Positions 1 through 24,000 of a stretch of 24,000 bases of DNA are shown piece by piece. The stretch spans positions 1 through 24,000 of the forward strand of contig CAZBPZ010000002.1 of NCBI GenBank assembly GCA_964493955.1, written 5' to 3'. Made by a program: the position numbers and the translations under genes. Source of the stretch: an uncultured Dehalococcoidales bacterium (GTDB lineage: Bacteria > Chloroflexota > Dehalococcoidia > Dehalococcoidales > Fen-1064). The notes under the pieces are model-generated. The model saw only the letters and a list, made by a program, of their open reading frames with translations, did not search any database and was not told the origin of the DNA. Every line of letters starts with the position of its first letter. The first letter of the stretch is position 1.

Positions 1-80
1 CGGATGACATCCTTCGGTACCGGGTCCGGCTTGTAGGCACGGATGCTCTTCCTCGTCCTGATGGCTTCAACCAGTTCCAC
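1..80 (-). CDS. nitroreductase-family protein, first 26 codons only (gene continues beyond the left edge)
   Basis: Absent from the ORF track because the window edge cuts it. The reverse complement of 1-80 reads GTG-ELVEAIRTRKSIRAYKPDPVPKDVI, a characteristic nitroreductase-fold N-terminus (RxSxRxY/F). GAGGAGGGG (minus strand, 93-85) sits 4 nt upstream of the GTG at 80-78. Confidence 0.55.
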   Translation of the reverse strand, partial: MELVEAIRTRKSIRAYKPDPVPKDVI

Positions 81-110
81 CTTACCCCTCCTCGGGTCCT
101 TGGATAACGT

Positions 111-140
111 ATGCTAACCCTGCAGCGGCGGGGGTGTCAA
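111..140 (-). promoter_or_regulatory. sigma70-like promoter for the divergent nitroreductase gene
   Basis: Minus strand TTGACA (140-135), 18-nt spacer, TAGCAT (116-111). The predicted TSS near 104 leaves a ~24-nt leader that contains the SD. Confidence 0.45.
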
Positions 141-268
141 TCAGGCCGCCGCGCGCAAGTAGCGAGTGCCGGTGGCCCCCGGTCCAGGCGGTGGTTGGGT
201 TTGGGGGGCGCCTGCTTTGCGCCTCGCCGGTCCCTCCCGTTGGGCTCCACGCTGTGGCCTCCAGAACC

Positions 269-297
269 TTGACAGGCCGGCACCACCGTGCTAGCAT
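269..297 (+). promoter_or_regulatory. sigma70-like promoter of the pantothenate-operon leader
   Basis: TTGACA (269-274), 17-nt spacer, TAGCAT (292-297). These AT-rich hexamers stand out in ~65% GC DNA. Predicted TSS near 304. The -10 hexamer lies at the centre of a perfect 9-bp inverted repeat (277-285 / 300-308). Confidence 0.5.
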
Positions 298-303
298 CTT
301 GGT

Positions 304-459
304 GCCGGGTAGAGAGAGGCTACCAACCTGCCTCGGGCGGGTGGTAAGCCCCGGCAAAGCGAGCATAGCGTTAGTCGCTTGGATCGGACACGACCGAGAC
401 GGCAGTGGTTGAAGGTCCAGAGTGCCCTCTCCGGTCGTGCCGGAGAGGGCAAATTTTTT
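304..459 (+). promoter_or_regulatory. candidate cis-regulatory 5' leader RNA (riboswitch/attenuator-like, ~155 nt) of the pan operon
   Basis: Spans the predicted TSS (~304) to the U-tract of the terminator (459). It has no ATG and no SD-led mini-ORF. Several mutually exclusive helices are possible: 304-309 GCCGGG with 350-355 CCCGGC, 357-362 AAGCGA with 375-380 TCGCTT, and 381-385 GGATC with 414-418 GGTCC. Segment 305-320 (CCGGgtAGAGagaGGC) is a gapped copy of the terminator 3' arm (440-450, CCGGAGAGGGC). Confidence 0.45.
424..459 (+). terminator. rho-independent terminator located inside the pan-operon leader
   Basis: GCCCTCTCCGG (424-434), loop tcgtg (435-439), CCGGAGAGGGC (440-450): 11 perfect base pairs followed by AAATTTTTT (451-459). 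It lies 18 nt upstream of the ATG at 477. The upstream neighbour is divergent, so no + strand gene ends here. Confidence 0.8.
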
Positions 460-476
460 CGGGCGAGGTGCCGGAC

Positions 477-1391
477 ATGAGTAGGCCGCAACCAAAGCTC
501 GGTTTCATCGGGGCCGGAACGGTGGGCTCTGCCCTGGCCATCAGGCTGGCGGAGCAGGGCTACCCGGTGGTGGCGGCTGCCAGCCGCAGGCCGGCCTCGG
601 CGGCCCGGCTGGCGGAAAGTGTGCCGGGCTGCCGGGCGGTCGGGAGCGCCCAGGCGGTGGCCGACAGGGCTGACCTGGTCTTCATTACCACCCCGGACGA
701 TGCCATTGCACCCGTTGCCAGCAGCGTGAGCTGGCACGAAGGCCAGGGCGTTGTCCACTGCAGCGGGGCTGACTCGGTTGATATTCTGGAGCCGGCCCGC
801 CGCCTCGGGGCACGGGTCGGGGGGTTCCACCCCCTGCAGACCTTTGCCAGCGTGGAGCAGGCCATCGCCAACATCCCCGGCTCCACCTTTGCCGTGGAGG
901 CGGAAGGGCCGCTGGCGGCCACGCTGGTCGGGATGGCGGAGGCCCTGGCAGGGCATGCCATCCGGCTGGAGGCCGGGGCCAAGGTCCTCTACCACGCCGC
1001 GGCGGTGGTGGCCTGTAATTACCTCGTCACGCTGGTGAAGCTGGCGACCGACCTCTGGCAGGTGTTCGGGGTGGAGCGTGATGAGGCTACGGCGGCCCTG
1101 CTGCCGCTGCTGCGTGGCACGCTGGCGAACATCGAGCGGGTGGGCATCCCTGGCTGCCTGACCGGCCCGATTGCCCGCGGTGATACCGGTACCATTCGCA
1201 AGCACCTCGAGGCGCTGCGGCACCGGGCGCCCGGCTTGTTCGCCGTCTACTGCGAGCTGGGAAGGCAGACTGTACCTGTTGCCGTTGCAAAGGGTAGAAT
1301 AGGGGAGCGCCAGGCGCGGGAGCTTCTGGCCCTGCTGGCGCCGGAGGCCGGTGGCGGCCTCCAGGAAATGCACGAGGAGGCAGATAAATGA
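477..1391 (+). CDS. Rossmann-fold oxidoreductase of the DUF2520 type; putative PanG-like ketopantoate reductase
   Basis: ORF 405..1391 trimmed to ATG 477 (GAGGTG at 465-470, 6-nt spacer). N-terminal GxGxxG (FIGAGTVGSALA). The C-terminal half carries motifs I associate with DUF2520 (HPLQTF, LYHAAAVVACNYLVTL, LTGPIARGD). It is the first gene of an operon with panD and panB, and its stop overlaps the next start (ATGA at 1388-1391). Confidence 0.8.
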   Translation: MSRPQPKLGFIGAGTVGSALAIRLAEQGYPVVAAASRRPASAARLAESVPGCRAVGSAQAVADRADLVFITTPDDAIAPVASSVSWHEGQGVVHCSGADSVDILEPARRLGARVGGFHPLQTFASVEQAIANIPGSTFAVEAEGPLAATLVGMAEALAGHAIRLEAGAKVLYHAAAVVACNYLVTLVKLATDLWQVFGVERDEATAALLPLLRGTLANIERVGIPGCLTGPIARGDTGTIRKHLEALRHRAPGLFAVYCELGRQTVPVAVAKGRIGERQARELLALLAPEAGGGLQEMHEEADK

Positions 1392-1828
1392 GACACCGTG
1401 CCATACTGGGCCTGGCTGCCCTGGCGATGACCGGGCTGCTCTTCGGCGGCTGCGCCGCCAGGCCCCCGGTGGATGACAACGTAAAACTGCAGGAGCTCGT
1501 TGCCGTCGGCCAGACCATTGACCAGGTCAAGGCGTTGATGACGCCCCATCTCCTGGCCCAGGCGGTCGTTTACCCGGCCAGCAACATCGTCAAGCAAGAG
1601 TCCGGTAACTGGGAGTTTACCGCCAAGTCGGGCGGTAAAGAGGGGGATACTGATGCCCCCTTCGTGGTTATCATTGTGGGTCCAAACCAGCCGGGCAAGG
1701 AGTACCTGGCGGTGCTGTTCGAGGACGGGGTCGTCTTCGGCACCGAGTGGTTTTCCTATTCCTATGCCCAGGTGCTGCACCTGCTGCTGACCGGCCAGAT
1801 GGAGGATGCCGTATCGCAGTCCCAGTGA
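1388..1828 (+). CDS. small predicted lipoprotein, function unknown
   Basis: 146-aa ORF. The N-terminus [22 protein letters not shown] has a positive n-region, a hydrophobic core and a lipobox-like FGGC. GC3-rich codon usage resembles the neighbours. It is translationally coupled to the upstream gene through the ATGA overlap. Confidence 0.65.
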
Positions 1829-1862
1829 TGCCAGGCACGACATCGTGGGGGTGAGGAAGTCC

Positions 1863-2234
1863 GTGCGCACCATGCTCAAGAGCAAGATACACCGCGCCAC
1901 CGTCACCGCGGCCAATCTCCACTATGAGGGGAGCATCACGATTGACCGTGAACTGATGCGGGCCGCCGATATCCTGCCCTTCGAGCAGGTGCAGGTGCTC
2001 GATATCAACAACGGCTCTCGCCTGACCACCTACGCCATCGAGGGCGGCCCGGGCGAGGTCTGCATCAACGGGGCAGCCGCCCGGCTGGTCTCGCCGGGAG
2101 ACCTTGTCATCATCCTTAGCTACTGCCACCTGCCCGAGGAGAAGCTCGCTTCGTACCGGCCCCGGCTGGTACTTGTCGATGAGAGGAACCGGGTAAAGCC
2201 CGGCTCACCCGCGGTAGAGACTGCTCCTGTCTAG
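1863..2234 (+). CDS. panD: aspartate 1-decarboxylase (pyruvoyl-dependent)
   Basis: (V/M)[27 protein letters not shown] matches the PanD N-terminus, including the Gly-Ser self-cleavage site (YEGS). I prefer GTG 1863 (GTGAGG at 1851-1856), giving MRTMLKSK. ATG 1872 is the alternative start. ORF-track entry: 1806..2234. Confidence 0.93.
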
Positions 2235-2240
2235 GAGGTC

Positions 2241-3077
2241 ATGATGCGCACCACTGTCATCCAGGTCCGGGAGATGAAGGAGAAGGGCGAGAAGATTACC
2301 ATGCTCACTGCCTATGACTACGCCACCGCCCGGATTATTGACCGGGTGGGTATCCCCCTGATACTGGTGGGCGATAGTCTGGGGATGGTGGTCCTCGGCT
2401 ACGAGTCCACCGTGCCGGTGACGCTCGAGGACATGCTGCACCACGCCCGGGCGGTGGTGCGTGGCACCGAGCAGGCCCTGGTGGTGGGTGACATGCCCTT
2501 CATGACCTACCACCTCAGCACCGAGCAGGCCCTGAAGAATGCGGCGCGTTTCATCCAGGAGGCCGGGACACAGGCCGTTAAACTGGAGGGCGGCGTGACC
2601 GTGGCCGACAAGGTGAAGCGCCTGGTGGAGTGCGGTATCCCGGTGATGGGGCACATTGGCCTGACACCCCAATCGGTGCATCAGCTCGGGGGGCACCGTG
2701 TCCAGGGGCGGAGCCCGGAGGCGGCCGTAAGGTTGCTGGAGGATGCCCTTGCCCTGGAAGCGGCCGGGGCGTTTGCCATTGTGCTGGAGAGCGTGCCGGC
2801 ACCGCTGGCAGCCCTTATCACCCGGAAGGTGAAGGTACCTACCATCGGCATCGGGGCCGGGCCGGACTGCGACGGCCAGGTACAGGTCATCAATGACCTG
2901 CTGGGGCTTTTCACTGACTTCGTGCCGCGCCACGCCAAGCAGTATGCCCGGCTGGCCGATGCCATGACATCGGCCATCACCCAGTACTACGAGGAAGTAA
3001 AAAGCGGCCGGTTCCCCACCAGGGAGCATAGCTTCTCCATGGACGAGAGCGTCCTGGCGGAGCTTGAGGCCCGCTAG
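2241..3077 (+). CDS. panB: 3-methyl-2-oxobutanoate hydroxymethyltransferase (ketopantoate hydroxymethyltransferase)
   Basis: 278-aa ORF with KITMLTAYDY, LVGDSLGMVVLGY, VVGDMPF, VKLEGG, GHIGLTPQS and IGIGAG, all typical of PanB. An AGGAGG overlaps the panD stop. The start is ATG 2241 or 2244. Confidence 0.95.
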   Translation: MMRTTVIQVREMKEKGEKITMLTAYDYATARIIDRVGIPLILVGDSLGMVVLGYESTVPVTLEDMLHHARAVVRGTEQALVVGDMPFMTYHLSTEQALKNAARFIQEAGTQAVKLEGGVTVADKVKRLVECGIPVMGHIGLTPQSVHQLGGHRVQGRSPEAAVRLLEDALALEAAGAFAIVLESVPAPLAALITRKVKVPTIGIGAGPDCDGQVQVINDLLGLFTDFVPRHAKQYARLADAMTSAITQYYEEVKSGRFPTREHSFSMDESVLAELEAR

Positions 3078-3540
3078 GAGCCGTGGCGGCTGGTAGGGTC
3101 AACAAGCATGTGGCCGATTCCAGGCTGGGTGATGATGTAACGGGGGTTGTGGGGGTCTTTCCAGCTTGCGCCGCAGGTGCAGGATGCAGGCCCGCCGGTA
3201 TTCGAATTCGTCCTGGTACTCGGCGCCCCGCACCCGCGTGAGCAGGTCACGGTGCAGCATGACGCGGCCCATGTTGCGCATCAGCTGGGCCAGCAGTTCG
3301 GGTATGCTGGAGGGCTTGGTGAAATAGTCGTCCGCCCCCAGCTTCAGGCCTTTCACCTTGTCGGCGTCCTTGCCCCGGGTGGTCAGCCTGATGATGGGGG
3401 GTGGTGGTGAACTGGCGGGTACGCTGGCAGAGTTCGTAGCCGTTTGGTTCGGGCAGCTCAACGCGTATCTCGTCCGGTGTCCGGGCCAGAGTACCCACCT
3501 CGTCGCGCCCCTGTGCCTTCACCCCTTGTAGGTGCCCCGG
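3074..3540 (-). pseudogene. decayed KdpE/OmpR-family response regulator (multiple frameshifts plus an internal deletion)
   Basis: Minus-strand pieces in three frames line up with KdpE-like regulators. ORF 3247..3597 contains PDEIRVELPEPNGYELCQRTRQF (receiver beta3/alpha3, with the phospho-acceptor position reading E). ORF 3099..3461 contains PIIRLTTRGKDADKVKGLKLGADDYFTKPSSIPELLAQL joined directly to MRNMGRVMLHRDLLTRVRGAEYQDEFEYRRACILHLRRKLE, so the linker and the first half of the winged helix are missing. A third frame gives PRYIITQPGIGHMLVD, ending at a TAG (3076-3074) that overlaps the panB stop. No intact N-terminal DD/E acidic pocket is recognisable. Confidence 0.6.
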
Positions 3541-3596
3541 GGTAGAGCGGGCAGGGCGTGGCCCGTGTGCTGGTGTAGTGGTGCCACGCCCCGGCA

Positions 3597-3625
3597 TACC
3601 AATGCCGGCGCGGCAGTGTTATAAT
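3597..3625 (+). promoter_or_regulatory. extended -10 promoter for the AmmeMemoRadiSam genes
   Basis: TGtTATAAT at 3617-3625 is an exact extended -10 consensus. The -35 is weak (TACCAA, 3597-3602, 17-nt spacer). Predicted TSS ~3632. GGGGAG (3646-3651) lies 6 nt before ATG 3658. Confidence 0.5.
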
Positions 3626-3657
3626 TTGACCGGAGAGCCCCCGCCGGGGAGCCAGCG

Positions 3658-4701
3658 ATGCGTGAAGCGCTGCTCTATGAGAAACGCCCCCGTGCCTTTG
3701 TCCGCTGCGGTACCTGCCAGTGGCGTTGCAGCATCGCCCCCGGCCGTACCGGGTTCTGCGGCATGTACCGCAACCTGGACGGGAAGCTCTTCAGCCTCGG
3801 CTATGCCCGGGTCTCCTCCATGGCGGCCGACCCGGTAGAAAAGAAGCCCCTCTTTCATTTCTACCCCGGCACCCTCTGTTTCTCGCTGGGGGGGTGGGGT
3901 TGCAATTTCCGGTGTCCCGGCTGCCAGAACTGGCAGATTTCGGCGGCGCGTGACGAGGAGTCCTGGCGTGGTAGCCGGCAGGTCGAGCCGGCGGCGGCGG
4001 TGGCGCTGGCGCAGCAGTATGGCTGCCGGGGGATATCCTGGACCTACAATGAGCCGTCCGTCTGGTTTGAATACACCCTGGAAGGCGCCCGTATTGCCCG
4101 CGAGCAAGGCCTCTATACTGTCTATGTCACCAACGGCTACCTCAGCCCGGAGGCGCTTGATACCATCGGGCCTTACCTGGATGCCTGGCGGGTGGATGTG
4201 AAGGGGTTTTCGGACGAGGTGTACCGGAGGCTTTGCGGGGTGGTACACTGGCGGGGCATACTGGAGGTGGCGGTACGTGCCCGCCGGCGCTGGGGCATGC
4301 ATGTTGAGGTGGTCACCAACATTACGCCGACGGTGAACGATGACGATGAGCAAATCCGGGCGATTGCGTCCTGGATACGTGACAGCCTGGGCGAGCTGAC
4401 ACCGTGGCACGTCACGCGTTTCTACCCCCAGTACCGGATGCAGGACCTGCCGGTCACCCCGGTGGAAACGCTGGAGCGGGCCTGGAAAATCGGGCGGGAG
4501 GCGGGGCTGAAGTTTGTCTACCTGGGTAATGTGCCGGGACACCATTCGGAGAGCACGCTCTGCTACTCGTGCGGGCGGCTGGTGGTGGCCCGGAGCGGCT
4601 ACCAGGCGGACGTGGTTGGCCTGGACGGCTCGCGCTGCGCTCACTGCGGGGCCGAGCTGAACTTCAGGCCGGCCACGGAAGGAGGCGGAGATGACGCTTA
4701 G
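3658..4701 (+). CDS. amrS: AmmeMemoRadiSam system radical SAM enzyme
   Basis: 347 aa. Radical SAM motif CNFRCPGC (CxxxCxxC). The family-typical N-terminus has CGTCQWRC...FCG and DPVEKKPLFHFYPG. There is a C-terminal CYSC...CAHC cysteine pair. It sits immediately upstream of, and overlaps by 11 nt, the Memo/AMMECR1 gene. Confidence 0.9.
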   Translation: MREALLYEKRPRAFVRCGTCQWRCSIAPGRTGFCGMYRNLDGKLFSLGYARVSSMAADPVEKKPLFHFYPGTLCFSLGGWGCNFRCPGCQNWQISAARDEESWRGSRQVEPAAAVALAQQYGCRGISWTYNEPSVWFEYTLEGARIAREQGLYTVYVTNGYLSPEALDTIGPYLDAWRVDVKGFSDEVYRRLCGVVHWRGILEVAVRARRRWGMHVEVVTNITPTVNDDDEQIRAIASWIRDSLGELTPWHVTRFYPQYRMQDLPVTPVETLERAWKIGREAGLKFVYLGNVPGHHSESTLCYSCGRLVVARSGYQADVVGLDGSRCAHCGAELNFRPATEGGGDDA

Positions 4702-6007
4702 AGAGCCGGCGGTGGCTGGTGCCTTCTACCCGGGGACAGCGGCCGCCCTGAGGGAGATGATATCCGGGCTGGTGGACGAGGCAGCCCCCCGGGTGGCGGC
4801 CATCGGGGCGCTGGTACCTCACGCCGGCTACGTCTATTCCGGGCGTGTGGCCGGGGCTACCATCTCGCGCCTCCGCTTCGGGGACAGCTTCGTCGTGATG
4901 GGGCCGAGTCACACCGGGCTGGGGGCACCCTTCAGCCTGATGGCGGCCGGCACCTGGCGCACGCCGCTGGGTGACGTGGAGATTGATACCGAGCTGGCGG
5001 CGGCCATACTGGAGCGCTCGGACGTGCTCCGGGACGATGACCTGGCCCACCTGCGCGAGCACGCCGTGGAGGTGCAGCTACCCTTCCTCCAGTACTTCAG
5101 GCCGGATGTCCGCATTGTACCGCTCGTGCTCTCGCACGCCGAGGTGCCAACCTACCGCCGGATTGCCAGCGCCCTGGTAGGTGCGATTGAGGCAACCGGG
5201 CGCAGCGTTACCCTGCTTGCCTCCGGTGATATGACCCACTACGAGCCGAGGGAAACAGCCGAGCGCAAGGACAGGCAGGGGATAGAGGCCATCCTGGCCC
5301 TGGATGACGAGGAGCTGCTGCGCCGGGTGCGTACCCTGGGTATATCAATGTGTGCCTACGGGCCGGCGGCGGTGCTGATTGCGGCGGCCCGGCAGGCAGG
5401 GGCTACCCGGGCGGAGCTGGTAGGCTATGCCACCAGTGGCGACGTTACCGGTGACTACTCGGCGGTGGTGGGCTATGCCGGTATCATCGTCAGGAAGCCG
5501 CCACAGACGGAGATTGCCCGCCTTGCCCGTGACGCGGTCGAGGCCTTTGTGCTGAGGGGTGAGCGCCTGCAGCCGGTGGTAACCTCGCCCGAGATGCAGG
5601 CCAGGGCCGGGGTGTTCGTCTCGCTGCACAAGAACGGTAGCCTGCGGGGGTGCATCGGCACGTTCGAGCCGCAGGAGGCCAGCGTGGCGGAAGAAATCGT
5701 GGCCAATGCTATCAGCTCGGCGACGCACGACCCCCGGTTCCTGCCCGTCCGGCCGGACGAGCTGGGTGCCCTGGAGTACAGCGTTGACGTGCTGACCCCC
5801 CCGGAGCCGGTGGACGGGCCAGAGGCACTGGACCCGAAGCGGTACGGGGTCATCGTGGAATCAGGCTGGCGGCGGGGCCTGCTGCTGCCGGACCTTGAAG
5901 GTGTCAACACCGTGAAGGAGCAGCTTGAGATCTGCCGCCAGAAGGCCGGAATAGGCCCGGACGAGCCGGTCAGGCTTTATCGCTTCGAGGTCAAGAGGTA
6001 CCGCTAG
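4691..6007 (+). CDS. amrB/amrA: fused AmmeMemoRadiSam system protein B (Memo-like) and protein A (AMMECR1-like)
   Basis: A single 438-aa ORF. Residues ~1-265 are Memo-like (PAVAGAFYPG, VPHAGYVYSG, GPSHTG, SGDMTHYE). Residues ~270-438 are AMMECR1-like (GVFVSLHKNGSLRGCIGTFEP, ATHDPRF, RGLLLPD). GGAGG at 4681-4685 lies 5 nt before ATG 4691. Confidence 0.9.
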   Translation: MTLREPAVAGAFYPGTAAALREMISGLVDEAAPRVAAIGALVPHAGYVYSGRVAGATISRLRFGDSFVVMGPSHTGLGAPFSLMAAGTWRTPLGDVEIDTELAAAILERSDVLRDDDLAHLREHAVEVQLPFLQYFRPDVRIVPLVLSHAEVPTYRRIASALVGAIEATGRSVTLLASGDMTHYEPRETAERKDRQGIEAILALDDEELLRRVRTLGISMCAYGPAAVLIAAARQAGATRAELVGYATSGDVTGDYSAVVGYAGIIVRKPPQTEIARLARDAVEAFVLRGERLQPVVTSPEMQARAGVFVSLHKNGSLRGCIGTFEPQEASVAEEIVANAISSATHDPRFLPVRPDELGALEYSVDVLTPPEPVDGPEALDPKRYGVIVESGWRRGLLLPDLEGVNTVKEQLEICRQKAGIGPDEPVRLYRFEVKRYR

Positions 6008-6032
6008 GGCCGGGCGGTCGGAGGAGGAGAAG

Positions 6033-6602
6033 ATGCTGAGAGACCTGGTGCTGAAGAACCGGAGCTACCGCCGGTTCTATGAGGCAGAACCCGTGGCGGA
6101 GGAGACGCTGCGCCAGCTGGTGGACCTGGCGCGCTACGTGGCCTCCGGGGCCAACCGCCAGCCGCTCAAGTACCGCCTGGTCTGGACGCCCGGGGAGCGA
6201 GCCCGGGTCTTTGCTACGCTGTCATGGGCGGGGGCTCTGCCCGACTGGCCGGGGCCGGCCGAGGGCGAGCGGCCCTCGGCCTACATAATAGTCCTGGGCG
6301 ATACCACTATCAGTAAGTCCTTCGGGGTGGACCACGGGATTGCCGCCCAGACAATCCTGCTGGGGGCCACCGAGCTTGGCCTGGGGGGCTGCATGATTGC
6401 CTCGGTGGAGAGGGACGACCTGCGGCGACAGCTTGAAATCCCGCCCCACCTGGAAGTCCTGCTCGTCCTGGCCCTGGGCTGGCCGAAGGAGAAGGTGGTG
6501 CTGGAAGAGCTGCCCCCCGGTGGTGACCACCGCTACTGGCGGGATGCTGACGGTGTGCACCACGTGCCGAAACGACGGCTGGAGGATATAATTGTCAGCT
6601 AG
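6033..6602 (+). CDS. nitroreductase-family flavoprotein
   Basis: 189 aa. N-terminal NRSYRRF, then ASGANRQP, and the length and layout of the ~190-aa nitroreductase subgroup. GGAGGAGGAG lies upstream of ATG 6033. Confidence 0.85.
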   Translation: MLRDLVLKNRSYRRFYEAEPVAEETLRQLVDLARYVASGANRQPLKYRLVWTPGERARVFATLSWAGALPDWPGPAEGERPSAYIIVLGDTTISKSFGVDHGIAAQTILLGATELGLGGCMIASVERDDLRRQLEIPPHLEVLLVLALGWPKEKVVLEELPPGGDHRYWRDADGVHHVPKRRLEDIIVS

Positions 6603-6614
6603 CGGGGCGGGGCG

Positions 6615-8048
6615 ATGAGAAATGTCTCCAAGAATGTCTTCCTGAGTGCCCTTAACTGCCCGACGTTAGGCTGGCTGGCACGCAATGACGGCCGCCGGGT
6701 ACCGTCACTGGCCGAGAGGTTCCGCCTGGAGCAGGGGCTTGAGGTGGGGCGTCGTGCCCGGGCACTCTTTCCCGGGGGGCGGCTCATCTCGCCCGTGCAG
6801 CCGCAGGCGGCGGCGCGGTGGACGGACGAAGCGCTGGCTGCCCCTTCGCCTCCGGCTATCTTTGAGGCTGCCTTCATTGCCGGTGGCTACGTGGCCCGGC
6901 CGGATATCATCTACCGCCGCCCTGACGGCTGGCACATGGTGGAGGTCAAGTCCGGCCTGAGCGGCAAGGACGGCCACCTGGACGACATGGCCTACACCGC
7001 CATGGTGGCCCGCGCCGGCGGCACGGAGTTTACCGGGCTGGAGCTGGTGCTGGTGTCACGCGATTACCGCCTCGGTATGCCGGATGAAGAGCTTTTTGTC
7101 CGGATTGACCATACCGACGAGGTGCTGGCCCGTCTGCCGGAGTTCGAGCAGCTCCGGGAGGAAGTTGACGAAATAACCCGGCAGCCGGAGATGCCGGCGC
7201 CGCAGGTACGCTACGCCTGCCGGAGCTGTGACATCTCGGCGGAGTGCCTGAAAGACAGGGCACGCCACCATGTCATTGAGCTGCCGCGGTTGACACCGGC
7301 CCGCTTCCGGAGCCTGGAGGCCCTCGGCATAAGCCGGATAGAGGAGATACCGGACAGCTTCCCGCTGACGCAGTACCAGCGGATGGTGAGGGACTGTGTG
7401 CGCCGCGGCCGGCCCTACATCGGGCCAACGCTCCGTGAAGACCTGGCGGCGGTGGAGTGGCCGGCCCGCTACCTGGACTTTGAGACGGTGATGACGGCCA
7501 TCCCGCTCTATCCCGAGGTGGCCCCTTACGAGCCGGTGGTGACGCAGTACTCGCTGCACACCTGTTCCGCCCCCGGGGTGCTGGTTGACCACCGCCAGTA
7601 TCTGGCCGAGCCCTGGCGCGACTGCCGGCGCGAGCTGGCGGAAAACCTCCTGCGGGACCTGGGAGACCGCGGGAGCATAATTGTCTATTCCCGGTTCGAG
7701 GGTGACATTGTGCGCGGGCTGATGCGGCGCTTCCCTGACCTGGCCGGCCGGCTGGCCGGGGTGGTGGCGCGCCTGGTGGACCTCGAGGCTATCATCAGGC
7801 GGGGCTACTACCACCCGGACTTCCGCGGCAGCACCTCCATCAAGCGTACCCTGCCGGCACTGGTGCCGGACATGTCCTACGAGGGCCTGGCAATCGGGGA
7901 CGGGGGAACAGCCGCGGCCGCCTTTGCCTACATGGCCTGGGGCAGGCTGGCCGACCCGGCCCGGACGCGGCGCCAGCTGCTGGAGTACTGCCGGCAGGAC
8001 ACCCTGGCGATGGTGAAGCTCCACCAGCACCTGCTGGAGCAGGTGTAG
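6615..8048 (+). CDS. DUF2779-type protein: N-terminal Cas4-like PD-(D/E)xK nuclease plus C-terminal DEDDy-like exonuclease domain
   Basis: 477 aa. N-terminal SKNVFLSALNCP..LGW; PD-(D/E)xK-like ARPDII...WHMVEVKS; cysteine pattern C15...C-x2-C-x5-C (YACRSCDISAEC), as in Cas4/AddB iron-sulfur nucleases; HhH-like LTPARFRSLEALGISRIEEIP. The C-terminal half has YLDFET, IIVYSRFEGD and YCRQDTLAMVKL (Y-x3-D). Confidence 0.8.
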   Translation: MRNVSKNVFLSALNCPTLGWLARNDGRRVPSLAERFRLEQGLEVGRRARALFPGGRLISPVQPQAAARWTDEALAAPSPPAIFEAAFIAGGYVARPDIIYRRPDGWHMVEVKSGLSGKDGHLDDMAYTAMVARAGGTEFTGLELVLVSRDYRLGMPDEELFVRIDHTDEVLARLPEFEQLREEVDEITRQPEMPAPQVRYACRSCDISAECLKDRARHHVIELPRLTPARFRSLEALGISRIEEIPDSFPLTQYQRMVRDCVRRGRPYIGPTLREDLAAVEWPARYLDFETVMTAIPLYPEVAPYEPVVTQYSLHTCSAPGVLVDHRQYLAEPWRDCRRELAENLLRDLGDRGSIIVYSRFEGDIVRGLMRRFPDLAGRLAGVVARLVDLEAIIRRGYYHPDFRGSTSIKRTLPALVPDMSYEGLAIGDGGTAAAAFAYMAWGRLADPARTRRQLLEYCRQDTLAMVKLHQHLLEQV

Positions 8049-8073
8049 GCCGGGGCGGCACCTGGAGAAGAGG

Positions 8074-10068
8074 ATGGACCTGTTCGAGCAGCGGCACGAG
8101 AAGCAGCGCCGGATGGAGGCCCCTCTGGCCGCCCGCATGCGGCCGGACAGCTTTCATACTTACGTTGGCCAGGAGCACATCATCGGCAAGGGGCACGTGT
8201 TGCGCGAGGCTATCGAGTCGGGCCAGCTCCCCTCCATCATTCTCTGGGGGCCGCCCGGCAGCGGCAAGACCACCCTGGCCAACGTCATTGCCAACCAGAC
8301 CGATTCACACTTCGTCGCCGTCAGCGCCGTGACGGCCGGCGTGGCCGACCTGCGCCGTATCATCGAGGAGGCCAGGGAGCGCCGCAAGCTCTACCAGCGG
8401 CGCACCATCCTGATGATTGATGAGATACACCGCTTCAACAAGGCGCAGCAGGACGCCGTGCTGCCCTACGTTGTAGACGGCACAGTTACCCTCATCGGCG
8501 CCACCACCGAGAACCCTTCCTTTGAAGTGAATGCCCCCCTCCTCTCCCGCTGCAAGGTCTTCGTCCTCAAGCCGCTCAACGAGCAGGAGCTGCGCATTAT
8601 CCTGCTGCGGGCCATCAAGGACCCTATCAACGGCCTCGGCCAGATGGACATCGAGATTGACGAGGAGGCGATGCTCCACATCATCATGTCGGCCGAGCAC
8701 GATGCCAGGGTGGCCCTCAACACGCTGGAACTGGCGGCGATGACCACCCCGCCCCGGCCCGACGGCACGCGTCACATCACCCTGCCGATTGTGGAGGACG
8801 CCGTGCAGCAGCGGGCGCTGCGCTATGACAAGGCGGGGGAGCAGCATTACGACCTCATCTCCGCCCTGCACAAGTCAATGCGCGATTCAGACCCGGACGC
8901 GGCGCTCTACTGGCTGGGGCGGATGCTGGAGGCGGGCGAGGGGCCGCTCTACATCGCGCGCCGCATCGTGCGCTTTGCCACCGAGGACATCGGCCTGGCC
9001 GACCCCCAGGCACTGGTGGTGGCCATGGCTGCCCAGCAGGCCGTTCACTTCATCGGCCTGCCGGAAGGCAACCTGGCCCTGGCCGAGGCAGTGGTCTACA
9101 TGGCCACTGCCCCCAAGAGCAACTCGCTCTACCGGGCGTACTCGGCGGTGCAGGCCGAAATCCGCGAGGGCTCGAATGACCCCGTGCCCCTTCACCTGCG
9201 TAACCCGGTTACGCCCCTCATGCAGCGGCTTGGTTACGGCCGGGGCTACAAGTATGCCCATGACTACCCGGAGCACTTCGTGGTGCAGCAGCACCTGCCG
9301 GACTCGCTGGTGGGTAGAAAGTTCTACACCCCCGGCGACCAGGGCTACGAGAAGCAGGTGGCGGCCCGGCTGAAGAAACTGCGCCCCTCCGGGCCGGGGC
9401 CGACCCGAAAGGAGCGTGCCGCCGTGGCTGAGAAACGCGTTCGGTTCCCCTGCGGGGACATTACCCTGGAAGGGGCCTGGCACTGGCCGCCCGGCGAGCC
9501 CCCCTTCGCGGCGGTGGTGGTCTGCCACCCCCACTCGCTCTACGGTGGCAGCATGCACAACGTGGTGGTGCTGGCCCTCTGCGAGGCAATCTGTGCCCGC
9601 GGCCTGGCGGCCTTCCGCTTCAACTTCCGCGGCGTGGGCGGCAGCGGCGGTGAGTTCGGCGGCGGTACGGCCGAGCGGCAGGACGTGGCGGCCGCCCTTG
9701 GCTTCGTCAGCGCCGATGAGGGGGTTGATGCGGCACGCCTCGGGCTGGCCGGCTATTCCTTCGGGGGCGGGGTGGCGCTGCCGGTGGCCCTTGAGGACGA
9801 GCGGGTGCAGCGGCTGGCCCTGGTCTCGCCGGCGCTGTCCGAGGCAGGCTGGGCCCAGCTGGAGCGCTTCTCACGGCCCAAGCTGGTGGTGGTGGGCGGG
9901 GCTGATTCGGTGATACGTCTGGAACGGTTCCAGCAGCTGGCCGAGGCGGCCCGCAACCCGGACGAGTACCGCAGCCTGGTGGGGGCGGACCACTTCTGGC
10001 TGGGGCGCGAGGACGAGCTGGCCGCGCTGGTGGCCGACTTCTTCGCCACCGGTCTGGGGCGGTCCTGA
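8074..10068 (+). CDS. rarA: replication-associated recombination protein A (RarA/MgsA) fused in frame to an alpha/beta-fold hydrolase domain
   Basis: 664-aa uninterrupted ORF. Residues 1-~436 are RarA: Walker A GPPGSGKTT, Walker B ILMIDEIHRF, GATTENPSF, ISALHKSMRDSDPDAALYWL, and the typical C-terminal end FYTPGDQGYEKQVAARLKKLR. Residues ~451-664 form a compact hydrolase (VVCHPHSLYGGSMHN, FRFNFRGVGGSGG, nucleophile elbow GYSFGG, GGADSV, GADHFW). AAGGAG (9409-9414) and an in-frame GTG (9424) sit at the junction. Confidence 0.85.
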   Translation: MDLFEQRHEKQRRMEAPLAARMRPDSFHTYVGQEHIIGKGHVLREAIESGQLPSIILWGPPGSGKTTLANVIANQTDSHFVAVSAVTAGVADLRRIIEEARERRKLYQRRTILMIDEIHRFNKAQQDAVLPYVVDGTVTLIGATTENPSFEVNAPLLSRCKVFVLKPLNEQELRIILLRAIKDPINGLGQMDIEIDEEAMLHIIMSAEHDARVALNTLELAAMTTPPRPDGTRHITLPIVEDAVQQRALRYDKAGEQHYDLISALHKSMRDSDPDAALYWLGRMLEAGEGPLYIARRIVRFATEDIGLADPQALVVAMAAQQAVHFIGLPEGNLALAEAVVYMATAPKSNSLYRAYSAVQAEIREGSNDPVPLHLRNPVTPLMQRLGYGRGYKYAHDYPEHFVVQQHLPDSLVGRKFYTPGDQGYEKQVAARLKKLRPSGPGPTRKERAAVAEKRVRFPCGDITLEGAWHWPPGEPPFAAVVVCHPHSLYGGSMHNVVVLALCEAICARGLAAFRFNFRGVGGSGGEFGGGTAERQDVAAALGFVSADEGVDAARLGLAGYSFGGGVALPVALEDERVQRLALVSPALSEAGWAQLERFSRPKLVVVGGADSVIRLERFQQLAEAARNPDEYRSLVGADHFWLGREDELAALVADFFATGLGRS

Positions 10069-10120
10069 CCCGGCCCGAGTGGCCTGGCCGCCCCGCAAGG
10101 CTTTACCTGTGAGGTGAGGC

Positions 10121-12463
10121 GTGGCGCTTGACTTTGAAAGGCTCCGGAAGGTGGGCCTGCCCAAGACGCACGGGCGCATCCGGGCCGATGGGCTGGAAGA
10201 ATCGGTCTCCGTGGTGCGTGACCGCTACGGCTGCCCCCATATTAGCGCCCGCACCGAGCACGATATCTGGTTTGCCCAGGGTTTCTGCCATGCCCAGGAC
10301 AGGCTCTGGCAGCTTGAGCGGACGCGGCGCTTCGCCCGCGGTACCCTGGCCGAAATCCTCGGCGAGCCGCTGGTGCCGGTTGACCGTTACTACCGCCGCC
10401 TCGGTATCCAGCGGGTCTCGGTGCGGGACTGGGACCAGCTCAACGACGAGGCGCGCCTCATCCTCCAGGCCTTCAGCGACGGTGTCAACGCCGCCATCGC
10501 CTCGATGAAGCAGCTACCCCCCGAGTTCAGAGTGCTGGAGCTGGTACCGGAGCCGTGGACGCCCACCGATAGCATTGCCCTCTGGAAGGTCATCTTCCTC
10601 ACCCAGACGGCGGACTTCAACCTCAAGCTCTTCCGGGCGGCCCTGGCGCGTGAGCTGGGGCCGGAGACGGCGCGCCTCCTGGAGCCGGAGTACCCGGCGC
10701 CGGCACCGGTGGTCTGGCCGCCGGGGACGCTGGCTGGTGGCCTGGGCGAAGAGATTTCGCGCCTGAGCGCACTGGCCAGCCGGTATGCGCCGGTCTCGGC
10801 TGAGGGCGGCTCCAACAACTGGGCGGTAAGCGGCCGCTTGAGCGCTTCGGGGAAGCCGCTGCTGGCGGGTGACCCCCACGCTGTCATCCAGATAGCACCG
10901 GTGTGGTACCTGAACCACCTGCGCACCCCGGAGTGGGAGATGACCGGTGTCAGCACGCCCGGTGTACCCGGCATTCTCCTCTACGGCCACAATGGTCACG
11001 TCGGCTGGACGGTGACGAATGCCATGGCAGATATTGCGGACCTGTTCGTCGAAAGGCTCGATGAGACCGGCCGCCGTTACTTCTACCGCGGCCGCTGGGT
11101 CGATTGCGAGGTCCGCCGCGAGGAGATACGGGTCAGGGGGAAGGTGGAGCCGGTGGTGGAGGAGATACCCGTCACCGTGCACGGGCCGCTGGTGAGTGGC
11201 GGGCCACTGGGGCCGGGCGTGCCGCTGGCCTGGCAGTGGACGGGCCACCGGGTCGTTACCACCTTCGAGTGTATCCCCGGCATGGCGCGGGCACGCAACG
11301 TGGACGAGTTCCGCCAGTCGCAGCGCAACTGGGCCGGCCCCCCGATGAACCGGATTACGGCCGATAGTTCCGGTAACATTGCCTACCAGCTGCTGGGCGA
11401 TGTGCCGATGCGGCGTCACGGCGGCCCCAACCCCGTCCCCGTGCCCGGCTGGACGGGTGAGTGTGACTGGGTGGGCATGGTCCCCTTTGAAGACTTGCCC
11501 TGGGCGAAGAACCCGCCGCGGGGCTTCATCGTCAGCGCCAATAACCGGGTGGCGCCGGCCGACTTCCCCTACCACGTCAACGACATGGTGGTGCCCTACC
11601 GGGCCTGGCGTATTGAAGAGCTGCTGGCGGGGCGCACCGGCCTCACGCCGGAGGACATGAAGGCGGTCCAGGGGGACCGCTTCTCCCGGCCGGCAGCGGC
11701 CTTTGCCAGGCTTCTTCTCGGCCTGCCGCCGCACGAGGGTATCGCCCGTGCCCGGCGGTTGCTGCGTGGCTGGGACGGCGTGCTTGCCCCGGAATCACCC
11801 GCCGCCGCCCTCTACGAGGTCTTCCTCCAGAAGCTATACGCCCGGCTCTTCGCCTTTGCCCGGGACCTGCCGGGGGCACCGCTGGCGCTGGACCGCTGGC
11901 TGACCTGCTACCTGCCGCGCCTCATTTTGCAGATAGAGGCGGGCGACACCGCCCTGCTGGCCCTGAACGAGAGCACGCGGGGAAAGTCATGGCCGGAGGT
12001 GTTGACGGCGGCGCTGGCCGAGGCCAGCGCCTGGCTGGCGGAGCACCAGGGGGCCGACCCGGCCGGCTGGTCGTGGGGGAAGCTGCACCGCCAGACCTTC
12101 GTCCACAACCTGGGGCGGACTCCCCCGTACGACGCACTCTTCAACCTGCCACCGGTGGAAATCGGCGGCGACGCCTCGACCGTCTTCAACGCCGGGGCCG
12201 CCTACTTCCGTGACTTCGAGGTGCGGGTGGGTGTTTCCTTCCGCATGGTGCTGGACTTTGCCAACCTGAATAGTGCCGTCTGGGTGCTGCCGCCGGGCCA
12301 GTCCGGCCACCCCGGCAGCTCCCATTATCGCGATGGTATCGCGCCGTGGCTCAGCCTGCAGTACTGGCCGATGCTCTGGGACTGGCAGCGCATCAGGGAA
12401 GAGGCGGCAGGTACCCTCTGGCTGCTGCCGGTGCGGCACGAAGAAGCACCAGGCGGGGACTAG
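10121..12463 (+). CDS. penicillin-acylase-family Ntn hydrolase (acylase/amidase), no signal peptide evident
   Basis: 780 aa with a GTG start preceded by GAGGTGAGG. RDRYGCPHI, GFCHAQDRLWQLE and the self-processing/nucleophile site GGSNNWAVSG are family hallmarks. The N-terminus MALDFERLRKVGLPKTHGRI has no hydrophobic signal segment. Confidence 0.85.
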   Translation: MALDFERLRKVGLPKTHGRIRADGLEESVSVVRDRYGCPHISARTEHDIWFAQGFCHAQDRLWQLERTRRFARGTLAEILGEPLVPVDRYYRRLGIQRVSVRDWDQLNDEARLILQAFSDGVNAAIASMKQLPPEFRVLELVPEPWTPTDSIALWKVIFLTQTADFNLKLFRAALARELGPETARLLEPEYPAPAPVVWPPGTLAGGLGEEISRLSALASRYAPVSAEGGSNNWAVSGRLSASGKPLLAGDPHAVIQIAPVWYLNHLRTPEWEMTGVSTPGVPGILLYGHNGHVGWTVTNAMADIADLFVERLDETGRRYFYRGRWVDCEVRREEIRVRGKVEPVVEEIPVTVHGPLVSGGPLGPGVPLAWQWTGHRVVTTFECIPGMARARNVDEFRQSQRNWAGPPMNRITADSSGNIAYQLLGDVPMRRHGGPNPVPVPGWTGECDWVGMVPFEDLPWAKNPPRGFIVSANNRVAPADFPYHVNDMVVPYRAWRIEELLAGRTGLTPEDMKAVQGDRFSRPAAAFARLLLGLPPHEGIARARRLLRGWDGVLAPESPAAALYEVFLQKLYARLFAFARDLPGAPLALDRWLTCYLPRLILQIEAGDTALLALNESTRGKSWPEVLTAALAEASAWLAEHQGADPAGWSWGKLHRQTFVHNLGRTPPYDALFNLPPVEIGGDASTVFNAGAAYFRDFEVRVGVSFRMVLDFANLNSAVWVLPPGQSGHPGSSHYRDGIAPWLSLQYWPMLWDWQRIREEAAGTLWLLPVRHEEAPGGD

Positions 12464-12504
12464 CCCGGCCAGGGACCGGCCATGCTCCCGGGCACGGGGC
12501 CGTC

Positions 12505-12903
12505 TCACTCTATTTCCCAGTCACGGTAGCCCTGCCTGATGAGGGTCATGTACTCGCGTGACGGGGCCCCGGGTGACTGGTCACGTTTGATGTAGGTGAT
12601 GGCCCGGTGGGTGGCGCCATCCTCGTCTATAACCCGCACCGTCAGGCGGTCATGGATGGCGGGGTAGCCCTCGGCGCGGTCCAGGCGTGGCAGGTCTTCA
12701 TCCGGGACCTCGTAGACCGCCCCGGACACCTTCTCTCCCTGGAACGGCTTGATACTGGCGGTGGCGCCACGCCACTGGCGTGACCAGCCGGTGAAGATGA
12801 GCTTGTAGCCGGGGAGGACGGCGCGGAACCGCGGCTGGCTGCGCGGGCAGCGCTGCATCATCTGCAGGCGGTTCAGGTTACTACCGTAGGCAAAGTAGAG
12901 CAT
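12505..12903 (-). CDS. gamma-glutamylcyclotransferase-like (AIG2/GGCT fold) protein
   Basis: 132 aa. N-terminal MLYFAYGSNL (YGSNL motif) and LDRAEGYP (catalytic Glu region). Confidence 0.8.
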   Translation of the reverse strand: MLYFAYGSNLNRLQMMQRCPRSQPRFRAVLPGYKLIFTGWSRQWRGATASIKPFQGEKVSGAVYEVPDEDLPRLDRAEGYPAIHDRLTVRVIDEDGATHRAITYIKRDQSPGAPSREYMTLIRQGYRDWEIE

Positions 12904-12932
12904 GACCCCCGGTCACCCGTCGGACCGGCGCA

Positions 12933-12961
12933 ATTATACACTATTGGCCATCAGGGCGGAA
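12933..12961 (-). promoter_or_regulatory. possible promoter of the GGCT-like gene
   Basis: Minus strand TATAAT (12938-12933) with a weak -35 TTCCGC (12961-12956, 17-nt spacer). This would give a ~23-nt leader ending in GGGGG before ATG 12903. Confidence 0.35.
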
Positions 12962-13064
12962 GTTGTTGCCGGCTTGCCGTAAAACCCTGGTACCGGCACA
13001 CCCGGTCTGGAGAAGCTGACCGGCCGGGCAGCTTTCCGGCCTGCCGCCAGCCCATTCGTGGCGG

Positions 13065-15278
13065 TCAGCTCAGCTTTTCCAGGCGGGCGAAGCTCGCCAG
13101 CAGTTTTTTCACGCCCTGGCCGGCAAAGGCCACCGTTACCTCGCGGTCATCCCTGGCCGCTTTGCAGGAGATAACCACGCCGTTACCGAAGTGGCTGTGC
13201 CGGACGCGGTCGCCGGGCCTCAGCTCGGGGACAGGAGCGGGTGGTGGGGCGTCCGCTCCGCCCCCGGTTACCTCTGTCGGGTAGGTGCGGCTGTTCCAGG
13301 TGGCTATGACCTCGGAGGCGTGGCGGCCGGCGGCATCCGGCCAGCCGGGGGAGGCAATGAGGTGGCGGGGGATGTCTTCCAGGAAGCGGGAGGGCGGGTT
13401 GACGGTCCGGCTGCCCATCAGGGTGCGCCGGAATGCCCGTACCAGGTAAAGGTACTTCTTGGCGCGGGTGATACCCACGTAGAAGAGGCGGCGCTCCTCT
13501 TCCATCTGGGCGGGGTTATCAAAGGAGCGGGAGTGGGGTAGTAGCCGCTCCTCGGTGCCGACGATAAAGACCACCGGGAACTCCAGCCCCTTGGCCTGGT
13601 GCAGGGTAATCAGGGTGACTCGGTTGTCCCCCTCGGCCAGGCTGTCGGTATCGCTCACCAGCGCCACGTTCTCCAGGAACTCCGCCAGCCCCGCCGCCGG
13701 CCCGCGGTCGGCGTACTGCTGGGCCACACCGCGCAACTCCTGCACGTTCTCCCAGCGCTCTTCACCCTGGCGGTCCTCCAGCACGTAATGCCGGTAGCCG
13801 GTACTCTCCACCACCAGGTCAAACAGGGTGGGCAGGTCAAGCACGCGGCTGCCGGTGATGAGGCCATCCATCAACCGGTAGAAAGAGGTCAGCACCTGGG
13901 CGCTGCGGGGTGTGAGGTGATGCTCCAGCGCACCACCCGGCGGCGGCTCGGCCAGGAGCTGCAGTGCTTCCCAGAGGGAAACGCCCAGTGAGCGTGCCCA
14001 CTCGCTCAGTCTGGCTACCGTCTGCTGGCCGATGCCCCGCCCCGGTACGTTGATGATGCGCAGCAGGCTAACGCTGTCCTGCGGGTTGTGGATGAGGCGC
14101 AGGTAGGCTACCAGGTCCTTGACCTCGCGGCGCTCGTAGAAGCGGGTGCCGTTGGCCAGCCGGTAGGGCAGGCCGTAGCGCAGGAAGGCCTCTTCAATCA
14201 CCCGCGACTGGGCATTGGTGCGGAACATGACGGCGCATTCGTCCAGCCGGACCTGGCCGGAATCAACCAGCCGCTCGATTTCGCTGACGACGAACTGGGC
14301 CTCTTCCTGCTCGGTGTAGACCTCGACGACCTGCACCGGTTCACCCGGCTCGTTCTCCGTCCACAGCTCCTTGGGCTTGCGCTGCACGTTGGACGAGATG
14401 ACGCTGGTGGCGACATCCAGTATCTTCTGGGTGGAGCGGTAGTTCTGCTCCAGCAGTACCACCCGGGCGTCGGGGTAGTCTTTCTCGAAGCTGAGGATGT
14501 TGCGCAGGTCGGCCGAGCGCCAGGAGTAGATGGACTGGTCCGGGTCACCCACCACGCAGATGTTGCGGTGGCGGCCGGCCAGCAGCTTGATGAGTTCGTA
14601 CTGGACGAGGTTGGTGTCCTGGAACTCGTCTACCAGTACGTGGAGGTAGCGCGACTGGTAGCGTGAAAGCACCCTCTTATCGCGGTGAAGAAGGTGGACG
14701 GTGCGCATCAGGAGGTCGTCAAAGTCAAGCGCCTTGCTCTCTTCGAGCAGGCGCTGGTAGCGCTCGTAGACGCGTACCACTATTTCGTCGAAGTAGCTGT
14801 CACGGTGGGTGTATTCGGCCGGCCCTTCGAGGCGGCTCTTGGCGGCGGAGATGGCCCCCAGGAGCGCCGCCGGGGCATACTGGGCGGGGTCAATCTGGAG
14901 CTCCTGCATGGCCCGTTTCACCAGCCTTGTCTGGTCGTCGGCGTCGTATATGACGTAGTGCGGGTCAATGCCGATTGACCGGCCGTCGCGCCGCAGGAAA
15001 CGCGCGCAGATGGCATGGAAGGTGCCCATCGTCAGCTCGTCCACCGAGCCGCCGACGAGCTGGCGCACCCGCTCCTGCATCTCGCTGGCGGCCTTGTTGG
15101 TGAAGGTGACCGCCATGATGCGGCGCGGGCTGATACCGCAGACGGTGACGAGGTAGGCGATGCGGTGGGTGATGACGCGGGTCTTGCCGCTGCCCGGCCC
15201 CGCCAGGATGAGGACCGGACCCCTGATTGCCTCAACGGCTTCCTTCTGGGCAGGATTCAGGCCGGTCAGTACATCCAT
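13065..15278 (-). CDS. pcrA: ATP-dependent DNA helicase PcrA/UvrD (superfamily 1A)
   Basis: 737 aa. LNPAQKEAV, Walker A AGPGSGKTRV, VDEFQDTN, VGDPDQSIYSWR, LEQNYRST, TLHQAKGLEF, YVGITRA, and a C-terminal Tudor-like tail (GDRVRHSHFGNGVV). Confidence 0.93.
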   Translation of the reverse strand: MDVLTGLNPAQKEAVEAIRGPVLILAGPGSGKTRVITHRIAYLVTVCGISPRRIMAVTFTNKAASEMQERVRQLVGGSVDELTMGTFHAICARFLRRDGRSIGIDPHYVIYDADDQTRLVKRAMQELQIDPAQYAPAALLGAISAAKSRLEGPAEYTHRDSYFDEIVVRVYERYQRLLEESKALDFDDLLMRTVHLLHRDKRVLSRYQSRYLHVLVDEFQDTNLVQYELIKLLAGRHRNICVVGDPDQSIYSWRSADLRNILSFEKDYPDARVVLLEQNYRSTQKILDVATSVISSNVQRKPKELWTENEPGEPVQVVEVYTEQEEAQFVVSEIERLVDSGQVRLDECAVMFRTNAQSRVIEEAFLRYGLPYRLANGTRFYERREVKDLVAYLRLIHNPQDSVSLLRIINVPGRGIGQQTVARLSEWARSLGVSLWEALQLLAEPPPGGALEHHLTPRSAQVLTSFYRLMDGLITGSRVLDLPTLFDLVVESTGYRHYVLEDRQGEERWENVQELRGVAQQYADRGPAAGLAEFLENVALVSDTDSLAEGDNRVTLITLHQAKGLEFPVVFIVGTEERLLPHSRSFDNPAQMEEERRLFYVGITRAKKYLYLVRAFRRTLMGSRTVNPPSRFLEDIPRHLIASPGWPDAAGRHASEVIATWNSRTYPTEVTGGGADAPPPAPVPELRPGDRVRHSHFGNGVVISCKAARDDREVTVAFAGQGVKKLLASFARLEKLS

Positions 15279-15286
15279 CAGGGTTG

Positions 15287-15295
15287 ATTATAGCA
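15287..15295 (-). promoter_or_regulatory. extended -10 promoter placing the pcrA start codon at or next to the TSS
   Basis: Minus strand TGcTATAAT (15295-15287). Only 8 nt (caaccctg) separate the hexamer from ATG 15278, and there is no SD. This implies a 0-2 nt leader. Confidence 0.45.
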
Positions 15296-15456
15296 GCTTT
15301 TGCCGATGGGGACAGCCGGGGCCCCCACCCGGCCCGGCAACACCCCGCTGCCCCGGGCAGGCCGGTCCGGGCGGGCAGACTTTCCCGTGGCTTGCGACCG
15401 GGGAGGCAGAAGGAGCGGGGCCGGGAATCTGGGTACCGGGGGAGGCTGGTACCGTC

Positions 15457-15485
15457 TTGACAGCCGGCGCAGGCGGTACTAATAT
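15457..15485 (+). promoter_or_regulatory. sigma70-like promoter of plsY
   Basis: TTGACA (15457-15462), 17-nt spacer, TAATAT (15480-15485). Predicted TSS ~15492, giving a ~78-nt leader. Confidence 0.5.
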
Positions 15486-15569
15486 GCCGGTGCTGGAGAG
15501 CGCAGGCCCGCTGCCGCCTGCCGGTCTCTGGTGGGTGCGGGTGGCCTGCAGCCGGGAGGTGTTGCGGAA

Positions 15570-16241
15570 GTGATAGTCAGCCCGGTGGTTACTGGCATCA
15601 TCTGCATTGTAATCGCCTACCTGGTGGGCTCGTTCCCCTCGGCTTACCTGGTGGTGCGGCTGCTGACGGGGCAGGACATCCGCCGGCTGGGAAGCGGTAA
15701 CGTGGGGGCCAACAACACATACGGTCAGGCGGGCCTGGCCGCAGCCACCATTGTTGCTCTGCTGGACGTGGGCAAGGGGGCCGGTGCGGTTGGCATTGCT
15801 GCCTGGCTGCTGGGTGTGCCCGTCGGCGAGCCAGACGTCTATCTTCTCCTGGCGGCGCTGGCCGCCATCTCGGGCCACATGTGGTCAGCCTACATCGGGC
15901 TCAAGGGCGGTAACGGGCTGGGGCCTACCATCGGCTGCCTGGCGGTGCTGCTGCCGTGGGAGCTCCTGATTGTCATCGGCCTGCTGCTGTTGTTCACGCT
16001 GCTGACCCACAACCTGGTGTTCTCGGTGAACCTGGCACTCTTCTCGGTACCGGTGACTTCCTGGTTGCTGGAGGGGAACCTGCTTTACGTGGGTTTCAGC
16101 CTCATCCTGATGGCGTTGCTCATCGTAAACTTCCTGCCGACGGCGCGGCTGGCACTGGCCCGGGCCGGTAGCAAGCGCCAGCTTCTCAACGAGTTGCTGC
16201 GGCGCGACCGGCGGGGCCCGCGCCCCACCGGCACCGCCTGA
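15570..16241 (+). CDS. plsY: glycerol-3-phosphate acyltransferase PlsY
   Basis: AYLVGSFPSAYL, DIRRLGSGNVGANN and LDVGKGAGAV are PlsY signatures, and the protein is a multi-pass membrane protein. The start is moved from the ORF-track 15531 to GTG 15570, which is preceded by GGGAGGTG (15555-15562). Confidence 0.88.
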   Translation: MIVSPVVTGIICIVIAYLVGSFPSAYLVVRLLTGQDIRRLGSGNVGANNTYGQAGLAAATIVALLDVGKGAGAVGIAAWLLGVPVGEPDVYLLLAALAAISGHMWSAYIGLKGGNGLGPTIGCLAVLLPWELLIVIGLLLLFTLLTHNLVFSVNLALFSVPVTSWLLEGNLLYVGFSLILMALLIVNFLPTARLALARAGSKRQLLNELLRRDRRGPRPTGTA

Positions 16242-16258
16242 GAGACCGCCCGCCGGGG

Positions 16259-17042
16259 CTAGAGACCGGGAAGCAGGTCGGTGGCGCGGTTGTCCACGAT
16301 GCTGGTGAAGTGGCGCCTGGCAAGGACTGCGCCCAGCTCTTTACCCCGCTCGTCGCTGGTGTCCAGGCTGGCGAAGGCCAGCGGCGGGATGTAGGCGTAC
16401 AGCAGCGTACCCACCAGGTAGTCCTGCCAGCATTCCTCAAAGCTGTAGCCGGTGACACCTTTTTCCAGAAGCCTCCGGTGGTAGAGCCGGACAAGTCCTC
16501 CTTCCAGCTCACGCCGCATCTTGACCGGCAGGCTCCCGCCGAACATGTAGGCCAGGTCAATCGGGCCGCGGTACACCACGGCTGACCCCCAGTCGAAGAC
16601 GATGAACGGCTGCTCGGGGTTGGCCGGGTCAGGCCCTGACCTGGTTGCCCGGGCGGCAGTGGGCGCAGTCCTCCATAATCAGGATGTAGCGCTCCATCTC
16701 CGGCTCGGAAGCGGGATACAGGGCGCGGGGCACCCGTATCGGGCTGCCGGGGGCAACCGGCGAGTAGAAACGGATTTCACGGTCGTAGAGCCGGAAGAGG
16801 CGGGCCACCTCCAGGGCCGGCCCGTACGAGACCGGCATCTTGGCCACCATGGTGGCCGGTGGGGTGGGGCCGGGGTGGTCGTAGGTCGGGACTAGGCGCA
16901 CCATGTCGCTGACAAAGCCCTCGCCGACACCCATCGGGGTCAGGGTAACGGACGTGACTCTGGCTTTGCCGGTGGCCCCCGAGGCGTTGAGTGCCTCGGT
17001 GAGCCAGTCGGCCGTGATGTCCTGCCATTTTGCCGGTACCAT
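16259..17042 (-). pseudogene. decayed phosphotransferase (APH/choline-kinase-like fold) with an internal deletion and a frameshift
   Basis: The N-terminal piece (ORF 16629..17099, real start ATG 17042 preceded by GGGGAGGAG) runs WLTEAL...ATMVAKMP...LYDREIRFY...YILIMEDCAHCRPGNQVRA-stop. The +1 frame continues PDPANPEQPFIVFDWGSAVVYRGPIDLAYMF...LYHRRLLEKGVTGYSFEECWQDY (ORF 16259..16579). The ~100 residues that normally separate the hinge (hhMEDh) from the catalytic loop (HGDxxxxN) are absent. The loop remnant reads HCRPGN, with no catalytic Asp. The total is ~260 aa against ~340-360 expected. Confidence 0.6.
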
Positions 17043-17152
17043 GGGCTCCTCCCCGGATGGCGTGTGCTGGAGTATAGGCACCGTCGGGCGGGGTGCCAAG
17101 CGGCCTGGCTGGCGGCAGGGTGTGGTGGGGAGGCTGCGGGCCGGTGCCGGGC

Positions 17153-18454
17153 TTACTGGCTGGCCACGGCGATGGCGGGGCAGAGGATTGACGGGGTCTG
17201 GACGATACCTGCCACCCAGCGGGTGTCGTTGCCGATGGCCGCAATCTCCCCGAGCGCCTGGTAGATGTTGCCGGAGACCATTGTATTCTTGACACGCCCC
17301 ACCAGGCGGCCCTGCTCCACCTTGAACCCCAGCAGGACATTGCCGCTGAAATCACCCCCCAGGGTGTTGCCCTGGCCGGCCCCCATGAGCTGGTCCACTA
17401 CCAGCCCTTCGTCAATACCGGCCACCATCTCTTCGAAGCTGGTATCGCCGGGGCTGATGATAACGCTGCTCGGTCCCGGCTGGGGCTGACCGCCCTGGGT
17501 GCGGTGCCCGTTGCCGGTGCTGCTGGTACCGGCCTGGCCGGCTGTCTGGAGGTCGTACAGAAAGCCGGTGACCTTCCCCGCGGTAACGAGGGCGGTGCGC
17601 TGACCGGGTACGGCTTCATCGTCGCAGGGGGCACTGCCGGGCCGGAAGTCCAGGGTGGCATCATCAACTACCGAGAGCCGCCGGTCGAATACCACCTCAC
17701 CCAGCCGGTTGCCCACCGGTGAGGCACCTTCGAGGACGGCCTTACCGTTGAAGGCGGCCAGCAGCGGCCGGGCGAAGGTGCTGGCCACGCCGCGCGGTGT
17801 GAAGACAACGGGCATGGAGCGGGTCGGCACCTCCGCGTTCTGCCGTGCCAGCTCAAGCTGGCGGCGCACGCTGGCGATAATGTCACTACCGTCGAGCTGG
17901 GGGCGGCAGGAGCTGGCGTGGTCGCCCACGAACAGCATATCGGTGCCGCGCACGAGCTGGCCCTCCAGGAAAAGGCTGAAGATGCTCTGCCGGAAGCTGG
18001 AGTACCCGCCCCGTGAGTTGGCGATGCTGACGTGGCAGACGGCCCGTGACACGCTGGCGTCGCAGAGCAGCTCCGGGGTGTGCCGCTTCAGGGCGTCAAT
18101 CATGCCCTGCCCCAGGGCCACCATCTGCTCCAGGGTAACATCCTCAATGGCGGGGTCATACACGTTTACTGCGGGGTAGTCGCTTGTGGCCGGGAAGGTG
18201 AAGCGGGCGGTCGTGCCGAATTCGGCGGTGGCCACGGCATCGTCAACCAGCCGGCCGATGTCATCGGTGCGGGTGGTGGTAGCGTAGCCGAGGCGGCCGT
18301 TCTTGATGATGCGGAGGGCCACCGTCTTGCTCTGGCGGCTCTGGAGGTGCTTGAGGCGGTCGGCCTCAAACTCCACCGGCGTCTCTTCCAGGGTGCTGAT
18401 GAAGACCTCGGCCTCCTCGGCTACACGGCGGGCCCTCTCCAGGATTTCGTCCAC
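17153..18454 (-). CDS. pmbA: PmbA/TldE-family metalloprotease subunit
   Basis: 433 aa. TldD/PmbA fold (RIIKNGRLGYATTT, C-terminal glycine-rich GGDFSG..) without the HExxxH motif. The GTG start directly abuts the tldD stop (TAG-GTG at 18457-18452). Confidence 0.85.
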   Translation of the reverse strand: MDEILERARRVAEEAEVFISTLEETPVEFEADRLKHLQSRQSKTVALRIIKNGRLGYATTTRTDDIGRLVDDAVATAEFGTTARFTFPATSDYPAVNVYDPAIEDVTLEQMVALGQGMIDALKRHTPELLCDASVSRAVCHVSIANSRGGYSSFRQSIFSLFLEGQLVRGTDMLFVGDHASSCRPQLDGSDIIASVRRQLELARQNAEVPTRSMPVVFTPRGVASTFARPLLAAFNGKAVLEGASPVGNRLGEVVFDRRLSVVDDATLDFRPGSAPCDDEAVPGQRTALVTAGKVTGFLYDLQTAGQAGTSSTGNGHRTQGGQPQPGPSSVIISPGDTSFEEMVAGIDEGLVVDQLMGAGQGNTLGGDFSGNVLLGFKVEQGRLVGRVKNTMVSGNIYQALGEIAAIGNDTRWVAGIVQTPSILCPAIAVASQ

Positions 18455-19831
18455 CTAGCCGCCTCCCACCAGGCAGCGCCGGATACGGATGTGCGGGCTG
18501 CCGTTGCTCACCGGCAGGGGTGACTGGCCGCCCTTGCCGCAGCCGCCACCCTGGTTCATCTTGAGGTCGTTGCCGATGGCGTCGATGTTCTTGAGGGTCT
18601 CAAAGACATTGCCGCTGAGGACCACCGGCCTGATGGCCTCGGCTATGCGGCCGTGGCGTATCATGAAGGCCTCACCGGCGGAGAAGGTGAACATCTCCAT
18701 GCTGGTGGTGCCGCCGTACCAGTTGCAGGCGTAGACCCCCTCGTCAACGCCGGCCAGCAGGTCATCGAAGGTGGCCTCACCGGGCTCGATGAAGGTGTTG
18801 GTCATGCGCACGATGGGCGGGTGGCGGTAGCTGAGGGCGCGGGCGTTGCCGGTGGGGGTCTCGTTCATGCGGGCGGCGGTCTCGCGCGAGTGCAGGCGGC
18901 CGACAAGCTTCCCCTCGCGGATGAGGTAGGTGTGTGCCGCCGGGACGCCTTCGTCATCGTACCGGAAGCTACCGCGCAGCCCGGGGACCTGGGCCGAGTC
19001 AACAATGTTCAGGTGGGGCGGGCCGAACACCGTGCCGAGCTGCATTATCTGGCGCAGGCGGTCGTTCTGGTAAACAAAGTCAGCCTCGGAGAGATGGCCG
19101 AAGGCCTCGTGCACGAAGACGCCGGCCAGGACGGGGTCCAGCACCACGGTGTATTCACCGCCTTTGACCCTGGGGGCCGAGAGCAGGCGGACGGCCCGGC
19201 GGGCCAGGCCCTCGGCCTCGGCATGGAGGTTGCGCACGGGGCCGAAGTCGTCCCGCCCGCCAACACTGATACCGACCTGCTGCACGTCTCCATCCCTGGC
19301 GGCTATTGCCGCCAGCCTCAGGGTGACGTCCCGCCGTTCCTGCTCGATGCGGCTGCCCAGGGAGCTGAGGAAGATGCTGCGACGGCGGCTGTCACCGTAG
19401 GCCACGATAGAGGTCTGCACTCCCTCGGTGCCGGTGATGATGGCGTTGTACTCGTCGAGCAGCGCCTTCTTGGTGGCCAGCGGTATCGCCACCGGGTCCT
19501 CGCCAATGGCGGGGCCTACCGTCTCGATAGCTGGTTCCACCGGGGCCAGCCGGCTTTCCTCACGGCCGGCAAAGCCTGCCTGCCGCACTGCCAGGGCCAC
19601 CTTCTCCGGCAGGTCTTTCAGGTCGTTGAAGCTGACGAACCCCCAGCCGCCCCGGACGAGGGCGCGCACACAACCGCCGGTAACGCTGGTGCGGCCCAGT
19701 GACTCAAGCTGGCGGCCGCGGTAGCTGATGTGGGTGGCCTCGCCCTGGCTGAGGCGCGCCTCAACGTAGTCGGCTGGCTGCTGGCGTAAGAGGCGGCCGA
19801 GCTGTTCGGCGGCTTCTTCCAGTGTAAGCAT
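18455..19831 (-). CDS. tldD: TldD metalloprotease subunit
   Basis: Homology begins at MLTLEEAAEQL, which is ATG 19831 (codon 43 of ORF 18455..19957). It carries the metal-binding HEAFGH (HExxxH), plus GGWGFVSFND and GNARA. The upstream 42 codons of the track ORF overlap the alaS promoter and start and have no family similarity. Confidence 0.88.
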   Translation of the reverse strand: MLTLEEAAEQLGRLLRQQPADYVEARLSQGEATHISYRGRQLESLGRTSVTGGCVRALVRGGWGFVSFNDLKDLPEKVALAVRQAGFAGREESRLAPVEPAIETVGPAIGEDPVAIPLATKKALLDEYNAIITGTEGVQTSIVAYGDSRRRSIFLSSLGSRIEQERRDVTLRLAAIAARDGDVQQVGISVGGRDDFGPVRNLHAEAEGLARRAVRLLSAPRVKGGEYTVVLDPVLAGVFVHEAFGHLSEADFVYQNDRLRQIMQLGTVFGPPHLNIVDSAQVPGLRGSFRYDDEGVPAAHTYLIREGKLVGRLHSRETAARMNETPTGNARALSYRHPPIVRMTNTFIEPGEATFDDLLAGVDEGVYACNWYGGTTSMEMFTFSAGEAFMIRHGRIAEAIRPVVLSGNVFETLKNIDAIGNDLKMNQGGGCGKGGQSPLPVSNGSPHIRIRRCLVGGG

Positions 19832-19837
19832 AGCCGG

Positions 19838-19866
19838 ATTGTAGGCAACAGCGCCGTGGCTGTCAA
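19838..19866 (-). promoter_or_regulatory. consensus promoter of tldD-pmbA (implies a leaderless mRNA)
   Basis: Minus strand TTGACA (19866-19861), 17-nt spacer, TACAAT (19843-19838). Exactly 6 nt (ccggct) precede ATG 19831, so the predicted +1 is the A of the start codon. No SD is present. Confidence 0.55.
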
Positions 19867-19894
19867 ACCACCGGCGGGGGCGGCCGTGACCTCG

Positions 19895-19923
19895 TTGACA
19901 CCCGGCCAAGCGTGAACTACAAT
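19895..19923 (+). promoter_or_regulatory. consensus promoter of alaS-ruvX
   Basis: TTGACA (19895-19900), 17-nt spacer, TACAAT (19918-19923). Predicted TSS ~19930. It stands back to back with the tldD promoter. Confidence 0.55.
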
Positions 19924-19956
19924 CAAAACAGCCCTGACTTTCACCTGGAGCATGCA

Positions 19957-22575
19957 TTGAAGAGCGGTGACATCCGGCGTGCCTTCCTGAGATTCTTTGA
20001 AGAGCGCGGCCACCTGGTAGTGCCGAGCTCTTCGCTTATTCCCCACGGTGACCCTACCCTGCTCCTGACCAGTGCCGGGATGGTGCAGATGAAGCCATAC
20101 TTTACCGGCCAGCAGACGCCGCCGTCCCGCCGCCTGGCATCCTGCCAGAAGTGTTTCCGCACCACGGACATTGACTCCGTGGGTGATGCCACCCACCTCA
20201 CCTTCTTTGAGATGCTGGGGAACTTCAGCGTGGGTGACTACTTCAAGCGGGAGGCGATTGAGTGGGCCTGGGACTTCGTTATCAATCACCTGCGTGTCCC
20301 GCTGGAGCGCCTCTGGTTTACCGTTTACCGGGAGGACGCCGAGTCCTACGAGCACTGGCGCCGGGTGGGTGCCCCGGCCGACCGTATCGTCCGCCTGGGC
20401 GAGGAGGACAACTTCTGGGGGCCGGCCGGTAGCTCCGGCCCCTGCGGGCCTGATAGCGAGATACACTACGACTTCGGCCCGCAGGCCGGGTGCGGGCGGC
20501 CTGATTGCCGGCCGGGTTGTGACTGCGGCCGGTTCTCCGAGATATGGAACCTGGTCTTCACCCAGTTTGACCAGGACGAGGCGGGCAACCGCACGCCGCT
20601 GCCGGCCCCGAACATTGATACCGGCATGGGGCTGGAGCGCATGGCGGCCGTCCTGCAGGGGAAGGGCTCCGTCTACGAGACCGACGTTTTTGCTCCCCTG
20701 ATGGAGCACGTGGCGGCAGTGAGCGGACACACCTACGGCCACGACCCGGAGACCGACCGGGCGATGCGGGTGGTGGCCGAGCACGGCCGTGCCGTTACCT
20801 TCCTGATTACCGATGGTGTCATGCCGGGTAACGAGGGCCGCGGCTACGTGCTGCGCCGCTTGCTGCGGCGGGCGGCCCTCTTCGGGCGGCGGCTGGGGCT
20901 GGACCGGCCATTCCTGGCCGGCATCGTACCGGTGGTGGTGGAGCAGATGGGGAATGTTTACCCCGAGCTTAAGGCCCGGGCTGGCTTCGTGGCCCGCGTG
21001 GTCGAGCTGGAGGAGGCCCGCTTCGGTGACACGCTGCGCTCCGGCCTGGAGGTGCTGGAGGACATCCTGGAGCAGCAGGCCGATGGCAACGAGATATCCG
21101 GCCAGGACGCCTTCCGGCTTTATGATACCTACGGCCTGCCGGTGGAGCTGACGCGCGAGGTGGCGGCCGAGCGCGGCTTCTCGGTGGACATGGCCGGCTT
21201 TGAGCGTGAGATGGAGGCCCAGCGCCGGCGGGCCAAGCAGGCCCGCCGCTTCGGTGCGGGCGTGGCCGCCGATGCGGCCAGGCTGGCCAGCCTGCCGGCG
21301 ACCCGTTTCACCGGCTACGAGGAGACCGGGGGTACGTCCCGGGTCATCGGGCTGCTGGTTGACGGGGACAGCGTGGCATCGCTTGAGGCCGGGCAGGAAG
21401 GCAGCGTGGTGCTGGCGGAGACCCCCTTCTACGGTGAGATGGGCGGCCAGGTGGGTGATACCGGCGAGATTGCAGGCCCGGGCGGGCGCTTCATGGTAAC
21501 CGATGCCGTCCGCCCCACCCCGGATATCATTGCCCACCGCGGCTACGTGAGTGAGGGGGTTATCTCGGTGGGGGACGAGGTTGAGGCGCTGGTGGATGCC
21601 GGGCGCCGCCAGGATATCGCTCGTAACCACACTGCCACCCACCTCCTGCAGGCCGCCCTGCGCCGGGTGCTGGGGCCGGAGGTGGAGCAGCGCGGCTCCC
21701 TGGTGGCCCCGGACCGCCTGCGGTTTGATTTCTCGTACCTGACGGCCCTGCTCCCGGAAGAGCTTGCCCGGGTGCAGGCCATCGTCAACGAGAACATCCG
21801 CCGCAATCTGCCGGTGACAGCCAGCGAGATGGAGTACCAGCAGGCCATCAGGCAGGGGGCAATTGCCCTCTTCGGCGAAAAGTACGGGGAGAGGGTGCGT
21901 GTCGTCTGCAGCGGTGAGCCACCGGTCAGTGCCGAGCTCTGCGGCGGCACCCACGTGACGGCCACCGGGGAGATTGGCCTGTTCCTGATTACGTCTGAAA
22001 GCAGTATTGGTTCCGGCATGCGGCGCATTGAGGCGGTAACGGGACGGGCGGCGGAGCGCCTGGTGGAGAAGCGCTTCGGCCAGCTGGAACGGATTGCCCG
22101 GCTGGTTGACGCCACGGCCGAGAGGGCCGAAGGCCGGGTGGCCGAGCTGGTGGCCGAGCTCCAGGCCGAGCGGAAGCGCTCGCTGGCACTGGAGCGTGAG
22201 CTGGGCCGCCGCGTGGCCGAGGGGCTGGTGGCCACGGCGGCCGAGGCGGGCGGCGTACGGGTGGTGGCGGCCGAGGTGCGCCCCTTCCCGGACGAGGTAC
22301 TGCGCGAGATGGCCGATTACCTGCGTGACCGCTTGAAGAGCGCCGTGGTGGTGCTGGGGACGGTGCGGGACGGCCGCCCGGCGTTCCTGGCGGCGGTGAC
22401 GCCTGACCTGGTGGAGAAGGGTTACCATGCTGGCAGGATAATCAAGAAAGTGGCCGAGGTTACCGGTGGCGGCGGCGGGGGGCGGCCCGGCCTGGCCCAG
22501 GCCGGAGGCCGTGAGGCCGGTAAACTGCACCAGGCCCTGCGGCGGGTGCCCCGTATTCTGGAAGAGCACCGGTAA
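19957..22575 (+). CDS. alaS: alanine--tRNA ligase
   Basis: GDIRRAFLRFFEERGH, the FTQFD region, the HxxxH editing motifs (TATHLLQAAL) and a C-terminal GGGGGRP DHHA1 tail. I prefer TTG 19957 (GGAG at 19947-19950, 6-nt spacer, giving MKSGDIR...), because the track start GTG 19912 lies inside the promoter spacer and lacks an SD. The alternative start is 19912. Confidence 0.9.
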   Translation: MKSGDIRRAFLRFFEERGHLVVPSSSLIPHGDPTLLLTSAGMVQMKPYFTGQQTPPSRRLASCQKCFRTTDIDSVGDATHLTFFEMLGNFSVGDYFKREAIEWAWDFVINHLRVPLERLWFTVYREDAESYEHWRRVGAPADRIVRLGEEDNFWGPAGSSGPCGPDSEIHYDFGPQAGCGRPDCRPGCDCGRFSEIWNLVFTQFDQDEAGNRTPLPAPNIDTGMGLERMAAVLQGKGSVYETDVFAPLMEHVAAVSGHTYGHDPETDRAMRVVAEHGRAVTFLITDGVMPGNEGRGYVLRRLLRRAALFGRRLGLDRPFLAGIVPVVVEQMGNVYPELKARAGFVARVVELEEARFGDTLRSGLEVLEDILEQQADGNEISGQDAFRLYDTYGLPVELTREVAAERGFSVDMAGFEREMEAQRRRAKQARRFGAGVAADAARLASLPATRFTGYEETGGTSRVIGLLVDGDSVASLEAGQEGSVVLAETPFYGEMGGQVGDTGEIAGPGGRFMVTDAVRPTPDIIAHRGYVSEGVISVGDEVEALVDAGRRQDIARNHTATHLLQAALRRVLGPEVEQRGSLVAPDRLRFDFSYLTALLPEELARVQAIVNENIRRNLPVTASEMEYQQAIRQGAIALFGEKYGERVRVVCSGEPPVSAELCGGTHVTATGEIGLFLITSESSIGSGMRRIEAVTGRAAERLVEKRFGQLERIARLVDATAERAEGRVAELVAELQAERKRSLALERELGRRVAEGLVATAAEAGGVRVVAAEVRPFPDEVLREMADYLRDRLKSAVVVLGTVRDGRPAFLAAVTPDLVEKGYHAGRIIKKVAEVTGGGGGGRPGLAQAGGREAGKLHQALRRVPRILEEHR

Positions 22576-22605
22576 GGTACGGCCGGGTGGCTTCCGGCAA
22601 CTAGT

Positions 22606-23019
22606 ATGCGTATCATGGCGCTGGACGTAGGGGAACGGCGGATAGGGGTGGCCCTCAGTGACCCGGGCGGTATCCTGGCCAGCCCGCACAGCATTATCGA
22701 GGTGCCGGACCCCGATAGCGCCGTGCGTGCTATTCTGGAAATTGCCGGGAAGGAAGGCGTGGGGCGTATTATCGTGGGACTGCCACGGTTGATGACGGGG
22801 CGTCTCGGTCGGCAGGCGGCCAGGGTAAGGGCGTTTGTGGAGCGCCTCGGGCAGCAGACTGACCTGCCGCTGGAGTACCGGGACGAGCGCCTCAGCACCG
22901 TTTCGGCCCGCCGCATGATGGCAGAGGGCCGCAGGCGCCGCCAGCGAAAGACCCGCTACGATGCGGCGGCGGCGGCGGTCATACTGCAGGCGTACCTGGA
23001 GGAGGGGCGTAACCGGTAG
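22606..23019 (+). CDS. ruvX: Holliday-junction-resolvase-like / pre-16S rRNA nuclease YqgF
   Basis: 137 aa. MRIMALDVGERRIGVALSD is the RuvX N-terminus. The position downstream of alaS is a conserved gene order. Confidence 0.88.
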   Translation: MRIMALDVGERRIGVALSDPGGILASPHSIIEVPDPDSAVRAILEIAGKEGVGRIIVGLPRLMTGRLGRQAARVRAFVERLGQQTDLPLEYRDERLSTVSARRMMAEGRRRRQRKTRYDAAAAAVILQAYLEEGRNR

Positions 23020-23109
23020 CCCCTCCGGCGGACTCATCAGGCCAGTACCGGGCGTACTGGCGCGGTGGCTACTGAACATAACATTGCGAGCCAGAGGACA
23101 CAGGTTGCG

Positions 23110-24000
23110 GTGAGTTACTTCAGAAAGCTCGGAGAGTGGGCGCGGTCGAATGAGCTCCTGATAGGTTTCCTGGCGGCCGCCGCGGTTGGCGTGCTGGCTG
23201 CCGTGGGGCAGATTGGCTTCAGCTGGCTGATGGACGTGGCGCAGCGGTTCTTTTTCCAGGACGGGGCGCGGCTGCTTTCCGGGTTGGGGCGTTTCTACGT
23301 GCTGGTAATCCCGGTTGTGGGCGGGCTGATAGTGGGCCTCTTTGTCCAGTACGGTGCCCGTGAGGCGAAGGGACACGGTGTGCCGGAGGTGATGGAGGCC
23401 GTCGCAATCCGGGGCGGGCGCATCAGGCCACGGGTGGCGTTCATCAAGGCGCTGGCGTCGGCGGTCTGTATAGGCAGTGGTGGCTCGGTTGGCCGGGAGG
23501 GCCCGATTGTGCAGATAGGGTCGTCACTCGGCTCCACCGTGGGCCAGGTGCTGCGGCTACCGGAAAACTGGATACGTACCCTGGTGGCCTGTGGGGCGGC
23601 CGGTGGCATCTCGGCCACGTTCAATGCCCCCATCGGCGGCGTGCTCTTTGCAATGGAAATCATCCTGGGGTGGTCAACCGGCCCGCGGCTGGGTTTCGTC
23701 GTCATCAGCTCGGTGGTTGCCAGTGCCATCTCGCGGGGCTTCCTGGGGGCGGAGCCGGCTTTTGGCATCATCCAGTACGAGATGACAAGCAACTGGGAAC
23801 TCCTGACCTACGGGGTGCTGGGCGTGGTGGCGGCGCTGGGGGCGGTGGCTTTCACGAAGACGCTCTACTTCACGGAGGACCGCTTCGATGCCTGGCGCAT
23901 TCCCGAATGGTTGAAGCCGGCCGTTGGTGGTCTGCTGCTCGGGCTGGTGGGGCTGTACTCGCTGGACCTCTTCGGGGTGGGCTATGGGGAGGCACAGTGG
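23110..24000 (+). CDS. ClC-family chloride channel/antiporter, N-terminal ~297 codons (continues beyond the right edge)
   Basis: Not in the ORF track because there is no stop within the window. My translation from GTG 23110 reads SYFRKLGEW...AKGHGVPEVMEAV...GSGGSVGREGPIVQIGSSLGS...FNAPIGGVLFAMEII, with the GxGIPE-like and GREGP selectivity motifs. The start is uncertain: GTG 23110 has AGAGGA 11 nt upstream, and GTG 23065 is also in frame. Confidence 0.8.
   Translation, partial: MSYFRKLGEWARSNELLIGFLAAAAVGVLAAVGQIGFSWLMDVAQRFFFQDGARLLSGLGRFYVLVIPVVGGLIVGLFVQYGAREAKGHGVPEVMEAVAIRGGRIRPRVAFIKALASAVCIGSGGSVGREGPIVQIGSSLGSTVGQVLRLPENWIRTLVACGAAGGISATFNAPIGGVLFAMEIILGWSTGPRLGFVVISSVVASAISRGFLGAEPAFGIIQYEMTSNWELLTYGVLGVVAALGAVAFTKTLYFTEDRFDAWRIPEWLKPAVGGLLLGLVGLYSLDLFGVGYGEAQW

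Follow-up and report, generated by a model that had tools for sequence, protein, structure and literature searches.

Organization of the pantothenate operon

The window, as we call the entire 24,000-nucleotide stretch of DNA analysed here, comes from an uncultured Dehalococcoidales bacterium and contains a pantothenate (vitamin B5) operon on its forward strand. The first gene (477-1391) encodes a Rossmann-like/DUF2520 oxidoreductase (Pfam PF10727 and PF10728) with approximately 70% identical homologues in Dehalococcoidia. Its ATG start codon (477-479) is preceded by the Shine-Dalgarno sequence GAGGTG (465-470), and the resulting N-terminus matches those of the homologues. An ORF at 1388-1828 follows, then panD (aspartate 1-decarboxylase; 1863-2234; Pfam PF02261, NCBIfam TIGR00223 with 149 bits), which probably starts with the GTG at 1863, and panB (ketopantoate hydroxymethyltransferase; 2241-3077; Pfam PF02548 with E 3e-118, TIGR00222). 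The ORF at 1388-1828, the only one in the operon that is left unassigned, was rejected as a regulator on account of its lipoprotein signal peptide and the absence of a family match. Neither the literature nor NCBIfam supports an assignment of the DUF2520 protein as the ketopantoate reductase 'PanG'; it gives only weak Rossmann-fold matches, and PanG of B. subtilis is of the ApbA/PanE type.

A divergent gene of the nitroreductase family has its 5' end at 1-80 on the reverse strand, with a GTG start codon at 80 and its own promoter at 140 to 111. A Pfam comparison matches the first 26 residues of its product to the Nitroreductase N-terminus (E 4e-4). The initial annotation of this DNA had correctly described the neighbour as divergent and located the promoter of the operon at 269-297. 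This sigma-70-type promoter comprises a -35 hexamer TTGACA (269-274), a 17-nt spacer with TG at 289-290 and a -10 hexamer TAGCAT (292-297), with matches at 10 of 12 positions, and transcription is predicted to start near 304. A TTGACA-type promoter is present in all 22 related leaders, where it ends 5-23 nt before the first of the two RNA hairpins described below.

The complete leader has a better fold than its shuffled versions (z = -4.2; 0 of 200 shuffles as good). Between 304 and 423 there is no ATG-led mini-ORF preceded by a Shine-Dalgarno sequence, as the initial annotation had stated. The only candidates are TTG and GTG frames that are unconserved and lack a Shine-Dalgarno sequence, and leader-peptide attenuation was rejected for want of a credible mini-ORF.

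The leader contains a tandem pan motif

The leader of the operon carries a copy of an already described regulatory RNA, the pan motif (Rfam RF01749; Weinberg et al. 2010, Genome Biol 11:R31, PMC2864571). In a 271-nt search with cmscan, positions 318-406 align to positions 1-92 of the 92-position model, and the match includes both hairpins with their four bulged A residues. The score of 25.7 bits (E 0.015) lies under the Rfam gathering score of 36.2 bits, which serves as a working cut-off for annotation and is not itself a biological feature, and at gathering scores the whole window gives no match to any Rfam family. Ten of 20 orthologous leaders exceed the same gathering score (36.3-48.2 bits). 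The low score of the window is likely due to its G+C-rich linker, its longer hairpin-1 loop and a CCAACC/GGUGGUAA variant of hairpin 1; the Rfam threshold misses such G+C-rich members of the motif. Two other families appeared in a permissive Rfam search, twister-P1 (13 bits) and adapt33_4 (17 bits), both so far under their thresholds that we regard them as chance matches.

In the Rfam alignment, hairpin 1 (318-350) consists of 3 bp, the bulged A347 (or A346), 5 bp, the bulged A326, 6 bp and a loop at 333-335. Hairpin 2 (374-403) is built from 4 bp (374-377 with 400-403), the bulged A399, 5 bp (378-382 with 394-398), the bulged A383, 3 bp (384-386 with 391-393) and a loop at 387-390. All pairs flanking the bulged A residues are canonical or G-U in both hairpins. 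The two hairpins lie 23 nt apart, in the tandem arrangement of most pan members; single-copy members exist, and one-hairpin versions are found in leader L008 and in delta-proteobacteria. The element is situated in the 5' UTR of a panB/panC/panD-type operon, with the promoter at 269-297 on one side and the DUF2520 gene, panD and panB on the other. Over hairpin 1, hairpin 2 and a downstream stem, the window aligns with the D. mccartyi members of the original pan alignment (NC_002936.3/736022-736109 and NC_007356.1/635641-635728), both of which also have a DUF2520 gene downstream.

The initial annotation had left undecided whether the leader matches the pan motif or is a different element. The alignment over the full RF01749 model, the orthologues above the gathering score and the alignment with D. 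mccartyi decide for the pan motif. Window positions 318-403 are a tandem pan motif of a Dehalococcoidia subtype, which lies in the leader ahead of DUF2520, panD and panB and is joined to a terminator at 423-459. The window thus provides a new example of a known regulatory RNA and adds no new class.

Across 23 leaders, pairing holds in 97.1% of cells in the structure of hairpins and terminator, both sides change in 10 pairs, and the observed covariation score was reached by 0 of 500 shuffles. Four of 10 pairs in hairpin 1 change on both sides, with 97.8% of its cells paired. Hairpin 2 is nearly invariant in sequence among the relatives (97.1% of cells paired; column identity of the arms 0.94-0.95). 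The linker between the hairpins (351-373; column identity 0.41) differs in both length and sequence among leaders. In the window, its segment 351-362 is complementary to the hairpin-2 5' arm (AAGCGA 357-362 with UCGCUU 375-380). Since the linker is poorly conserved, this pairing is a variable feature, and a linker partner of the hairpin-2 5' arm, which several leaders including the window possess, was rejected as a general element.

A terminator is part of the conserved unit

Downstream of hairpin 2, a stem-loop at 423-451 (5' arm 423-435, loop 436-438, 3' arm 439-451) forms 13 pairs, nine of them G-C, around a 3-nt loop, with a folding energy of -26.2 kcal/mol. It is followed by the U-tract TTTTTT at 454-459. 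A G+C-rich stem-loop and U-tract on the transcribed strand are, at the level of sequence, the hallmarks of an intrinsic terminator. The initial annotation had singled this out as the only one of its quality in the 24 kb, and by our count it is by far the best terminator-like site, the next best having 7 pairs. Because A451, the first residue of AAA 451-453, closes the stem with U423, two unpaired A residues separate stem and tract. In relatives, unlike in the window, the U-run adjoins the stem directly, and the two A residues may lower termination efficiency in the window. The D. mccartyi orthologues have the stem with a poor U-tract.

The base of the terminator 5' arm, CC[U/C]UCUC (CCUUCUC in the window), has a column identity of 0.95 and is as conserved as the pan hairpins; the corresponding values are 0.40 for the linkers and 0.49 for the terminator loop. 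Four pairs of the upper stem covary. We built a clade model from hairpin 1, hairpin 2 and the terminator and searched 81 sequences with it, namely the window and 80 related loci. The complete unit is present in 51 of the 81, i.e. in the window and 50 related loci, with the terminator in the same place. The window scores 100.9 bits against this model, for which it was one of the training sequences. Matches on the minus strand were discarded, as they comprise only the palindromic terminator stems. The terminator is therefore part of a conserved pan unit, which supports the attenuator with a terminator that the initial annotation had proposed for the leader of this operon.

The 3' arm of hairpin 2 has two possible partners

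The 3' arm of hairpin 2 (390-404) is complementary to the terminator 5' arm (423-438). At -20.5 kcal/mol it is the best partner of that arm in the window and the proposed 5' strand of an anti-terminator. Across 49 leaders, the hairpin-2 3' arm ranks first among the upstream partners in 41, namely in 18 of the 23 from which the idea arose and in 23 of 26 others. In the remaining 8 of 49 a better partner lies elsewhere, usually in the 3' arm of hairpin 1, and complementarity is poor in a few leaders (L019, L053, L054 and L056). The core of the anti-terminator is paired in 95% of cells among 23 sequences and in 93.3% among 51, as compared with 43-72% when the partner is slid. Covariation is weak and confined to one pair, 403:424, with three cells among 51 sequences: C-G is replaced by U-A in the aligned leaders L040, L043 and L035 and, judged by eye, also in L049. 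As both strands are nearly invariant, the support for the anti-terminator is conserved complementarity and not compensatory change.

The two folds are close in energy. We compared ensembles restricted symmetrically to 'hairpin 2 only' or 'anti-terminator only' in transcripts ending at the terminator loop. The median difference is 0.4 kcal/mol, and the folds lie within 3 kcal/mol of each other in 30 of 49 leaders. Shuffling of the terminator 5' arm raises the median to 3.9 kcal/mol (Wilcoxon p = 9e-8). This and the other statistics given here treat related, phylogenetically non-independent sequences as independent. In the window, the anti-terminator is favoured over hairpin 2 by 9.5 kcal/mol. 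The direction of a switch cannot be read from these energies, since hairpin 2 is the first to be transcribed and 27 of the 49 leaders favour it. As the window transcript is lengthened, the predicted structure passes from hairpin 2 (up to 404) through the anti-terminator (up to 434-445) to the terminator (up to 451).

A second segment of the window is complementary to the terminator 5' arm. The initial annotation had pointed out that 305-320 resembles the terminator 3' arm, and the duplex of 304-320 with the 5' arm (-15.7 kcal/mol) is indeed second in the leader to that of 390-404. The pairing of 304-309 (GCCGGG) with 350-355 (CCCGGC), likewise noted there, occurs in minimum-free-energy folds of the window. 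Both features are peculiar to the window. The 5' segment (304-317) has weak equivalents in relatives, where pairing to the terminator arm amounts to -0.9 to -12.8 kcal/mol, as compared with -16.1 in the window. In 11 of 22 relatives the -10 hexamer lies 9 nt or less before hairpin 1, so that no segment resembling 305-320 exists. The helix 304-309/350-355 is absent from relatives.

Proposed attenuation mechanism

Family membership, the three helices, the conserved terminator, its conserved complementarity to hairpin 2 and the near-equal energies of the folds are documented by the sequences; that the leader switches, in which direction and with what kind of effector is inferred. The reading that we favour, and consider probable, is an effector-dependent pan attenuator with the terminator as its expression platform. 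The 3' arm of hairpin 2 would have two mutually exclusive partners: with its own 5' arm it would form the bulged-A hairpin, and with the terminator 5' arm the anti-terminator. If hairpin 2 stays closed, it would leave the terminator 5' arm free, the terminator would form, and transcription would stop at about 459 to give a transcript of approximately 155 nt. Hairpin 2 would thereby act as an anti-antiterminator. If hairpin 2 opens, the anti-terminator could form and RNA polymerase would read through into the pan genes. An effector that recognizes the bulged-A hairpins, stabilizes hairpin 2 and reports pantothenate or CoA sufficiency would turn the operon off; judged from the sequences, such OFF-type logic is plausible. 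A dimeric or oligomeric RNA-binding protein, in line with the dimeric protein envisaged by Weinberg et al. 2010 (PMC2864571), is somewhat more likely as the effector than a small molecule. We identified no candidate binding protein.

A metabolite-binding riboswitch would use the same helices and expression platform and differ only in its effector, the tandem bulged-A hairpins binding a small molecule of the pantothenate/CoA pathway such as pantoate, ketopantoate, 4'-phosphopantothenate, 4'-phosphopantetheine, dephospho-CoA or an acyl-CoA. The use of the 3' strand of a sensor helix as an anti-terminator strand is a classic OFF-riboswitch design, the stem nucleotides flanking the bulged A residues are conserved across phyla, and the motif is tied exclusively to pan genes. 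In the only published binding test that we found, however, in-line probing of a single-hairpin Geobacter pan RNA showed no change with pantothenate, CoA or beta-alanine at 1 mM (PMC2864571). Those data cover three compounds and one construct, which the authors cautioned was possibly inadequate. A short hairpin with two single-nucleotide bulges leaves little room for a selective pocket, and because of the variable linker and the one-hairpin versions, independent protein-binding sites fit better than a folded two-domain aptamer. We regard a metabolite ligand as a doubtful alternative. Its specific form for the Dehalococcoidia, a riboswitch for a pathway compound beyond the three probed (such as pantoate, 4'-phosphopantetheine, dephospho-CoA or an acyl-CoA) with cooperative hairpins of which hairpin 2 switches, appears unlikely. 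If true, it would fill the long-noted gap of a riboswitch that senses CoA or vitamin B5: as late as 2022, reviews counted CoA among the cofactors that lack a known riboswitch, and none is known for pantothenate. The terminator/anti-terminator platform would then supply the missing functional assay.

The element might also not switch at all. The terminator would then be constitutive or leaky and set a low level of expression, or mark the end of a stable RNA of about 155 nt with a function of its own. The near absence of covariation in the anti-terminator is consistent with this, as is the full-length leader, which always prefers hairpin 2 together with the terminator (-75.6 kcal/mol). The 3' arms of the terminator (GAGA[A/G]GGC) and of hairpin 2 (GAGACGGC) are near-copies, and this resemblance could be explained by duplication, i.e. 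shared ancestry, or by a common binding factor. A plain terminator, however, would not be expected to hold its 5' arm at 0.95 identity while its loop and the linkers are randomized, nor to show near-equal fold energies across 49 species that are lost on shuffling. Moreover, the element always lies between the promoter and the pan genes, with nothing upstream to terminate. A leader without switching is thus improbable. The model of the initial annotation, in which 305-320 is the anti-terminator and its sequestration in the helix 304-309/350-355 decides termination, is scarcely tenable. It lacks conservation, and all folds of the window have 304-309 paired with 350-355 and 319-321 (GCU; 318-320 in the Rfam alignment) taken up by hairpin 1 at its base. 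The 3' arm of hairpin 2, moreover, competes more strongly and is conserved.

Comparison with known regulatory RNAs

The window shares with the pan motif the two tandem hairpins, each with two conserved bulged A residues in its stem, and the position upstream of panB and panD. The host range of the motif includes Chloroflexi, and the hairpins of the window match the D. mccartyi originals (GCCACCGACC...GGCGGUGAGC and CCGCUUGGAUCG...CGGCCGAGACGG). The downstream terminator and its complementarity to hairpin 2 are documented here for Dehalococcoidia and are not part of the description of the pan family. Members from Bacilli and Clostridia instead end beside Shine-Dalgarno-like sequences (AGAGGG or GAAGG). 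Our literature search for later functional studies of the motif, covering the time since 2010, found only genome and transcriptome annotations.

In PyrR attenuation of the Bacillus pyr operon, a binding hairpin that acts as an anti-antiterminator is followed by an anti-terminator and a terminator. When the binding hairpin forms, it ties up the anti-terminator's 5' strand, and an effector that stabilizes this hairpin causes termination. The arrangement that we propose for the window would have the same layout. In contrast, the window resembles the PyrR binding loop in neither sequence nor structure and has no match to the PyrR family in Rfam.

The platforms of OFF riboswitches such as the purine and SAM-I classes resemble the window in that a single strand has two roles, as the 3' side of the closing helix and as the 5' side of the anti-terminator, with the terminator within about 20 nt and folds that are nearly isoenergetic in the decision window. 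Unlike these riboswitches, the window has no multi-helix junction or obvious ligand pocket, and its sensor consists of two simple bulged hairpins. The NAD+-I (nadA motif) riboswitch, for which the ligand is known, likewise has tandem similar bulged stem-loops upstream of cofactor biosynthesis genes; its conserved nucleotides differ from those of the window, which has no match to NAD+-I in Rfam.

In the Dehalococcoidia, the pan motif is firmly coupled to a terminator. The 5' arm of this terminator is complementary to hairpin 2, and the two folds are balanced in energy. This provides a concrete read-out that can be tested by mutation, termination at about 459 versus read-through, and that might serve in screens of metabolites or proteins for the effector of pantothenate regulation.

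Promoter, leader and neighbouring genes

The intergenic region 81-476 separates two divergent genes. The minus-strand gene has its GTG start codon at 80 and over its first 26 residues matches the Nitroreductase family N-terminus; a consensus scan places a promoter-like site for it at 140 to 111 (-). On the plus strand the scan finds the pan-operon promoter at 269-297 (TTGACA, 17-nt spacer, TAGCAT; 10/12 matches), with a TG two bases 5' of the -10 hexamer. A TTGACA-type promoter occurs in all 22 related leaders, ending 5-23 nt 5' of the first hairpin described below, which lends support to the transcription start predicted in the window. Two sites elsewhere fit the promoter consensus better than any other in the window (TTGACA-17-TACAAT, 11/12 each); they stand back to back between divergent genes, at 19838-19866 (-) and 19895-19923 (+).

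The same scan finds a terminator-like stem at 423-451 (+), with 13 pairs, nine of them G-C, and a 3-nt loop. Of the AAA at 451-453, A451 pairs with U423 and two adenines remain unpaired ahead of TTTTTT (454-459). No other terminator-like site in the 24 kb is as strong; the runner-up has 7 pairs. The start codon of the first gene is ATG 477 (+), with GAGGTG upstream at 465-470, and a search of the leader for an ATG- or SD-led mini-ORF found none. The leader folds far better than its own shuffles (z = -4.2). Scans, folding and ORF check thus bear out the initial annotation in its description of promoter, terminator, divergent neighbour, start site and lack of a mini-ORF.

The leader contains a pan motif

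At Rfam gathering scores, the whole window gives no match. When 230-500 is searched permissively, the only credible hit is to the pan motif (RF01749), on 318-406 (+). Running the pan model, as the initial annotation had proposed, yields a full-length alignment (model positions 1-92 of 92; E 0.015) at 25.7 bits, below the gathering score of 36.2, and the fold is that of the pan motif. Both hairpins contain only canonical and G-U pairs, and each of the four bulged adenines has its place: A326 and A347 in hairpin 1 (318-350, +), A383 and A399 in hairpin 2 (374-403, +).

To judge this sub-threshold match, we took 80 loci with DUF2520 relatives from species-representative genomes. From those with a recognisable hairpin 2 ahead of the DUF2520 gene, 20 leaders were scored, and ten of these pass the RF01749 gathering score (36.3-48.2 bits). 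The original pan alignment of Weinberg et al. (2010) includes three Dehalococcoides sequences with hairpins identical to the window type, UGCCACCGACC...GGCGGUGAGC and CCGCUUGGAUCG...CGGCCGAGACGG; in its annotated form, these members carry a stem GAUGCCUUCUUCGG...CCGGGGAGGGCAUC after the motif and then a gene beginning VQTLGFIGAGTVG (PMC2864571). That gene is a DUF2520 gene, and the window aligns with the Dehalococcoides members over hairpin 1, hairpin 2 and the downstream stem. Because orthologous leaders pass the threshold and the Dehalococcoides originals align with the window, membership of the pan family is secure. Only Rfam's operational cut-off is missed, probably because the linker is G+C-rich, the hairpin-1 loop is longer and hairpin 1 is of the CCAACC variant. 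Two D. mccartyi sequences (NC_002936.3, NC_007356.1; PMC2864571 Additional file 4) keep a stem GCCUUCUUCGG...CCGGGGAGGGC after the motif, followed by UAUCAUUAU with no clean U-run; this stem may act differently or terminate weakly.

The terminator is conserved and complementary to hairpin 2

Conservation and covariation were examined in an alignment of the window with 22 related leaders. Pairing holds in 97.1% of cells over the three helices, hairpin 1, hairpin 2 and terminator (slid-partner controls, 31-50%), 10 pairs change on both sides, and none of 500 shuffles reaches the covariation score. Column identity is 0.94-0.95 in the hairpin-2 arms, 0.95 at the base of the terminator 5' arm (G-CC-U/C-UCUC) and 0.90 at that of the 3' arm, with 0.40-0.41 in the linkers, 0.49 in the terminator loop and 0.24 in the hairpin-1 loop. 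Since a plain terminator would have no reason to hold its sequence amid randomised surroundings, this pattern indicates that the terminator belongs to the pan element.

The conserved terminator 5' arm has its complement in the invariant hairpin-2 3' arm, for example 5'-GCCUUCUCGG-3' with 5'-CCGAGACGGC-3' (one U-C mismatch). In the window the predicted anti-terminator comprises 14 pairs (401-404 with 423-426, 397-399 with 428-430, 390-396 with 432-438) and, at -20.5 kcal/mol, joins the terminator arm to its best partner anywhere in the leader. Over 23 sequences 95% of the cells in its core are paired, and over 51 sequences 93.3%; slid controls give 43-72%. Among upstream segments, the hairpin-2 3' arm pairs best with the terminator 5' arm in 18/23 leaders, and again in 23/26 leaders that were not used for framing the idea. 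A both-sided change is seen at pair 403:424 only (C-G to U-A in L040, L043 and L035 and, judged by eye, L049); weak covariation is expected here because both strands are nearly invariant. Support for the putative anti-terminator thus comes from conserved complementarity rather than compensatory change.

The initial annotation had assigned the anti-terminator role to 305-320. This segment does resemble the terminator 3' arm and is the second-best partner of the 5' arm (-15.7 kcal/mol), but it is not conserved: its equivalents in relatives reach no more than -0.9 to -12.8 kcal/mol with the terminator arm. In 11/22 relatives the -10 hexamer ends at most 9 nt before hairpin 1, so that no such 5' segment is transcribed there. 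The helix 304-309/350-355 is likewise predicted in window folds but not conserved in relatives. Both are at most lineage-specific accessories. The general conclusion of an attenuator in the pan leader, probably of the OFF type, stands, but the assignment of the anti-terminator to 305-320 falls.

Energetics of the two folds

Two ensembles were compared in transcripts that stop at the terminator loop, with the terminator 3' arm still to be made; the hairpin-2 3' arm was allowed to pair only upstream in one and only downstream in the other. The median difference is 0.4 kcal/mol; the ensembles lie within 3 kcal/mol in 30/49 leaders, and the anti-terminator ensemble is favoured in 22/49. If the 5' arm and loop of the terminator are shuffled, the median rises to 3.9 kcal/mol, and the observed difference is below the shuffled mean in 37/49 leaders (Wilcoxon p = 9e-8, a value tempered by the relatedness of the sequences).

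The window favours the anti-terminator state by 9.5 kcal/mol, partly because linker 351-362 can take up the freed hairpin-2 5' arm. This linker (CCGGCAAAGCGA) is complementary to 375-387 and, with the anti-terminator in place, is predicted to keep that arm paired; some relatives (L007, L009, L012, L013), not all, have CCAAG-type segments like it. With growing length, predicted window folds pass from hairpin 2 (to 404) through the anti-terminator (to 434-445) to the terminator (to 451). Such a folding sequence and balanced energies are expected of a kinetic switch, the direction of the effector not being readable from them.

Proposed mechanism and effector

In the mechanism we propose, hairpin 2 acts as an anti-antiterminator: its closed form would let the terminator fold and transcription end at about 459, whereas in its open form the 3' arm would capture the 5' arm of the terminator and let the pan genes be transcribed. 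An effector recognising the bulged-A hairpins and clamping hairpin 2 would switch the operon off, which suits feedback control of a biosynthetic operon.

Weinberg et al. suggested a dimeric protein as effector, given the simple tandem hairpins (PMC2864571). We also lean towards a protein, because the linker is variable and one-hairpin versions exist (L008; delta-proteobacteria). A metabolite is possible if it lies outside pantothenate, CoA and beta-alanine, none of which at 1 mM modulated in-line probing of a single-hairpin Geobacter RNA, a construct on which the authors caution (PMC2864571). In the literature searched we found no functional work on the motif after its 2010 description; transcriptome papers record only its position in transcribed 5' UTRs of panB operons.

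Operon genes and distribution

Profile matches identify a Rossmann-like/DUF2520 oxidoreductase gene (477-1391, +), panD (1863-2234, +) and panB (2241-3077, +); panC is absent from the operon. Genomes and metagenomes of Dehalococcoidia and other Chloroflexota supply the closest DUF2520 homologues (~70% identity). A 146-aa ORF (1388-1828, +) separates the DUF2520 gene from panD; it has a lipoprotein signal peptide, matches no Pfam or NCBIfam family and looks like an insertion, since panD directly follows DUF2520 in the related locus L023. Downstream of panB, a stretch of about 580 nt (3078-3657) precedes the next long ORF, which is a radical SAM gene (3658-4701).

A covariance model built from the alignment, window included, finds the complete unit of two hairpins and terminator in 51/81 sequences (the window and 50 related loci). 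L072 and L075 match too, but the sequence retrieved for them closes with a short hairpin that does not resemble the usual terminator. About 18 loci have the unit ~1 kb 5' of DUF2520, ahead of a Peptidase_S58 gene (L010, 1023-2018; L047, 2020-2766; and some 16 more: L004, L011, L014, L015, L017, L022, L024, L030, L032, L034-L036, L041, L044, L072, L075). If the DmpA/BapA beta-aminopeptidases belong to Peptidase_S58, this gene may supply beta-alanine under pan control. L008 (2851-2980) has only hairpin 2 and the terminator, with a promoter immediately 5' of hairpin 2; hairpin 1 is therefore dispensable in at least one Chloroflexota lineage.

Comparison with known systems

The window element belongs to a subtype already seen in the Dehalococcoides of the original alignment. 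Newly documented for Dehalococcoidia pan elements are the conserved terminator, the complementarity of its 5' arm to hairpin 2 and the balanced energies of the two folds; the main value is a practical assay for pan RNA, a motif described in 2010. Pan members of Bacilli and Clostridia end beside an SD-like AGAGGG/GAAGG, unlike the Dehalococcoidia, which end at a terminator. Lineages therefore vary in expression platform, which is what a modular sensor would be expected to show. In its proposed working, the window element resembles classical terminator/anti-terminator platforms, either PyrR-type protein attenuation or transcriptional OFF riboswitches, and has neither sequence nor fold in common with those families.

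Follow-up and report, generated by a model that had tools for sequence, protein, structure and literature searches.

The AmmeMemoRadiSam system comprises an AMMECR1-family protein (protein A, TIGR04335), a Memo-family protein (protein B, TIGR04336) and a radical SAM enzyme (TIGR04337), which are encoded by adjacent, co-oriented and coupled genes. The key comparative paper is Burroughs et al. (2019, J Biol Chem 294:10211), cited here, in part, via PMC7159879. No functional study of the system was found in the literature searched. Mutations in AMMECR1 give rise to a human developmental disorder, and MEMO1 is linked to disease. To our knowledge, eukaryotes keep MEMO1 and AMMECR1 without a radical SAM partner. 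Human MEMO1 (PDB 3bcz; 7kq8, Fe-bound; 7l5c, Cu-bound) is a stand-alone protein unfused to AMMECR1, and the AMMECR1-family members of solved structure, PH0010 (1vaj), MM0484 (1zq7) and ST0229 (1wsc), are archaeal proteins of about 200 aa that likewise stand alone.

The window analyzed here, i.e., the whole 24-kb stretch of DNA, codes on its plus strand for a 347-aa radical SAM protein (3658–4701; TIGR04337, PF04055) followed by a 438-aa Memo-AMMECR1 protein (4691–6007; TIGR04336, TIGR04335 and the corresponding Pfam models). The genes are adjacent and co-oriented as in the described system; however, proteins A and B are a single polypeptide in the order B-A rather than the products of two genes. 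The first-pass annotation of this locus had assigned the three families from the sequence and called for a search with the protein A, protein B and radical SAM models, and all three scored above their curated cutoffs. The GC content is about 66%, and we regard it as nearly certain that this is a chromosomal AmmeMemoRadiSam operon with cytoplasmic products from a high-GC Dehalococcoidia-type Chloroflexota. The two ORFs share 11 nt, with the ATG of the fusion gene at 4691 and the TAG of the radical SAM gene at 4699–4701, and an AGGAGG ribosome-binding site (4680–4685, plus strand) lies inside the 3′ end of the radical SAM gene, 5 nt ahead of the fusion ATG. On this arrangement, the radical SAM gene is predicted to be translationally coupled to the fusion gene.

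The Memo (protein B) domain spans residues 4–267 of the fusion protein (4700–5491, plus strand) and matches TIGR04336 with 307.6 bits (cutoff 26) across profile positions 1–270 of 270, and Pfam Memo (PF01875) with 1.3e-71 and 241.5 bits. The invariant residues of this half are H44, H74, E123, H124, D180 and H183, with C221 near-invariant (conserved in at least 90%). Its profile aligns full-length to MEMO1 (5e-52) and Foldseek recovers MEMO1 with a TMt of 0.78–0.80, such that at an identity of only about 20% the fold and the metal-ligand motifs are kept: the PHAGY, GPSH, SSDFCH (SxDxxH) and ICG (xCG) motifs of MEMO1 are matched by the regions around H44, H74, D180, H183 and C221. The titles of PDB entries name iron-bound MEMO1, copper-bound MEMO1 and a C244S metal-site mutant, and from these titles and established knowledge we take the four motifs to carry the MEMO1 metal ligands. 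The Memo half also has the superfamily fold common to the LigB-type extradiol dioxygenases (2-aminophenol 1,6-dioxygenase, 3vsg/7txy; LigAB, 1bou), with fold matches at E-values of 1e-8 to 1e-11 and TM-scores of 0.5–0.6, far below those to MEMO1. The fusion protein shows no match to PF02900 (LigB) at E≤1e-3, no aromatic-degradation genes were found near the locus in the window, and an anaerobe lineage makes O2-dependent ring cleavage by the Memo half implausible.

A linker of about 8 residues leads to the AMMECR1 (protein A) domain at residues 275–437 (5513–6001, plus strand), which matches TIGR04335 with 137.6 bits (cutoff 99) over profile positions 3–175 of 175, and Pfam AMMECR1 (PF01871) with 5.7e-48 and 163 bits over residues 277–436. 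It carries GSLRGCIGTFEP, with L318, R319, G320, C321 and G323 of the LRGCIG motif invariant, as are D347, R349, F350, E357 and K418. Matches to 1zq7 and 1vaj reach about 1e-21 by sequence and about 1e-54 by profile, with TMt values of 0.63–0.73 by fold (0.73 for 1vaj); across all three archaeal structures the fold (TMt 0.53–0.73) and the LRGCIG and DPRF motifs are shared, but the domain here is shorter, at about 165 aa, and C-terminal to a Memo domain. The 438-aa protein has no signal peptide. Its AF2 model is of high quality (pLDDT 96.0, pTM 0.85) and confident across the junction, which indicates that the two domains would form one fixed compact body.

We assign a practically negligible probability to the fusion being an assembly or sequencing artefact that joined two separate genes. 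The first-pass annotation had reported a B-A fusion in one ORF and had allowed that 4691–6007 might fall outside the Memo or AMMECR1 family or that a stop or frameshift might separate the halves; in the event both curated models place their halves, the frame is continuous and the homologues examined have the same architecture. The best 120 database matches are all fusions of about 435–464 aa with 99–100% query coverage, coming from many independent assemblies, and homologues with full (100%) coverage are 59–68% identical to the protein described here. The fusion is seen in at least 80 Dehalococcoidia/Chloroflexota species genomes.

The radical SAM protein matches TIGR04337 with 291.5 bits (cutoff 220) over residues 14–335 of 347, and Pfam Radical_SAM (PF04055) with 7e-19 and 69 bits. 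Its CNFRCPGC motif (CX3CX2C; residues 82–89, nt 3901–3924) is invariant in 19 of 19 aligned radical SAM sequences. The alignment further shows an invariant N-terminal Cx2Cx3Cx9C (C17/C20/C24/C34) and an invariant C-terminal Cx2C...Cx2C (C302/C305/C327/C330), making up 11 invariant cysteines in a 4+3+4 pattern, with two Cys4 sites beyond C82/C86/C89. Among solved structures, the pyruvate formate-lyase activating enzyme (PFL-AE) is nearest, with 3c8f matched by sequence at 3e-6 and 3cb8 matched by fold at an E-value of 7.6e-12 and a TMt of 0.72. The CX3CX2C core and the partial-barrel fold are shared with PFL-AE and other activases, whereas the additional cysteine sites distinguish the protein described here, and it stays under the activase cutoffs: models for glycyl-radical-enzyme activases (TIGR02494, TIGR02493 and relatives) give 36–37 bits against cutoffs of 174–430. 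The AF2 model of this protein has a pLDDT of only 70.7 and residues 1–105 are unreliable; hence, the roles given below to the extra cysteine sites are guesses. The name given to orthologues by some annotation pipelines is "pyruvate formate lyase activating enzyme".

The first-pass annotation had also proposed that the pair has its own extended −10 promoter. A predicted element of this type, TGTTATAAT, lies at 3617–3625 on the plus strand (TATAAT at 3620–3625), 32 nt 5′ of the radical SAM ATG, and 15 of the 16 related loci checked have an equivalent TGnTA(N3)T box 24–42 nt 5′ of the radical SAM start, a finding consistent with the proposed promoter. The pattern TGNTATAAT occurs twice in the window as against 0.05 matches expected. 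A generic sigma-70 scan gave no promoter at 3600–3657, missing the box at 3617–3625 because there is no −35 match; the promoter evidence comprises the pattern search and the comparison with relatives in place of that scan. A Shine-Dalgarno-like GGGGAG (3646–3651, plus strand) is situated 6 nt 5′ of the ATG at 3658. The palindrome CCGGCAT-N4-ATGCCGG at 3591–3608 was discarded, as it folds no better than shuffles (z = −1.08) and is absent from relatives. The window gave no match in Rfam and tRNA scans.

The two-gene form consisting of a radical SAM gene and a B-A fusion is the standard arrangement across Dehalococcoidia. Orthologues from Dehalococcoidia and other Chloroflexota are 56–68% identical in the fusion and 62–76% in the radical SAM protein; in all 75 related loci for which upstream DNA is available, the fusion gene is directly preceded by the radical SAM gene. 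In 72 of the 75 the genes either overlap (47 loci, by 1–86 nt) or are separated by no more than 30 nt (25 loci, gaps of 0–30 nt), with gaps of 37–85 nt in the remaining three, in line with the tight coupling that had been noted from the 11-nt overlap. Chloroflexota orthologues such as those on CP070842.1 and DUEV01000004.1 show the same two-gene layout, length and promoter box, but their flanking genes are unlike those here; they bear the NCBI name "AmmeMemoRadiSam system protein B", and orthologous fusions are already named "protein B/protein A" by JGI. The survey of B-A fusions that the first-pass annotation had called for further shows them to be common: the best 150 cluster representatives at 50% identity comprise independent fusions in both orders (82 B-A and 3 A-B), including ones from Pirellulales and Halobacteriales, which rules out a rare architecture. 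In a Pirellulales locus the radical SAM gene shares 7 nt with an A-B fusion. Three B-A units carrying export signals have no radical SAM gene nearby. An 861-aa protein (P0270) was considered as a triple fusion and rejected, since its N-terminal 400 aa are a multi-pass membrane domain unlike the radical SAM protein, with a weak PMT_2 match only (E 0.008).

This distribution bears on two claims of the first-pass annotation in opposite ways. Its Rosetta-stone argument, i.e., that the fusion marks Memo and AMMECR1 as acting together, is valid and is strengthened by the opposite-order A-B fusions in other phyla; it is sound but not new. The rarity that it had implied does not hold, and its view of the locus as a compact and tractable version needs qualifying: a B-A fusion preceded by a radical SAM gene is standard, common and already annotated, and of an already known kind, such that the locus has no particular advantage over the thousands of equivalents in public databases.

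Downstream, a gene for a nitroreductase-family flavoprotein (6033–6602, plus strand; PF00881, 4.5e-20; PDB 2r01, 7.6e-53) starts 25 nt 3′ of the fusion gene, with neither TGNTATAAT nor a terminator-like site between them, suggesting that it is probably co-transcribed with the fusion gene. Its membership of the AmmeMemoRadiSam system is uncertain: of 80 related loci, 16 have an orthologue 3′ of the fusion gene (at a spacing of 23–53 nt in four), but it is absent from most others. Beyond the pair, the related loci offer as conserved partners only rarA synteny, which is inherited, and patchy nitroreductase or GT-C genes. As side observations, the panB block is inverted here relative to orthologous loci, and a decayed response-regulator gene upstream likewise sets this locus apart from them.

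As to mechanism, we consider it an even bet that the target of the radical SAM enzyme is a substrate held by Memo-AMMECR1, as against the fusion protein itself. In such a scheme SAM would bind on the [4Fe-4S] cluster of the radical SAM enzyme at C82/C86/C89, to which electrons would probably be delivered via one or both of the extra Cys4 sites. Reductive cleavage of SAM would yield a 5′-deoxyadenosyl radical that takes a hydrogen atom from the substrate held by Memo-AMMECR1, with the putative His/His/Asp/His/Cys mononuclear metal site of Memo and the LRGCIG cleft of AMMECR1 binding and processing that substrate. The metal at the corresponding MEMO1 site is Fe or Cu. In a strict-anaerobe lineage this chemistry would be O2-independent, with the radical SAM step supplying the oxidizing power, which O2 could supply in relatives without a radical SAM partner. 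On this view B-A may form the core that performs catalysis or binding, with the radical SAM enzyme joined to it as a radical initiator, which fits both the exported B-A units and the eukaryotes that lack the radical SAM partner. Against this outline, no additional gene that could hint at a substrate is conserved near the pair in the related loci.

Alternatively, the radical SAM protein could be the maturase of the fusion protein, installing a protein radical or post-translational modification on Memo-AMMECR1, e.g., at the invariant Gly or Cys of LRGCIG, and so turning it into a radical or modified enzyme. We rate this as a tentative possibility, favored because the radical SAM enzyme has protein-directed activases as its top-ranked characterized close relatives: by sequence the best-scoring ones are glycyl-radical-enzyme activases (PDB 3c8f), and by fold the PFL-AE-peptide complex 3cb8 is 4–5 orders of magnitude ahead of the next fold class. 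The strict one-to-one adjacency and predicted translational coupling with the fusion gene, the lack of any other conserved partner and the invariance of R-G-C-x-G in the AMMECR1 cleft also speak for it. Nevertheless, eukaryotic B-A units presumably function without a radical SAM partner, exported bacterial B-A fusions have no radical SAM gene next to them, and all activase-family scores are far under their cutoffs (36 bits against 174–430); moreover, LRGCIG does not appear to fit the glycyl-radical motif RVxG[FWY]. It is rather doubtful, more specifically, that the enzyme places a protein radical, or a modification derived from Cys or Gly, in the LRGCIG cleft beside the Memo metal site; if true, this would establish a new class of metalloenzyme that is activated by a radical and not related by fold to glycyl-radical enzymes, and MEMO1 and AMMECR1 would gain their first biochemical handle.

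That the enzyme instead activates an unrelated glycyl-radical enzyme, with the fusion working independently as a coincidental neighbor, is very improbable: the pipeline names mentioned above would suit it, but the AmmeMemoRadiSam-specific model is passed where every activase model fails, the adjacency extends to 75 of 75 loci with mostly overlapping frames and recurs as the same pairing in Pirellulales, and no glycyl-radical enzyme is found among the annotated ORFs of the window. A larger pathway, in which radical SAM, B-A, nitroreductase and a DUF2779/RecB-like protein form a four-gene unit, possibly with RarA, acting on a heterocyclic or aromatic compound or a nucleic-acid base, strikes us as unlikely. 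The genes of this string are separated by 25, 12 and 25 nt, neither a promoter-like nor a terminator-like site was found there on the plus strand, and the patchily distributed nitroreductase is joined by rarA 0.1–5 kb 3′ in 51 loci (tblastn); Burroughs and colleagues have reportedly tied Memo contexts to nucleotide-base and isoprenoid modification. However, the gene immediately following B-A differs among relatives, with only the radical SAM-B-A pair constant, loci of other phyla have other neighbors, and a conserved order inside one bacterial order can be plain inherited synteny.

In conclusion, the locus confirms that Memo and AMMECR1 work as a single physical unit to which a radical SAM enzyme is coupled, although this is already obtainable from thousands of public sequences, some of them in lineages easier than uncultured Dehalococcoidia. 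What it adds is not a fresh lead but a clean, well-defined example, with its promoter, ribosome-binding sites, domain limits and invariant residues. For the chemistry of MEMO1 and AMMECR1, the radical SAM-linked system of prokaryotes is a natural starting point.

The pair comprises a 347-aa radical SAM ORF (3658..4701, +) and a 438-aa Memo–AMMECR1 fusion ORF (4691..6007, +), which overlap by 11 nt between the ATG of the latter at 4691 and the TAG of the former at 4699-4701; a ribosome-binding-type AGGAGG (4680-4685, +) lies 5 nt ahead of the fusion-gene ATG. TIGR04337, the NCBIfam model for the AmmeMemoRadiSam radical SAM enzyme, recovers the first ORF with 291.5 bits (cutoff 220); the glycyl-radical activase models all give it ~20–37 bits against cutoffs of 131–500. 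In the second ORF, residues 4-267 fit TIGR04336 (protein B, Memo; 307.6 bits) and residues 275-437 fit TIGR04335 (protein A, AMMECR1; 137.6 bits, cutoff 99), in accord with Pfam (Memo 1.3e-71, AMMECR1 5.7e-48). Given these NCBIfam and Pfam matches, the first-pass annotation was right to place 4691-6007 in both families and to describe it as overlapping a radical SAM gene, and no stop codon or frameshift splits the two halves. Long opposite-strand ORFs, e.g., 3619..4644 (-), were rejected as shadow frames in 66% GC sequence.

The radical SAM enzyme has 11 cysteines that are invariant in the alignment, even in the 36–39% identical sequences of two other lineages: C17, C20, C24 and C34 at the N-terminus (Cx2Cx3Cx9C), C82, C86 and C89 in the SAM-cluster motif CNFRCPGC, and C302, C305, C327 and C330 at the C-terminus (Cx2C...Cx2C). 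The pyruvate formate-lyase activating enzyme is both its nearest solved structure by sequence (3e-6) and its nearest fold (3cb8, E 7.6e-12, TMt 0.72), with NifB, viperin and lipoyl synthase being the next fold classes, weaker by four to five orders of magnitude. Its structural model is of moderate quality (pLDDT 70.7), with residues 1-105 unreliable.

An alignment of 53 fusions (32–68% identity to the window fusion as query) shows invariant H44, H74, E123, H124, D180 and H183 in the Memo half, with C221 kept in at least 90%, and invariant L318, R319, G320, C321, G323, D347, R349, F350, E357 and K418 in the AMMECR1 half. The profile of this alignment matches human MEMO1 over its full length (5e-52), including the PHAGY, GPSH, SxDxxH and xCG motifs, which hold the MEMO1 metal ligands; MEMO1 entries in the PDB titled as iron-bound, as copper-bound and as the C244S ‘metal binding site mutant’ accord with this. 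It likewise aligns, at ~1e-54, with PH0010 and MM0484, two AMMECR1 proteins from archaea. The AlphaFold2 model of the fusion (mean pLDDT 96.0, pTM 0.85) has no disordered segment across the ~8-residue junction, which indicates that the protein would form a fixed two-domain body. In Foldseek searches MEMO1 matches the first half (TMt 0.78–0.80) and 1vaj/1zq7 the second (TMt 0.63–0.73), none of the matches being a solved structure that spans both. The N-terminus is the start of the Memo core itself, without a signal peptide.

The two-gene layout is not rare and had been recognised before. Searched against 5.8 billion proteins, the fusion yielded 7545 matches at E<=1e-10, of which the best 120 are all 435–464 aa long with 99–100% query coverage and both Pfam domains. 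Public annotation already recognises the architecture, many of these 120 being named ‘AmmeMemoRadiSam system protein B/AmmeMemoRadiSam system protein A’ by JGI and ‘protein B’ by NCBI. Scanning one genome per GTDB species gave 143 confirmed relatives, and the 80 kept (48–66% identity) are labelled nearly always as Dehalococcoidia, Dehalococcoidales or Chloroflexota. The radical SAM orthologue is immediately 5′ of the fusion gene in all 75 loci with upstream DNA; the frames overlap in 47 (mostly by 4, 8 or 11 nt), are 0–30 nt apart in 25 and 37–85 nt apart in 3. HMMER, run exhaustively over 1.84 billion cluster representatives (50% identity), returned 18211 matches at E<=1e-3, of which 2930 reach E<=1e-30; the best 150 comprise 82 Memo–AMMECR1 fusions, 3 AMMECR1–Memo fusions, 64 stand-alone Memo proteins and 1 matching in the AMMECR1 domain only. 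The reverse-order fusions include one Halobacteriales and one Pirellulales protein, the gene for the latter overlapping its radical SAM gene by 7 nt. Since both orders are found, the fusion has arisen at least twice, which reinforces the earlier Rosetta-stone argument that proteins B and A act as one physical unit.

An extended -10 box, TGTTATAAT (3617-3625, +), lies 32 nt 5′ of the radical SAM start codon, with GGGGAG on the same strand 6 nt ahead of that ATG. A generic sigma-70 scan leaves the box unlisted because there is no -35 match; TGNTATAAT occurs only twice in the window, versus 0.05 expected. A TGnTA(N3)T box is kept 24–42 nt 5′ of the orthologous radical SAM start in 15 of 16 related loci, lending comparative support to the predicted promoter that the first-pass annotation had assigned to the pair. 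The perfect palindrome CCGGCAT-N4-ATGCCGG (3591-3608, +), where a -35 element would sit, is not kept in relatives and folds no better than shuffled sequence. The other TGNTATAAT copy, TGCTATAAT (15287-15295, minus), stops 8 nt short of the start ATG of the PcrA/UvrD helicase gene (13065..15278, minus), which suggests that a transcript from this position may be leaderless or near-leaderless.

The window is ordinary chromosomal DNA. The pair has a DUF2520/Rossmann oxidoreductase gene and panB on its 5′ side, and on its 3′ side genes for a nitroreductase-family flavoprotein (6033-6602, +; closest PDB entry the uncharacterised 2r01, 7.6e-53), a DUF2779/RecB-like protein (6615-8048, +), RarA, a penicillin-amidase-like protein, PcrA/UvrD, PlsY, a TldD/PmbA pair and AlaS. 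The gaps 3′ of the fusion gene are, in order, 25, 12 and 25 nt and hold no + strand site resembling a promoter or terminator, so transcription may run on through the nitroreductase, DUF2779 and rarA genes. This might invite a reading in which the downstream genes belong to a larger pathway, to which we attach low weight: the gene immediately 3′ of the fusion differs among relatives, and the radical SAM–fusion pair is the only constant unit. Of the 80 related loci, 16 have a nitroreductase orthologue 3′ of the fusion gene (spacing 23–53 nt in four), and rarA lies 3′ of the pair, at distances that differ, in 51 loci by tblastn and 42 by ORF clustering. We read this pattern as probable inherited synteny combined with a variable insertion spot.

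The RarA/MgsA AAA+ protein of the window (8074-10068, +; 664 aa) has a C-terminal alpha/beta-hydrolase domain (Hydrolase_4/DLH matches at residues 476-642), a fusion matched at full length only in the closest relatives (loci L001, L008 and L010); elsewhere just the RarA part of ~440 aa is matched. A decayed OmpR-type response-regulator gene (3099-3600, minus) separates panB from the radical SAM promoter; its receiver C-terminus and a truncated winged-helix part are recognisable, with a frameshift near 3400 and no N-terminus. In the window the adjoining DUF2520-oxidoreductase/panB block (405-3077) shares its strand with the radical SAM gene; in the closest relatives (L001, L003, L004, L008 and L010) it is on the opposite one, which points to a probable local inversion. 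In 17 related loci (e.g., L038, 3678-4886) a PMT/GT-C-like membrane glycosyltransferase of ~400 aa, absent from the 24-kb window, is encoded immediately 5′ of the radical SAM gene and in the same orientation, and in P0270, a homologous protein of 861 aa, Memo–AMMECR1 is fused to a multi-pass membrane domain (weak PMT_2 match); a link to polyprenyl-phosphate chemistry is possible.

With three domain identities, conserved cofactor-binding residues and fixed gene-level coupling demonstrated, along with a predicted compact B-A body, we favor at even chances a model in which the radical SAM enzyme would cleave SAM, the 5′-deoxyadenosyl radical would take hydrogen from a substrate that the B-A unit holds, and the Memo metal site and AMMECR1 cleft would perform the remaining chemistry. 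Alternatively, the fusion protein itself might be the target of the enzyme, whose best-characterised relatives, by both sequence and fold, are protein-directed activases; we consider this the main rival and less likely. Returning to the model of a B-A-held substrate, two observations support a B-A core to which the radical SAM enzyme would be added as an initiator. Eukaryotes retain MEMO1 and AMMECR1 and are not known to have a radical SAM partner for them. Among bacterial B-A fusions of ~480–580 aa, most of which have Sec, lipoprotein or membrane-anchor N-termini, a radical SAM gene is absent nearby in three of the four with both flanks (L084, L087 and L088, the last on a contig of only 3 kb), the fourth being L082.

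Among the HMMER representatives, fusions of this size outside Dehalococcoidia (P0134-P0211) mostly carry signal-peptide, lipobox or membrane-anchor N-termini. In L082/L083 (5001-11162; one metagenomic lineage, GC 69%) an operon encodes a B-A fusion, a DUF362 protein, a TIGR04337-like radical SAM protein and a SpeE-like membrane protein. The radical SAM (MRFTRRDALKLGIGAVLGAGALGAA...) and DUF362 (GLTRREVLRAAAAGG...) proteins bear twin-arginine-type signals, and the fusion has a hydrophobic, RR-containing N-terminus (MGSRRPLVIV...). An exported radical SAM enzyme, if true for this lineage, would be very unusual.

The literature searched gave no functional study of the prokaryotic system. Burroughs et al. 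(2019) reportedly described contexts in which Memo occurs with AMMECR1 and a radical SAM domain, and proposed links to nucleotide-base and isoprenoid modification. The locus had been put forward as a compact, tractable version for working out the chemistry; it is indeed a clean example, without offering new leverage, and is a routine member, in an already annotated architecture, of a named, widely distributed system.
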